64,000 nucleotides of DNA, from positions 3,023 through 67,022 of the forward strand of contig CAWHNS010000015.1 in the NCBI GenBank assembly GCA_963830715.1, read 5' to 3'. Shown in pieces: positions 1-64,000 of this stretch. The position numbers and the translations under genes were made by a program. This stretch comes from an uncultured delta proteobacterium (lineage in GTDB: Bacteria > Desulfobacterota > Binatia > Binatales > Binataceae). How positions within the stretch are numbered: the first letter of the stretch is position 1; each line of letters opens with the position of its first letter. Below the pieces are notes generated by a model, which had not been told where the DNA came from, searched no databases, and was given only the letters and a program-made list of their open reading frames with translations.

Positions 1-490
1 GGCCTACGCGGGATTGCTGGTGGTTCTCACACCGCTCTTCTGGCAGGGATCACACGTACTGTCGCTCGACGTGATGCCGCCGCTCAGCCCGATGTGCCTG
101 GCGGGCGCGCGTTACATCTACGCCGCCTTCGTGCTTAATGCGATCCTGATCGCGCTTCGCCCCGGCGCGATCGCTCAACTCACCGACCCGGCCGCGCTCG
201 CGGTCGTAGCGGCGACCGGCATACTGATTTATTTCCTCGGGACGTCCTCATGGTATGCGGCAATAAGCCGGCTCTCGCTGGCGTGGACGACGGCGCTGGT
301 GGTGCCGGGAATCCCGCTGCTCTCGATTCTGTTCGCGGTCGCATTCCTGGGCGAGCATGCCACGCGGCGCGAAGTCGTCGGGATCGTAATCGCGGTCGTC
401 GGCGTGATCGCGCTGGTCACCGGCGGCGACCCGCATCGCAGAGTCGGGCCGCGCGAGGCCGCCGAGGCAATCCATGCGCCGCTCAGCTGA
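1..490 (+). CDS. DMT/EamA family transporter, 5'-truncated by window edge
   Basis: Multiple hydrophobic helices ending in the EamA-like motif FAVAFLGE...GIVIAVVGV. Confidence 0.8.
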   Translation, partial: AYAGLLVVLTPLFWQGSHVLSLDVMPPLSPMCLAGARYIYAAFVLNAILIALRPGAIAQLTDPAALAVVAATGILIYFLGTSSWYAAISRLSLAWTTALVVPGIPLLSILFAVAFLGEHATRREVVGIVIAVVGVIALVTGGDPHRRVGPREAAEAIHAPLS

Positions 491-509
491 CGACAACCCC
501 CGTTCCGTC

Positions 510-1211
510 CTACAACAACGCGAGACCAACGTAGGTCTCGAAGGTCCAGTGCCTTCCGTCGGTGCTGATGAAGTTCTTGAGCCTGCCCTCGATCCGAAAC
601 TTGTATTCGTTGCCGCTTAGCGCCTCCGGCGGTGGATTGCTGGTCCACAGTCCTCGCTTGCAGGCCTCGATCATCAGGCGGTCCATTGCGCCCGATCCTG
701 AATGCCGTTCGAGGACCAATTCCCGGAGCTTGCCCTGCTTGTCCATCGTGGCGGTGATGACGGCCGGAACGAGGTTGTCCGGCAATCGCGCCGATGCGAT
801 ATCCCCGTGCTCGAGGGTTTGCATCGCATTGAACACCCTGTGCAAGAGGGTGTTGGAGAATCCCGCGAACTGCGCCGCCCTGACGTTGAGCAGCTCTTCG
901 TGGCCCGGCGCCGCGGCATTTCCGGCGAATCGCGCGGTTCCCGGCCGATTGAGGAAGAGCCGATGGAGCTCGGCGTCGCTCGACGACTCGCCCGCGGCGC
1001 CCGGCGTGGGCGAGGCCGGCGCGACCGGCGGCGGCGCAAGTGAGGATGGCGACGGGGCGCTGGAAATCGACGAGAGATCGGTTACGACGCGCGGCGTCGG
1101 TTCGCTCGCAGGCGCCGCGACCGGCGGCTGATTCTGCGTGCCGCATCCCGCGAAGATCGCGAGGCAGAGCATCCACGCGCTTCGGGCAATCGCTCGCCGA
1201 TCCGGCCTCAC
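510..1211 (-). CDS. Putative lipoprotein with TonB C-terminal-like domain
   Basis: Lipobox-like LAIFAGC, Pro/Ser-rich linker, C-terminal AVITATMDKQGKL...SGSGAMD...PPPE pattern resembling TonB_C. Confidence 0.55.
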   Translation of the reverse strand: MRPDRRAIARSAWMLCLAIFAGCGTQNQPPVAAPASEPTPRVVTDLSSISSAPSPSSLAPPPVAPASPTPGAAGESSSDAELHRLFLNRPGTARFAGNAAAPGHEELLNVRAAQFAGFSNTLLHRVFNAMQTLEHGDIASARLPDNLVPAVITATMDKQGKLRELVLERHSGSGAMDRLMIEACKRGLWTSNPPPEALSGNEYKFRIEGRLKNFISTDGRHWTFETYVGLALL

Positions 1212-2827
1212 GGAGCGCGAGCCTCGTCAAGCCGAATGATAGCCGGGCGGGGATTGTCGAAGTCGGCGGCGAACGCGTCGAGAAATTCCTCACCAAGCTT
1301 GCGTTCTTCCTCCCGCACTTCCTCGCCGTGAGCGTCCGCTATCGCGTCGCCGATCCGCGCCAGAATTCCGAGCGTGGCGGAATAGCGGAACTCCCCGGTG
1401 ACATCTCCCGTGACGCGCACCATCCCGTCATTGGTGCGCAGGGACGAGATGTTCGTGCTCAGGCCGTGGCCGCGATTCCCCTCGGCCAGCACGCGCATGA
1501 ATTCCCCCGCGACCATCAGCGCGATCCGGTACGCGACCGGAGGCGCGACCACCTGCGGCGGCGCGTCCATTCGGCTGTTGATCGTCACGCTGTCGCGATC
1601 GCGATGATAGACGGTGGTGTAGCTGAGGTCGTCAAGCCCGAAATCCATGCCCATCCGGGTGACGTGGATAGAGCTCACGGCCCGATAGCCGCCGTCCGCG
1701 ATCGCCGACAGATCAACTGGTTCGCCCGCTGGCGCGTAGTGGGAATCAAATGGCGTGAGCATCCCGGCTCGCACCATCATGACCAATCCGATTCGGCCGT
1801 GGTCGAAGCTGAAGCGCAGCCACTGATTGCCCTTACGGTCGGAGATCGTGCTGGTCGCGTACACCTGGGGAGCGAAGCGCTCATAGAAGCTCGCCAGATG
1901 CGGGAAGGCCTCGATCGAGCCGGGACGCACGCGAGCGTTGAGGTTGAGCAACACGAACGGCCCGCCAGGGCCCGAGAACTCGTCAACCACGTTCGAGAGT
2001 TCGAGGTAATGCTCGACACGCTCGGCGCTCCGCGGCAGATCGCGCCGAAAGCGCGCGAGCGCGGCGCTGTCGTGATGGTTGAAAGCGCCGAACGACGAGT
2101 CCCAGGGCGGTCTCAAATCGCCATAGACCTCGCGAACAAGCGCCGCGTCCGAATCGACGATTGCGCCGATGCCGTATGTGTCGAGAGTCAGCCTGCCGCT
2201 TAGGTCGGCGATGACGCTCGAGGGCTGGCTGTCCGCCGCATCCGCCGGCCATAACGCGAACATCCCGGAGAAATCATCGGGACGATCGGGCGTGTCGAAG
2301 GCCGGCTCCAGTGAATACCGATATTTGGCTCCGTCCGGGGTTCCACGAACCGTTATCTGATGGACATCGGGCGGGCGTTTCGTCCATGGAACGTCGTCGC
2401 TGGAATAGAGCTGCGCGGCCCGGATCAATGTCGATTGGCGCGGCGGAAGCTTATCGAGGACGTCCTGCAGTTGGCTGTCAAGTTCGGGGTTGAAGGAAAT
2501 CTTGCGCTGGAAATTCAGTTGCTTTTCGAACAGCGCGATGGCTCTCCTCGCCCGATCCGGCCCGGGCGGCGCCAGTTCCAGCACCGGCGCGAACAAGTTC
2601 CGATCGGGCGGAAAGAATCCCGGCGGCGCCGGGACAGGGGTTGCGGCCGGAGTGGACGCTATCGCGGCGGACGCGATCGTCGTGGGCGCGGCAGCGGCCG
2701 GCCTTGACACGATGATTATGATTATCGCCACAAGCGCGAGGATTTCCGGACAGCCGGACCGAATTGTACCAACTGCGGGGCGATGGTATCTTTTGTAGAA
2801 GAGTTGAGAAGGCAAAGTTGCACCCAT
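1208..2827 (-). CDS. Hypothetical exported protein (true start probably near 2735)
   Basis: 539-aa ORF with N-terminal hydrophobic stretch and Ala/Pro linker; its stop overlaps the next gene's start by 4 nt. Confidence 0.6.
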
Positions 2828-3026
2828 GAAAGCTGGAATTCATCCCGAATATCGCCGCTGCGTGGTGACCTGCGCGTGCGGCAACACCTTCGAGACCCGT
2901 TCGACGCTGCCCGAAATACACGTCGAAGTGTGTTCGCAGTGTCATCCGTTTTACACCGGCCAGCACCGCTTGGTCGATACCGCGGGCCGGGTCGAGCGCT
3001 TCAAGCGCAAATACGGAATGAAGTAG
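2826..3026 (+). CDS. rpmE: 50S ribosomal protein L31 (Zn-binding type)
   Basis: MKAGIHPEY...CACG...[10 protein letters not shown]...GRVERF. Confidence 0.97.
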
Positions 3027-3155
3027 CATTCAGACTCCCGCCGCCCGAGACGCCGCTTGCGGGCTCCGGGCGAGCGGGACGACGGTATTGAGACGCGCGG
3101 CCCAATCGCTAATGTCGCTGCGGGGGAGCTCTGTCCCGCCGCGGCCCCTGCGAAT

Positions 3156-4217
3156 ATGCTCGACAAGCTTAAAGGAATCGAAGATCGCTTCGCGGAGCTG
3201 GAGCGAAAACTGAGCGACCCGGCGGTCATCGGAAACAACCGCGAGTACGCCCAGCTCGCAAAGGAACGCTCGCAACTCGACCAGGTGGTCGGATGTATCC
3301 GTGACTATCGCCGCCTGCTCGACGTGATCGCGCAGCACAAGGCGATACTCGAAGACAACGACCCTGACCTGAGGGAGCTTGCGAAGTCGGAGCTGCCGGG
3401 ACTGCAGAAGCAGCAGACCGCGCTCGAGGAGCGCCTGCGACAACTGCTCGTGCCTCGCGATCCAAACGACGATAAAAACGTAATCCTGGAGATTCGCGCC
3501 GGCACGGGTGGCGAGGAGGCCTCGCTGTTCGCGACCGAGCTGTTCCGGATGTATTCGCGCTACGCCGAGCATCACGGATGGAAGGTCGAGCCGCTGAGCA
3601 TCAGCAGCACGGGCCTCGGCGGCATCAAGGAAGTGATTGCCGCGATCACCGGCCGCGGCGCCTACAGCCGGCTCAAATACGAAGGCGGGGTGCATCGGGT
3701 GCAGCGCGTGCCCGCCACCGAAGCGTCGGGCCGGATTCACACCTCGGCGGTTACCGTTGCGATCCTGCCCGAGGCCGACGAGGTCGAGGTCAACATCAAC
3801 GAGGAGAAGGACCTCCGCATCGACGTGATGCGCGCGTCGGGACCCGGCGGCCAGAGCGTCAACACCACCGACTCGGCGGTTCGCATAACCCATCTGCCGA
3901 CCGGGATGGTAATCGTGTGCCGCGACGAGAAATCGCAGCACAAGAACAAGGCGCGCGCGCTGAAGATCCTCCGCGCGCGGCTGCTGGAGCGCGCTCACGC
4001 CGAGCAGGACGCGAAGATCGCGCAGACCCGGCGCTCGATGGTGGGTACCGGCGATCGATCGGAGAGAATCCGCACCTACAATTTCCCGCAGTCGCGCGTC
4101 ACCGACCATCGCATCAACCTGACGCTCCATCAGCTCGACCAGGTGCTCGACGGTGGTCTCGAGACGATCATCGACGCGCTCGCGACCAAAGAGCAGGCCC
4201 AGGCGCTCAGCGCCTGA
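3156..4217 (+). CDS. prfA: Peptide chain release factor 1
   Basis: GGQ motif (SGPGGQSVN), PAT anticodon-like motif (RVPATE), EIRAGTGGEEA; start at MLDKL. Confidence 0.97.
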   Translation: MLDKLKGIEDRFAELERKLSDPAVIGNNREYAQLAKERSQLDQVVGCIRDYRRLLDVIAQHKAILEDNDPDLRELAKSELPGLQKQQTALEERLRQLLVPRDPNDDKNVILEIRAGTGGEEASLFATELFRMYSRYAEHHGWKVEPLSISSTGLGGIKEVIAAITGRGAYSRLKYEGGVHRVQRVPATEASGRIHTSAVTVAILPEADEVEVNINEEKDLRIDVMRASGPGGQSVNTTDSAVRITHLPTGMVIVCRDEKSQHKNKARALKILRARLLERAHAEQDAKIAQTRRSMVGTGDRSERIRTYNFPQSRVTDHRINLTLHQLDQVLDGGLETIIDALATKEQAQALSA

Positions 4218-4223
4218 TCGTCG

Positions 4224-5130
4224 ATGAAAACCGAGCTCGCGCAGCCCGCTGCGGTCGGATCACTGGTCGAGGCCGCCGCCCAGGCGCTCGCGCGCCGCGG
4301 GCGTCGAGAGTGCGCTGCTCGATGCGGAACTCCTGATGGCGTATGCAGCCGGCGCGACGCGCGCGCAGGTCCTGTCCGGTTCGGTCGAGATCACGGATCG
4401 GGCCGTCGCGCGATACGGCGAGTATGTCGCCCGGCGTGCGGCGCGCGAGCCGCTGGCCTATATCGTCGGGCACAAGGAGTTCTTCTCGCTTGACTTCGTG
4501 GTCACGCCGGACGTGCTCATTCCGCGGCCGGAGACCGAGACCCTCGTCGCCGCAGCGCTCGAGATCGCAGCCGGCTGCCCGGAATGCCTGATGCTCGACA
4601 TCGGCACCGGCTCGGGAGCAATCGCGATTGCGGTCGCAGCGAACGCGCCCAATGCAACAGTGACGGCGACTGACATATCTAAAGAATCACTTGAAGTTGC
4701 TCGCATCAACGCCGAGCGCCTCGAATGCGCCGATCGAATAGAATTTCGGCGCGGCGATTGCTGGACGCTCTGGATCGCATGCCGGGGCGGTCGAGGTTTG
4801 ATTTGGTCGTATCGAATCCGCCGTATGTCGAGGGCGCGGCAGTAGAGAATCTCGCCCCCGAGATACGCCACTTCGAACCGCGACACGCACTAGCCGCCGG
4901 TCGCGACGGACTGGAATTCTACCGCCGCATCCTCGGCGGGCTGCCCGAGTTTCTGTCGCCCGGAGGCGAGCTGCTGATGGAGGTCGGCGTCGGAGCCGGG
5001 CAAGCCGGCGCAGTCATCGAAATGTGCCGGAGCGCCGGATCCGTCGAGGCCGTGGCGCTCCGCGATCTCGGCCGGAGACCCACGCGTGATTCGAGCGTGC
5101 TTCCGGAATCAGAGCCGGCGGAAATCCTGA
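4224..5130 (+). CDS. prmC: Release factor glutamine methyltransferase, frameshifted in this assembly
   Basis: [26 protein letters not shown] and SNPPY spread over three ORFs; follows prfA. Confidence 0.9.
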
Positions 5131-6398
5131 TGGACAAGATGATCATACACGGCGGCGCAGCGCTCAAGGGCGAGGTCGCGTTGAGCGGGAGCAAGAACGC
5201 GGCGCTGCCGATTCTGATGGCTGCGGCGCTGACCGATGAGCCGGTCGTGGTGCACAACCTGCCGCGGGTGCGCGATGTCTGGACGTCGCTGGAGCTGCTG
5301 GCGCGGCTGGGCGCCACTAGCCGATGGCTCGACGATCATGCCGTCGAGGTTCACGCCGCGAAACTCGAATCCCACGAAGCGCCCTATGATCTGGTCAAGA
5401 CGATGCGCGCGTCGTTCCTGGCGTTGGGACCGCTGCTGGCGCGCACCGGCCGCGCCAGAGTCTCCACGCCCGGCGGATGCGCGATCGGCGCACGGCCGGT
5501 GAATCTTCATATCGCAGGAATCAGGGCGCTCGGTGCGCGGATTCATCTTCGCGGCGGCTACGTCGAGGCGCACACCGACGGCCTCGCCGGGGCGCGAATC
5601 TGGCTCGATACACCCTCGGTCGGCGCCACGGAGAACATCATGATGGCGGCGACGCTCGCGCGCGGCCGCACTCTGATCGAGAATGCGGCGCGCGAGCCGG
5701 AGGTCCAGGATCTGGCGGGGATGCTCACCGCGATGGGCGCGCGGATTGCCAGCGCGGGCTCGCATGTGGTCGAAATCGAGGGCGTCGATCGCCTGCGCGG
5801 CGCCGAGCATCGCGTGATTCCGGATCGGATCGAGGCGGGCTCGCTGATGGTCGCAGCGGCAATAACCGGCGGCGATGTGCTGGTTCGCGGCGCGCCGATC
5901 GAGCATCTTGACGCTGTAATTGCCAAGCTCCGCGATGCCGGCGCGATAGTCACGGCCGTCGAAGGCGGGCTTCGCGTAACGCGGCATGGCGCGCTCCGTC
6001 CGGTTGAGCTTCGCACCCTTCCGTACCCCGGATTCCCGACCGATCTGCAGGCCCAGATGATGGCCCTGCTGACGCAGGCCGACGGCACCTCGGTGATCGC
6101 CGAGACCATCTTCGAGAATCGCTTCATGCACGCGCTGGAGCTTCTGCGGATGGGCGCCGGGATCGTGATGAAAGGTGCCACCGCGATTGTCCGCGGCCCC
6201 TCGCACTTGAGCGGCGCTCCCGTGATGGCCACCGATCTGCGCGCGAGCATGAGCCTGGTGCTGGCGGGCCTGGTCGCCGAAAACACCACCGAAGTCAGCC
6301 GCGTGTACCATCTCGATCGCGGCTACGAGGCGCTGGACCAGAAGCTCAAGGCGCTCGGGGCGCAAATCGAGCGCAGGAGCGATCGGGCCGCCGCGTGA
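5130..6398 (+). CDS. murA: UDP-N-acetylglucosamine 1-carboxyvinyltransferase
   Basis: [34 protein letters not shown]; ATG overlaps the prmC stop. Confidence 0.96.
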
Positions 6399-7722
6399 CG
6401 ACCAGATTACTCCGCTCCGGTACGCCGGAGTTCGCGCGATTCCTGAAGACGCTCCTGGAACGCCGGCGCCCCGACGGAGACGGCGTTGACGCTGCGGTCG
6501 CGGCGATAATCGAAGACGTGCGGCAACGGGGCGATCGCGCGTTGTGCGATCTCACGGCGCGATTCGACGGCGTGAAACTCACGGCTGCCCTGCTGCGAGT
6601 CAATCGCGACGAGCTTCGGAGCGCACTTGCGGCCCTGGATCGCGACGAGCGAGCCGCGCTCGAGCTGGCCGCGCGCAGAATAGCGGATTTTCATCGCCAC
6701 ACGCTGGAGAAATCATTCAGCTATCGCGACGCGAGCGGGATGATGCTCGGGCAGTTCATCCAGCCGCTGACGCGGGTCGGAGTCTACGTGCCTGGAGGAC
6801 TTGGCGCATATCCGTCCTCGGTGCTGATGAACGCGATTCCCGCGCGGGTGGCGGGGGTCAAGGAAATCGTGATGGTCTCGCCGCCGTCGCGCGACAGCAG
6901 CCGCGGCGCGGTCATGGCCGCCGCCGCGATCGCCGGCGTGGACGAGTTCTACCGCGTCGGCGGCGCGCAGGCGGTCGCTGCGCTCGCCTACGGAACGCGG
7001 AGCATCCGGGCGGTGGACAAGATCGTCGGGCCGGGCAACGCATGGGTCCAGGCGGCCAAGCGGATGGTCTACGGCGTGACCGACATCGACAAGATGGCCG
7101 GTCCGAGCGAAGTGCTGGTGATCGCGGACGCAAGCGCCCACCCGGATTGGGTCGCAGCGGATCTGATCGCGCAGGCCGAACACGGATCGGGCGACGAATC
7201 CGCCATCTTGCTCACGCCCTCGCCCGCGATCGCGCGTCGCGTCGCCGCCGCGCTCGAACGATCGCTCGCGGACCTGCCGCGCGCGGACGCTGTCAGGCGC
7301 GTGTTGGCGAAACGCGGTGCCATCGTCGTGGTGCGCGGGCTTGGAGAGGCGTTCGACCTGGCCAATCGGATCGCGCCGGAGCATCTGGAGTTGGATATCA
7401 GGGAACCCGCGCGATGGCTCCCGCGCGTCACGGCGGCCGGAGCGGTCTTTTTGGGAGGACTCACGCCGGCGCCGCTGGGCGACTATCTGGCCGGGCCAAA
7501 TCACGTCCTGCCCACAGGCGGATCCGCCCGGTTCGCCTCGCCCCTGGGCGCATACGATTTCCTGAAGCGAACCAGTATAATTCAGGCGTCGGTGGGCGCG
7601 CTTAAACGGCTCGGGCCGGCGGTCGCGCTACTGGCGCGGATGGAAGGTTTCGAGGGACACGCGCGCGCGATCGAGCTGCCGGAGCAGCGCGCCCGGCCTC
7701 TCGAATCGAGCCGGCAGGCTGA
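6395..7722 (+). CDS. hisD: Histidinol dehydrogenase (3' end uncertain, probable indel)
   Basis: [39 protein letters not shown]. Confidence 0.93.
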
Positions 7723-7728
7723 ACAGAA

Positions 7729-8414
7729 ATGGCAGGTAATCGCAAATCGAAAAGCGACGGCGATCGGCCAGGCGCGAAGGCGAGCGTTCCCGTCCCGGCC
7801 GTCGAGTCAGTTTCAAGGCCGCCGCGCGTCGCAAGCGTCGAGCGCAAGACCCGCGAGACCTCGGTCGCGGTCTCGCTCAAGCTCGACGGCCGAGGGCGGA
7901 GCGAAATCAAGACCGGCGTCCCGTTTCTGGATCATATGCTCGAGAGCTTCTCGCGCCACGGCTTTTTCGATCTCACAGTCAGGGCGAACGGCGACATCAA
8001 GGTCGATGACCATCACACGGTGGAGGACGTCGGCCTGATGCTCGGGCGGGCTTTCCGGCAAGCGCTGGGCGATCGATCCGGAATCCGGCGTTTCGGCAAC
8101 GCGACCGTCCCGCTCGACGAGGCGCTATGCTCGGTGACGGTGGATATCAGCGGGCGCCGTTCCTGGCTTACGACATTGCGACCAGCCACGAGCGGGTCGG
8201 CTCTTTCCAGACCGAGCTGGTGCACGATTTCATGAAGGCGCTGGCCGACGAAACCGGGATGAACCTGCATGTCCACATGCACAGCGGCCGCAATCCGCAT
8301 CATGTGATCGAGGCCGCGTTCAAGGCGCTGGCGCGCGCGATGGACGAGGCGACCTCGCGCGAGCCGCGGCTCGGCGCCGGCGGCCCGCTCTCGACCAAGG
8401 GCACTCTCTCGTGA
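7729..8414 (+). CDS. hisB: Imidazoleglycerol-phosphate dehydratase, frameshift near 8155
   Basis: [30 protein letters not shown]. Confidence 0.93.
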
Positions 8415-8465
8415 GGGCTCGCAACCGCGAGCCTGTTGTCCTCGCGCAAGTGGCGATCGTTTCTG

Positions 8466-8497
8466 TCCCCTCTCCCGTGGCCGGGAGAGAGTGAGGG
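8466..8497. repeat. Short REP-like palindrome (CTCTCCCG-TGGC-CGGGAGAG)
   Basis: 8-bp inverted repeat 8470-8477/8482-8489 followed by GTGAGGG, intergenic between hisB and hisA. Confidence 0.5.
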
Positions 8498-8509
8498 TCG
8501 TTCAGAGGA

Positions 8510-9274
8510 TTGTTCGATAGCTTCACCGTAATTCCGTCGATCGATCTGAAGGGCGGCGAGGTGGTGCGCCTGCTGCGCGGAGACCTGGCGCGCGCGACGA
8601 TCTACGGCAACGATCCGGCGGAGGTCGCGCGCGGTTTCGAGGCGCAGGGCGCCACGCTGATCCATATCGTGGACCTTGACGGCGCGATCGCCGGCGAGCC
8701 GCGCAACCTCGATTCGGTCCGCGCGATTCGCGCGGCGGTGCGATGCGACCTCGACGTGAGCGGCGGGCTCAGAACGATCGAGGCAATCCGCAGCGTCGTG
8801 GCTGCCGGCGCGAATTGGGTCTCGATCGGCTCGGCCGCTTTTCTCAATCCCGCCTTGCTCGGCGAAGCTTCGCTGGAGCTCTCCGGGCGGGTCTTCGGAT
8901 CGATCGACATCCGCGACGGCAAGCCCGCGATAAAGGGATGGCGCGAGACGCGCGATTCCACGATCGCCGAAGTTGCGCAGCGTTTCCGCAGCGCGGGCGT
9001 GGCGGCGCTGATCGTAACGGATATCGCCCGCGACGGCGCCGAGACGGGCGTCGATGCGCCGCGGCTTGTGTCGCTGGCGCGCGCGCTGTCGATGCCGCTC
9101 GTCGCGTCGGGCGGCGTGGCGACGCTCGCCGATATTCGGGCGCTGCGCTCGCATTTCGATGACGGCATCGCCGGCGTGATCGTGGGCCGCGCTCTGTACG
9201 AGGGACGTTTCACGCTCGCCGAGGCGATTGCCGCCGCGAAGAAGAGTTCAACCACAAAGGCACCAAGGCATTGA
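8510..9274 (+). CDS. hisA: ProFAR isomerase
   Basis: IPSIDLKGGEVVRL, HIVDLDGA, TDIARDG, SGGV, GRALYEG. Confidence 0.94.
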   Translation: MFDSFTVIPSIDLKGGEVVRLLRGDLARATIYGNDPAEVARGFEAQGATLIHIVDLDGAIAGEPRNLDSVRAIRAAVRCDLDVSGGLRTIEAIRSVVAAGANWVSIGSAAFLNPALLGEASLELSGRVFGSIDIRDGKPAIKGWRETRDSTIAEVAQRFRSAGVAALIVTDIARDGAETGVDAPRLVSLARALSMPLVASGGVATLADIRALRSHFDDGIAGVIVGRALYEGRFTLAEAIAAAKKSSTTKAPRH

Positions 9275-9298
9275 GAAATCCTTTGTGCCTTCGCGGTT
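9250..9298. repeat. Imperfect palindromic element AACCACAAAGGCAC...GTGCCTTCGCGGTT overlapping the hisA 3' end
   Basis: Imperfect inverted repeat 9250-9263/9285-9298 between convergent genes. Confidence 0.5.
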
Positions 9299-9326
9299 AC
9301 GCTCCTCCGAAGGCAGAGGGGCAGGG

Positions 9327-10336
9327 TCAGCGGTGGGTGTCGCCGCGGAGCCTCACGTCTGGGTTCGCGCAGAATCGGGGAATGCGCGCCGCAAACACGT
9401 CGAGGATATTGTCCACCGCCATTTCGGCCATCTTGAGCCGCGTGGCGTGACTCGCGCTTCCGATATGCGGCGTGATCACTACGTTGGGCAACTTGAGAAG
9501 CGGGTCGCGCGGCGCGATCGGCTCCGGGTCCGTCACGTCCAGGCCCGCGCCGCCGAGATGCCCTGATCGGAGCGACGCGGCAAGCGCCCGTTGATCGATC
9601 ACCTGTCCGCGCGCGGTGTTGATCAGGATCGCACCCGGCTTCATGATCGCGAACTCGCGCGCGCCGATCAGGTGACGGGTCGCGGGCGTCAACGGCACAT
9701 GGATCGAGACGAAATCCGATTCGCGCAGCAGCCGATCGAGGCTGACCGGCTCCGCGCCGCGCGCGCGTCGCTGCGCTGCGGCTGGCCGCGATTCCGCCTC
9801 GCACGCGCGTGCCTCGCGCAGAGGACGCGCATGTTGAAGCCGATCCCGCGATGCGCCATCGCCTGCCCGATCGCGCCATAGCCGATGATTCCCAGCGTCG
9901 CGCCGAACAGGTCGTAGCCGAGCAGAATCTGCGGCCCCCAGGTATGCCATCGGCCGGCGCGCACGTACCGATCGCCCTCGACGACGCGCCGCGCGGCCGC
10001 CATCAGCAGCGCGAATGCCAGATCGGCCGTGGTTTCAGTCAGCACGCCCGGTGTGTGCCCGACCGCGATTCCGCGGTCGGTAGCAGCCCGAAGGTCAACA
10101 TTGTCAACACCGACAGCGAGGTTGCTGATCGCGCGCAGGCGTGGGGCGGAGGCGATCGTCGCAGCGTCGAGCCGCTCGGTGAGCATGCTCAGGATCGCGT
10201 CGGCATTCCTGATCCGGCGGAGGAGCTCGCGATGAGGCGGCGGCGCGTCGGCCTCCCAGAGATCGACCTTGGCGCGCGCCTCGAGCCGCCGCAGCGCAGG
10301 CTCGGCGATCTCCCGCGTGACGAAGACTCTTTTCAG
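9327..10336 (-). CDS. D-2-hydroxyacid dehydrogenase (glyoxylate reductase-like), frameshift near 9780
   Basis: [44 protein letters not shown]. Confidence 0.9.
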
Positions 10337-10839
10337 CCGCGCACTCTTTCGACGTTCATGATCTGGCGCTCCTCGGCGGTCATCTTCTCGCGGATACGCG
10401 AGCCTTTGCCCAGATGCCGCACCGATTCGTCTCCGCCCTCTGAGAAAAATTCCTCATACGGTTGCGCCGGTACCGGGTCGTCCGGCGGCGTGTCGGTAAT
10501 CTTCACGCCGGTCAGCTCCTCAACCATGTTGACGGGGTACATCCGGATCGCGTCGTAGTCGGTGAGCAGTGCGCATACTTCGACGCAGATGTAGCATCCG
10601 ATGCACTCCTGGAATCGGTCCTGCACCGGCTGTAGGCCCCGGTTCGGCACGCTCCCCGGCTGCATATATTCGATACATCCGACCGGGCAGAACTCAGGGC
10701 ATTTGCCGCACGGGAAGCACAGGTTGACGTCCATGAAGGCGACTTCTTTCGGACGCTTCCTCTTGCGGCTGATTTCCTCCGGCGTATCCGGGATGCGTTC
10801 TTCCTTGAGGCGGCGCTTGATGATGTCGATTGCTGGCAT
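10333..10839 (-). CDS. 2x[4Fe-4S] ferredoxin-like protein
   Basis: [12 protein letters not shown] and [11 protein letters not shown] motifs. Confidence 0.85.
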
Positions 10840-10925
10840 GATTTACAGTCAACGTGGTTTGGGCCCCATCGGTCAAGCATTGTGATACGCTGCGATCCAA
10901 TCGCCAACGGCAAGGTAACGCAGAC

Positions 10926-11735
10926 ATGGCGGAACAATCTAAATCACAATCGCAGCGCGCGACGGACCGCGAGATCGATGCGGCCGCCGAGATTATTCTG
11001 AGGGCCGAATACCCGATCGCATTGACCGGCGCCGGAATGTCGGTCGAGAGCGGCATCCCGCCGTTTCGCGGGCCGGGCGGCTTGTGGACCAAGTACGGCG
11101 AGCCACCGATGAACGGCTTCCAGATCTTCATGTCGGACCCCAGGAAGGCGTGGGAGCAGCGGCTTAGCCGCCGCAACGACGAACTCTTCGCGCCGCTCCA
11201 GGTGGCCAAGCCGAATCCGGGGCACATCGCGCTTGCGGAACTCGAGGCGCTTGGCCTGCTGCGCTTCGTGATCACGCAGAATATTGACGATCTGCATCGG
11301 CAGGCCGGTCAGAAGGCGCTGGCGGAGATCCACGGCAACTGGAAGCTCGTCCGATGCCTCGAATGCGTCTCGCGCTTTCGCCCCGACGAGGTGGCGCTCG
11401 ACGTTCTGCCGCCGAAGTGTGCGCGATGCGGCGGGCTGCTCAAGAGCGATACGGTTTCGTTTGGCGAGCCGATCCCGGCCGACGTGCTCCAGCTTTGCGC
11501 GGCGCACGCGTCGCGCGCCGACCTGGTGATCGTCGCCGGCACTTCGGCGACGGTCTATCCGGCCGCCGGGTTCGCCATTGAAGTGAAGGAGCGAGGCGGC
11601 GTGATGGTCGAGGTCAATCTATACGAATCGGAGCTAACGCAGCTTTGCGACATCAGCCTGCGCGGCGGCGCGGCTGAAGTCCTGCCGCGACTCACCCACG
11701 CGATTGGCCATCGCCGGCGCGCATCGGCAAATTGA
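10926..11735 (+). CDS. cobB: NAD-dependent protein deacylase (sirtuin, CobB-like)
   Basis: TGAGMSVESGIPPFRG, TQNIDDLH, EIHG, two CxxC, GTS. Confidence 0.9.
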   Translation: MAEQSKSQSQRATDREIDAAAEIILRAEYPIALTGAGMSVESGIPPFRGPGGLWTKYGEPPMNGFQIFMSDPRKAWEQRLSRRNDELFAPLQVAKPNPGHIALAELEALGLLRFVITQNIDDLHRQAGQKALAEIHGNWKLVRCLECVSRFRPDEVALDVLPPKCARCGGLLKSDTVSFGEPIPADVLQLCAAHASRADLVIVAGTSATVYPAAGFAIEVKERGGVMVEVNLYESELTQLCDISLRGGAAEVLPRLTHAIGHRRRASAN

Positions 11736-11756
11736 AGGCAGAAGACGGGTGGTGTC

Positions 11757-12635
11757 TCAGTTTGGATTTTCCGCCTTCTCCCGCGCTTCCCATTCGTCCA
11801 CGATCCCGACCACATCTTCAAGCGAGTAGAGCCGGTCTGCGACCCCGGCTTCCATCGCGGAAGTGCATCGCAATGTCTTGTGAATCCGCACGAAGTTATA
11901 CCAGACCGCGTAGAGCGCAACCATGTGACAGTGGTTCTCGAATTTCTTTGAGAACGCATTGGTCAGCCGGGTAAATCGGCGCATGTGCATCCGCATGGTG
12001 AGATTCGAGCGTTTGACGTAGCTGGTCGAGATGTGCGCGGGATCGGGATTGCCGCGAACCACTTCATGCTTCGCCCCAAAGCAGATCGCCGGACTATAGC
12101 GCGTCTCCGGGCCGCTTGGGGCCACGCCGTACAGCTTGACCAGCATCGCGTAGTCGATCGGGTCTTTGAGAAAGCCGACGCCGAACGCTTCCGCAACCGC
12201 GTACAGATAGGCTCTGTGGCCATCCGTGGTTAGCTGGACGCGATTCGCCAGTCTCGCCGCCGCATCGTTCATGAACACGCGGGCCGCTTGCGCGTCGCGT
12301 GCGCCGATGAACCACGAGATGATCAACTTGCTGTCCGCATCAAGCGCGGTCCAGGTCCATGTATCGCCCACATTTTCGGGCCGATCTGCTTTCGCCTTGG
12401 CCTGCTTTTCCTTCATCCCGCAGAACGACCAGATTTCATCGCACTGGATGTGCTTCGATTTCACGTCGCGAACGGTGCGGTCGTGGAAATCCGCGCACGC
12501 TTGACCGGCAAGCACTAGCTCGCGCGTCACGGTATTGATCGAAACATCGACCAGCCGCGAGACGGAGCGCATCGAAGACCCCTCGCAGAGCAGAGAGAGA
12601 ATCTGGACGCGCTTGGCGATGGGCAATCTGTTCAT
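11757..12635 (-). CDS. IS1-family DDE transposase (single ORF)
   Basis: N-terminal HTH (LLCEGSSMRSVSRL), QCDEIWSF, LTTDG, RRFTRLTNAFSKK; stop lies inside the terminal repeat. Confidence 0.88.
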   Translation of the reverse strand: MNRLPIAKRVQILSLLCEGSSMRSVSRLVDVSINTVTRELVLAGQACADFHDRTVRDVKSKHIQCDEIWSFCGMKEKQAKAKADRPENVGDTWTWTALDADSKLIISWFIGARDAQAARVFMNDAAARLANRVQLTTDGHRAYLYAVAEAFGVGFLKDPIDYAMLVKLYGVAPSGPETRYSPAICFGAKHEVVRGNPDPAHISTSYVKRSNLTMRMHMRRFTRLTNAFSKKFENHCHMVALYAVWYNFVRIHKTLRCTSAMEAGVADRLYSLEDVVGIVDEWEAREKAENPN

Positions 12636-12639
12636 GCCC

Positions 12640-12673
12640 ACATAATATGAAATTCTTGCTTGAGTGTCAAGCA
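12640..12673 (-). promoter_or_regulatory. Putative transposase promoter with palindrome TGCTTGA-GTG-TCAAGCA over the -35
   Basis: Minus strand TTGACA...TATTAT just upstream of the ATG; 7-bp inverted repeat 12657-12663/12667-12673. Confidence 0.55.
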
Positions 12674-12696
12674 TAATATTCAGGTCAAATAGAGCC

Positions 12697-12730
12697 AAAA
12701 AGAAAGGCCCCGTTCTCGGGGCCTCTTTCT
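12697..12730. terminator. Intrinsic terminator ending the passenger operon
   Basis: AGGCCCCG/CGGGGCCT hairpin flanked by an A-run (U-tract on minus strand) and TCTTTCT. Confidence 0.7.
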
Positions 12731-12755
12731 CATACCACGGGCGCTGGACGCGATT

Positions 12756-13011
12756 TTACTTTTTCGGGTTCACCTTGGCCGCATCGAGAGCTATTTCACT
12801 TTCCTTATCAGCCTTTTGCAGACCGACACTGAGGATCGGAATGATGGCCGCAGGAACGATACCGGTGCCGGGGGGCGGGGGTGCTACATTCGCACCGGCC
12901 AAGGCAAGTTGAAATGCCAGACTCCAGATTCCTTCGTGCAGTTCTTGCTTTCGGATCATGAGCTCGAACGAGTTCTTTGTGCGAAAAAACGTATTGCGTA
13001 GCCTCTGCCAT
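12756..13011 (-). CDS. Small hypothetical protein (about 84 aa), third gene of the hicAB operon, one-base frameshift near 12967
   Basis: Joining two ORFs gives MAEATQYVFSHKELVELMIRKQELHEGIWSLAFQL...VNPKK; AAGGAG RBS overlaps the hicB stop. Confidence 0.7.
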
Positions 13012-13024
13012 ATCGCAGAACTCC

Positions 13025-13762
13025 TTACTTCTTGGTTTGAGTTCGCCCGAGATCGGCGGGTCCTGGTAACGTAGTTAACAGATACCCCATGCCGCCCATC
13101 GGTGAAATGTTTGTTAGATCGGTGACGCCGCTCATCGGTGACTGGTTAGCCAATACCAAATTGGTCGGGTCAAACGCGGTAGCTCCAATTTCGATTCCGG
13201 TTCCACTTATCGAACCGGTTATCGAACCGGTTAGGTCGTAGATTGAGCTGTGTAGAGTGTAAGGCATGAATGGCGAAGCGGCTGAAACTACTCTGACGCT
13301 GTAAAAGTTCTGAATCACGTTCATTTCGATCCTGTGGGCAATTCGGTCAAAGAGATTGTCCGCACCCACCCAAGCGGCGATAGCCGTCACAAGAACTTGA
13401 TTCATGCTGACGCCGTCACGTTGAGCCTTGTATGCGGCTAGTCGATGTAGATCACGTGGAAGCCTCAACGCAATCTTTCCCGAATATGGATGATTCGCCG
13501 AAGGCGGGGGAATGTCCTGCCCTTGCTCAAGACAACTCTCAATCCATGACTCTGCGACGCTCTCCAAATTGCGGTATGCCTCATCCGGCGTTTCCCCTTC
13601 AGCTAGACATCCGGGAAACTCCAAAATCTCGGCAAAAAAACCCCCGTCAGGTTCTGGAATCAAAATTCTGGCATACGGAAGACGTAGATAGGACTTGGCG
13701 TCATTCGTTGCCGGAACCGCTACTGGAGTTGCCCGAACTGCGATTTCACCGCTCTGTTTCAT
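13025..13762 (-). CDS. hicB: HicB-family antitoxin with RHH domain and long C-terminal extension
   Basis: FFAEILEFPGCLAEGETPDEAYRNL (HicB), SGKIALRLPRDLHR...GVSMNQ (RHH), then about 100 aa S/T/G/hydrophobic tail. Confidence 0.85.
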   Translation of the reverse strand: MKQSGEIAVRATPVAVPATNDAKSYLRLPYARILIPEPDGGFFAEILEFPGCLAEGETPDEAYRNLESVAESWIESCLEQGQDIPPPSANHPYSGKIALRLPRDLHRLAAYKAQRDGVSMNQVLVTAIAAWVGADNLFDRIAHRIEMNVIQNFYSVRVVSAASPFMPYTLHSSIYDLTGSITGSISGTGIEIGATAFDPTNLVLANQSPMSGVTDLTNISPMGGMGYLLTTLPGPADLGRTQTKK

Positions 13763-14027
13763 TCGATAGTTCTTCCTCAATTGCCCATAGGTCGCCTTCA
13801 AGCTGGGTCAGGACCGCATCTTTTGTACGATTCTTCATTGGTCGAGAATGATGCGGAATGGACAGTGATCGGCGGCCAGGCATCTCAAATATCGGATGTT
13901 TGCCGCCTTTACGCGGGGTGCGCCCGATTGCCCTTGCAAGACGTTCCAATTCACGACTCGGAACCTGCCCTTGCCCTTGAAGTTCCTCAATCGACCGCCG
14001 CAACTCCGCTATCTTCTTGGGCGTCAT
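13746..14027 (-). CDS. hicA: HicA-family toxin
   Basis: Basic 93-aa protein with GKHP...LSIPHH, overlapping the hicB start. Confidence 0.75.
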   Translation of the reverse strand: MTPKKIAELRRSIEELQGQGQVPSRELERLARAIGRTPRKGGKHPIFEMPGRRSLSIPHHSRPMKNRTKDAVLTQLEGDLWAIEEELSNETER

Positions 14028-14071
14028 GATATCATATTCAATATCATGACCACGGTCGGCGCTTTTGTCAA
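14023..14071 (-). promoter_or_regulatory. sigma70-type promoter and palindromic operator of hicAB
   Basis: TTGACA-17 nt-CATGAT; perfect 10-bp inverted repeat GTCATGATAT (14023-14032)/ATATCATGAC (14041-14050) covering the -10 and start codon. Confidence 0.75.
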
Positions 14072-14084
14072 GGAAAAGAGGGGA

Positions 14085-14324
14085 CTATCGTTTCCCAGCT
14101 TTTGCCCATCGAGCTTTTGCAGCCTTGCTGGCGATCTGTGCCCGACGTTTTTTGCTGAGCTTCGAGGCCCGCGCCCGCCCGCCCTTCAGCCCGCCCTTCC
14201 GCGCATATTCCTTCCCCGGCTCAAGCGGATTGTCCTGAATCCCGCCGGTCGCGATCCGCATGACGTGAACGGCGTTGCCGATCACGTCGGCGGGTCGGCG
14301 CTCGCCTCGCGGTCCCTTTGGCAT
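14085..14324 (-). CDS. Small basic KGG-motif protein next to the element end
   Basis: MPKGPRGERRPADVIGNAVHVMRIATG...KGGLKGGRARA...AAKARW, 79 aa. Confidence 0.75.
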   Translation of the reverse strand: MPKGPRGERRPADVIGNAVHVMRIATGGIQDNPLEPGKEYARKGGLKGGRARASKLSKKRRAQIASKAAKARWAKAGKR

Positions 14325-14410
14325 ACTGACAAGATGACATGGCGGGAGCGGTTCGCCAAGCGCCGAGATTTTCAAACTGAGACACTACCCGAAGACGCCT
14401 TCGGAAAGTC

Positions 14411-15191
14411 CTACAGCGGATGGCCCGGCATCCCGCTCTGCGCCGTTGCGCCGCCGTCCGCGACCACGATACTGCCGGTCATGAACGACGAATCGTCGCC
14501 GGCCAGGAAGAGTACGACTTTCGCGATCTCCTCGGGCTTGCCGAGCCGGCCCATCGGATGGCATTCCGCCGCGGCGCGCCGCGCGGCCTCCGGATCGCGC
14601 GCCGCGCTCAGCGCGTTGATCACCGGCGGCGTCATCACGCCGCCCGGACATACCGCGTTGACCCGGATATTCTTGCGCGCGTATTCGATCGCCGCCGTCC
14701 GCGTGAGGTTTATTACTCCCCCCTTGGCGGCGTTGTAGGCGCCGAGCATGTAGTCGCCGAACAGTCCTGAGATCGACGCGGTATTGACGATCGCGCCGCC
14801 GCCCTGCGCGACCATCTGCGGCAGTGCGAAACGCATCCCGTAGAACACGCCCGAGAGCGTCACCGAGATCGTCCTGAGCCAGCCGTCGATTTTCGATCTG
14901 ACCGACCGGCCCGTAGGTCGAGTAGAAGGCGTTGTTGTGCAGCACGTCGAGCCGGCCGAACCGATCGACCGCAAATTTGACCATCGCTTCGACCTGGCGC
15001 GGATCGCGCACGTCGGTCTTCAGGTAAGCTGCCGCCGCCCCGATCTCGCGCGCGACCCCGATGCCACCCGCGTCGTCGATATCCGCGACAATGACCTTGG
15101 CGCCCTCGGCCGCGAACAGCCGCGCGGTCGCGGCGCCGATTCCCGACGCGGCCCCCGTAATCACCGCGATTTTGCCGTCGAGTTTGCCCAT
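14411..15191 (-). CDS. SDR family oxidoreductase, frameshift near 14890
   Basis: TGAASGIG, NNA, YNAAK, RVNAVCPG. Confidence 0.9.
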
Positions 15192-15275
15192 CTAAGTACC
15201 TGCCTTTGCGGTTTCCGGAAAGCCGGAATCGCGATAGGTTGAATGCTACGTCTAGATGAAAGGACTCCCGGACCA

Positions 15276-16054
15276 ATGCTCAAGCTGTACGAACATCCGT
15301 TCTCCCCTTACGCACAGAAAGTCAAGATCGCGCTTTACGAGAAGAACATCCCATTCGAGCCCGAAGTGCCCCAGGCCTTCACCGGATCAGGCACCGACTA
15401 CGGCAAGACCAATCCGCGCCTCGAGGTGCCGGCTTTGGTGGATGATGGATTTCCGATCTTCGACTCGACGATCATCGCGCAGTACCTCGAAGACAAGTGG
15501 CCGCAGCCTCCGATGCTGCCCGAGTCGGCGCGCGACCGCGCCCGCGTCCGGATGATCGAAGATTTATGCGACACCTGTTACGAGCCGATCAATTGGGGCC
15601 TGATGGAGATCACGGCGTGGGGACGCGCGACCGGCGACCTGGCGGATCGGATCGTCGCGCGCGCCCGCCAGCAGACCGATGGCATATTCGCGTGGCTCAA
15701 TCGAGAGCTGGGTTCGCGGCCGTATTTCAACGGCGCCTCGTTCGGCTACGGCGACTTGTGCGTATATCCGTTCGTGCGCGGATCGATCACCTTCCGCAAC
15801 AGCCCCCGCCCGGCTCGGCGCTCGCCGCATGGGTCGCGCGGGTCGATCAGCGCGAGAGCGTGCGCAAGACCATCGACGCCGCGCGCCAGTTCGCAGGCAG
15901 CATGGATACGCTCAAGGAGCTGCTGAAGACGGGCGTCTTCAAGCGCCAGTATCGCGACCATCGCCTCGAATGGATGATGCGCGTCGGCGGCAGCGACATC
16001 GTACGCGACGGCCTCGCCAACAGCACGATCCGCTTCTCCCAGGAGATTTCGTAA
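15276..16054 (+). CDS. Glutathione S-transferase family protein, frameshift near 15805
   Basis: SPYAQKV, NPRLEVPAL, FDSTIIAQYLED. Confidence 0.88.
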
Positions 16055-16155
16055 GCGGGTTTGGAGAACGCCGTCGGGCACCGCTCGTGTCATGCGGCGT
16101 CGGCGCCGGCGTGGCGATATACAGTAGCGGACAGTTTTGGCGGGCGAGACTACGC

Positions 16156-16693
16156 TTAACTGTGGCCGTTAGAGGGATTGTCGGGCTCAGCGAAAAAGTC
16201 GTCGTCTTCGACGACCTCTTTACGGGACCAGGGACACTCATCCGGGAATACCGCTTCCCAGTTCGGTAGTCCTTCCATGGCAAGTCCAGCGAGCTTGCGG
16301 GCACGCGAATAGGCTTTGACTTTGAATTCGTCAAATCGGTTCTGAAGGACGAGCAGAACGAGCAAGAATATCACTGACGCGGTTTCTGTGTTCCGCTACC
16401 GTAACTCTCCATCCGCGCGCTTGTAAGCGTCTCTGGTTGTCGCTTGGTTCGTATCGCAGTTTCAACAAATGGGTTAGCAATTGCTCTAAATTGCTTTCGA
16501 GCGCGCGTTCGGTGCTGAGAGCCATGTCTTCGAGTTCCTCAGCTACCGCGTCCAGGTGTATGAGATCAAAGCGGCGACCACGGAGAAATTGGGCTTGTTC
16601 ATGGAGCCACGCGTAAAAATCCTCGTCAATACGAGTCGTCTCCACGACGGACGCATAGTGTCCACCGATTGTGGTTGGTTTTGTTTCAGCCAT
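16156..16693 (-). CDS. DUF29 family protein, frameshift near 16340
   Basis: DFYAWLHEQAQFLR...LDAVAEELEDM...LLTHLLKL...FPDECPW. Confidence 0.8.
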
Positions 16694-16858
16694 CTGATCT
16701 TTGCTTTTCCGGTCGCTCAAGTCCGGAACGTCGGTCCCGGCCTGGCGCGTAACTTGACCACGCCACAAGCCTAACGCTTCGCCCGCATTTCGCGCAAACA
16801 GGTACGGCTACCCGGACCTGGTGATCTCTCGTGCGCCCGTAGCAGGCGCCCGCCGTCC

Positions 16859-17671
16859 TCACTCCTGCGTGGCTTTGCGGGCTGCGCCGATCGCGGTTGC
16901 GTAGTCGGCGTGCTCGGGAATCGCCATCCCGCGGCCGAAGATGAAGTCGCGCTTTCTGAGCCGCTGCATGAACCGGAAAATGCGCGTGAGCTTGCCGGTC
17001 AGCACGATGTCCTGCTGATGGCACGCGCGCGCGCTCGCGAGGCTCAGCACGCCGACCACCTCGACGATCATGTTCATGATCGCCAGCGCCTTATCCTCCG
17101 AGGTTGCATCGGCCCCGATCTTGCCGAAGTTGGCGGCGGTGGCGCCGGCCGGCAAATTACCCACCGCGCCGCCCGCGATATCGCCCACGGTCAAATCGAC
17201 GCGCCGCAGGTCGCCCCGCTCCGCCATCGCCTCGAGCGTGTCGATAGTCGAAACCCCGAGCATGTGCTTGGAGAGGCCCAACAGAGTGCCTCCGCCGACA
17301 CCGGTGCCGCTGAAATGCTCGATCTTGTTGCCGCGCACGTTGACGATCGCAGTGCCCGTGCCGAGCGAGACCACCAGCGCATCTTTCTTCCCGGCCAGCC
17401 ACGTGGCACCGATTCCGATCGCGGTGAACTCGTCGACCTTGAGCACCGGCCGCCCGAGCAGCATGTCGGACAGCGCCCGCGCCCCCGCCCCGGTCGCGGC
17501 GACGCGATCGATTTGCTCCAGCCGCAACCCCAGGTCGCCGATCAGTTTGCCCAGCGCTCCGGCGGCAGCCGCAACCGGGTCGTTCGCTTCGATCGTAACT
17601 ACGTGAAGATCGCCGTTGCTGGTTACGACGGCATCGGTGGTGGAACCACCGATATCGATTCCTACGATCAT
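16859..17671 (-). CDS. Type II (Fumble/CoaW-like) pantothenate kinase
   Basis: GIDIGGS, ATGAGA, EF..IGIG, SLGTGT, GTGVGGGTLLGL, DLTVGDI, ANFGK. Confidence 0.75.
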   Translation of the reverse strand: MIVGIDIGGSTTDAVVTSNGDLHVVTIEANDPVAAAAGALGKLIGDLGLRLEQIDRVAATGAGARALSDMLLGRPVLKVDEFTAIGIGATWLAGKKDALVVSLGTGTAIVNVRGNKIEHFSGTGVGGGTLLGLSKHMLGVSTIDTLEAMAERGDLRRVDLTVGDIAGGAVGNLPAGATAANFGKIGADATSEDKALAIMNMIVEVVGVLSLASARACHQQDIVLTGKLTRIFRFMQRLRKRDFIFGRGMAIPEHADYATAIGAARKATQE

Positions 17672-17811
17672 GTGCGGGTGCCGGCTCCTGTCCAGCCCGC
17701 TTCAAACCTAGACCAGCCGCGCGCGATACTGCAACGGCCGCCGAAGGCGCACCTTAGCCGGCCCGGCTGGCTGTGCTAGCTTTCATCCTGGCGCCAGCCA
17801 TCCACTTTCCA

Positions 17812-19179
17812 ATGGCAAAGCGTAAAGCCGCACAGGACAGTCTTTTCCCATCGATCGCGAGGCCGCTGGCGGGCCAGCCGCTGGCCGACCGGATGCGTCC
17901 CGCGAGCCTCGATGAGGTCGTCGGCCAGGACCATCTGCTGGGCGCCGGGAAGCTGCTCACTATGATGGTGGCGGCGCATTCGCTGCCCTCGATGGTGCTA
18001 TGGGGACCTCCCGGCAGCGGCAAGACCACGATCGCGATGCTGCTGGCGCGCGAAGCCGGCGCGGAACTGATTTCGATCGCCGCGGTCTCTTCGGGAGTGA
18101 GCGACCTGCGCGAGGCGGTCGAGATGGCGCGGCGGCGGCATGCGATGGACGGCAAGCGCACCGTGGTCTTCATCGACGAGATCCATCGATGGAACCGCGC
18201 GCAGCAGGACGCGATGCTCCCGCACGTCGAGAGCGGACTTATCACGCTCGATCGGCGCCACCACCGAGAATCCGTCGTTCGAGGTCGTATCACCGCTGCT
18301 CTCGCGGGTCCGCGTGCTGGTGCTGCGTCCGCTCACCGAGGAGAACATCGCAACGCTGGTGCGTCGCGCGCTCCACGATACCGAACGCGGACTCGGCAAG
18401 CTCGACCTCGAGCTCCCCGCTGATGCGGAAGCGGAATTGATCGCGCTTGGCGGAGGCGACGCGCGCCGCGCGCTGAATACGCTGGAAGTCGCGGCGGAAC
18501 TGGCGCGCCACGCGGCACCAACCTCATCACGCGCGATCGCGTCGGTGAAGCCGCCCAGCACAAGGCGCTGCTCTACGACCGCGCCGGCGAAGAGCACTAC
18601 AACGTGATCTCCGCCTTCATCAAGAGCATGCGCGGCAGCGACCCCGATGCGGCGGTCTACTGGATGATCCGGATGGTCGAAGCCGGCGAGGACCCGCTGT
18701 TCATCGCGCGCCGGATGGTAATCTTCGCTTCGGAAGACGTCGGCAACGCCGACCCGCGCGCGCTCCAGGTCGCGATCGCGGTCAAGGACGCGGTCGATTT
18801 CGTGGGCCTGCCCGAGGGAGTGATCCCGCTCGCCCAGGGCGTCACCTATCTTGCGAGCGCGCCCAAGTCGAACGCCTCGTATCGCGCGATGATGGCCGCG
18901 CGCAAGGATGTCGAGCTTCACGGCGCGTTGCCCGTGCCGCTTCATCTGCGCAACGCTCCGACCCCGCTGATGCGCCGGCTGGGATACGGCGAGAACTATC
19001 TCTACCCGCACGACTACGAGGGCGCACTCGTCGAACAGAGCTATGCTCCCGACGAGCTCTCGCAAGCGCGGTACTATCTTCCATCCGATCGCGGCTACGA
19101 AACACGCATCCGCGAATACCTCGAACGCGTGCGGCGCACGAGGAACTCTGCGAGCGACAAGGGCAAGGACCGCCCCTAG
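17812..19179 (+). CDS. rarA: Replication-associated recombination protein A, frameshifted
   Basis: PLADRMRP, WGPPGSGKT, FIDEIHR, ATTENP, SAFIKSMRGSD, ASEDVGNAD. Confidence 0.93.
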
Positions 19180-19189
19180 CAATCGCTGC

Positions 19190-19325
19190 GCGAGAGCCTG
19201 TCCTGAGCGTAGTCGAAGGAAATCTCATGCCATCCGCAGTCGCGGTTGACCAATGACGCATAGGTCTCCTGAAGCGAGGTGAGAGCCGATCGCAATCGCT
19301 TCTCCCCTTCGCTTCAGGCAAGTAT
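19190..19325. repeat. REP-like element CCTGTCCTGAGCGTAGTCGAAGG with partial complementary arm
   Basis: Motif at about 19197-19219 and CCTTCGCTTCAGG near 19306-19318, between convergent rarA and HU genes. Confidence 0.4.
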
Positions 19326-19383
19326 GAGGCTCCCCCGAACGCAGACCGCGGAGCTTCTTCCGTGCGAGCCCGCGGCTCCCGGA

Positions 19384-19669
19384 CTATTTGGATCCGAGCA
19401 CCGAGTCCTTGAGTGCCTTGGCCGCCGTGAAGCGCAGCCGGGTGCGCGCGGGAATATTGATCGGTTCCCCGGTTGCGGGGTTGCGCCCGACACGCGCCTT
19501 GGTCTTGCGCTTGCGAAAGATGCCGAGTCCGGCCAGGCGCAGCGCTCCTTCCTTCTTGAGTTGCTTCACTATCAGGGCGGTGAGACTCCTCGAGGGCCGC
19601 CTTCCCCTGTTTCTTGGTGATGCCGACCTTTTCCGCGAGATGAGCCGAGACCTGCGACTGGGTCATCAA
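19384..19669 (-). CDS. HU family DNA-binding protein, frameshift near 19585
   Basis: MTQSQV..LAEKVGITKK + GLGIF...ARVGRNPATGEPINIPA. Confidence 0.9.
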
Positions 19670-19799
19670 TCCTCCTCCTTACGGCCCTTCCGGGCTCATC
19701 AAAGGGTGAACCAGTGTGACGGATTTTTCAAGGGAAGCGCATCGAAAATCCGCTTTTTTCTGCGATTTGAGCGAAGATTTGAACAGCCGCGACCCGCAG

Positions 19800-20531
19800 T
19801 CAGTAGCGGACCTCGACCAGAAACAAGCCGCACGCGGGCGCGCAGGCGGGGGCAAAAGTGCGATCGCGCCGCTCGATCAGCTCGGGCACGGCGCCCGGAT
19901 CGAGCCGCCGGCGCCCGGTCTCCACCATCGTCGCGACCATCGTTCGCACCATGTGCCGGAGAAACCCGTCAGCTTCAATCCGATACTTGAGGCGCGATCC
20001 CTCGCGCGACCATCGGCTCAGTTGAACGCATCGGACCGTGGTCCTTACCTCCGAGCCGAGCGTTCTGAAAGACGCGAAGTCGTGCCGGCCGAGGAACAAT
20101 TGCGCCGCCGCGTCCATCGCGGCCAGATCCAGCGGATCCCGCACCAGCCACGCGTAGCGATATTCGAAGGCCGAAGGGAGAGCCTGGTTCAGGATGCGAT
20201 ACTCGTACGCTCTCTGCTTCGCGTGCCGCCTGGGATCGAAGTCGTCGGCCGCCTCGGCGGCGTCGAGCACCACGATGTCAGGCGGGAGCAAGGCGTTGAG
20301 CGCGCGCCGAAGCTCGTGGCGGTCAAACAATCGCGGCAACCTGAAGGCGGCAACCTGCCCCAATGCGTGAACGCCGGCGTCGGTGCGACCCGCGCCACGC
20401 ACGCGGATTTTCTCCGCGAAGATCCGCTCCAGCGCCGCCTCGACTCGCGCCTGGATGGAATCCTGTCCGCTTTGATACTGCCAGCCCGCGTAGTTGGTGC
20501 CGTCGTACTCGATCGTGAGCTTGATCTGCAT
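19800..20531 (-). CDS. truA: tRNA pseudouridine(38-40) synthase
   Basis: YDGTNYAGWQ, AGRTDAGVHA, GFLRHMVR. Confidence 0.95.
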   Translation of the reverse strand: MQIKLTIEYDGTNYAGWQYQSGQDSIQARVEAALERIFAEKIRVRGAGRTDAGVHALGQVAAFRLPRLFDRHELRRALNALLPPDIVVLDAAEAADDFDPRRHAKQRAYEYRILNQALPSAFEYRYAWLVRDPLDLAAMDAAAQLFLGRHDFASFRTLGSEVRTTVRCVQLSRWSREGSRLKYRIEADGFLRHMVRTMVATMVETGRRRLDPGAVPELIERRDRTFAPACAPACGLFLVEVRY

Positions 20532-20541
20532 CTTGGCGCGA

Positions 20542-21522
20542 TCAGGCCGGCGCCGAGCGGATCCTCGGCATCAGGTTCTCCGCGACCCACAGCGCCGAAA
20601 TCGCGGTCAGCCGCGCGCTGTCGAACGTGCACCAAAGCGCGACCCCGGCCGGTTGCTCGACAATTCTTACGACGACCGCGTCCTCGCCAACCGCGTCCAC
20701 CACACCGTGAAATCCCTCGTCCTCCTCGATCAGCAGCAGGCCGGGCGCTTCGCGGAGCTTGCGGCGCAAAGTCGCGTCGCTGCCTGGTCTGCAGAGCACC
20801 AGCGCGGTGCCGTGAAGCGTCGGCGCCTGCGCAACCTGCAGCACCATCGAGGGTGCGTAACCGATCAGCGATGCGACCTGCGAAGCGATCTCCTGCGCAA
20901 TTTCCGCCGCGCGCCGGTCCGCAAATATGTTGAACGCGAGCTGCGTCTCGCCCTCCGGCACCTCGAGCCGCGCGTTCATCAGATCGGCAGACTGCTCGAT
21001 AAGCCGGCTCATGGTCTCTCTGCCGCCGGAGCTGGCGCCGACGATGATCGTGACGGCCGCGAACTCCGCCCGATCGTCGAGGGCGCGCAGGAGGGTACTG
21101 ACGGCGTAGGCCGCCGGATGGGGAATCGCAAACAGACCGGCTGCGGCAAGCTCACCGATCTTCCGGGCGGGGGTGAGTCCCGGCGCTACCAGCGGCGCAT
21201 TTGCGATCGCGCGGGCAGCGCGGCTCAGATCGATAAGGACCGGGCGCGGGCGTGCCTTGATTATCTCGGCGGCGTACTCCTCCGGGACCGCCAGAAACGC
21301 GACGTCGAAGGCGGCCAACTCGGAGGGGTCGCGAAGCGCGCCAACCGGATATTCGTGCTCTTCGCCCTCGACGCTCTGGGCTGAGGACACCGGGGACGCG
21401 AACAGTTTCAACTCCGCGTATGGAAACCGGCGCTCGTCGATCAGCTCCACCAGCCGGGCGCCGACCGTGCCGGTCGCGCCGACGATCGCCAGTTTCAAAT
21501 CGCGGCCGGGTGCCGCGCTCAT
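20542..21522 (-). CDS. Aspartate-semialdehyde dehydrogenase-like (Usg-type) protein lacking the catalytic Cys
   Basis: AIVGATGTVG Rossmann motif and LAFN; AIPHPAA sits where active Asd has ANPNCS. Confidence 0.75.
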   Translation of the reverse strand: MSAAPGRDLKLAIVGATGTVGARLVELIDERRFPYAELKLFASPVSSAQSVEGEEHEYPVGALRDPSELAAFDVAFLAVPEEYAAEIIKARPRPVLIDLSRAARAIANAPLVAPGLTPARKIGELAAAGLFAIPHPAAYAVSTLLRALDDRAEFAAVTIIVGASSGGRETMSRLIEQSADLMNARLEVPEGETQLAFNIFADRRAAEIAQEIASQVASLIGYAPSMVLQVAQAPTLHGTALVLCRPGSDATLRRKLREAPGLLLIEEDEGFHGVVDAVGEDAVVVRIVEQPAGVALWCTFDSARLTAISALWVAENLMPRIRSAPA

Positions 21523-21523
21523 C

Positions 21524-22636
21524 TCAGGCTTCCGCTTCCAGGCTTTCGACTCGTTCACGCACCAGCCGTCCCATCGCCTTGCACCCCACCAGCTTGGTCG
21601 TGCCGCCGGCGTGAAGGTCGCGCGTGCGGTAACCCTCGCGCACCACCGCCTCGACCGCGCGCTCGATCAGCTCGGCGTCGGTGCGCATCCCAAGCGAATG
21701 TTCGAGCAACATCGCGGCCGAGAGAATCGCGGCCAGCGGATTGGCCTCATCGCGGCCCGCGATATCCGGCGCGCTGCCGTGAATCGGCTCGTAGAGGCCA
21801 ATCCGATATCCGGCGCTGTTCAACTCTTCGCCCAGCGACGCCGATGGCAGCAGCCCCATCGATCCGGCCAGCATCGAGGCCTCGTCGGTCAGGATATCGC
21901 CGAACATGTTCTCGGTCACGATTACGTCGAAGTCCCTGGGCCGGCGCAACAGGTGCATCGCCATCGAATCGACCAACTGGTTCTCGAAGGTCACGTCCTT
22001 GAACTCGCCGCTCAACTCGACGGCGATCTCGCGCCACAGCCGCGACGTAGCCAGGATATTGGCCTTGTCGACCGAAGTCAGCCGCTTGCGCCGCTTCTGC
22101 GCAAGCTCGAAGCCGAAACGCACCACGCGTTCGATCTCCTGCTCCGAGTAAAAGCAGGTGTCGACCGCCTCGCGGCCGTTGCCGGTCTTTCGCTTCTCGC
22201 TCGGCTGCCCGTAGTAGATTCCGCCGGTCAGTTCCCGCAACACGACCAGGTCGACGCCGCTTACGATTTCCGGTTTCAGGGGCGAGGCGGGAATCAGTTC
22301 CCTGATGGTCTTGACCGGCCGCAGATTCGCGAACAGCCCCAGCGTCTTGCGCAGCCCGAGCAGGGCCTGCTCCGGGCGCTTCTCCGCATTGGGATTGTCC
22401 CACTTGGGACCGCCGACCGCGCCGAGCAGGATCGCGTCGCTCTCCTGCGCCTGCTTGAGGACCTCGTCCGGCAGCGGCGTGCCGCGCGAATCGAGTGCGT
22501 GACCGCCGATCGGGCCTTCCTTGAATTCGAGATCGACCGCCGAACGCCGGGCGACGATCTTCAGGACCTGAATCGCTTCGGCGACGACTTCGGGTCCGAT
22601 GCCGTCGCCTTTGAGGGCCAGAATTTTATAAGCCAT
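21524..22636 (-). CDS. leuB: 3-isopropylmalate dehydrogenase
   Basis: GDGIGPEV, RELTGGIY, NMFGDIL, EPIHGSAPDIAG. Confidence 0.97.
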   Translation of the reverse strand: MAYKILALKGDGIGPEVVAEAIQVLKIVARRSAVDLEFKEGPIGGHALDSRGTPLPDEVLKQAQESDAILLGAVGGPKWDNPNAEKRPEQALLGLRKTLGLFANLRPVKTIRELIPASPLKPEIVSGVDLVVLRELTGGIYYGQPSEKRKTGNGREAVDTCFYSEQEIERVVRFGFELAQKRRKRLTSVDKANILATSRLWREIAVELSGEFKDVTFENQLVDSMAMHLLRRPRDFDVIVTENMFGDILTDEASMLAGSMGLLPSASLGEELNSAGYRIGLYEPIHGSAPDIAGRDEANPLAAILSAAMLLEHSLGMRTDAELIERAVEAVVREGYRTRDLHAGGTTKLVGCKAMGRLVRERVESLEAEA

Positions 22637-22805
22637 TAGTCAGCCGGACGGGCGAATGATCGAACAGGCGGGGCGATACTATTTTTCTTCGACGTGACGC
22701 TACTTCGATGGACGGAGCGTGCGCTTTTCCACACCAGACGCTCTAGCAATTCGCCCAACTGGCGCCATCGCGGCAAGCCCCTGAAAGCCGCGGTCCAACT
22801 TCCAC

Positions 22806-22895
22806 GTCATTCTGAGCGAAGCGAAGAATCCCTGCCGCTGCCGTGCGCCCAAGCTCTGTGGCAGGGATTCTTCGGCCGGAGGTCCTCAGAATGAC
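22806..22895. repeat. REP-like long palindrome
   Basis: GTCATTCTGAG (22806-22816)/CTCAGAATGAC (22885-22895) outer arms; GAAGAATCCCTGCC (22823-22836)/GGCAGGGATTCTTC (22860-22873) inner arms. Confidence 0.75.
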
Positions 22896-22940
22896 GGGTT
22901 GGGCTTGGCGTTTTCGTGATCGACCTTAGCTGTCACGGCG

Positions 22941-24511
22941 CTATGGTCCGTCGTATGCGCGCACCTGCGGCGCGCGACCGCGGGCCCGCAGCCGGTTGAG
23001 TGCGTTAACCAGCGCGAGCGCGCTCGCCATGATGATATCGCTATGAGCGCCGTGGCCCGCAACCGTCATCCCTTCTTCAGCCAGCAGGCAACTTACCTCT
23101 CCCAGCGCGTCGGTCCCGCCCGTGATTGCCTTGACCGAATAGCGCTCCAGGTCGGACTCATGCCGGCGATCTTCAGAATCGCCTTGTAGCACGCATCGAC
23201 CATCCCGTCGCCGGCGGCGGATTCCGTACGCTCGTCGCCGTTCACGCGCATCGTGACCCGGGCCTGCGGCGTCTCCTTGCTCGATGAGCTCACCTCGAGA
23301 TCGACCAGCGCGAAGTGATCCGTCGAGCGCCGGAACTCCTCGCTGACCAGCGCCAGAATGTCGTCGTCGTAGACCATTTTCTTCTTGTCGCACAAGGCCT
23401 TGAACTCGGCGAAGGCCTTGTCGAGATCGATCGCCGCGGTATCGACGCCCAGCACGGTCAGACGGTTCGTGAACGCGTGGCGGCCGGAATGCTTGCCGAG
23501 CACGAGCTTGTTGGACGGTATCCCGATTTCCTCGGGCTTCATGATCTCGTAGTTCAGCTTGTACTTGAGCACGCCGTCCTGATGAATCCCGGCCTCGTGG
23601 GCGAAGGCGTTGTCGCCGACGATCGGCTTGTTGAGCGGCACCGGCTGCCCGATGACCTGAGAGAGCAGGCGCGAGGCGGGATAGATCTGGCGCGTATTGA
23701 TCCGGCTCTCGACGCGGAGCAGGTCGCGGCGCGTCTTCAACGCCATCACGACCTCTTCCATCGAGGTATTGCCCGCGCGCTCGCCGATCCCGTTGATCGT
23801 GCATTCGATCTGGCGCGCGCCGTTCGCGATCGCGGCGAGCGAGTTCGCCACCGCCAGCCCCAGGTCGTTGTGGCAATGCGCGCTCCAGATGACCTTGTCG
23901 GCGCCGGGCACCTTCTCGCGCAGGAAGGCGAACATCCGGCCGTATTCCTCGGGAATCGCGTGGCCGGTCGTGTCGGGCAGGTTGATGATCTTCGCGCCCG
24001 CCCTGATGACCTCGGTGCAGATCGTGACCAGGTAATCCCAATCGCTTCGCGAGGCGTCCTCGGCGGAGAACTCGATATAGTCCAGATGCTCGCGCGCGCG
24101 CGTGACCGCCCAGGTGGCCGCGTCGAGCACGTCTTCGCGGGTCATGTTGAGCTTGTACTTGAGATGGATATCGGAGGTCGCGATGAAGATATGGATTCCG
24201 GGACGCGCCGACTTGTCCACTGAGGTCAGCGCCTGATCCACGTCCTGCTCGCGGGTGCGCGAGAGACTCAGCACCACCGGCGTGGTCACCGCCTGGGCCA
24301 CGCGCTGCACGGATTCGAAGTCGCCGGGAGAGGAGGCCGCGAAGCCGGCTTCGATCACGTCGACGTTGAGCCGTTCGAGTTGGCGTGCGAGCGCGACTTT
24401 CTCTTCGACGTTCATCGTCGCGCCGGGCGATTGCTCGCCGTCGCGCAGCGTGGTGTCGAAAATGCGTACCCAGTCGCCGCTATCGGATGGAGTGCGATCC
24501 GCTTCAGCCAT
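22941..24511 (-). CDS. leuA: 2-isopropylmalate synthase, frameshift near 23155
   Basis: FDTTLRDGEQ, HCHNDLG, GERAGN, HEAGIHQDG, GKHSGR, regulatory domain AITGGTDALGEV. Confidence 0.95.
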
Positions 24512-24561
24512 GTCTTTCACCTCATCATGCCCCAACCGTCATGGGCCGGCGAACCGCGCAC

Positions 24562-24608
24562 AAAGAAAAACGCCCCGGGCGGTCCGCTTTGGCCCATCGC
24601 CCGGGGCG
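24562..24608 (-). terminator. Attenuator terminator upstream of leuA
   Basis: 11-bp stem CGCCCCGGGCG/CGCCCGGGGCG followed by TTTTTCTTT on the minus strand. Confidence 0.8.
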
Positions 24609-24631
24609 CTCGTCGCGAAATTTCGAGCCGT

Positions 24632-24718
24632 TCAGGCTTGTCGCGCGACGCACCCGGCGTGGGCCTCACTAAGGCCCAGTCCGAGCAGCAGCGTCAGCAA
24701 CAGCGCACAGAACAACAT
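24632..24718 (-). CDS. Leucine attenuation leader peptide (28 aa, 9 Leu)
   Basis: MLFCALLLTLLLGLGLSEAHAGCVARQA* immediately before the terminator hairpin. Confidence 0.75.
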   Translation of the reverse strand: MLFCALLLTLLLGLGLSEAHAGCVARQA

Positions 24719-24951
24719 AACAAATTCATTCTAGGCGGGCGCCGCAAGCCAAGTCAAGGCGAGAAACCCTGCGTCGCAAGTGACGACCCGCGCCTCAAGG
24801 GAAAGTAACACGCGGCTCCGGCGCAGGGTTTCGCTTGTGGATAAAACCTCGGGTGACGGCCTTGCGGCCCCTTCAGCGCGCCGCCCGCAAGTTGTAGGCT
24901 GAAATGTAACGCGAACAAAAATGAAGGGCGGGAAAGGAAAGCAGGAAAACC

Positions 24952-25137
24952 ATGTTGGTTCCATGCGTGAATCCGAGTTGCAGAGAGCCTGGGCCTGTTG
25001 ATACCGAGGACTCCAGAAACTCCGTGTGCATCGGAAAGGATCGATGGGTTCACAAACGGTGTTACCCAGGGTGGCAAGCGCACGTCAGCAGGCCGGTAGA
25101 AGTGACAAAAGACTATGACGTTTTCTCCCGAGGTTAA
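24952..25137 (+). CDS. Hypothetical small Cys/His protein (possible Zn finger)
   Basis: CVNPSC...C...HKRC, AGGA RBS upstream. Confidence 0.4.
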   Translation: MLVPCVNPSCREPGPVDTEDSRNSVCIGKDRWVHKRCYPGWQAHVSRPVEVTKDYDVFSRG

Positions 25138-25180
25138 GTGGACGGCGAACCGCGCGAACCGGGCCGCCCCCTTACGGTCA

Positions 25181-25438
25181 ATGAGCCCATACGACGAAAT
25201 CGAGAGGCTGCTATCCGACATGCCAGCGCTGTCGCCGCAAAAGCGTGAGAGCCTACTTCCGGTGGCTCGGTCCATCGCGGCGGCCGTGGTGAGCAGCATC
25301 TCCGGCATGTCCGAGCGGCACGCGCGAAAAGCTTACGTCAAGGACGAGGACTTGGGGGAGTTGTGGTATCGGGTCGCGGATCTCACCATACGTCTGGCGA
25401 TGAGATCGCGCGCGGAAAATCCTGGGACGAGCGGCTAG
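25181..25438 (+). CDS. Hypothetical protein (alternative start 25115)
   Basis: Helical-looking ORF MSPYDEIERLL...DLGELWYRVADL; family not recognised. Confidence 0.4.
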   Translation: MSPYDEIERLLSDMPALSPQKRESLLPVARSIAAAVVSSISGMSERHARKAYVKDEDLGELWYRVADLTIRLAMRSRAENPGTSG

Positions 25439-25511
25439 GAGTGCGCCGATGCCACTATCGATCAGCCGTTCCGAGTGATCGAGCACGCAACGCGGCCGAA
25501 AACCTGACCAA

Positions 25512-25531
25512 TTTCAAACTGATGCACTCCC
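25512..25531 (+). mobile_element. Solo IS1-type terminal repeat
   Basis: TTTCAAACTGATGCACTCCC is 17/20 identical to the right end of the element at 14370-14389. Confidence 0.55.
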
Positions 25532-25536
25532 GACGC

Positions 25537-26467
25537 TTAAGGCCTATCGCTACGGGCCGGCAGCGCGCCGGTTATCTTCGGGTCGGCCTCGGATTCGGAT
25601 CGTCGCGCCCCGGTCTCCCGGCTCTCGCCGCCCGCCGCCACCGGACGCAGCACGGGCGTCTTCCTGGTCATCTTTTCGCCTTTGAGCATCAGCAGCGGGC
25701 CGGACAGCACATAGACGGTCGCCGCGGCGAACACGGTAACCTGCGGCATCGCGAACAGGAACGCCGCCGCGACCAGAACGCCGACCAGAATCTCAACCGG
25801 TGCAGTGCGGCGAAGATTCACCGACTTGAAGCTCGGATAGGGAACGCGCGAGATCATCGCCGCAGACAGCGCCTACCGTGAGCGGCGCCGGCCACCGCTG
25901 CCAGCACTCGCGGCGAGTCGAGCTCGAAGTAGCTGTACGCCAGCACCAGCGTCGCGATCATCGCGGCCGCGCCCGGAACGGGAAGTCCGATGAAGCGCCG
26001 CTTGTCGGTGCTGCCGGTCTGGATATTGAAGCGGGCGAGCCGCAGCGCCGCGCAGACCACGAAGATCCCGCTGACGATCCATGCCCAGCGCCCGAGCGGG
26101 CGCACGGCGAAGGTATAGACCAACCCGGCCGGCGCGACCCCGAACGCGACCACGTCGGACAGGCTGTCGTACTCGACGCCGAACTGGCTGGAGGTGCGCG
26201 AGAGCGCGCGCGACACGACCGTCGAGTCCGTCGCAGATGAAGGCCACCAGGATCATCACCGCGGCGAGCTCGAAGTGCGCATTGATCGCGGACACCAGCG
26301 AGTAGAAGCCCGCCATCAGGCCGAGCGAGGTGATTGTAACCGGCAGGAGGAAGACGCCGCGCCTGAGCGGGGCGGCAACTTTCCTGCGCTGTTCGCGAAA
26401 GCGGCCGGAGATCAGACGCACGCGGGCGCCGTTCACCGCCGTCGCGATCGAATCGGCGTTTCCTCAT
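25537..26467 (-). CDS. pssA: CDP-diacylglycerol-serine O-phosphatidyltransferase, frameshifted
   Basis: DGLDGRVAR, FGVEYDSLSDVVAFGVAP, LRLARFN. Confidence 0.9.
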
Positions 26468-27122
26468 TGCGTAAGCTCCCCGATCACGCTCTCTCCTGCC
26501 CTGACGCGATCGCCGACCTGCACCGCGACGCGGTATCTCGAACGGCATGAAATGATCGACGCGGCTGCCGAACATGATCAGCCCGATACGCTCCCCTATT
26601 TGTATCCTATCATGCTCGCGCAGGCGGCAGACTATGCGGCGGGCGAGGTAGCCGGCGACTTGAACCATAGCGTGCCGCGCCCCCGCGCCGTCATCGATCA
26701 CGATCAGGTTGCGCTCATTATGTTCGCTGGCATGGTCGCTGAAGGCGGCGTGAAACTCGCCCGGCGTGTGGGTCAGCGCGACGACTTCCCCGCTGACGGG
26801 CGCGCGATTGACATGCACGTTGAGCGGCGACATGAAGACCGAAACACGGCGAAACCGGCCCTCCGGAAGGCCGCTCGGGGCGTCCCTCGCCAATATCGGT
26901 GACGCGGCCGTCGGCGCCCGAGAGCACGATTCCCGGGCGCGAGGGCGGAACGCGTTCCGGGTCGCGAAAGAACGCGCCAATCGCGATCGCGACCAGCACC
27001 ATCGCAAGACCCAGCCAGTGCAAGCCGACCAGCGCAACCGCAAGGCCCGCGATGCCGGTGGCCAGAGCCATCGCCGCACCCTCAACCGCGATTCCGATCG
27101 TCGCGGCAATGCGGGCGAGCAT
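26464..27122 (-). CDS. psd: Phosphatidylserine decarboxylase, frameshifted
   Basis: FFRDPER, FMSPLNVHVNRAP, IMFGSRVD autocleavage site. Confidence 0.9.
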
Positions 27123-27179
27123 CCCCTGCGGCTGTCGGCGACGCTGTTGCTGTTCCGGGCGCGCGATACTGTCCAATGC

Positions 27180-28196
27180 CTAGTTCTTCGACTTGTCGAC
27201 CAGCCGCTCGCTGGCCAGCCACGGCATGAAGGACCGCAGCTTGCGCCCGACTTCCTCGGAGGGATGATGTTCGCCCTCTTTGCGCAATTCGCGGAAGTGA
27301 GGCAGGCCCGCGCGGTACTCTTCTATCCATTCGTTGGCGAACTTGCCCGACTGAATGTCGGCGAGCAGCTTCTTCATCGCCTCGCGCGAGGGCGCTCCCA
27401 CCACGCGCTTGCCGCGCGTCATGTCGCCGTACTCGGCGGTATTGCTTATCGAGTAGCGCATGTTCGAGATGCCGCCCTCGTAGATCAGGTCCACGATCAG
27501 CTTCACCTCGTGCACGCACTCGAAGTAGGCCATTTCGGGTGCGTAGCCGGCCTCGACCAGGGTCTCATAGCCCGCCCGAATCAGCTCGGTCAGGCCGCCG
27601 CACAAGACCGCCTGCTCGCCGAACAGATCGGTTTCGGTCTCCTCCTTGAAGGAGGTTTCCAGCAGCGCGGCGCGGGCACCGCCGATCGCGGCGCCATAGG
27701 CGAGCGCGATTTTCCTGGTATCGCCGGAAGGATCCTGATGCACCGCGAGCAGGCACGGCACGCCACGGCCCTTGGTGTATTCGGAACGCACCAGGTGTCC
27801 GGGACCCTTGGGCGCGATCATGAAGACATTGACGTCCTTGGGAGGCTGGATGAACTTGAAATGGATATTGAAGCCGTGGCCGAAAGCGAGGGATTTGCCG
27901 GCCGTCAGAAATGGTCCGATCTCGCTCTGATAGATGTCGGAGCCCATCTCGTCCGGCACGAGCATCATGATGAGGTCGGCCTGCTTCGCCGCTTCGGCCG
28001 TTTCCAGCACGCTCAGTCCGTGCTTTGCAGCCTTGTCCCACGACGGACTGCCCTTGCGCAGGCCAACCCGCACGTCCATCCCGCTGTCACGCAGATTGAG
28101 CGCGTGGGCATGGCCCTGGCTGCCGAAACCGAGGATCGCGATCTTCCTGGGTTTCAGCGCGCTCAGATCCGCATCGCGATCGTAATAGACCTTCAT
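27180..28196 (-). CDS. ilvC: Ketol-acid reductoisomerase
   Basis: [28 protein letters not shown]. Confidence 0.97.
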
Positions 28197-28199
28197 TCG

Positions 28200-28725
28200 C
28201 TACTCCTGATTGGCGCGGGCGCGGCCGTGATTGGCGATGGGCTGGACCGACCGCGCCATCGCGATCTTGCCCGAGCGCACCACTTCCTTGATTCCAAGCG
28301 GGCGCACCAGCGCGATAAACGCCTGGATCTTGTCCGAGTCGCCGGTGATTTCCACCGTCACCGAACGCGGCCCGATATCGACCACGTGGGCGCGAAACGC
28401 CGACGACGATCGAATCCATCTCCGGGCGCGTGCGCTCATCCACCGCGACTTTCACCATCACCATCTCGCGGTCGACGGTCTCCACGTCCTTGAAGTCGGT
28501 CACCTTGATGACCGAGACGAGCTTGTTCAGTTGCTTGTTGATCTGCTCGAGGATCTGGTCGTCGCCCGAGGTGACCAGCACGATTCGGGAGACCGTGGGG
28601 TCGGACGGATCCTCGTTGACGGTCAGCGACTGGATATTGAAGCCGCGACTGGAGAACAGCCCCGAGACGCGCGCCAGAACGCCGAATTCGTTTTCGACCA
28701 ATACCGATATCGTATGACTGGGCAT
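28200..28725 (-). CDS. ilvN: Acetolactate synthase small subunit, frameshift near 28400
   Basis: [28 protein letters not shown]; EVVRSGKIA. Confidence 0.92.
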
Positions 28726-28765
28726 TGCGGTGGAAATCGCGCGCGCATCGCGGAGCGCCTGCCGT

Positions 28766-28996
28766 TCAGCGTGCCTCGTTCTGATGGCGATGCAGAATCA
28801 TCATTATCCGATCTTTCGAGGCCAGCTTGAGCTTCTGAATTCTCTTCATTTCCACTTCATCCGCCGCGGTGAGATAGAGCTTGCCGCGAAACGTTTCGAG
28901 TTGCCGCTTGAGGTCGAGATGCTCGTGGTAGAGCGCCTTCAACTCCTCGTCGCGGGCTGCAAGCTGTTGAATGAGATCGACTTCTCTCTGCTCCAT
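28766..28996 (-). CDS. DUF465/YdcH-like small coiled-coil protein
   Basis: MEQREVDLI...LYHEHLDL...KLKLASKDRI with its own GGAGG RBS. Confidence 0.75.
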   Translation of the reverse strand: MEQREVDLIQQLAARDEELKALYHEHLDLKRQLETFRGKLYLTAADEVEMKRIQKLKLASKDRIMMILHRHQNEAR

Positions 28997-29746
28997 AGCC
29001 CCTCCGTTCCGACTTCTGTCCGGTTCGCGCCGGCCGGCCGCCCTGAGCGTTGCCTCAGGCGGCCTGACATAAAGAGGTTCCAGGATGACAGCCTGCTCCG
29101 CCTCACCTCGCGCAAATCCGGCCGCGCCCAACGCCGCAATCGACCTGCCCCGCGCGGGCAAGTCGCTGTCTGCAAGCGTCGTCGCTCGCCTGCCTTGCGC
29201 ACCGATTAGGGAGTTCGCATCCGCAGCCCTTCGGTCCCCCACAAGCACCGTCTTATCCGGAATCCGCGGGACCAACCACTCGAGCTTCACCACCAGATCA
29301 TCCGACAGCTTCTGTAACCTATCGGACACTATCCGGTAAAGAGCCGCATAAACTTCCCCCTTGCGCGCGTCCAGAACCGGGCAAATGAAATCCTGCCAGA
29401 GGGACTCCGAAGCACCCGCCTCCGATCTGTCCGCCAGCGAATCGAGGGCGCCGAGCGCCATCGCGTCAAGGCTCGGAATCCCCACGATTGGGCATCCGAT
29501 CGCCGCGACCAGACCCTTGGCGTAGCTGAGCGCGATCCTGAGTCCGGTGAACGAGCCCGGGCCGATTCCAACCGCGACTCCGGCCAGCTCACGGATACCA
29601 ACACCCGTGCCGCGGAGCAACTCCGCGACCAGGTCGGGCAACGACGCGCCGTGCGGGCCAGCCGCGCGCGACAGGTCCGCGATTGTCCGCCCGTTGGCTA
29701 CCAGCCCGAGGCTTGCGATTGGAGTTCCGGTGTCCAGGCCCAGCAC
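28997..29746 (-). CDS. tsaB: tRNA threonylcarbamoyladenosine biosynthesis protein TsaB (ends approximate)
   Basis: LGLDT, GPGSFTGLRI, DARKGEVY, EPLYVR. Confidence 0.92.
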
Positions 29747-29780
29747 GGGGCCGATCGAGACGCTCTGCCGCAGCAGCAGC

Positions 29781-31137
29781 TTATCCCTGAACAATTCGCG
29801 AGATATCATTGAAGATGACGAAGGCCATCAAGGCCACCAGCACGACCAACCCGAACCGCTGCGCCATCTCGCGATGACGCACGGTGACCGGCTTGCCGCG
29901 CACGCACTCGACCAGGAAGAAGGCCAGATGGCCTCCGTCGAGCATCGGCACCGGCAGCAGGTTGATGATGGCGAGTTCGATACTCAGCATGACCGTGAAG
30001 AGTGCGACGTTGGCAAATCCCTGATGGGCCTGCTGGCCGGCCAACTGCGCGATCATGATCGGTCCGCCGAGCGCTTCCCGAATAGGAGTCGATCGCCGGA
30101 CTATCTCCGCGATTCCGGAGACCAGCATCACGGTCATCTTTCCGGTCTCGACAAACGCGTGACCGGTCGCGGACACCGGACCCAGCCGCTGCACTATGGA
30201 GTCGCCCCGCGGCATGACTCCGATTACCCAGTTGCCGTGCGCTTCGGGAGTGCCGGTTTCATGTTCGCGCACCGGCCTGAGCACCAAAACTCCGTGCGTG
30301 GCGCCGCCGTTAACACTTTCTCGCGCGAACTCGATCTTAAGCGCCCGGCCGTCGCCGCCTTTAACCGTATCCGACAGTTCGTTCCAGGTTTTCAGCGGAC
30401 GGCCGTCGATCGAGAGGATGCGGTCCCCGGTGCGCAGACCAGCGGTCGCGGCCGGCATCCCGGCCTTCACCTGCCCGACGGTCGGCAGCAGGTACGGCAC
30501 GCCGTACATGAAGACGATCGCGAGCGCCACCGGAGCAAACACGTAGTTCGCCAGCGGACCGGCGATCACGATCAGAATCCGCTTGGCAACGCTCTGAGTT
30601 GGAAAGGAACGGGCCTTCAGGGTTTCGACCAGTTCAGGCGGGCGTCTGGCTGCGATCGCCTTGATCGCGTCCGGTACCGACCCGACCCGTTCGATTTCGG
30701 AAAGCAGCGTCGATTCGAGCGGACTCAGCCGGTGGCCGAAGATCGCAGCGCTCTTCTGATCGCCGATCGCAGGCGCCGCGCGATGAGCCAGCGCAAGAAG
30801 TTCGCCATCGGAATCCGGAGCCGCGATCGGGGAGTCCGCGACCTTGGCCGCGGACGAACAGGTCGAGCCCGGTTTCCTTCAGCAAGGTCTCGCTGTCGCC
30901 GAGACCCGGCTCGTCGCCGATCTCGTCGCCGAGCATCCGGACGTAGCCGCCAAGCGGGGTCGCCGACAGTGCGTATTCGGTCTCGCCCCGGCGGAACGAC
31001 CAGACTTTGGGAGGGTAACCGATCGAGAACCGCAGCACCCGGACGCCGCACCGCTTCGCCATCACGAAGTGACCGGCCTCATGCACCACAATCAGCACCG
31101 CCAGGATCACGACCGCCGCAATTATCGAGGTCAGCAT
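29781..31137 (-). CDS. rseP: RIP metalloprotease RseP, frameshifted, with an insert of roughly 100 aa
   Basis: VHEAGHF, PLGGYVRM, AGPLAN, PDZ domain, NLLPVPMLDGG. Confidence 0.9.
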
Positions 31138-31198
31138 AGACTCCTTTGAGCGTGCGCTTGGCTCGTGGAGGGCAGCTTAAAGGACGTGCCTGGCGGCA

Positions 31199-31984
31199 TC
31201 ACTGGGTATAATAATAAGTGAAGACCACGGCGAAGACTAGGCTCGAAGCACGATCGAGCAGTCCGCCGTGTCCGGGGAAAATCCATCCCGAATCCTTGAC
31301 TCCCGCGACCCGCTTGTAGGCCGAATTGGCGAGATCGCCCACCTGCGCCATCGCGCCGATAGCGCACGAGATGATGGCCCGGCTCGACAGCGGCCAGTCC
31401 GGCACCAGCAGGCTGCCGATTAGCACTCCGGCAACGACCGACAGAAAAAGCCCTCCGACCGCGCCTTCCACAGTCTTGTTGGGACTCACCCTCGGCAAGA
31501 GCTTGATCCGCCCCAGGAATCGGCCCGCGAAATAGGCTCCCGTGTCACTCGCGATCACGACGAACAGCATCAGCAGGAGAATTTCGATACCGCCCGCGCG
31601 GGCTCGAAGCAGCGCGAAGTATGGGAACATCACCCCAACGTATAGAGCGCCGAGTATCGTCAACGGCGTACCTTCTCGACTGTCGTCGGCGCCGGTGACG
31701 GCGACCATAGCGACCAATGCCAGCATCGCCGCACCCACCGAGGCCGCTGCGATGCGGCTTCCGCGTCCGCCGTAAAGGAAGAACGCGGCCGGCGTCGCGC
31801 CGGCGAGCATCAGGAGCACGATCGGCAGCGGGCGGCGCACGCCGGTCATCAGCCCAATCTCGTAGAGCCCCACCCCGGTAAGCGCGGCGATAACCCCGCT
31901 GAACAGCCAGGCGGGAGCGAGCACCACCAGCGCCAGTACCGCAGGCAGCGCGACCAGGGCGGTCCAGAGCCTAGTTCGCAGCAC
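31199..31984 (-). CDS. cdsA: Phosphatidate cytidylyltransferase
   Basis: SDTGAYF, SPNKTVEG, KDSG..FPGHGGLLDR. Confidence 0.94.
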   Translation of the reverse strand: MLRTRLWTALVALPAVLALVVLAPAWLFSGVIAALTGVGLYEIGLMTGVRRPLPIVLLMLAGATPAAFFLYGGRGSRIAAASVGAAMLALVAMVAVTGADDSREGTPLTILGALYVGVMFPYFALLRARAGGIEILLLMLFVVIASDTGAYFAGRFLGRIKLLPRVSPNKTVEGAVGGLFLSVVAGVLIGSLLVPDWPLSSRAIISCAIGAMAQVGDLANSAYKRVAGVKDSGWIFPGHGGLLDRASSLVFAVVFTYYYTQ

Positions 31985-32756
31985 GCAGGCGGTGGTTGGA
32001 ACCGCTCTCGAGCGATCCGAACCGCCGCTCGCGCATCTGATAGGCGGAGAGCGCGCTCAGGAACTCGCGTTCGCGGAAGTCAGGCCATAGCGTTTCGGTG
32101 AAATACAGCTCGGTGTAGGCAAGCTGAAAAAGAAAGAAATTGGAGAGCCGCAGCTCCCCCGAAGTCCGAATCAGCAGGTCCGGATCGGGCAAGCCGGCGG
32201 TGTCGAGCCGCGAGGCGACCGCGTGCTCGTCGATCTGATCTGGGGCGACGATCCCCGCCGCGACATCGAGCGCGATTCGTCTCGCGGCGCGCGCCAGGTC
32301 CTGACGTCCGCCGTACGACAACGCCAATGCGACCGTCAGTTCGCGGTTCTGTGAGGTCAGCTCCACGGTCTCGGCGAGGGCGCGCCTGACCTGGAGCGGG
32401 AGGCGTTCGGTGTCTCCGAGCGCGACCACTTTGATGCCGCGCTTCATCATGCGCTTGGTCTCGGTCATGAGGTAGCGATGGAAGAGCTGCATCAGGAAGC
32501 GCACTTCGGTGTTGGGACGCAGCCAGTTTTCGTTCGAGAACGCGAAGAGCGTCAGATACGGGATGCCCAGCTCGCGCGCGGCCTCGACCACCGCGCGGAC
32601 CGAGTCTTTGCCGCGGCGATGGCCCTCGGAGCGGGCCAGCCCGCGATGCGTGGCCCAGCGCCCGTTACCGTCCATCACGATCGCGACGTGACGGGGCAAT
32701 CGCGCCGGATCAAGCGAGAGATTGGGGAATTCGTCGAGTGGGAGTGATGTGGCCAC
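31971..32756 (-). CDS. uppS: Undecaprenyl diphosphate synthase
   Basis: HVAIVMDGNGRW, FSNENW, IRTSGELRLSNF. Confidence 0.96.
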   Translation of the reverse strand: MATSLPLDEFPNLSLDPARLPRHVAIVMDGNGRWATHRGLARSEGHRRGKDSVRAVVEAARELGIPYLTLFAFSNENWLRPNTEVRFLMQLFHRYLMTETKRMMKRGIKVVALGDTERLPLQVRRALAETVELTSQNRELTVALALSYGGRQDLARAARRIALDVAAGIVAPDQIDEHAVASRLDTAGLPDPDLLIRTSGELRLSNFFLFQLAYTELYFTETLWPDFREREFLSALSAYQMRERRFGSLESGSNHRLRAAN

Positions 32757-32813
32757 TTGATATCGCTGACGATTGGCGCGTCGCGCCGGCCCGAAGTCTC
32801 GGTTCGACCCCGG

Positions 32814-33370
32814 CTAGACCTCCATGATCTCCGCTTCCTTGGCGGCAAGCACCTTGTCGAGCCTTTCGATGAATTCAGTGGTGAATTGTTGCACGCGGGC
32901 TTCGGCGGTGTGCAGGTCGTCGTCGGCGATTTTCTTCTCCTTGTGCAGGTCGCGCAACATCTCGTTCGCGTCGCGGCGATGGTTGCGCACGGAGACCCGG
33001 AAGTCCTCGGCCATCTTGCGTACGTGCTTGACGAGTTCCTTGCGCCGTTCTTCGGTGAGTTCCGGAATCGGAATCCGGATCACCTTGCCGTCATTCATCG
33101 GAGTCAGTCCGAGGTCGGAAGTCTGGATCGCTTTTTCGATCTCGTGAGTCGCGCCCTTGTCGTAGGGCGTTATGACGAGCAGGCGGGGTCGGGCGCGGCC
33201 AGCCCCGCCAACTGTCTTAGCGGGGTCTTCGCGCCGTAGTAGTTGACGTGCAATCCCTCCAGCAGCGCGGTTGACGCCCGCCCGGTCCGGACCCGCGACA
33301 ACTCGTGCCTGAAGGCCGCGACCGACTGGTCCATCTCGTGGCGCGCCAATTCGATCACGTCGTCTTTCAT
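32814..33370 (-). CDS. frr: Ribosome recycling factor, frameshifted
   Basis: RTGRAS, NDGKVIRIPIPELTEERRKEL. Confidence 0.93.
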
Positions 33371-33377
33371 TCGACTT

Positions 33378-34133
33378 TCAGGGCAGTGGACCGCTCTCCA
33401 CCCATGTACCGACGGTTTCTCCGAGCACAGCCCTTCTTATATTACCCGGCTTGCGCAAATTCAAAACCACGATCGGCAGCCGGTAGTCCATGCACATGGA
33501 AATCGCGGTCGAGTCCATCACTTTCAGGCTGCGCTGGAGGACCTCGAGGTAAGTGAGGCGATCGAAGCGTTTGGCTGAGGAATCGTTCGCCGGATCGCGG
33601 TCGTAAACGCCGTCCACGTGATGGCTGGCCTTCAGGATGATCTCCGCGCCGATCTCCATCGCGCGCAGGCTCGCGGCGGTGTCGGTGGTGAAGTAGGGAT
33701 TGCCGGTGCCGGCGGCGAAAATCACCGTCCGGCCCTTTTCCAGATGGCGCACCGCGCGCCGCCGGATGTAGGGCTCGCACAGCGCCTGCATCTCGATCGC
33801 CGAGAGCACCCGCGTGCTGACTCCCAGTTGCTCCAGGGCGTTTTGCAGGGCGAGCGCATTGATCACCGTCGCGAGCATCCCCATTTGATCGGCGGTCGCG
33901 CGATCCATCCCGCGGGCTTCATAATCGCTGCCGCGCATGATGTTCCCCGCGCCGATCACCATCGCGGTCTGCACGCCCAGATCGAGGACCTGCTTGACCT
34001 CCAGCGCGACGTACCCAACTGCGTCGAGGTCGATCCCGCTGCCCTCGGCCGGCGCCAGCGCCTCCCCGGAGAGCTTCAGGAGGATTCGACGGAAGCGCGG
34101 CTTGGCGGGAGAGGGGCTCTGGACTTCGCCCAT
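33378..34133 (-). CDS. pyrH: UMP kinase
   Basis: [25 protein letters not shown]. Confidence 0.97.
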
Positions 34134-34181
34134 CAGATCTCGATCCCTCTAATCCAATTCCCCGGCCGGACTCGTGGTTCC

Positions 34182-34797
34182 CTAGCCTGCGGTCTTGCCG
34201 TCCAGGCCCTCGCCGAGCTGGAACCGCATGAAGCGCCGGATCTCGATCTTTCTCACCAAGCTTGCCGACGTATTCGCCGACCAGGTCCGAGATCGTGCGG
34301 TTGGGATCACGGACATAACTCTGCTCGGCCAGGCACATATCGCGGTAGAATCGCTCGAGCTTCCCCTCCACGATCTTGCTCACGATAGCCTCCGGCTTGC
34401 CCGCCGATTGCTGAGCGTAGATCTGCCGCTCCTGCTGGATCAATTCGGCGGGAAGCTCCTCGCGCCGCACGCAACGCGGATTCGCAGCCGCGATCTGCAT
34501 CGCGATTTCCTTGACCAGGGTCTGAAACTCCGGCGTCTTGGCGACGAAGTCGCTCTCGCAATTGATCTCAACCAGCACGCCCAGCTTCCCGCCGGCGTGG
34601 ATATAAGCGCCGACCGAGCCCTCCGACGCGACCCGCCCCGCGCGCCTGGCGGCCTGCGCGATACCCTTCTCGCGCAGCCAGAGCGCGGCCTTCTCCATAT
34701 CGCCGCCGCTCTCCGCCAGCGCCTTCTTGCAATCCATCACGCCTGCGCCGGTTTTCTCGCGCAGTTCCTTCACCAATTTCGCGTCGAGTTCTGCCAT
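34182..34797 (-). CDS. tsf: Elongation factor Ts (short form), frameshift near 34250
   Basis: [29 protein letters not shown]; terminal [10 protein letters not shown] in a shifted frame. Confidence 0.94.
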
Positions 34798-34901
34798 CAA
34801 TTCGCCAGTTGTACCGTTAGACCTGTGTTTCGGACTTAAGACCGCCCGCTTGTCCGCGACGCCGCGCCATGCGGCGGCGGATTAAGCTGACCAGCCGTTG
34901 G

Positions 34902-35672
34902 TTATACTGCTTGCGGCGGCTCGGGGCTCATCCCACCGTCTCCGCCGTCGGTCGCGAGATCCGCCTGGCCCTTCTGCCGCTCCTCCATCAGGCGTTTGCC
35001 CTCGATAATCGCGTCCGCGATCGCGGCCGTGAACAGCTTGATTGCGCGGATCGCATCGTCGTTGCCGGGAATCCGGTAGGCGATCAAATCCGGATCGCAA
35101 TTCGTGTCCACCACCGCCACCACCGGGATTCCGAGCCGTTGCGCCTCGGCCACCGCGATCTCTTCCTTCTTGGTGTCGATCACCCAAAGCGCGTCCGGCA
35201 GCTTGCGCATGTTCTTGATCCCGCCGAGCATCGCCATCAGCTTGCCGTGCTCGCGGCCGTTGTCGCTCATCTCTTTCTTGGTGAGCGCCTGGATCATCGC
35301 GGGATCGGCCATGACCTCTTCGAGCTTCTTGAGCCGCTCGATCGACGCCTTGATGGTCTGGAAGTTGGTCAGCATCCCGCCGAGCCATCGATTGTTGACA
35401 TAGAACATGCCGCAGCGCTCGGCTTCCTCGCGAACGATGTCCTGGGCCTGCTTCTTGGTGCCGACGAACAGCATCGTTCCTCCCTGCGCGGAGAGGTCGC
35501 GTACCACATCGTAGGCGGTGCGGAACAACTTGACGGTCTGTTGCAGGTCGATGATGTAGATTCCGTTGCGGGCGCCGAAGATGTACGGCTTCATCTTCGG
35601 ATTCCAGCGGCTGGTCTGATGGCCGAAATGAACTCCGGCCTCGAGTAGCTGCTTCATGCTGATTTCGGTCAT
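34902..35672 (-). CDS. rpsB: 30S ribosomal protein S2
   Basis: [32 protein letters not shown]. Confidence 0.97.
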
Positions 35673-35792
35673 AAGGCTCCTCTCACCCTCAAACTTCACA
35701 TGATAGACGGGGCGGCTTGGGGGAACAAGGTTGAGGCGTGATGCCGGTCCTCTCCACGACAGCGTCCCGCTCCCTGCAGTGGGCAGTGCTTG

Positions 35793-35827
35793 AAAAGAGC
35801 CGCGCGGCTTCCGGCGCCGCGCGGCTC
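35793..35827 (-). terminator. Intrinsic terminator after rho
   Basis: 12-bp stem GAGCCGCGCGGC (35797-35808)/GCCGCGCGGCTC (35816-35827) followed by TTTT on the minus strand. Confidence 0.65.
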
Positions 35828-35857
35828 ATGGGCATCCGGCAAAAGCGGCGCCGCGAG

Positions 35858-37233
35858 CTACGCGTTCATCGATTCGAGGAATTCTTCGTTGGTCTTGGTC
35901 TTCTCCATTTTCTCGAGCAGGAATTCCATCGCCTCGACCGCGTTGAGCTGGGAGAGCAGCTTGCGCAGGATCCAGACCCGGTTGAGCGTGCTGCGCGGCA
36001 GCAACAGCTCTTCCTTGCGGGTCGTCGATCGCAGGATATCGATAGTCGGAAAGATGCGCTTCTCGAGCAGCCTTCGATCGAGCGCGACCTGCTGGTTACC
36101 GGTGCCCTTGAACTCCTCGAAGATGACCTCGTCCATCCGGCTGCCGGTGTTGACCAGGGCGGTCGCGATGATCGTCAGGCTGCCGCCGTCCTCGGTATTG
36201 CGGGCGGCGCCGAAGAATTTCTTGGGCTTGTGCAGGGCGTTGGAGTCCACTCCGCCCGACAGGATCTTGCCCGACGGCGGCACGACGGTGTTGTAGGCTC
36301 GCGCCAAGCGGGTAATCGAATCGAGCAGGATCACCACGTCGCGGCCGTGTTCGACCAGCCGCCGGGCCTTCTCGATCACCATCTCGGCCACTTGCACGTG
36401 ACGGGTCGCGGCTCGTCAAAGGTCGAGCTTACGACCTCGCCCCTGACCGAGCGCAGCATGTCGGTGACTTCCTCGGGGCGCTCATCGACCAGCAGCACGA
36501 TCAGCACGATCTCCGGATGGTTGTGCGCGATCGCGCGCGCGATCGCCTGCAGCATCATGGTCTTGCCGGTGAACGGCGCGGCGACGATCAGCCCGCGCTG
36601 GCCTTTGCCGACCGGCGCGACCAGATCGATGATGCGCGTGGTGTAATCCTCGCGATCGTACTCGAGCTTGATCCGCTCCTGCGGATAGAGCGGCGTCAGG
36701 TTGTCGAACAGGATCTTGTCGCGGGCCCGCTCCGGCTCCTCGTAGTTGATCGACTCGACCTTCAGCAGCGCGAAGTAGCGCTCGCCTTCCTTGGGCGGAC
36801 GGATCAGGCCCGAGACCACATCACCGGTGCGCAGGTTGAACTTGCGAATCTGGCTCGGCGATATGTAGATATCGTCCGGGCCGGGCAGATAGTTGTAGTC
36901 GGGCGCGCGCAGGAAGCCGAAGCCGTCGGGCAGGATCTCCAGCACGCCTTCGCCCAGAATCGATCCGTTCTTGGCGGCCTGCGCCTGGAGGATCGAGAAG
37001 ATCATCTCCTGCTTGCGCATGTTGGTGGCGCCGTCGATATTGAAATCGCGCGCCATGTGCGCAAGCTCGGTGATCTTGGCGCCCTTGAGCGCCTTCAGAT
37101 TGAGTACCCCGGAATCGGCCAGCACCGCCGACGGACCGCCGGCCTCGTGCACGACCTGCGGCGAACCGTTGTCTGCGGTATCCGCCGGATGCTGGTGGAC
37201 TTCGCTTCGAGTCGCTCCTCTGGCCTTACCCAT
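35858..37233 (-). CDS. rho: Transcription termination factor Rho, frameshift near 36410 (alternative start 37284)
   Basis: [40 protein letters not shown]. Confidence 0.96.
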
Positions 37234-37498
37234 GTGCCTGCCCCGCAACCCTCCTCCTACTTCGTGTCGGTCTATATGATCCAAGTGTAATCAATTCGAT
37301 ATTGGTTCGAGACCTTCTCCGTTGGCAGATGCGCCGGGACCAGACTCGGCGCTTGAATCCCCGTGTGAGGCGGCGGACGGAACGTACAACTCTTAAAAGA
37401 GCCAGCACCGCGCGGCGTTCTGGAACAACTGGGTCGCTTGGAGGCGGGCGTTCTTCCGGGTCCCGCCGCATCGGATCTCTTGCGGGTTCTGATCAACG

Positions 37499-37527
37499 AA
37501 TCTAACCAAGCATCTTCAAGTTGTCAA
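37499..37527 (-). promoter_or_regulatory. Putative sigma70 promoter of rho
   Basis: TTGACA-17 nt-TAGATT, implying a 5' leader longer than 200 nt. Confidence 0.6.
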
Positions 37528-37533
37528 CCACTC

Positions 37534-38505
37534 CTACTCCGCGTCTACCCAGCGCCGGATCGCTGCCTCTCCAGTCTGCAGACCACGCGCCTCAAGGAAC
37601 GAACCAAAGTCCCGCCCGAGCGGAGCGATGAATTCAAGCCGCTCCTCGCTCAGCGGATGGTTCAGCCGCAGTGCTAGCGCGTGCAGCGCCTGGCGCCCGA
37701 ATCCGACGCCCGGCCCGGCAGGCTTTGCGCCGCCATAAAGCTTATCGCCGAGGCAGGGATGCCCGATGGAGGCGAGGTGCACCCGGATTTGATGAGTCCT
37801 CCCGGTCTCAGGCCGCACCCGCACCAGCGTCACCCTATCGCCGGCGAAACGGACCAGCACGCTGACATGACTCACTGCCTCGCGCGGCGCCCTCGATCGT
37901 ATGGACATCCGGTTGCGCTCGCGCGGATGGCGCCCGACCGGCCGCGCAATCGTTATCTCGTCTCGCGTCACGGTTCCCTCAACCAGCGCTAGATAGATCT
38001 TGCGCACCGCGCGCTCCTTGAACTGCCGCGCGAGGGCCGCGCGCGCGAACACTGTACGCGCCACCACCATCACGCCCGTGGTGTCCTTGTCCAGCCGATG
38101 GACGATGCCCGGGCGGAACACGCCGTCGGGATCGGCAATCGCCGCGAGCTCCGGGAAGCGGGCGAGCAGCGCATCGACCAGGGTGGCGCCGCGATGATCC
38201 GGAGCCTCGTGCACCACCATCCCGGCCGGCTTGTTGACCACGATCAACTCGTCATCGGCGAACAGCACTTCGATCTCAGGGGCAGGGGCCGGAGGCCGGG
38301 GAGGCACTGTCGCAAGCGGCGGCGGCGCAATCTCGATCCGATCGCCGCCTCGAAGCAGGCTCGCAGCGCGCGCCGCCGCGCCGTTCACGGTGACCAGGCC
38401 CGCTTTGATCATTCGCCCGATCTGCGATCGCGACTGGGCCGGTCCGAGTTGTCCGGTCAGAAAAGCGTCGAGACGGACGCGAGGATGCTCCCGCTCGACC
38501 GTCAT
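37534..38505 (-). CDS. rluD: RluA/RluD family pseudouridine synthase
   Basis: S4 domain, VNKPAGMVVH, HRLDKDTTG, TGRTHQIRVH. Confidence 0.9.
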   Translation of the reverse strand: MTVEREHPRVRLDAFLTGQLGPAQSRSQIGRMIKAGLVTVNGAAARAASLLRGGDRIEIAPPPLATVPPRPPAPAPEIEVLFADDELIVVNKPAGMVVHEAPDHRGATLVDALLARFPELAAIADPDGVFRPGIVHRLDKDTTGVMVVARTVFARAALARQFKERAVRKIYLALVEGTVTRDEITIARPVGRHPRERNRMSIRSRAPREAVSHVSVLVRFAGDRVTLVRVRPETGRTHQIRVHLASIGHPCLGDKLYGGAKPAGPGVGFGRQALHALALRLNHPLSEERLEFIAPLGRDFGSFLEARGLQTGEAAIRRWVDAE

Positions 38506-38570
38506 AATGCGCGGAACGAAATCCTTAGCGGGCGGACCGGCAGTCGGAGATGTGCCTGAATCGTCGCGCT

Positions 38571-39020
38571 CTAGCCGCCTTTTCTGATCAGCCTGATCTC
38601 GTATCGGAACACTCTCCACTTGCCGTCTTCGTCGCGCGTGAGCGTCACTGTCTCGTTTCCCTTCTTTGCGCTGAAGGCGCTCCGATAGTTCACCAGCACG
38701 TATTGCCCGTCAGGCGCGCCCCTGACGGAACCGGTGGACTGCGCGGACTCGAATTTCCTCGACACCAGAGTGCCGAACCGCTTGCGCTCGGTGGAGATCA
38801 GGCTTGCCCACGACTCCTTGTTGACGATGTTCTTGGTAGGAGTGGCGAGTGCGTCCCAGGTCTCGTTGTACTTGCCGTCGTCGAGCAGCGGGAGAAACGA
38901 CGTCGCGATTTCAATCGTCTCCGGCGGCGCAGGACCCTCTTCTTCGACCCTTGCCGCGCTGCAAACGGCTATCGGAACCAGAACCGCCAACATCGAAGCG
39001 AGAAACCTGATCTTGGTCAC
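38571..39020 (-). CDS. DUF4019-like exported protein
   Basis: Signal peptide; LLDDGKY..W, GAPDGQYV..Y.S.F, ETVTL..DGKWRV. Confidence 0.75.
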   Translation of the reverse strand: MTKIRFLASMLAVLVPIAVCSAARVEEEGPAPPETIEIATSFLPLLDDGKYNETWDALATPTKNIVNKESWASLISTERKRFGTLVSRKFESAQSTGSVRGAPDGQYVLVNYRSAFSAKKGNETVTLTRDEDGKWRVFRYEIRLIRKGG

Positions 39021-39042
39021 AGACTCTATTCCTTCCTTGCGC

Positions 39043-39648
39043 TCAGAATTGCCGGTACGGCTCCGGATGACGCGACTCGAAGGCCGCGATCTTATCTTCG
39101 TGCAGCAGCGTCATCGCGATTTCGTCGAGGCCCTCGACGAGGCACTTTTTCTGGAACGGATCGATCTCGAACCGCACCGACAATCCGAACTCGTCGCTAA
39201 CGTGCTGCCCGGCAAGGTCGATGCTGAGCCGATAGCCTTCCCGGCGCTCGACGGCGTCAAAAACTGCCGCCACCTCTTTCGCCGGCAGCGTTATCGGCAG
39301 CATCCCGTTCTTGAAGCAGTTATTGCGAAAGATATCGGCGAAGGACGGCGCGATTACCGCCCTGAACCCGAAATCGTCGAGCGCCCAGACCGCGTGCTCG
39401 CGCGAACTACCCGATCCGAAGTTGGGGCCGGCAACCAGGATCGAGGCGCCTCGATAGCGCAGCGCGTTCAGCACAAAATCGGGATTCTCGGTTCCGTCCG
39501 GCCGAAGGCGCCAATCGAAGAACAGTCCGCGCTTCAGGCCGGTCCGCACCACGGCCTTCAGGAACTGCTTGGGGATAATCTGGTCGGTATCGACGTTCGA
39601 CCGATTGAGCGGAGCCACCAAGCCCGTGAAATTCCGAAATGCGCGCAT
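39043..39648 (-). CDS. leuD: 3-isopropylmalate dehydratase small subunit
   Basis: [24 protein letters not shown]. Confidence 0.97.
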
Positions 39649-39724
39649 TATCTACTCAGCAGCTATTGACGTTGGAACGCCGTAATTCTTCACGGTTCGC
39701 GTCTCTGAACCGTATGCCATGCTT

Positions 39725-41143
39725 CTACGTTCGGGTAACCCAGTTGCGGACGTCCACGAAATGACCCTCGATCGCCGCCGCGGCTGCCATCTGCGGGCTG
39801 ACCAGATGCGTACGGCCGCCCTTTCCCTGGCGGCCCTCGAAGTTCCGGTTCGATGTACTCGCACACCGCTCACCGGGCATCAAGATGTCCGGGTTCATTC
39901 CCAGGCACATGCTGCATCCCGACTCGCGCCACTCGAAGCCGGCTTCCGTGAAGATCCGATCGAGGCCCAGCCGCTCGGCCGCGGCCTTCACCTGTTGCGA
40001 GCCCGGCACGACCATCGCATGCACCCCGGTCGCAACCTTGCGGCCCTTCACAATCCGGGAAGCTGCTTCCAGGTCTGTCAGGCGCGAGTTGGTGCACGAC
40101 CCGATAAAGACCCGCTCGATTCTGATGTCCTCGATCGGCGTCCCGGGCCTGAGGCCCATGTACTCCAGAGCACCGGCAGCCGCGCGCCGCTGGTTGGGAT
40201 CCGCGAAGCCGGCGGGGTCGGGAACCTTGCCCGTCACTTCCGCCACCTGCGCCGGATTCGTGCCCCACGTGACCTGCGGCGCAAACTTCGCGGCGTCGAA
40301 GCTGATAGTGCGATCGAATTTCGCACCCTGGTCGGTGGCAAGCGCGAGCCAGCTCCGGGCGAGTTTCTCGAATCCGGCCCCATCGCCATCGACCAGGTAT
40401 TTGCGTCCGCGCAAGTACTCCACCGTGGTCGCGTCCGGCGAGACCATCCCGGCGCGCGCGCCACCCTCGATCGACATGTTGCATACCGTCATCCGCTCTT
40501 CCATCGAGAGGTTCTCGATCGCCGAGCCGCGATATTCGATTACCTGGCCGGTGGCGCCGTCGGTACCGATCGCGCCGATGATCCCCAGGATTATGTCCTT
40601 GGCGGTGACGCCCAGAGGAAGCTTGCCGTCGACCCGGATTTCCAGCGTCCTCGGCCTGGATTGCCACAAGCATTGCGTTGCGAGCACGTGCTCCACTTCG
40701 CTTGTGCCGATCCCGAACGCGAGCGCGCCGAAGGCGCCGTGGGTCGAGGTGTGGCTGTCGCCGCACACGATTACCATCCCAGGCTGGGTCAGCCCCAGCT
40801 CTGGTCCGATTACGTGGACGATTCCCTGCTCGCGCGCGCCCAGGTCGAACAGCTTGATGCCGAACTCGCGGCAGTTGCGCCTCATCATTTCGACCTGCAG
40901 GGCCGAATCGGGATCGCTTATCGGGAGCGACTGGTCGATGGTCGGGATGTTGTGATCGAGGGTCGCGAACGTGCGCCGCGGAGCGCGCACGCTGCGCCCG
41001 GAAGTGCGCAATCCCTCGAAGGCTTGCGGCGAGGTCACCTCGTGAACCAGGTGAAGGTCGACATAAAGCAACGCCGGCCGCCCAGCTTCCTGATCCACCA
41101 CGTGGCTCGCCCAAATTTTGTCGAATAACGTCCTCGCTGCCAT
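39725..41143 (-). CDS. leuC: 3-isopropylmalate dehydratase large subunit
   Basis: [40 protein letters not shown]. Confidence 0.97.
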
Positions 41144-41232
41144 CAGTCAAAACCCCGCTACGTCTCCCGCACTGATAAGAATATCGCGATCGCCCGTCTC
41201 CAGCCAATCGCGCAACATGAGCCTGCGCGATG

Positions 41233-42468
41233 CTACTTGATCCGCCTGGTCGGTGCGGCGCGCTCGGCGCGGGCCAGCCCGCGAGTCAGCGCGTCTTCAC
41301 CGAAACGGCGGGCGACCTCATCGATCGCACGGTTCAGACGGGATCGCCGCGACGCCCCGGCGGGCGATGGGTCGAAGAGGCCGAATTGCGTGGAGTCCGG
41401 ACGTTCCAGGTTGTGCACGTGAATCCCGGCCAGGCGAATCCTCTCGCCGGCTTTCACGCGCGAGCGCAGATTGGCCGCGGCCGCGGCGATCCGTCCGCCG
41501 TCATCGGTCGCGCGATCCAGGGAAAAAGCTCGCGTCACGATCGGATAACGCCCGCCGCCCAGCGGACGCGCGAGCTTGAGCTTGAGCGTTACAGTGCGCG
41601 CGCGAACCCCGTCGGCGCGGAGGCGCGATCCGACCGCCTCGCCATGGGCGATAAGCGTGCGCTCGAGTTCGAGCGAATCGATCGCGACGTCGCGCTCGAA
41701 GGTGTTTTCCTCTCCATAGGATTTGCGCTGCCAATCCGCGACGACCGGTCGCGCGTCGCGTCCGTTAGCGAGATCATTAAGATGCGCGCCGATCGAGCCG
41801 AGGCGCGATACCAGTTCAGCGGGATCGAAGCGCGCCAACTCGCCGGCGGTTTTAATTCCGGCGGCGTGCATCCGCTCCAACATCACGCGTCCGACGCCCC
41901 AGAGCCTTTCGACGGGAAGCGGCTCGAGGAAGTCGCGGACGTGTTCCGGCCCCAGGCTCAGAAGCCCGTCGGGCTTCGACATGTCGCTCAGGATTTTCGC
42001 GACCATCTTGGTCGGCGCCAGTCCGACCGAAACGACCAACCCGGTCACCTCGCGCATCCGGAGCTTCAGCGCGCGCGCCACATCGAGCGCCGGGCCGAGC
42101 AATTTCCCGGTTCCGGTCAGATCGATAAACGCCTCGTCGAGCGAGAGCGGCTCGACCACCGGACTGAAGCTCTCGAAGACCTTGCGCACCTCGCGCGAGA
42201 TTTCGACGTAACGCGCCATCCGGCCGGGAACGAAGACGCCGTTGGGGCATAGTTCGCGGGCTTGCGCGGTCGGCATCGCGGATCGCACGCCGAATTTCCT
42301 CGCCTCATACGACGCCGAAGTGACGACTCCTCGCCGGCTGCTCCCGCCGACAATCACTGGCTTTCCGCGCAGCTCGGGATGGTCGAGAATTTCGACCGAG
42401 GCGTAAAACGCGTCCATGTCCGCGTGTGCGATCACGCGCGCCCATGGCTTCCGAGATGGACTATTCAT
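41233..42468 (-). CDS. dinB: DNA polymerase IV
   Basis: HADMDAFYASVE, SYEARKFGVRSAM, SLDEAF. Confidence 0.93.
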   Translation of the reverse strand: MNSPSRKPWARVIAHADMDAFYASVEILDHPELRGKPVIVGGSSRRGVVTSASYEARKFGVRSAMPTAQARELCPNGVFVPGRMARYVEISREVRKVFESFSPVVEPLSLDEAFIDLTGTGKLLGPALDVARALKLRMREVTGLVVSVGLAPTKMVAKILSDMSKPDGLLSLGPEHVRDFLEPLPVERLWGVGRVMLERMHAAGIKTAGELARFDPAELVSRLGSIGAHLNDLANGRDARPVVADWQRKSYGEENTFERDVAIDSLELERTLIAHGEAVGSRLRADGVRARTVTLKLKLARPLGGGRYPIVTRAFSLDRATDDGGRIAAAAANLRSRVKAGERIRLAGIHVHNLERPDSTQFGLFDPSPAGASRRSRLNRAIDEVARRFGEDALTRGLARAERAAPTRRIK

Positions 42469-42659
42469 GCCCCTGACGCCTGCCAATAGGCGCCCACATC
42501 ACCAAACTGCTGCTCAAGGGCTTTGACTTCGGCTAATGGATGTTGTATCGAGCTGGCTTGGAGTCGGCGAATCCTCCGAGAGGCTTTGAGTCGGGCGAGT
42601 TCAGCCGCATGCCATATCAGAAGCGTGGCAAAAACATAGGATCGCTCATCACCGGCTTG

Positions 42660-43885
42660 ATGCCGGAGATGATTATTCGTAGCACAAAAGCAGCGGCGCT
42701 AAAGCTGACCGGCGGCGCGATGGTCATCGCCTGCCTGGCGGCGAGCCCGATCCAGTTTGCCAACGCGGCCGGGCCACAGGCCGCGATCTGGCCGATGTTC
42801 CACCATGACCGCGCACATTCCGGCCGGAGCCAGTTCCTCATCGGCTCCAATACAGCCGCAAAGAAGTGGCAGACGCCGCTCTTGATTGGCGCTGGGGTGC
42901 CTTCTTCGCCGGCGATTGGCGCAGACGGCACGATCTACGTCGGCTCCCATGACAACAACCTCTATGCTCTCGACCCGGGCGACGGACATATCAAGTGGAA
43001 GTTCAAGACGGGCGGTCCGATTGAATCCTCGCCAGCGATCGGCGCAGACGGTACAATCTACTTCGGCTCGGACGATCACAACCTCTACGCGATCGATTCC
43101 AACGGGAAAGAAAAGTGGGAATTTAGCGCTACCAAGCCCTTCATTTCATCCCCAACTATAGGCTCAGACGGCACAATTTATATTGGCTGCGAGGATTCGG
43201 CAGTTTACGCGCTCATCGACAGAGAGACCGGTGCCCAAAAAAAGTGGAAGTTCACAACTGACGGCTCTGTTTTTTCCTCCCCGGCAATCGGGTCCAACGG
43301 TACTGTCTACGCTGGCTCCGCTGACCATAATCTCTACGCAATCAATTCGAACAACGGCACGCAGAAGTGGAAGTTTCGCGCCGAGGATTTCATCTACTCC
43401 TCGCCCGCGATCGGCGCGGACGGGACGATCTACTTTGCTGTAGGCACGGACCTCTACGCTGTCGCAGATAAGGGAGCTACGGCCAAGCTGAACTGGAAGT
43501 TTATTGGCGCCCAGGCGACTTCCGCCGACCTCCCTTCGTCACCAGCGATCGGCCCCGATGGCACAATTTATTTCGGCGCCGCTAACGGCTACCTTTATGC
43601 GGTACTTCCAAACGGCAGGGCGGGTTGGAGCTTCCACACCGGCGGCGGCATCGAGTCCTCCCCGGCGGTTAGCGCCGACGGCACCGTTTACGTTGGTTCC
43701 GATGACCATAATCTCTACGCGGTTGACGGCCGCTCCGGCACAAGGAAGTGGTCGTTTGCAGCCGGCAGCATAGTGCGATCATCGCCCGCAATCGGAGCGG
43801 ATGGCAGCATCTACTTCTCATCGCATGATGGGAATCTCTCGCATCGACGGGCGCGATCACGTCGGGATCACGATTGGTCACCTTC
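42660..43885 (+). CDS. Secreted PQQ-like beta-propeller protein (8 repeats), 3' end disrupted
   Basis: Signal peptide, WPMFHHD, eight SSP(A/T)(I/V)xxDG(T/S)(I/V)Y-type repeats; frame degenerates after about 43840. Confidence 0.85.
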
Positions 43886-45322
43886 TCACCGCACGCCCGC
43901 CAGCCACGCGAACACCGATGCGGCGGCGTGCTCGCCGCTGGCGATGCAATCCGGGATGCCGACGCCGCGATACGCGGCTCCGCACAGCGTCAGACCGGGC
44001 AACTCGCGCGCGCGGCGCTCGATTTCCACCACGCGCTCCAGATGGCCCACCGCATATTGCGGCATCGACGCGGGCCATCGGCGAACTTCCGTCAGGATCG
44101 GTTCAGCTCGCACGCCGAGCAGCGCGCTCAGTTCTTCGCGAGCCGCAGCGACCATCGCAGCATCGTCGAGTTGCATCATCTGATCCTGCAGCGCGCCTCC
44201 AAGGAAAGTGCGGAGCAGTACGCTTCCCTCGGGCGCGCGTCCTGCGAATTTGACACTCGAAAAGCTGCACGCGATGATCTTGCGCCTCTCCTTGAGCGGT
44301 ACGACAAACCCGAAGGTCTCCGGCATATGTGGAAAATCGTTCGCTCGATAAGCGAAATTCACGGTTGCCGCGGATGAGTAGTCGATAGCGCCGAGGGCCC
44401 GCGCCAGTCCGGCGTCCTGCTTTTGGAGCATCCGCGCCGCAGAGTGAGCCGGGGCCGCGATCACGACCGCGTCGGCCTCGAACTCGCCGCCCGCTTTTAG
44501 CCGCAGTTTCCATCCGGCGCCGCCTGCTCGCGGAGAAATCTCCGCGACTTCGGTTCCGAGCCGAACACATTCGTCCAGCCGCGAGGCGAGCGAATCGACG
44601 AGCGTGCGCATTCCTCCGCGAGGCGTCAGGAACAAGCTCCATCGCGCGCCGCTTGTGCCGGCCGCTTGCAGGCGGTCTCGGTTTGCCGTCTTGAGACCGC
44701 GAATCACGCTGCCGTGGACCCGCTCCATCTCGACGAAGCGCGGCATCGTCGCGCCGAGGCTCAGCCGCTCGGGATCGGCGGTATAGATTCCTCCCGCGAG
44801 CGGCTGTGCGATTCTGTCCAGCACTTCCTTTCCCATCCGGCGCCGGACGAACGAGCCCAGGCTTTCGTCGCCGGCGATGCGCCGGCGCGGAATCAGCGGC
44901 TCGATCGCGAGACGCATCTTGCCGAGCGGACTCAGCAGCGGGCTTCTCATGATCGGACCGAGCCAGGTCGGCGCGACGAGCGAGAAGCCTTCCGGTATTT
45001 CGACCAGCCGGCCGTTGCGGACCACACAGGTCTTGCGAAATTGTTGGTTTGTGCCGATCAGTTCGGCCTCCAGTCCGAGCCGTCTGGCAAGATCCGCCGC
45101 AGCGGGCTTCTCGGACAGGAACGAATCGGCGCCCGTTTCGATCACGAAGCCGTCACGCCGGATCGTGTCCAATGGACCACCCAGGCGATCGCCGCGCTCG
45201 AACAACACGAGTTCGATCGGCGCCTCGCGCGACGCCGCCAGCTCCAGCAGATGAAACGCCGACGCAAGTCCGCTGATTCCGCCCCCGACGATCGCGACCC
45301 GCTTGGGCGAGACTGCGTTCAC
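43886..45322 (-). CDS. hemY: HemY-type (copro/proto)porphyrinogen oxidase
   Basis: VAIVGGGISGL, ETGADSF, GGIYTADP, MPQYAVGH, GVGIPDCI. Confidence 0.92.
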   Translation of the reverse strand: MNAVSPKRVAIVGGGISGLASAFHLLELAASREAPIELVLFERGDRLGGPLDTIRRDGFVIETGADSFLSEKPAAADLARRLGLEAELIGTNQQFRKTCVVRNGRLVEIPEGFSLVAPTWLGPIMRSPLLSPLGKMRLAIEPLIPRRRIAGDESLGSFVRRRMGKEVLDRIAQPLAGGIYTADPERLSLGATMPRFVEMERVHGSVIRGLKTANRDRLQAAGTSGARWSLFLTPRGGMRTLVDSLASRLDECVRLGTEVAEISPRAGGAGWKLRLKAGGEFEADAVVIAAPAHSAARMLQKQDAGLARALGAIDYSSAATVNFAYRANDFPHMPETFGFVVPLKERRKIIACSFSSVKFAGRAPEGSVLLRTFLGGALQDQMMQLDDAAMVAAAREELSALLGVRAEPILTEVRRWPASMPQYAVGHLERVVEIERRARELPGLTLCGAAYRGVGIPDCIASGEHAAASVFAWLAGVR

Positions 45323-46255
45323 GACAGGTACTGCCGAATGACCGATGCCATCATCTGGATGAACAGCGGATGGTCGCCGACGGTCGGCGCGCGCTCGAAG
45401 CGGACGCCCGCCTCGCGCGCGATTCGCGCGACCTCGACGTCGAGGTCGTAGAGCACCTCGACGTGATCGCACAGGAAGCCGATTGGCACGACAACCGCCT
45501 GCCGCGGGCCAAGTTTTCGGATCGCATCGCCGATATCGGGCTCGAGCCACGGCTCGCGCGGATTTCCGCTGCGACTCTGAAACGCGATCATCCAGGACTT
45601 GCGTCCGAACTTGTCTTCGAGCGCATCGGCGACAAGGCGCGCCGAGTCAGTCAACTGATCGACGTATCCGCTGGCAGCGGCCATCGCGACCGGGATGCTA
45701 TGAGCGGTGAAGACCAGATGGGCCCGCGGCCGCTCGGCCGGGTTCAGCCGCTCGATTGCCTCCGAGACGCGCGCGGCGACCGCGCGGATGAACAGCGGAT
45801 GGTCGTGCCACGGGCCGACGTAATCAAACTCCGGCGCCGTCGCACCGGCCTGTTCGCGCGCCTCGCGGACATCTTCCTGGTAGCGCTCCCAACTCGCCTC
45901 GCTGCGATACGCCGCCATGATGAATCCGAACGCGCGCCGGACTCCGCGCGCGGCCATCGCACGCATCGTATCGGCCAGGTACGGATCCCAGTTGCGCATC
46001 CCGACAAACACCGGAATCGCGGCGCCCTCGCGCGCGAGTTCGGCGCGCAGCGCAGCCGCCTGCCTCATCGTCAGTTCGTTGTATGGCGATGCAGCCGCCG
46101 AGATGTTCGTAATGGCGCACGACCGCCTCGTATCGTTCCGTCGGGACCGGCCGCCCGCGCAGCACGTCGTCCAGGAACGGGCGAATCTCCTCCGCGCGAG
46201 TTGGCCCGCCGAAGCCGACCATCAGGATCGCGTCGTAGCGAGGCTCGGAACTCAC
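45319..46255 (-). CDS. hemH: Ferrochelatase, frameshift near 46090
   Basis: FGGP, GMRNWDP, FTAHSIP, FQSRSG, WLEPD, FLCDHVEVLYDLD. Confidence 0.92.
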
Positions 46256-46259
46256 GCCG

Positions 46260-48272
46260 TTATCGCGCGCTCAGCTCGTGGACCGCGTCGACCAGCGCGA
46301 TTACGTGATCGACCGGCGTCTCGGGCAGGATTCCGTGGCCGAGATTGAAGATGTGACCGGGGCGGCCCGCAGCCTTGTTGAGGATAGCCTGCGCGCGCCG
46401 GCGAATCTCTGCGGCGTCGGCGAACAGCGCGATCGGATCGAGATTTCCCTGCACCGCCACGCTGTCGCCCAGGCGCGCCCACGCCTCCGCCAGATCGACC
46501 CGCCAGTCGAGACCGATCACGTCGCCACCCGCCTCGCGCATCAGTTCGAGCAGGTTCCCGGTTATGGTCCCGAAGTGAATCACCGGTACGCCCGGCCTTA
46601 TCGCGGCGATCACCCGAGCCGTATACGGCAGCACGAAGCGGCGATAATCGTCGGGACCAAGGCTTCCGACCCAACTGTCGAACAGTTGCACCAGGTCGGC
46701 GCCGGCCTCGATCTGCATGTTGAGATAGCCGGCGGTGATCGACGCCAGCATCTCCATCAGCCGATGCCAGACCTGGGGTTGCTGGTACATCATGGTCTTG
46801 GTCATCAGGTACTGGCGCGATCCGCCGCCTTCGATCAGGTAGGACGCGAGCGTGAACGGAGCGCCGGCAAATCCGATTAGCGGAACGCGGCCGCTCAGCG
46901 CGGATCGCGAAAGCCGGATTGCCTCGGCGACAAAGCCGAGCGACTCCGCCACCTCGATCGGTGGGATACGCTCGAGATCGGATTGCGTGCGGACCGGCCG
47001 ATCGATCATCGGACCGTCGCCCTGCTCGTAACGAAGTCCCACGCCCATCGGAACCAGCGGCAGCAGGATATCGGCGAAGACGATCGCGGCGTCCACTGCG
47101 AGTCTCTCGACCGCCGTTACCGTCACTTCGGCCGCGACCTCCGGCCGCTCGCACATTTCGAGGAATGAGTAGCGTTCGCGGACGCGCCGATATTCGGGCA
47201 TATAGCGGCCCGCCTGGCGCATCAGCCAGATGGGCGTGTAAGGTGCGGGTTCGCGCCGGCACGCCTTGAGTATCGGATGGTCTCGCAGCGCGAGGCTGTG
47301 ATGCGGAATTTCGGCGGCACTCAACGGAGGGCGGCTGGGTGCGCGCGCCGCGATTTCGATTCGCGCCGCCTGCGCCTCGCGCTTTCGCCTGAGAATCGTG
47401 GTGCTCTTCGAGGCTGCTTCCTTCACCAGATGGCCGAGCTTTGGATGCTCGGGCTCGATATCGACGGCGATTCCGTTCGCGCGCAATTGCTCGGAGCATA
47501 CGGGACCCACCGAGCCGACCACCATCGCGGCAAGCCCTCGCTTGACGGCCTCCGCGAGACCGTCGGCGTCCGCCATCTGCATCACGTTGGTCACCTGGTT
47601 CGAGCTGGTAAAGAGCGCGACGTCGGCCTTGCCACCGGCGATCGCGCGGAGCGCCTCGCGCAGCGGGCCGCGATCCTCCGGCAGGGTCCATCGATAGACC
47701 GGAACGCTCAGGACTTCCGCGCCGCGCGCCTCGAGTCCCGCGACCAGGTCGCGGTTGGCCACACCGTATTCCTGCACGGCGACGCGTTTCGCGGCGAGGT
47801 CCATCCGCGAGGCGAGCGCGATCAGCACTTCGCGCCAGGTGTTGGGTTCCGGAATCACGATCGAGGGTGACACGCCACTCTCTCGCAGCGCCGCCACCGG
47901 CTTCGGTCCCCTTGCCACGGTGATCGTGCGCGCAAGCGCGGCGGCGATCGCGGCCCACGGATGGCGCGTCTCGGCAACGCGCAACAGCGCGCGCGTGCCG
48001 ACTCCGGTCAGGAAAATCACCACGTCGATCCGGCCGGCGAGCAGGCGCTCGGCGAAGTCGAGGGCTTGCGGATTGTCGTCGATCGGAATTTCGCGCATCG
48101 AGGGCGCCACGATCGCGACGCCCCCCTGGCGCTCGATCATCGCCGCAACCTCGGTCGCCATCCGGCTCTCGAACGCGATCACGCGAAGCCCGGAAAATCC
48201 GATCGCGCTTTCCGCCCGACTGCCCTGCGCCTGCGAATCTATTGAGGGAGGCACACGTCTGTCCCGAATCAT
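46260..48272 (-). CDS. hemE: Fused uroporphyrinogen-III synthase (HemD) / uroporphyrinogen decarboxylase (HemE)
   Basis: N-half FESR...LTGVG...ARGPKP...VYRW...FTSS (HemD); C-half WLMRQAGRY, GFAGAPFT, FNLGHG (HemE); single continuous ORF. Confidence 0.9.
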   Translation of the reverse strand: MIRDRRVPPSIDSQAQGSRAESAIGFSGLRVIAFESRMATEVAAMIERQGGVAIVAPSMREIPIDDNPQALDFAERLLAGRIDVVIFLTGVGTRALLRVAETRHPWAAIAAALARTITVARGPKPVAALRESGVSPSIVIPEPNTWREVLIALASRMDLAAKRVAVQEYGVANRDLVAGLEARGAEVLSVPVYRWTLPEDRGPLREALRAIAGGKADVALFTSSNQVTNVMQMADADGLAEAVKRGLAAMVVGSVGPVCSEQLRANGIAVDIEPEHPKLGHLVKEAASKSTTILRRKREAQAARIEIAARAPSRPPLSAAEIPHHSLALRDHPILKACRREPAPYTPIWLMRQAGRYMPEYRRVRERYSFLEMCERPEVAAEVTVTAVERLAVDAAIVFADILLPLVPMGVGLRYEQGDGPMIDRPVRTQSDLERIPPIEVAESLGFVAEAIRLSRSALSGRVPLIGFAGAPFTLASYLIEGGGSRQYLMTKTMMYQQPQVWHRLMEMLASITAGYLNMQIEAGADLVQLFDSWVGSLGPDDYRRFVLPYTARVIAAIRPGVPVIHFGTITGNLLELMREAGGDVIGLDWRVDLAEAWARLGDSVAVQGNLDPIALFADAAEIRRRAQAILNKAAGRPGHIFNLGHGILPETPVDHVIALVDAVHELSAR

Positions 48273-48380
48273 CTTGCCGCGCCGCCGCCCGCGGTGTCCA
48301 CCAGGCAGTCTTCCGGTTGGCGCGGCGACTCTGATCCTCGCACAGTCCTTCGACGCGGTGCGGCGAGAGCTACGCGCCGG

Positions 48381-48626
48381 CTACTTCGGGTGCGAGCGGA
48401 TGGTGCGCAGCGTATAAACGTCGCCTTCGATAGTGAAGTAGAATCGCCAATCGTCGTTGACGCGGGCCTGCCAAAGGCCCCGGGCTTGGTCATACTTTTT
48501 AGCCCGAAGAGACGCGTGCCGGAGGTCGTCGGCCAGAAACGCAAGCTGCTTGCGAAAGGACCGCTGGACGTTGAGCGGGGCCGCGTCGAGCTGGCGGACA
48601 AATTTAGCGGTGAAGCGTGCGCGCAC
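48381..48626 (-). CDS. RelE/ParE-superfamily toxin
   Basis: FTAKFVRQL...HASLRAKK...WQARVNDDWRFYF. Confidence 0.75.
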   Translation of the reverse strand: MRARFTAKFVRQLDAAPLNVQRSFRKQLAFLADDLRHASLRAKKYDQARGLWQARVNDDWRFYFTIEGDVYTLRTIRSHPK

Positions 48627-48997
48627 GGGATCCGCCGCTATGGGCAGCGCGTCGTGCGCGCGAACTGGCCCTGGGCTTCCCCCCCTCATCGGAGCCGCTG
48701 CCCGTCATTCTGGCCCGCCTGCGTTCTTGCTTGAGGGCTTCGTCGAGTCCTCTAAGTGCGTCCTTCGCATCGTATGGACCGTACACGCGGCCCGCCTTGA
48801 TGTCTGCTTCGGCTTCGGCGAGGTCACGCTCCAGCTCGGGGTCGCGGTCCACGAGTATCTTGGGGAGGAGCACGACGTGACGAGCAGGCCACACGGACTT
48901 CGAGCAGGTCGCCGGTCTCAAGTTTGAGCGCTTCGCGTACCGGCTTCGGGATGGTCACCTGGTATTTGGGGCCGAGCTTGGTGATTTCTGCGCGCAT
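48604..48997 (-). CDS. AbrB/MazE-type antitoxin, frameshift near 48885
   Basis: MRAEITKLGPKYQVTIPKPVREALKLETGDLLEV + EAEADIKAGRVYGPY. Confidence 0.78.
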
Positions 48998-48999
48998 GA

Positions 49000-49031
49000 C
49001 CCTACTGTAGGGACGTAGGGGAATCTGTCAA
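49000..49031 (-). promoter_or_regulatory. TA promoter with palindromic operator, probably leaderless
   Basis: TTGACA-16 nt-TACAGT, 6 nt before the ATG; palindrome CCCTAC-T-GTAGGG at 49000-49012. Confidence 0.65.
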
Positions 49032-49159
49032 GACGGTATTGAGAGGCCGCGCCGCTTGCCGCGCTATGAGCAGCAGGTATTGTCCCGACCCTGCATGCCT
49101 CTCGACCGCTTCATCTTGCGCTACCGCTGTGTTAGCTGTGGCGGTCGGAGGTTCCGCTT

Positions 49160-49933
49160 ATGCCTGAGCCGGTCGTGAAGGTCGCGAAGGAGAACATCGC
49201 AACGGTGACGCTCAACCGTCCCGAAAAATTGAACGCGCTCAATCGCGAGATGCGCTCGGCGTTCTGCCACGCGATGCAGGAGTTGCGCGCCGACCACGAG
49301 ACCGGCGTCGTGATAATTACCGGCGCCGGACGCGGCTTCTGCGCCGGGCTGGACCTTAAGGAGATCAGCTCCACCAGCCTGCGCGAGACCGGCAACGTCA
49401 CGTTCATCTCGGTGATCGAAGATATGGAAGTTCCGGTGATCGCGGCGGTCAACGGCTATGCGGTGACGGGCGGGCTGGAGCTGGCGCTCGCCTGCGACAT
49501 GATAGTGGCCGCCGACTCCGCTCAGTTCGCCGACACGCACGCGCGAGTCGGCGTGATGCCGGGGGGCGGGATGGCGGCGCGGCTGCCCCGCGCGGTCGGG
49601 ATCCGCAAAGCCAAGGAGCTTTCGCTGACCGGCAACTACCTGAGCGCCCGCGAGGCCGAGCGGCTCGGGCTCGTCAATCGAGTCGTGCCGGGCGCCGAAT
49701 TGATGAAGGCGGCGAGCGAGCTGGCCGGCCAGATCCTCAGCGCCGATCAGAACGTCGTGCGCCAGATGAAGCGGCTGATCGACCTGGCGTCGCAATCCTC
49801 GATGGGCGAGGGACTACGAATCGAACGGGACTTTTTCAGCGCCTACAATCACAGCGATCGCGCGCGGCAAGCCGGGGAACGCCGCGAGTCCGTGATCGAG
49901 CGCGGCCGGACGCAAACCTCCGGCAGGAACTAG
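49160..49933 (+). CDS. Enoyl-CoA hydratase/isomerase family protein
   Basis: LNRPEKLNAL, FCAGLDL, AVNGYAVTGGLELALACD, FADTH. Confidence 0.92.
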   Translation: MPEPVVKVAKENIATVTLNRPEKLNALNREMRSAFCHAMQELRADHETGVVIITGAGRGFCAGLDLKEISSTSLRETGNVTFISVIEDMEVPVIAAVNGYAVTGGLELALACDMIVAADSAQFADTHARVGVMPGGGMAARLPRAVGIRKAKELSLTGNYLSAREAERLGLVNRVVPGAELMKAASELAGQILSADQNVVRQMKRLIDLASQSSMGEGLRIERDFFSAYNHSDRARQAGERRESVIERGRTQTSGRN

Positions 49934-49991
49934 CTCCGCCCCGGCGAGGGTCAGCGGATCTCGACGGCTTCGACCGAAAGGAACAAGCACC

Positions 49992-50819
49992 ATGAAGATG
50001 AGCACCAGGACGAGAATCAAGACGAAAATGTCACTCGGCACTCTGACCGCAATCGGAGTAGCAGTTGCCGCAGTCGCGATCTTATCGCATCGGCAGGCGC
50101 TGGCGGAGGTGGCACACGTCGCCGCGATTCCCGATTCGCAGATTCCGGCCGCGATCAAGGCCGCGGTCAGCGCGCCCGATCGTTCGGATGCGGACAAGGC
50201 GCTGGACGCCGGGCGCCAGCCGGCGCAGACGCTGGCGTTCTTCGGCATCGCGCCGGGTATGAAGGTCGCTGACTTGTTCGCGGGTGGCGGCTATACAACC
50301 GAATTGCTGGCGCGGGTGGTTGGTCCGGAAGGCAAGGTCTACTCACAGAACGGCGACTTCCCTCCCAAGTACAAGAAAATCGAAACCGCCTGGAAGGATC
50401 GCCTCAAGAAGCCGGCGCTATCCAACGTGGTCGCCGTGAGCAAGCCGTTCACTGCGGACGACCTGTTGCCGGTCGCGCCCGGATCGCTCGACGCCGTCCT
50501 GATCAATCTGAACTATCATGACCTGGTGGGCTTCGGAGTCGATCGAGACAAGATCAACGCGCAGGTCATGAGAGCGCTCAAGCCCGGCGGTGTTTACGGA
50601 ATCGTGGATCACAGCGCGCAGGTCGGCTCGGGTATCCGGGACGTCAGCACGCTCCATCGAATCGACGAGAACTTCCTGATCAAGGAAGTCGAGAAAGCGG
50701 GGTTCAAGCTCGCCGCGACCGATGACGCGCTGCGTCATCCGGAAGACGATCGCACCTGGTTCGTGTTCGAGCATCGCGGCGCGACCGACCGCTTCATACT
50801 GAAATTCGTGAAGCCGTAA
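49992..50819 (+). CDS. Exported SAM-dependent methyltransferase-like protein
   Basis: Signal peptide; VADLFAGGGYTTELL, NYHDL, LKPGG, LHRID. Confidence 0.8.
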   Translation: MKMSTRTRIKTKMSLGTLTAIGVAVAAVAILSHRQALAEVAHVAAIPDSQIPAAIKAAVSAPDRSDADKALDAGRQPAQTLAFFGIAPGMKVADLFAGGGYTTELLARVVGPEGKVYSQNGDFPPKYKKIETAWKDRLKKPALSNVVAVSKPFTADDLLPVAPGSLDAVLINLNYHDLVGFGVDRDKINAQVMRALKPGGVYGIVDHSAQVGSGIRDVSTLHRIDENFLIKEVEKAGFKLAATDDALRHPEDDRTWFVFEHRGATDRFILKFVKP

Positions 50820-50851
50820 GCGCGAGAATGTTAGCGTCGGGACGCTACGCT

Positions 50852-51865
50852 CTAGGTCCCGTGACTTACCACCCTGCGATGCTGGCCCCGTGACGATACT
50901 CGCCTGAGCGAGGAATGCCTTGATCTGCGCGCGGGCGCGAGCACGCGGACCACTTTGGGCGGCGGCGCGCTCTCGCTCGCGATTCCCGGAAAGTACTTGT
51001 CCTCGTAACGATGGACCTGAAGGGCGGCGAGGAATTCGGGGTAGTAGTTGCGCGCCGCGAACCCGAATCGGGGTCCGCGGTAGCGCTCGAAGACCCGCTC
51101 GTAGTCGTGTCCGTTTTCGGCTGCGGCACGCGCCATCCCGGCGGTTCCGTAATTGTAAGCGGTTATCGCGAGCGGCCAGTCGCCGAGCACGTCGTAGTTG
51201 TAGCGCAGGAACCTGGCCGCGGCCTGCGTTTCGAGCGTCGGGTTGAGCCGTTCGTCATTGCGCCGCGTGATTCGCAGATACTGGCGGCCCGTCCCGCGCG
51301 TGAATTGCCAGATTCCGACCGCGCCCGCGCTCGAACGCGCGCCCGAGTAAAATCCGGATTCGACCGACGCCAGAGTGACGAGTTCCGGGGGCACGCCAAA
51401 GGTCCTGAAGATTCGCTCCATCGTCGGATAATAGTAGCGGCTCCTGAGCAATCCTTCCTTGAAGCGTTCGCCGAGCCCTTGCTGGATGCGGAGGTTGTCC
51501 GCAGCCAGTGCGTAAGCCGCGAGCGGCTCGCCCTTGAATAATGCGGCAACGTCGCGCTCCTCGTACGACGCCGGCTGGCATCCGGCGGCCAGGCGGTTCA
51601 GCATATCCGCATATTTGGCGCGCATGTACGCGTGGACCCAGTCGACCTCTTCGCGGGTAGGTGTGCCGGAGCCGGGAAGATGAAAGACCTGATACACCCG
51701 CCAGATTTGGTCGCGATCATGAACGACAAAATCACGCTCCGAGTATTCGGTGAAGACCTTGACCCAGAACGAGATGTTCGGCTCGAGCGCTACGGGCCGG
51801 CTGAACGGGAGCTGGGTTCCGGCCCGCGCCCCGGATGAAACCAGGAGAACGATCGAAAGGGCCAT
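50852..51865 (-). CDS. Lytic transglycosylase (MltD-like SLT domain)
   Basis: VESGF, SSAGAVGIWQF, WPLAITAYNYG. Confidence 0.88.
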   Translation of the reverse strand: MALSIVLLVSSGARAGTQLPFSRPVALEPNISFWVKVFTEYSERDFVVHDRDQIWRVYQVFHLPGSGTPTREEVDWVHAYMRAKYADMLNRLAAGCQPASYEERDVAALFKGEPLAAYALAADNLRIQQGLGERFKEGLLRSRYYYPTMERIFRTFGVPPELVTLASVESGFYSGARSSAGAVGIWQFTRGTGRQYLRITRRNDERLNPTLETQAAARFLRYNYDVLGDWPLAITAYNYGTAGMARAAAENGHDYERVFERYRGPRFGFAARNYYPEFLAALQVHRYEDKYFPGIASESAPPPKVVRVLAPARRSRHSSLRRVSSRGQHRRVVSHGT

Positions 51866-52049
51866 CGCGCCCGAAAGGAGCGAACCGATGGCGCGCTCAC
51901 CTGAAGAGACTCGACCCGCCTTCACCGACGTTGCAATCGTCTCCGCTCTGCCGGGCCAAAAAAGGCGCCGGCTCCCCGCTGCCTCGGCCGCCTTCTCCCC
52001 TGAAATCTCCCCCACTATCGGATACTGGCCTTTGATAGTCAACAAAATC

Positions 52050-53108
52050 ATGGGTAGTGTGCGCTACATATTGGCGGATTCACGGGCAACTCCGATCGTC
52101 CCACGGCGCCGCGGCCTCACGATTGGCCTGACCGCGGTTGCGGCCCTGCTGCTCCATTGCGCCTCGTGTTCGCGGCATGAGGCTTCGGATGGTCCGTCGC
52201 CGGCCCTGAGGGTCGCCCTGCTGACCCCCGGGCCGGTGAGCGATGCGGGGTGGAACGCTGCGGCCTTCGACGGCCTGCAGCTGATCAAGGGCCAGCTCGG
52301 CGCGGAGACCGCGATGGTGCAGACCACGTCACCGGCCGACTTCGAGGATGCTTTTCGCGATTTCGGCTCGCGCGGCTTCAATCTGATTTTCGCCCACGGC
52401 TTCGAGTACACCGACGCCGCCCTCAAGGTCGCGAAGTTCTTCCCGCAGACGTTCTTCGTAGTCACCTCGGGCAGTGGTTCCTCGGCGAATGTTGCGTCGC
52501 TGACCTTCAAAATTGAGGAAGCCGCCTATGTCGAGGGAGTGATCGCGGGCGTGCTCTCGAAGACCGGCGTGGTCGGCGCGGTCGGCGGAATCGAGCTGCC
52601 GGCAATCCGGCTGACCTTCGAGGGCTTCAAGCGCGGCTTTCGTTCAGTCCGGCCGGACGGCCGGGTGCTGGTGAGCTTCATCGGCAGCTTCGAGGACGTG
52701 GGCGCTGCGAAGGAGGCCGCCCTGGCGCAGATAAGCCAGGGCGCCGACCTGCTGTTCCACAACGCCGACGCCGCCGGCCTCGGCGTCTTCCAGGCCGCCG
52801 GACAGGCGCACATCTTCGCCTTCGGCGCCAACCGCAATCAGAACGACGTCGCGCCGGACGTGGTCCTGGCGAGCGCCGTCACCGACATCCCGCAGGCTTT
52901 CCTCAAAATCGCGGAGCAAGTGAAGGACAAGACGTTTCATCCCGCGATGCTGGAGTTCGGGATGAAGGACGGGATGGTGGGCGTGGTGATGAATCCTCGG
53001 CTGGCCAATCGCCTCCCGGCCGCAGCACTCAAGCTGGCGCACGAGTCGGAAGACCAGATCATGAGCGGGAAGATCACCTTCGATTCGAGGATGCCGGCGG
53101 GCGGGTAG
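52050..53108 (+). CDS. BMP family substrate-binding lipoprotein
   Basis: DAGWN, AHGFEY, GAVGG, GADLLF; no permease or ATPase genes adjacent. Confidence 0.87.
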   Translation: MGSVRYILADSRATPIVPRRRGLTIGLTAVAALLLHCASCSRHEASDGPSPALRVALLTPGPVSDAGWNAAAFDGLQLIKGQLGAETAMVQTTSPADFEDAFRDFGSRGFNLIFAHGFEYTDAALKVAKFFPQTFFVVTSGSGSSANVASLTFKIEEAAYVEGVIAGVLSKTGVVGAVGGIELPAIRLTFEGFKRGFRSVRPDGRVLVSFIGSFEDVGAAKEAALAQISQGADLLFHNADAAGLGVFQAAGQAHIFAFGANRNQNDVAPDVVLASAVTDIPQAFLKIAEQVKDKTFHPAMLEFGMKDGMVGVVMNPRLANRLPAAALKLAHESEDQIMSGKITFDSRMPAGG

Positions 53109-53201
53109 CCCGCTGCGCCCCGGGCTTCCGCCCGTTTGATTGGCTCTTCGCGGCCTGTCTAAACTAATCGTAGCATTTAGCTACGAATTGGTGAGGCATC
53201 G

Positions 53202-54617
53202 ATGGCGGCTATCGAAAATCCGCGTGGACCGGCGTCACTGATAGAGGCTGTCGAGACCGGTCGGCGCCCGGCCGCGATGCGCCGGCTCCGGACGATCGTA
53301 CTCGTGATGGCGGTGATCCCGCTGGGGCTCGCGATGACGCTCGCGATCGCCGGCTCGATCGGACGCAGCTCAAGGGGCGGGGCAATGGCGATCGCTCTCG
53401 GCCCGATCGGCTTCGCGCTCGTCGCGCTGCTGCGCGCGGGCACGAAAGGGACCGCCGACGGCGGGGCCCACCGTCGCGCCGCCAATCCCGGCGCACCGTG
53501 GGCGCAGCGCACGGACTGGGCCGCGGGCCGTTTGTCGTCCGGGGCCGGACGGCGCGCGATGATCGCCTGGGCTTTCGCGATCTTCTGGAGCGCGCTTAGT
53601 TTGCCGGCGCTGTTCGCCGTGCCGCATGCGATCGCAGGGAAGGGCATGACCCAGCTCTGGCCGCTGATATTTCCCGCCGCGGGAGTGGCACTGCTCTGGT
53701 GGGCCGCGCGGCGCACGCTGCAATGGCGGATCTACGGAGAGTCGCACTTCATTATGCCGTCGGTTCCGGGCCAGATCGGAGGCTCCCTCGAAGGTACTCT
53801 GCAAATCGACCGTCCGCCGCCTGCCGGCCAGTCGGTCAGCTTGCGCCTTACCTGCGTCAGCCGTGAGACGAGCGGTGATTCGACCAGCGATCGGATCGTG
53901 TGGAACGACGACCAGAGGGTGATCAACGACGGGAGCGGTGCAATTCCGATCGCTTTCTACATTCCGGCGGAGTGTCAGCCGACCGACAATTCGAATCCGC
54001 GCGCCCGGATCATATGGCGGCTGTACGCGAGCGCGCCCGGCGCCGGCCTGCCGTATGATGCTCGGTTCGAAGTTCCGGTCTTCAAGGTCAACGAGACGGC
54101 ATCACAGGTCGCAGAGGCTGCGGAAGTCCGCGCCCGGCGCGATACTCTGATCCAGACCGCGCAGCTGCCGGCAGCGACGACCTTCCGAATCGCGCCGAGC
54201 GCCGAGGGCGGGACCGAAGTCTACTTCCCCGCCTTGCGGAACCCCGGACCGGCCCTGGTCGTGGCCGCGTTCCTGGCAGGATGGACCCTGATCATGGCGA
54301 TTCTGCTGCATGCTCACGCGCCCGCGATCTTCCCGATAGTCTGGGCGCTATTCGACGGCATCCTGTCCATCTGGGCCGTCAGCCTCTGGCTCGGCACGAC
54401 CCGAGTGCTGGTTGGGGCGGGACGAATCAAGGTCTGCAAAGGGCTGCTGGGCGTGCAACTGTTCGTAACCGAGCTCGCCGCCGGCGAGATCAACCGGATC
54501 AGCGCCGCAGCCGGAATGACCATGGGCAATATCGCCTACAATCGGACTCAGATTCGCTATGGGGGAGATAAGACCCTTTCGTTTGGCGACGGAATCCGCA
54601 GCCGGATCGAAGCGTAG
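53202..54617 (+). CDS. Hypothetical multi-pass membrane protein
   Basis: 471-aa ORF with paired TM hairpins; frame continues for 19 codons past the TAG. Confidence 0.7.
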   Translation: MAAIENPRGPASLIEAVETGRRPAAMRRLRTIVLVMAVIPLGLAMTLAIAGSIGRSSRGGAMAIALGPIGFALVALLRAGTKGTADGGAHRRAANPGAPWAQRTDWAAGRLSSGAGRRAMIAWAFAIFWSALSLPALFAVPHAIAGKGMTQLWPLIFPAAGVALLWWAARRTLQWRIYGESHFIMPSVPGQIGGSLEGTLQIDRPPPAGQSVSLRLTCVSRETSGDSTSDRIVWNDDQRVINDGSGAIPIAFYIPAECQPTDNSNPRARIIWRLYASAPGAGLPYDARFEVPVFKVNETASQVAEAAEVRARRDTLIQTAQLPAATTFRIAPSAEGGTEVYFPALRNPGPALVVAAFLAGWTLIMAILLHAHAPAIFPIVWALFDGILSIWAVSLWLGTTRVLVGAGRIKVCKGLLGVQLFVTELAAGEINRISAAAGMTMGNIAYNRTQIRYGGDKTLSFGDGIRSRIEA

Positions 54618-54786
54618 TGGCTTGCCGGCGAGATCTCACGCCTCCTCGGAGTCGGTCCATCACCCGAGCAGGCATAGGGATTCGCCTCAGCGCATAGTCG
54701 CGCCCGTATCGTCGCAGACCTCCCGCGTCGAGCCGATAGTTGAGCGGTGCCGGGGTGCGAGCCTAAGCTCCATTCTGGGCGTCGCC

Positions 54787-56065
54787 ATGGACGAAATTGA
54801 GATAGCGCCGATCGTTCGGCCGATAGACGTTACTGTCCGCGTCCCCGGCTCCAAGAGCATCACCAACCGGGCGCTGCTCCTGGCGGCGATGGCCGAGGGG
54901 CGATCCACGATTCAGTCCGCGCTCTTCAGCGACGACACGCGCCATATGATCGCCGCGCTACGCGCGCTCGGCTTCCAAGTCGGGACCGACGAAGCGAATC
55001 GGCGGATCGAGATCGAGGGACGCGGCGGTATCATTCCGGCTTCGAGCGCCGAGCTCTTCGTCGGCAACGCCGGCACCGCGATGCGCTTTCTTCTGGGCTT
55101 CCTCACCCTGGGGCGCGGACGCTTCAGACTCGACGGCAACGCCCGGATGCGCGAGCGTCCGATCGGCGATCTGATCGACGCGCTCGGCAGTCTCGGCGTG
55201 CGCGCCTGGAGCGAGCTTAACAACCGATGCCCACCGGTGGTGATCGAGCCGTCCGATCGCGCGGAGGGCGGCACCGCCACGATCGACGCGAGCCTGTCCT
55301 CGCAGTTCGTATCCGCACTGCTGATGCCGGCGCCGCTATGGAAAAAAGGCCTGCGGCTCGCTGTAACCGGTGCCGCCGCCCGGCCGTTTGTCGAGATGAC
55401 CCGCGCGCTGATGCGGCTTTGGGGCGCTACGAGCGCGATCAAAGGGGACGAAATCGTCATCGCGGGCGGGCAGCGCTATCGAGCGCGTGATTTCGCGGTT
55501 CGAGCCCGACGCGTCGAGCGCGAGCTACTTCGCGGCGGCCGCGGCGCTGGTCGGCGGAGTGGTGCGAATCGGCGGCCTCACCCCGGATTCCGTGCAGGGC
55601 GACGTGGGCTTCCTCAAGGTGCTGGAGCAAATGGGCGCGCGCCTCACCTGGACCGGCGACGGCGTAGAGGTCCGCGGCTACGGGCGTCTTGCCGGCGTCA
55701 ACATCGACATGGCCTCGATGCCAGACATGGTGGCTACGCTGGCAGCGATCGCGCCCTTCGCGTCATCTCCGACGCGAATCCGGAACGTCGCGTTCATTCG
55801 CCATCACGAGAGCGATCGGCTGAGCGCGATCGCGACCGAGCTAGGGCGCCTCGGCGCCAAGGCTCGCGAGCTCGACGACGGGATCGCGATTGAACCGTCC
55901 CCGTCGGTGCTTCATCCCACGGTGATCGAGACCTACGACGACCATCGCATCGCGATGAGCTTCGCGGTGCTGGGACTCAAGCTCAAGGGCGTGCGAATCA
56001 GGAATCCGGGATGCGTATCCAAGACGTTCCCGGAATTCTTCGATCGGTTGGCGGCGCTCAAGTGA
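54787..56065 (+). CDS. aroA: EPSP synthase, frameshift near 55500
   Basis: PGSKSITNR, GNAGTAMRF, SSQFVSALL, HESDR, DDHRIAM, KTFPEF. Confidence 0.95.
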
Positions 56066-56193
56066 CACCGCCGCACGAGATCGGCCCCGTCGATCTCGGC
56101 TACGCGACAGGCGCGAGCTCGTGGTCCCGGCAAGCAGGACCGGCCGGACGCCGGTCCCTGCCTGAAGAATCGCGCGTCTGCGCGCGACCGGAA

Positions 56194-56370
56194 CTACAGG
56201 TCGGCGATCACGTTGGTGAGCAGCGAGCCGATGCTGTTGCCGAGCGACTCGTAGGTCAGGAAAGCCACAACTGCCACGGCCGACAGAATCAGCGCGTACT
56301 CGGTCATCGCCTGGCCCTTGCGCTCGGTGATACGGACGTAGGTCTTTGTGAAAAACGCCATGATTTCCAT
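56194..56370 (-). CDS. Flp family type IVb pilin
   Basis: KGQAMTEYALIL prepilin motif followed by a hydrophobic helix, 58 aa. Confidence 0.88.
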   Translation of the reverse strand: MEIMAFFTKTYVRITERKGQAMTEYALILSAVAVVAFLTYESLGNSIGSLLTNVIADL

Positions 56371-56638
56371 CCTATGTTGACCGCCCCTTTTGAGAGGTGG
56401 CGTAGTCTTGCGCGAAATCGCGCAGAGAGACGGTAGAGCACACCGTGTGCCATCGATGAGGCCAGCGCGCAAAATGCCTCCTTTGCAGCCAAGACGCGTC
56501 AGCTGTCCGCAAAGCTGATCGAGTTGTTGCAGGGACGCGCGCAAATGCGGTGGCGCCGCTGCAACATCCTCTCTCACTCAGGGCGCGCTCGCTTCGCTTC
56601 GCGCGCCCATGATCGCCGTGCCTCCCGGACCCGCGGAG

Positions 56639-59125
56639 TCAGATTCCCTTGGGCGTGGCGCGCGGCGTCGGAGTCCTTCTCGGTGTTGCTGTCGGGCTCG
56701 CAGCCTTTTTCGGAGTAGGAGTCGGCTTGGGCTTCGGGGTCGGAGTGGGGGTTGGCGTTGGCGATGGGGTTGGGGATGAATTCGCTCCCGGCGGCGGGTC
56801 TGACGGGCTCAACACCGCGACGAAGGCGGAATAGGGTCCAGGCTTGGTAGCGATGAACGCATCGGAAGTTACAGGAAAGTTGGCTGACACCGTGTTTCCG
56901 GCAACATAAACGAGCTGTTGCGAATCGACCGCTATCCCGCTGCCCGCATCGTCGCCGCTGCCTCCCAGGTAACTGGAGAAGACCAGCGACGCCGCCCCGC
57001 TCATGCTCGCGTCCAGCACGCTGACGAACGCATCGTCAGCGCCTGCATTGGCTGACTGGAGGAAATTCGAGGCGATCGGGAAATTTCTCGAGAAGGTGAA
57101 TCCTGTCACATAAGCGAGACCCTGCGAATCAACCGCGATTCCCCTCCCTTCGCCATCGACGCCGTCAACGCCGCTGCCGCCGAGGAATGTCGAGTACACG
57201 AGCGAGGCGCTTCCCGTCTGAGTCGGATCGATGACGCTGACGAACGGCGTGATCAAGGCCTTGCTCATGGTCTGAAACGCATTCGAGGTGACCGGGAAGT
57301 CGGCCGATCTGGCAAACCCCGTGACATAAGCGCGGTTCTGTGAATCGACCGCGATACCGGCGCCGGAATCGACGAAGCTCCCGCCGAGGTGCGTGGAATA
57401 CGCGAGCTGGCTCGCTCCGGTATTGGCGGGATTGATGATCGTGACGAATCCCGTGATCGCGAAGAGATCCGGCGGGCTGGGCTCGAATGCGTTGGACGTG
57501 CTCGGAAAGTCGTCCGAGGCGGTGTCGCCCGTCACGTACACCTCGCCCGAGGAATTAACCCCCACGCCGTTGCCGTCCTCGCCGCCGCTCCCGCCCAGAT
57601 AGCTCGAGTAGACCAGCGATGCGGCTCCGCTCAACGCTGGATTGAGGATGCTGACGAACGCGTTGGGGATTCCGGTCGGCGCGGCCTTGAGCGGCTCGAA
57701 GACCCTGGCCGTGACCGGGAAGTTGCACGAGTTGGCATCGCCGGTGACGTAGGCGAGGCCGTTCGAGTCGACTGCGATTGCGCTGACGTAGTCAACGCCA
57801 TTGCCACCGAGATACGAGGAGTAGATCAACTGCGCCGTTCCGGTCTGGGTCGGGTCGAGCACCGTGACGAACCCCGATGATGCTCCCAATACCGTGGGCC
57901 CGCTGAACTTCTGGAAGGCATTTGCGGTGACCGGAAAATTGAGCGACGGCGTGAATCCGCCGACGTAGATTTGACCTTGCGCGTTGACCGCGATGCCGCA
58001 TCCGGCGTCGCCCACTGCCGCCGGACAATATCGGCAGATGCCATCGCCGCCGAGGTACGTCGAGTAGAGCAGTTGTCCATTCGGGTCGAGCTCGGTCACG
58101 AACGCGTTGCTGAATCCGGCCGCCGATTTCCTGGCGGTCTGGAAGGCGCCGCTGGTGGTCGGAAAGTCGGCTGACGGGGTCGAGCCGGTTATGTAGATAT
58201 TGCTGGATGAATCCACCGCGATCGCATTGGCCAGGCCGGCGCTACCGCCCAGAAAGGTCGAATGGACCAGTTGCGGATCGATCACCAGCGCCCGGTTCCG
58301 ATCGTAAGCGCCAAGCGCGATACTTACGGTTCGCATCGAGGCGGAGCTGCCGCCCATTGCGGGCGAGAGCACGTAGCGGCCAGCCGACCGGCCTGCTCGC
58401 GCCGCCTTCCTCCTGGTACACGCGCGGAGTCTTGAGCTTGACTTCGATTCCGCCGGTGAGCAGGACCAGGTCCCCGGACGTATCGAGGCGCGCATCGTCC
58501 GCGCCCTCGATCCCGAGGCGAATCGCGCCGGGATTGGCGCCCGGCGATGCGACCAGGTCGTACTCCAGGGACTGCTGGCTGCCGTAGTACACGAGGTCGA
58601 TGCCGGGATAGATGGCGGCGTACTTTACGCGCGCATAGGCGGGAACGCCGGTGCGCCAGCGCGCGGAATCGTTGCCGACGAAGTAGTTAACGCGCGCGCG
58701 CAGGCGATCGATTCCCGCGCTTTGCGGGTCGCGGGTCGCGCCCAGGATCGCATCCGCAGCACCGCGGATTTGTCGCCGCCCGGCGCGCCGATTACGCGCG
58801 CAAGTGACGCGAGCTCGGGCCGGGCGCTTCGCCCATCCGGCTTGCGATCGTGAAGCGCAAGCACGGTCTCGTCGCCGGTCAGAAAAATCGTGTAGCCCGG
58901 CCCGCGAGAGAGGAAGCGGACGCGCTGGTCGGTCTGGCCGACGTTCGCCTCGAAGCTAAGCGGCAGGGCCGCAAACGCCTCGAGATTCCGGGCGCGCGAA
59001 TTGCGGGATTGAATCGAGTGGATGGAGGCGCGCCGATGCGGCCGAGTCGCGAAGGCGCCAGCTCCTGCTGCCGTCGCAATTGCGAGAATTGAGCTCAGGA
59101 CGCGAAGCGAAAGCCGCGAACGCAT
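56639..59125 (-). CDS. Secreted SBBP beta-propeller repeat protein with Pro/Thr tail, frameshifted
   Basis: FEANVGQTD, YSSYLGG and GxTxSxDFPxT repeats, C-terminal (PT)n. Confidence 0.87.
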
Positions 59126-59225
59126 AGGCACCTCTCCGATCGTTTCGACGGAGGCTATCGCGCCAACGGAGATGAAGGCAAACCGGTTTTGTCGCCTAAG
59201 CGGCAGCCGCCCAAAGATCGGCCCG

Positions 59226-59609
59226 CTAGCGGAGCCGCCTGGGGCGCCGGATCCGGCCGAGAGGCCCGAACACGCTTTTTACTTCGCCGGGTTCGCGCTG
59301 CCCGCGATGGACCAGCAGAAAGAGCACAAAGGCTATCGAAGCGGGGACGACGGCGCTCATCACAGCCGGAAACGCACTGTCCGACGTCATCATCCCGGTA
59401 GATACCAGGTGGCGCAACCGGTGTGTGACGAAGTAGCCGAGATCCTGGAAGTCATCGGGAAAGTAGGAGTACCAGGTCAGCGGCATGCTTATTCCGACCA
59501 CGGAGGAGAACAGGCCTTCGGCCAGCGCGCGACGCTCATAGCGGACCAGTATGCGGCCGCCTGCCACCATCACAACCGCGATCACCACTGAGATCAGCGC
59601 GTTCTGCAT
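59226..59609 (-). CDS. Hypothetical membrane protein
   Basis: Three hydrophobic segments; family not recognised. Confidence 0.45.
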   Translation of the reverse strand: MQNALISVVIAVVMVAGGRILVRYERRALAEGLFSSVVGISMPLTWYSYFPDDFQDLGYFVTHRLRHLVSTGMMTSDSAFPAVMSAVVPASIAFVLFLLVHRGQREPGEVKSVFGPLGRIRRPRRLR

Positions 59610-59804
59610 AGCGTAATTCCCGGGGTCTAGAACACTTTGTAGGGATACTATGCCAATTCGTTCACATTCAGGCAAGAGGCGCGGGGCGGATTGACGAAGC
59701 CGGCGTCCCCTGCCCCGGGCGTGCGCCGGCGATTGTCAGCCGGCCCTCGACCAAGCTAGATTGCACGCGCGGAACTCGTTTATCCGGGCGCGGGGAGATT
59801 CGCG

Positions 59805-59981
59805 ATGAATCCATCGGGAAATGCGGAAATGCGCTGCTCGTTCTGCGGCAAGGACAAGGACCAGGTGACCTACCTGATCGCCGGCCCTGCGGTTTTCATC
59901 TGCGGCGAATGCGTCAACGTCTGCGTGGAAATCATCAACCAGGCCAGGGTGGCGGGCAGCTCGGGCGATCCCGCGCAGTAA
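59805..59981 (+). CDS. Stand-alone ClpX C4-type zinc-finger protein (58 aa, absent from the ORF track)
   Basis: [35 protein letters not shown]; GGAG RBS; TAA at 59979-59981. Confidence 0.85.
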
Positions 59982-60022
59982 GGGCGGGCTGCGAGGCCGC
60001 CGCGTGAAACCGGAACCTTCCG

Positions 60023-60675
60023 ATGAGCGCCGGGTGCGAAGCATTCGACAGGCTGTTCGGCGAATTGCAGAACCGCGCAATCCTGCTCGAGGCCGACGCG
60101 GTCCTGCCGAGCGTTGCCCGGATGGTGATCGGCGGACCCTACAAGGGCTCCTGGTGGGCGCACCCGCAATCCAACCGGATCTACATGCTGTCCAAGGACT
60201 CGAACACCATCGGGACGTGCTGTACGTCAAACTCCTGTCGGGAAAAATGACCCATGTGCATCGCCGGATATGGTCCGAGCTCTATGCGATCGCGACCGCG
60301 CGCGAGCCTTGGCAGTTCGAAGGAATCCCCGAATCAGCCAGAGAGCTGTTCGCGGCGGTGACAAATGGCGGGCGGGTGAGGACCGACCAGATGCTCGGTC
60401 GCGGCAGCCGCAGGAGCCTCGGCAGCGATGCGCGATCGCTGGAGGCAAGGCTGCTCGTCTTCAGTGAAGATATCCACACCGACAGCGGCGCTCACGCCAA
60501 GGCGATCGAATCGTGGGAGCATTGGGCCGGGCGGATTGGTTTCTCGCCGTCCCGCGTTTCCGCCACGTCGGCTCGCGAACGGCTCGATCGGATCGCGCAG
60601 GAGTTGAGCGCGCAGCACGGTGGCCGGTCGTTCATGCCCTGGAATGGGCATCGAGCGCGATCGCGCCGTCGCTGA
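60023..60675 (+). CDS. Winged-helix protein distantly resembling AlkZ/YcaQ, frameshift near 60200
   Basis: LPSV...GSWWAHP + KLLSGKMTHVHRRIW...HTDSGAH. Confidence 0.55.
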
Positions 60676-60689
60676 GCCCCGCACCTCGA

Positions 60690-60930
60690 TGATGCCCGAA
60701 GCCCCGGCTTCGGGCAGCCCCTCTTAGCGCCTCGGGTCTTATCGTTATCCGGCACGGACGCCGGTCCTGCCGCATCAGGTCTTCGCGGATGGAGCGCCGG
60801 AAGGGGTTTCTCGCCCAGCGGCGCCCCACCCTTTTTTGGCAGGAGGGCTTGTCCCTCACCACTCAGGCGTTCAGTCGCGATGAACAATCCGTTCATCGGC
60901 GCACTCTGCTCGCCCCGTTTAGGGTTTCAG
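60690..60930 (-). ncRNA. Candidate structured non-coding RNA (family unassigned)
   Basis: At least six nested or adjacent helices; three G-U pairs are valid only on the minus strand. Confidence 0.5.
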
Positions 60931-61021
60931 CGGCGGCTCGCCAAAGCCTGCCGGGCGTGAGGAACGGTTCGCCGCTCCGCCCGGAATGGCATCTCAAGGG
61001 GAGCGCGGACTGCGGCCGTGG

Positions 61022-61448
61022 CTAGAACTGGACGGTGGCGGTGCCGATCACGAGGCGTTCGGCGTCCTCGTTTTCCATCCAGACGTCGAGTCTCGGCGGT
61101 CGCTCGGCGCTCTTGGTATGGGTGACGAAGCCCTGCGATCGTCAGCGTGTGATCGGGAATGCACGGGCTGGCGATAGGTGGTGCCGATCCGGATAAGACG
61201 TGCGCCGCAAGTGCCGAGCCAGTCCGTGACGAGCCGGGTGAGCAGGCCGAGGCTCATGTTGCCGGGCAGGATCATCCCGGGCAGGCCCTCCTTGCGCGCG
61301 CCCTCGTCGTCGGTGAAGCGCGGCACGTTGAGGCCGCAGTGCCCGCGCGTACTGGCGGATCTGGTCCTTGCTGACGAACAGCTCGCACGGCCCGAGCGGG
61401 TCGCCGATGTTGAGGTCTTCGAAACGTCCTGTCGCTGTTGTCGGCCAT
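61022..61448 (-). CDS. MaoC family dehydratase, frameshifted
   Basis: RFTDDEGARKEGLPGMILPGNMSLGLL...TYRQPV. Confidence 0.75.
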
Positions 61449-61465
61449 CGACAATCAATCTCCGC

Positions 61466-61915
61466 TCAGGTGCGATGCATGAAGCGATGGTCGATGTGCG
61501 CGACCGTCTCGCCGAACTGGTTGGCGAGCGTCGAGCGGATCATCACGAACACCATCGAGCCGCTGCGCCCGGTCTTTTCGTAGATCTCCTTGACATGCGA
61601 GCTGAGCGTGATCTTGTCGCCGGGAAAGATCGGATGGACGAATTCCACGTCCTTGCCGGCGTCAAAGCCGCCGCCTGCCGAAGCGCGGGATGTGTTCATA
61701 GAAATGCCGTCCGTTGCGGAAGGTCACCGCGAACGACGGCGGCGCGCACAGGCGGCCGTGCGGTCCCTTCTTTGCCGCTTCCTCATCGGTGAAGAGCGGA
61801 TTGGTCTCGCTCGAGGGCCTCGCAGAACTTCCGGATGTCCTCGGCTGCTGACCGGAACCGGATCGGTCACGTCGAAGACCTTGCCGATGATGGCCGGATC
61901 GTATTCGACCGCCAT
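61466..61915 (-). CDS. MaoC/FAS1-like hot-dog dehydratase subunit, frameshifted
   Basis: MAVEYDPAIIGK...DAGKDVEFVHPIFPGD...YEKTGRSGSMVF...NQFGE. Confidence 0.8.
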
Positions 61916-61917
61916 CG

Positions 61918-62605
61918 CTATTTCGCCTCGACCGGAACGGCGTGCGGAATCGGACGCGGCTGCGGCCGGAAATCGACCGGTTCGTAAGCGCCGGTCTTGA
62001 GCTCGCGCACCAGATCGTCGATCGTGCGGATGTCGGCCGCGAAGCGCGTCGCGCAGAGGCCGATCAGGCTCACCATGTGGCTGTCCGAACCGCCGCGTCG
62101 CGCGATAGCCGAACTTCGCGACCAGCTCCTCGCTGCGCTCGTTCTCGCCCTTGCGCGATCCGCCGTTGAGCAACTCGACCGCGATCACGTTTTCGAAGCG
62201 GCGCGCGCCGCTCGTAATGCTCGCAGAGGCCGACGTTGGGGCGTCCCGGATGGCATGGCACGACCGACGCCGCCCATCGCGCGACCTCGTCGATCACTTC
62301 CTGCGCGGGAAGGTGGACGTTGGTGAAATCGAACCGGCGGGTGATGTCGTCGTTGACGCCGAAAACCAGCATGTGGCCGTAGTCGGTCTCGACCTCGGAG
62401 GCGCGCAGCACCAGGACGCCGTACTTGTCCTCGAGCGCGCGGTAGTCGGCCTGGCCGGTTGAACTGGCGATGCTCCGTCAGGACGATGCCGTCGACCGGG
62501 CGCTCGTCGCGGCGCAATCTTGATCCAGTTGAGGTAGGCCTCTACCGGTGCGCGGCTGTCCTCCGATGCTTCGCTGTGGCTGTGAAGGTCAAGGATCGTG
62601 CTCAA
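61918..62605 (-). CDS. PHP-domain metallohydrolase, multiple frameshifts
   Basis: LDLHSHS, LTEH, EVETDYGHMLV, CHP, ELLNG, GGSDSH. Confidence 0.78.
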
Positions 62606-62616
62606 AAGCAAGGACC

Positions 62617-63039
62617 TCACCTCGCCGGGCGAAATTTCGCGAGCGTCACCTCGGGCGGTGACATCTTCGAATACGACCTCGACGGGCATCCCTATTTTAA
62701 CCTGTTCCGGGCGGCAGTCGACAATGTTGGTGAGCATCTTGAGGCCCTCGTCGAGTTCGACATAGGCCATCACGTAGGGCAGCGATTCGCGGAATCCCGG
62801 CGCCTGGTTCTGATTGGTGACCGTGAACGTGTAGACCTTGCCGCGGCCCGACGCGCGGATCCATTCGGTGCGCGACGACAGGCATTCGGGACATAGCGCG
62901 CGCGGATAGTAGCGAGGTCGCCGCAATCGCGGCACTTCTGGAGGTACAGCTCGTGGCGCTTGAGCGCCTCCCACCAGGGACGGTTCTCTTCGTCCATATG
63001 GGGCAGCGGCTTGGTGTATTTCCTTTTTTCGTCGGCCAT
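62617..63039 (-). CDS. DUF35 Zn-ribbon/OB-fold protein, frameshifted
   Basis: LQKCRDCG...YPRALCPEC...GKVYTFT...PYVMAYVELDEG..MLTNIV. Confidence 0.88.
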
Positions 63040-63056
63040 TGGATTGGCGCTCCGCG

Positions 63057-64000
63057 CTACTGATTGGCAGAGATCAGCGTCGCGCCGGAATGGCGGGTGC
63101 CGAGCGTGCCGCCGGTGCCGTGGACCAGCGCGATCTTGCAGTCCTTGACCTGGCGCGGACCGCATTCGCCGCGCAACTGTTTGACCGCTTCGATCACCAG
63201 GAAGATCCCGCGCATCCCGGGATGGTTGGATGACAGACCGCCGCCGTCGGTGTTGAGCGGCAGGGCGCCGTCGATAGCGCAGGCGTCCGCCGGTCACGAA
63301 AGCGCCGCCCTCGCCGCGCTTGCAGAAGCCCAGATTCTCGAGCGTCGTCAGCACGGTGATCGTGAACGAGTCGTAGATCATCGCCATGTCGATGTCCTTG
63401 TGGGCGACGCCGGCGCGCTCGAAGGCCAGCCGTCCCGATTGCGCGGCGGCGATTTCGAGGAAGTCGCGCGTGCCGCGCGCGGCATGACGCACGGTCTCGC
63501 CCGCGCCAAGGATGTAGACGGGTTTCTTCTTGAGGTCGCGGGCGCGCGCGGCGGAGGTTACCACCAGCGCGCCGCCGCCGTCGCTGATGATGCAGCAGTC
63601 GAGCAGATGCAGCGGCGACGAGATGATCCGCGAGGCGAGCACGTCTTCGACCGTGATCGGGTCGCGATACTTGGCCTGCGGGTTCATCGAGGCGTGCAGC
63701 CTCATCGTCACCGCGATCTCGGCCAGCTGCTCGGAGGTGGTGCCGTACTCGTGCATGTGGCGCTGCGCGATCATCGCGTACGAGCCGACGGTCGTGACGC
63801 CGAACGGCACTTCGTATTGGTCGCAGGGGTCGGGGCTGCCGCCGAAACCGCCGGTCCCGACCGCGAAGCGCTGCGAGGCCGCGCTCGAGCCGTAGACAAT
63901 CAGCGCGACTTCGCATAGTCCCGACGCGATCGCGCCGGCGGCGTGCGCGGTATGGGCGACGAACGACGACCCGCCGATCGAGGTCGAGTCGAGATAGTTG
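63057..64000 (-). CDS. SCP2-type thiolase-like protein, 5'-truncated by window edge, frameshifted
   Basis: [34 protein letters not shown]. Confidence 0.88.

Follow-up and report, generated by a model that had tools for sequence, protein, structure and literature searches.

Can the third gene of an extended hicAB operon take the place of the SecB-like chaperone of toxin-antitoxin-chaperone (TAC) systems when its product is unrelated to SecB? This question is raised by a locus in the window (the whole 64-kb stretch of DNA analysed here), where the minus strand carries an operon made up of hicA, hicB and a small gene of an unnamed family, hereafter gene 3. In the accessible literature, the SecB-like chaperone has served both to find TAC systems and to define them, and large two-gene toxin-antitoxin (TA) surveys, as far as their accessible parts indicate, leave out longer conserved neighbourhoods. 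The available portions of the TAC literature describe ChAD elements as C-terminal extensions that are variable, disordered and up to 96 aa long (PMC5105189; bioRxiv 10.1101/2024.02.24.581848), and report that SecB-type TAC chaperones double as phage sensors (bioRxiv 10.1101/2024.02.24.581848). From the comparative analysis presented here, we consider it about an even chance (a probability of roughly 0.5) that a HicA/HicB type II operon has been extended here by a third gene, gene 3, which would fill the role of the SecB-like TAC chaperone.

The operon has the toxin-antitoxin-third gene order of TAC systems and is organized for co-transcription, with a single promoter, overlapping or coupled genes and a single terminator, as the initial annotation had described; all these elements are on the minus strand. 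Its promoter-like site (14071..14043; TTGACA, 17 nt, CATGAT) agrees with the consensus at 10 of 12 positions; region-wide this motif was found twice against 1.3 expected and is alone not above chance, so that the credibility of the promoter comes from its position and from the accompanying operator. The latter is an operator-like perfect inverted repeat (GTCATGATAT / ATATCATGAC, 14023-14032 and 14041-14050) with 10-nt arms and an 8-nt gap, of which one arm spans the -10 hexamer and the other the hicA start codon, and it contains a 10-bp palindrome (ATGATATCAT, 14026-14035, inside the repeat 14023..14050). hicA (14027..13746) overlaps hicB (ATG at 13762, 13762..13025) by 17 nt. The Shine-Dalgarno sequence of gene 3 (AAGGAG, 13026..13021) overlaps the hicB stop codon (TAA, 13027..13025), an arrangement noticed at the outset and here read directly from the DNA; translation of gene 3 is coupled to that of hicB. 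The three-gene operon is closed by an intrinsic terminator (12726..12703, minus strand), whose 10-pair stem includes seven G-C pairs and precedes a T run.

The 93-aa product of hicA is a divergent HicA-like toxin, whose length and operon position match HicA. Its score against Pfam HicA_toxin (PF07927) was 21.3 bits (E 2.9e-4), below the cut-off of 27, and its homologues scored 18.6-23.6 bits against the same model. Searched against the PDB, a profile of seven homologues found 1whz_A (E 0.0016) and, at E about 0.5, the HicA entries 4c26 and 6g26. The 245-aa HicB antitoxin has its N-domain and ribbon-helix-helix covered by three Pfam matches that all lie within residues 32-132 and each exceed their cut-off (HicB, UPF0150 and HicB_lk_antitox; PF05534 40.9, PF21748 36.8 and PF15919 31.1 bits).

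Beyond these domains HicB continues into a tail of about 113 aa (residues 133-245, 13366..13028), which had been singled out early on as long, almost free of charge and marked by a TGSI repeat, a description that our counts bear out: only 5 of 86 residues in the stretch 150-235 are charged, 44 are S/T/G/N/Q/P and 36 are hydrophobic, and an exact 12-nt tandem duplication (13207-13233) encodes TGSI-TGSI. Close two-gene relatives of this HicB have no long tail, and in 14 of the 29 sampled HicB relatives the tail is 12 aa or shorter. The tails of gene 3-linked antitoxins are hypervariable in both length and sequence, and the tail is predicted to be disordered: in the AlphaFold model of the natural HicB-tail-gene 3 fusion P0153, pLDDT falls below 50 in the tail and reaches 97-98 in the gene 3 domain. 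HicB thus bears a variable, ChAD-like extension, predicted as disordered, that its two-gene relatives do not have. Within the HicB subfamily of this operon, the tail is conserved over roughly its first 30 residues (GADNLFERIAHRIEMNF...), and this part may have a function of its own.

Gene 3 (13011..12756, minus strand, ATG at 13011) encodes 84 aa once an inserted base is removed, which is close to half the length of SecB, as first estimated. Its family, with members of about 85-110 aa, comprises 986 clusters with a typical full length of 82-125 aa, found in Acidobacteriota, Verrucomicrobiota, Pseudomonadota, Thermodesulfobacteriota and other phyla, all of whose members are named 'hypothetical protein' in their sources. 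Gene 3 gave no match in Pfam, NCBIfam or PADLOC, a search of the PDB with its sequence profile found nothing, and the ESM Atlas returned unnamed clusters only. Positions conserved across the family include the consensus segments HEGxW and VDAAxVNP, with G27 and P52 invariant and W29 and D75 nearly so. The AlphaFold model (pLDDT 95) is of a small alpha+beta protein, for which Foldseek against the PDB gave no match at E <= 0.001 and a search of the viral structures in BFVD found nothing; a comparison with 48,161 PDB chains gave a best Z of 2.1, with SecB absent from the matches, though failure to find a match is no proof of a different fold. Besides P0153, a second natural fusion of antitoxin parts to gene 3 (P0254) was found, and one protein of 637 aa (P0230) holds two tandem gene 3 copies.

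Since TAC systems are defined by SecB, it has to be asked whether gene 3 is itself a truncated or highly diverged SecB, and its place in the operon slot that SecB takes in TAC systems would suit such an origin. Neither the gene 3 product nor 10 of its homologues matched the SecB model (PF02556), profile comparison by hhalign with the SecB-like neighbour of a tailed HicB gave a probability of 0.27%, no SecB chain appeared among the fold matches, and a typical full length of 82-125 aa across 986 clusters shows that the protein is not a fragment. The early impression that the third protein is not recognizably SecB is therefore upheld, and its descent from SecB by truncation or divergence seems to us very improbable. 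The same 11 proteins also lacked a match to DUF6941 (PF22091), and with a DUF6941 protein the hhalign probability was 0.19%, so that these families are likewise unrelated.

The proposed reading is supported by the association of gene 3 with tailed antitoxins, which had been suggested as a check and turned out to be strong, extending over three antitoxin types. In 44 of 53 other loci (13 from genomes and 40 from metagenomes, the latter found with an eight-row gene 3 alignment as the query), the gene 3 homologue lies directly behind a tailed antitoxin of the HicB, XRE-HTH or HigA-like type. Pfam-supported antitoxins with a C-terminal extension stand directly upstream in 9 of the 13 genome loci (5 HicB, 4 XRE-HTH) and in 31 of the 40 metagenome loci (8 HicB, 23 HTH_3), the extensions being 45-110 aa long, and in 4 further metagenome loci gene 3 is preceded by a HigB_toxin protein (E 2.7e-24) and then a HigA-like protein of 184 aa. 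In most cases gene 3 starts between -21 and +34 nt from the antitoxin stop. Four homologues (L016, L017, L051 and P0230) have no recognizable adjoining antitoxin. As in TAC systems, one third-gene family is thus joined to different TA families (HicB, XRE-HTH and HigB/HigA-like), and in the gene 3 tree HicB- and HTH-linked members interleave, with well-supported branches that force at least three changes of the HicB label. In the HTH-type operons, the first gene matched nothing in Pfam or the PDB; its presumed resemblance to Gp49/HigB-like toxins was an impression only, and we dropped it.

The association with tails was also evident in a sample drawn from 400 same-phylum genomes, which are related and not independent, and in which 29 HicB loci were grouped by tail length. 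Here gene 3 followed 6 of the 15 HicBs with a tail of at least 36 aa and none of the 14 whose tail does not exceed 12 aa. Among the nine tailed HicBs that lack gene 3, the next gene encodes a SecB-like protein in two (35.6 bits and above the cut-off in L073, weak in L084), a DUF6941 protein in three and other proteins without an assigned family in three (L085, L091, L093, L075, L083 and L086 for the last two groups together).

As proposed initially, the operon travels on an IS element: the whole of it is the cargo of an IS1-family element of 2,644 bp, enclosed by 18-nt terminal inverted repeats (left, 11747..11764, plus strand; right, 14373..14390, minus strand, with one mismatch) and by a 6-bp direct repeat, GAAGAC (11741..11746 and 14391-14396), which is a putative target-site duplication. 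The terminal repeat has just two matches in the window, in inverted orientation, where none is expected by chance. The element encodes a single-ORF DDE transposase (11757..12635, minus strand; 292 aa from the ATG at 12635) behind a promoter-like site of its own (12642..12670, minus strand; TTGACA, 17 nt, TATTAT; 11 of 12 matches). The transposase exceeds the Pfam cut-off (DDE_Tnp_IS1, PF03400; 28.1 bits against 24.1) and falls below that of NCBIfam transpos_IS1 (57 bits, E 2.5e-15, against 100), and is accordingly regarded as a distant IS1 member. Also in the cargo is a small basic ORF of unknown function (14085..14375, minus strand), relatives of which precede the toxin gene in L026, L047 and L013. 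A GC3 frame plot of the element was uninformative as to frames, because its codon bias is weak.

The reading frame of gene 3 in this copy shifts after codon 15, and alignment with homologues and with the DNA of L026 places a single additional base at about 12966 (GTTCGAG here against GTG-GAG), in agreement with the indel first suspected near 12967. Programmed +1 frameshifting was considered and ruled out, as gene 3 is a single frame in all 7 close homologues and no known slippery context is present at the site. The extra base is possibly an assembly error, since two neighbouring genes are also frameshifted: an SDR gene is split at an A4 run, so that adh_short_C2 (Pfam) positions 1-92 lie in one frame and 87-236 in another, and a GST gene is broken at a C5 run.

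How these parts might work together can be outlined by analogy with TAC systems. The gene 3 protein would bind the destabilizing tail of HicB and shield the antitoxin from aggregation or proteolysis, so that HicB could neutralize HicA only while free gene 3 protein holds the tail, and loss or titration of the gene 3 protein (e.g. by a phage protein, or after loss of the element) would release HicA. At about half the size of SecB and with no detectable fold relative, gene 3 is without precedent as a holdase. In the P0153 fusion model the tail is unstructured and is not packed on the gene 3 domain, which counts against tail holding. A 1:1 complex prediction of gene 3 with the tail of P0011 (residues 124-205) gave no answer (score 0.00) and counts neither for nor against contact. 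If gene 3 were essential for neutralization, the copy in the window should be toxic, as hicA looks intact, unless the indel is an assembly error.

Several other accounts have to be weighed against this mechanism, beginning with the copy itself. Were the insertion real, the operon would be cargo in decay after an old insertion, with gene 3 either a pseudogene or reduced to an N-truncated product of 67 aa that would start at ATG 12959, an in-frame codon created by an L-to-M change 7 nt past the shift. The extra base does stand in the assembly, outside any long homopolymer (TT), and decay of such elements occurs, as in the related locus L026, which has no transposase and a fragmented small basic ORF; pulling the other way are the splits of the SDR and GST genes at short homopolymers, which point to indel errors of the assembly, and the intact state of hicA, hicB, promoter, operator, terminator and both inverted repeats. 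On balance a defective copy is possible but doubtful. A different matter is whom the three genes serve. Enclosed as they are between the inverted repeats of the 2,644-bp element and its 6-bp direct repeat, they might mainly benefit the IS, whether through addiction or maintenance or by regulating transposition, rather than serve host defence; TA pairs are known as cargo of Tn3-family transposons, according to the available part of PMC7157771, and an IS1-like transposase lies behind gene 3 in 6 of the 53 other loci, with HicB-type or HTH-type cassettes and IR-like ends at the expected places. In the remaining 47, no IS1-like transposase adjoins gene 3 within the DNA examined, which makes the IS link frequent and not general, and we regard service to the IS as improbable as the main purpose, while noting that it concerns benefit and not mechanism and is compatible with the chaperone reading.

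Closer to the mechanism, gene 3 could be a third component with another role, such as a co-repressor, a second antitoxin in contact with HicA or with folded HicB, or a dedicated sensor of phage or stress; the tail would then be a linker or a degron for host proteases. The polar and special residues conserved in gene 3 resemble a specific site more than a generic hydrophobic groove, and no docking of the tail is seen in the fusion model. SecB-type TAC chaperones sense phage, as the available text of bioRxiv 10.1101/2024.02.24.581848 has it, so the roles of sensor and chaperone are not exclusive. What makes such a role unlikely in our view is that the sole trait common to the three unrelated antitoxin types is a long variable tail, and not a folded domain or a toxin, together with the absence of gene 3 after all 14 untailed HicBs.

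If gene 3 does the job of SecB for HicB, XRE and HigA antitoxins, then the TAC systems known so far make up a fraction of the total, the pairing of a tail with a guardian would be a general route to a conditional antitoxin, and a new, confidently modelled fold would receive a testable function. A broader version of this reading, which we hold tentatively and at somewhat less than even odds, is that gene 3 founds a second, structurally new class of TA chaperones or phage sensors unrelated to SecB, and that SecB, DUF6941, gene 3 and further families without a name independently guard tailed antitoxins. Chaperone addiction would then be a general and repeatedly evolved design, with SecB as one filler among several. 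Phage sensing in such defence systems falls to the TAC chaperone, so that new triggers could come with a new guardian family, and the IS1-family carrier would offer a simple route of spread between phyla.

Compared with known systems, the operon shares with canonical two-gene hicAB the position of hicA upstream of an overlapping hicB, the N-domain and ribbon-helix-helix of the antitoxin and the palindromic operator at the promoter, and differs in the C-terminal tail of about 113 aa, the coupled third gene and a HicA below the Pfam cut-off. The main text of Gerdes 2024 (PMC10865869) makes no mention of SecB, a chaperone, a third gene, three-gene systems or a C-terminal extension, and the word 'tripartite' appears a single time, among its references. 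Searches of open-access full text likewise turned up no description of a TAC third component other than SecB, of the gene 3 family or of DUF6941, although the TAC antitoxin lists of PMC5105189 or the HicA class tables of PMC10865869 might list such operons. As with the TA cargo of Tn3-family transposons, the TA module lies within inverted repeats, but here they are those of a small element of the IS1 family, whose transposase is a single ORF and which carries a small basic ORF in addition to the three-gene module. The tailed HicBs followed by DUF6941 or other unnamed proteins have the same architecture and the same slot, filled by unrelated protein families. A further parallel is with the SecB TACs (HigBA1-SecB(TA) of M. 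tuberculosis, HigBAC and CmdTAC of E. coli, and those linked to HicAB and MqsRA): the gene 3 product is unrelated to their chaperone in sequence, about half its size and without a detectable fold relative, but both have the order toxin-antitoxin-third gene, a variable, disordered antitoxin extension absent in two-gene relatives, a location on mobile elements, and one third-gene family paired with several unrelated TA pairs.

Comparative analysis of the three-gene operon points to a toxin-antitoxin module in which a tailed HicB antitoxin is coupled to gene 3, a member of an unnamed protein family. Every feature of the operon lies on the minus strand. Its sigma-70-like promoter (TTGACA, 17 nt, CATGAT; 14071..14043) is interlaced with an operator-like perfect inverted repeat, GTCATGATAT / ATATCATGAC (14023-14032 and 14041-14050), of which one arm covers the -10 hexamer and the other, with the 10-bp palindrome ATGATATCAT inside it (14026-14035), covers the hicA start codon. 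hicA (14027..13746) encodes 93 aa, and hicB (245 aa; ATG 13762, end 13025) starts 17 nt before the hicA stop. Because the HicA Pfam score is below cut-off (21.3 vs 27 bits), and a profile of seven homologues from related operons reached PDB 1whz_A at E 0.0016 and named HicA entries at E about 0.5, the hicA product is probably a divergent HicA. HicB residues 32-132 matched the Pfam families HicB, UPF0150 and HicB_lk_antitox, each above cut-off. The tail (residues 133-245) had no family match; its residues 150-235 include 5 charged residues out of 86, 44 S/T/G/N/Q/P and 36 hydrophobic residues, and TGSI-TGSI is encoded by an exact 12-nt tandem duplication (13207-13233). Alignment of 36 close HicB relatives revealed a short conserved segment behind the RHH domain, GADNLFERIAHRIEMNF..., beyond which both length and sequence are hypervariable.

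The gene 3 Shine-Dalgarno sequence (AAGGAG, 13026..13021, minus strand) overlaps the hicB TAA, 9 nt before the ATG at 13011, and a strong terminator (12726..12703, minus strand) lies 3' of the gene. From this ATG the frame yields 15 sensible residues followed by arginine-/cysteine-rich nonsense, and the +1 frame is open through to a stop at 12756. Seven homologues (84-88 aa) match the first frame over residues 1-15 and with the second from residue 16 onward, and DNA alignment with L026, another gene 3 locus, places one extra base at about 12966 in the window (GTTCGAG vs GTG-GAG). The initial annotation, which gave gene 3 as 84 aa once an indel near 12967 was corrected, was thus exact. Two chromosomal genes within 3 kb are likewise split by frameshifts at short homopolymers: an SDR gene (14385-15191, minus strand), in which adh_short_C2 positions 1-92 and 87-236 fall in different frames with the break close to an A4 run around 14890, and a GST gene (15243-16054, plus strand), whose break coincides with a C5 run (about 15803-15810), which suggests indel errors in the assembly. 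Since these neighbors are also frameshifted, an assembly error is at least as likely for gene 3 as a pseudogene.

A search of 1.84 billion cluster representatives with an eight-sequence profile recovered 986 gene 3 family proteins at E <= 0.001 (404 at E <= 1e-10), mostly 82-125 aa in length. The gene 3 part had no Pfam match in any of ten members checked, and NCBIfam and PADLOC yielded none; the ESM Atlas neighbors are unnamed throughout, and four of eight clusters looked up carry a name, each being 'hypothetical protein'. The AlphaFold2 model (147 sequences; pLDDT 95.0, pTM 0.74) predicts one helix followed by five strands, with no structural neighbor among 48,161 PDB representatives (best Z 2.1), no Foldseek match at E <= 0.001 in PDB or BFVD, and no match to PDB by sequence profile. 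Profile comparison by hhalign gave probabilities of 0.27% with a SecB-like protein and 0.19% with a DUF6941 protein.

Gene 3 neighborhoods were compared at 13 loci in species-representative genomes of several phyla and at 40 metagenome loci. Among the former, the ORF that runs up to the gene 3 start encodes a tailed HicB in five and a tailed XRE-type HTH protein (160-177 aa) in four; of the rest, L010 has a 78-aa remnant, gene 3 of L012 is cut short by an IS, and L016 and L017 have no recognizable neighbor beside gene 3. Scanning 38 metagenome upstream ORFs identified 8 HicB and 22 HTH_3 proteins, with 8 lacking a match; L031, outside these 38, is HTH_3 too, and L046 is at the edge of its contig. 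Of the eight without a match, the near-identical L059-L062 carry a HigA-like 184-aa protein behind a clear HigB_toxin (E 2.7e-24), L045 and L027 were judged by eye to be of HTH type, the upstream ORF of L040 is a remnant, and that of L051 had no match in the family scan. Overall, a Pfam-supported antitoxin precedes gene 3 in 40 of the 53 loci, or 44 counting the HigB/HigA type. The tails of these antitoxins span 45-110 aa, abound in uncharged polar residues and are mutually unalignable, and the gap to gene 3 is mostly -21 to +34 nt. HTH-type operons begin with a gene for a conserved 150-177-aa protein with the motif CFxFKW...RLYGF (L039:1481-1972, L063:1559-2029 and six others), without Pfam or PDB match, which is presumably a toxin of unassigned family.

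The converse comparison started from the HicB core (residues 1-135), for which 66 of the 401 genomes in a sample of the window's phylum had a match, and covered the 29 best loci, the window's own genome excluded. Gene 3 immediately follows hicB in six, all with tails of 58-92 aa, and in 0 of the 14 with tails of 12 aa or less, counts that represent a pattern and not a statistical test, since the sampled genomes are related and tail length itself served to define the groups. The six are also the closest relatives (51-75% identity). Nine further HicBs have tails of 36-91 aa without gene 3, and are followed by a SecB-like protein in two (L073, 35.6 bits, above cut-off; L084, just 14.4 bits), DUF6941 in three (L085, L091, L093) and proteins of 141-252 aa without assigned family in three (L075, L083, L086); in one, no downstream ORF was found. 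The gene 3 profile matched in 10 of the same 401 genomes and added three loci, namely one further HicAB-type operon, one operon of HTH type and a remnant. Behind tailed HicBs, several unrelated families may take the place that SecB has in toxin-antitoxin-chaperone (TAC) systems.

HicB- and HTH-linked gene 3 proteins are interleaved in a maximum-likelihood tree with 45 distinct members (52 sequences minus 7 duplicates; products <60 aa excluded). The HicB label changes 10 times, with at least three changes forced by well-supported branches, and the labels are still more clustered than when shuffled (13 changes vs a mean of 17.8). Natural fusions join the HicB RHH domain, tail and gene 3 (P0153, 229 aa) or an HTH fragment and gene 3 (P0254, 123 aa), and P0230 (637 aa) ends in a tandem pair of gene 3 domains. 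AlphaFold models the gene 3 domain of P0153 at pLDDT 97-98 and gives no sign of tail docking; since tail residues 68-116 score <50 without secondary structure, the modeled tail behaves as a disordered region.

The operon is carried by a 2,644-bp IS1-family element, delimited by the 18-nt GGGTGGTGTCTCAGTTTG, which the window contains twice, in inverted orientation (11747-11764 and 14373-14390; one mismatch, 0 expected by chance), and bordered at either end by the hexamer GAAGAC. In addition to the operon, it holds a small basic ORF (14085..14375, minus strand) immediately interior to the right inverted repeat, as well as an IS1-family transposase encoded by a single ORF (12635..11757, minus strand; Pfam DDE_Tnp_IS1 28.1 bits, above cut-off; under the NCBIfam cut-off) with a separate promoter (12670..12642, minus strand). 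The small ORF had no family match, and has relatives at the equivalent upstream place in L026 (there fragmented), L047 and L013. The insertion site is a short spacer between the SDR gene and a Sir2-family gene. The latter encodes a deacetylase (10854-11735, plus strand; Pfam SIR2, E 8.8e-42) and stops 6 nt short of the direct repeat. The source genome has seven transposase matches and single copies of hicB and gene 3. The right inverted repeat is precisely where homology of L026 to the window begins; the L026 transposase is lost. Six of the 53 loci have an IS1-like transposase behind gene 3, including HicB-type L006, L058 and L029 and HTH-type L013 and L047, with inverted-repeat-like ends at the expected places. 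One scaffold (inverted repeat, small basic ORF, cassette, transposase, inverted repeat) recurs in the window (11747-14390), L013:2208-4264 and L047:232-2704, with HicAB-gene 3 as the cassette in the window vs an HTH-type toxin, antitoxin and gene 3 in the other two, and the cargo cassettes appear interchangeable.

The simplest reading is that gene 3 is a functional analog of the SecB of TAC systems, because in the sampled phylum SecB takes up the gene 3 position after other tailed HicBs; the gene 3 protein would then bind the HicB tail and stabilize it. SecB-like chaperones are described as accompanying HigA and MqsA antitoxins and, at lower frequency, HicB; the C-terminal extensions of these antitoxins differ in both length and composition (PMC5105189), and the extension (ChAD) of E. 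coli HigA is reported as a disordered region of 96 residues (bioRxiv 10.1101/2024.02.24.581848). According to the Mets et al. preprint, the NetFlax survey took in conserved two-gene architectures only and TACs were thereafter sought via SecB homologues, so that three-gene operons with gene 3 could escape notice. The open-access main texts searched did not describe the gene 3 family, DUF6941 or any non-SecB TAC component, and an earlier mention is possible. Like TAC systems, the operon combines an antitoxin tail that two-gene relatives lack with a tightly coupled third gene, whose one family accompanies three unrelated antitoxin types. Unlike in TAC systems, the gene 3 protein is not SecB-like and falls outside the criterion that names the TAC family, for which reason the operon is best described as working like a TAC system, and not as a member of that family in its current sense.
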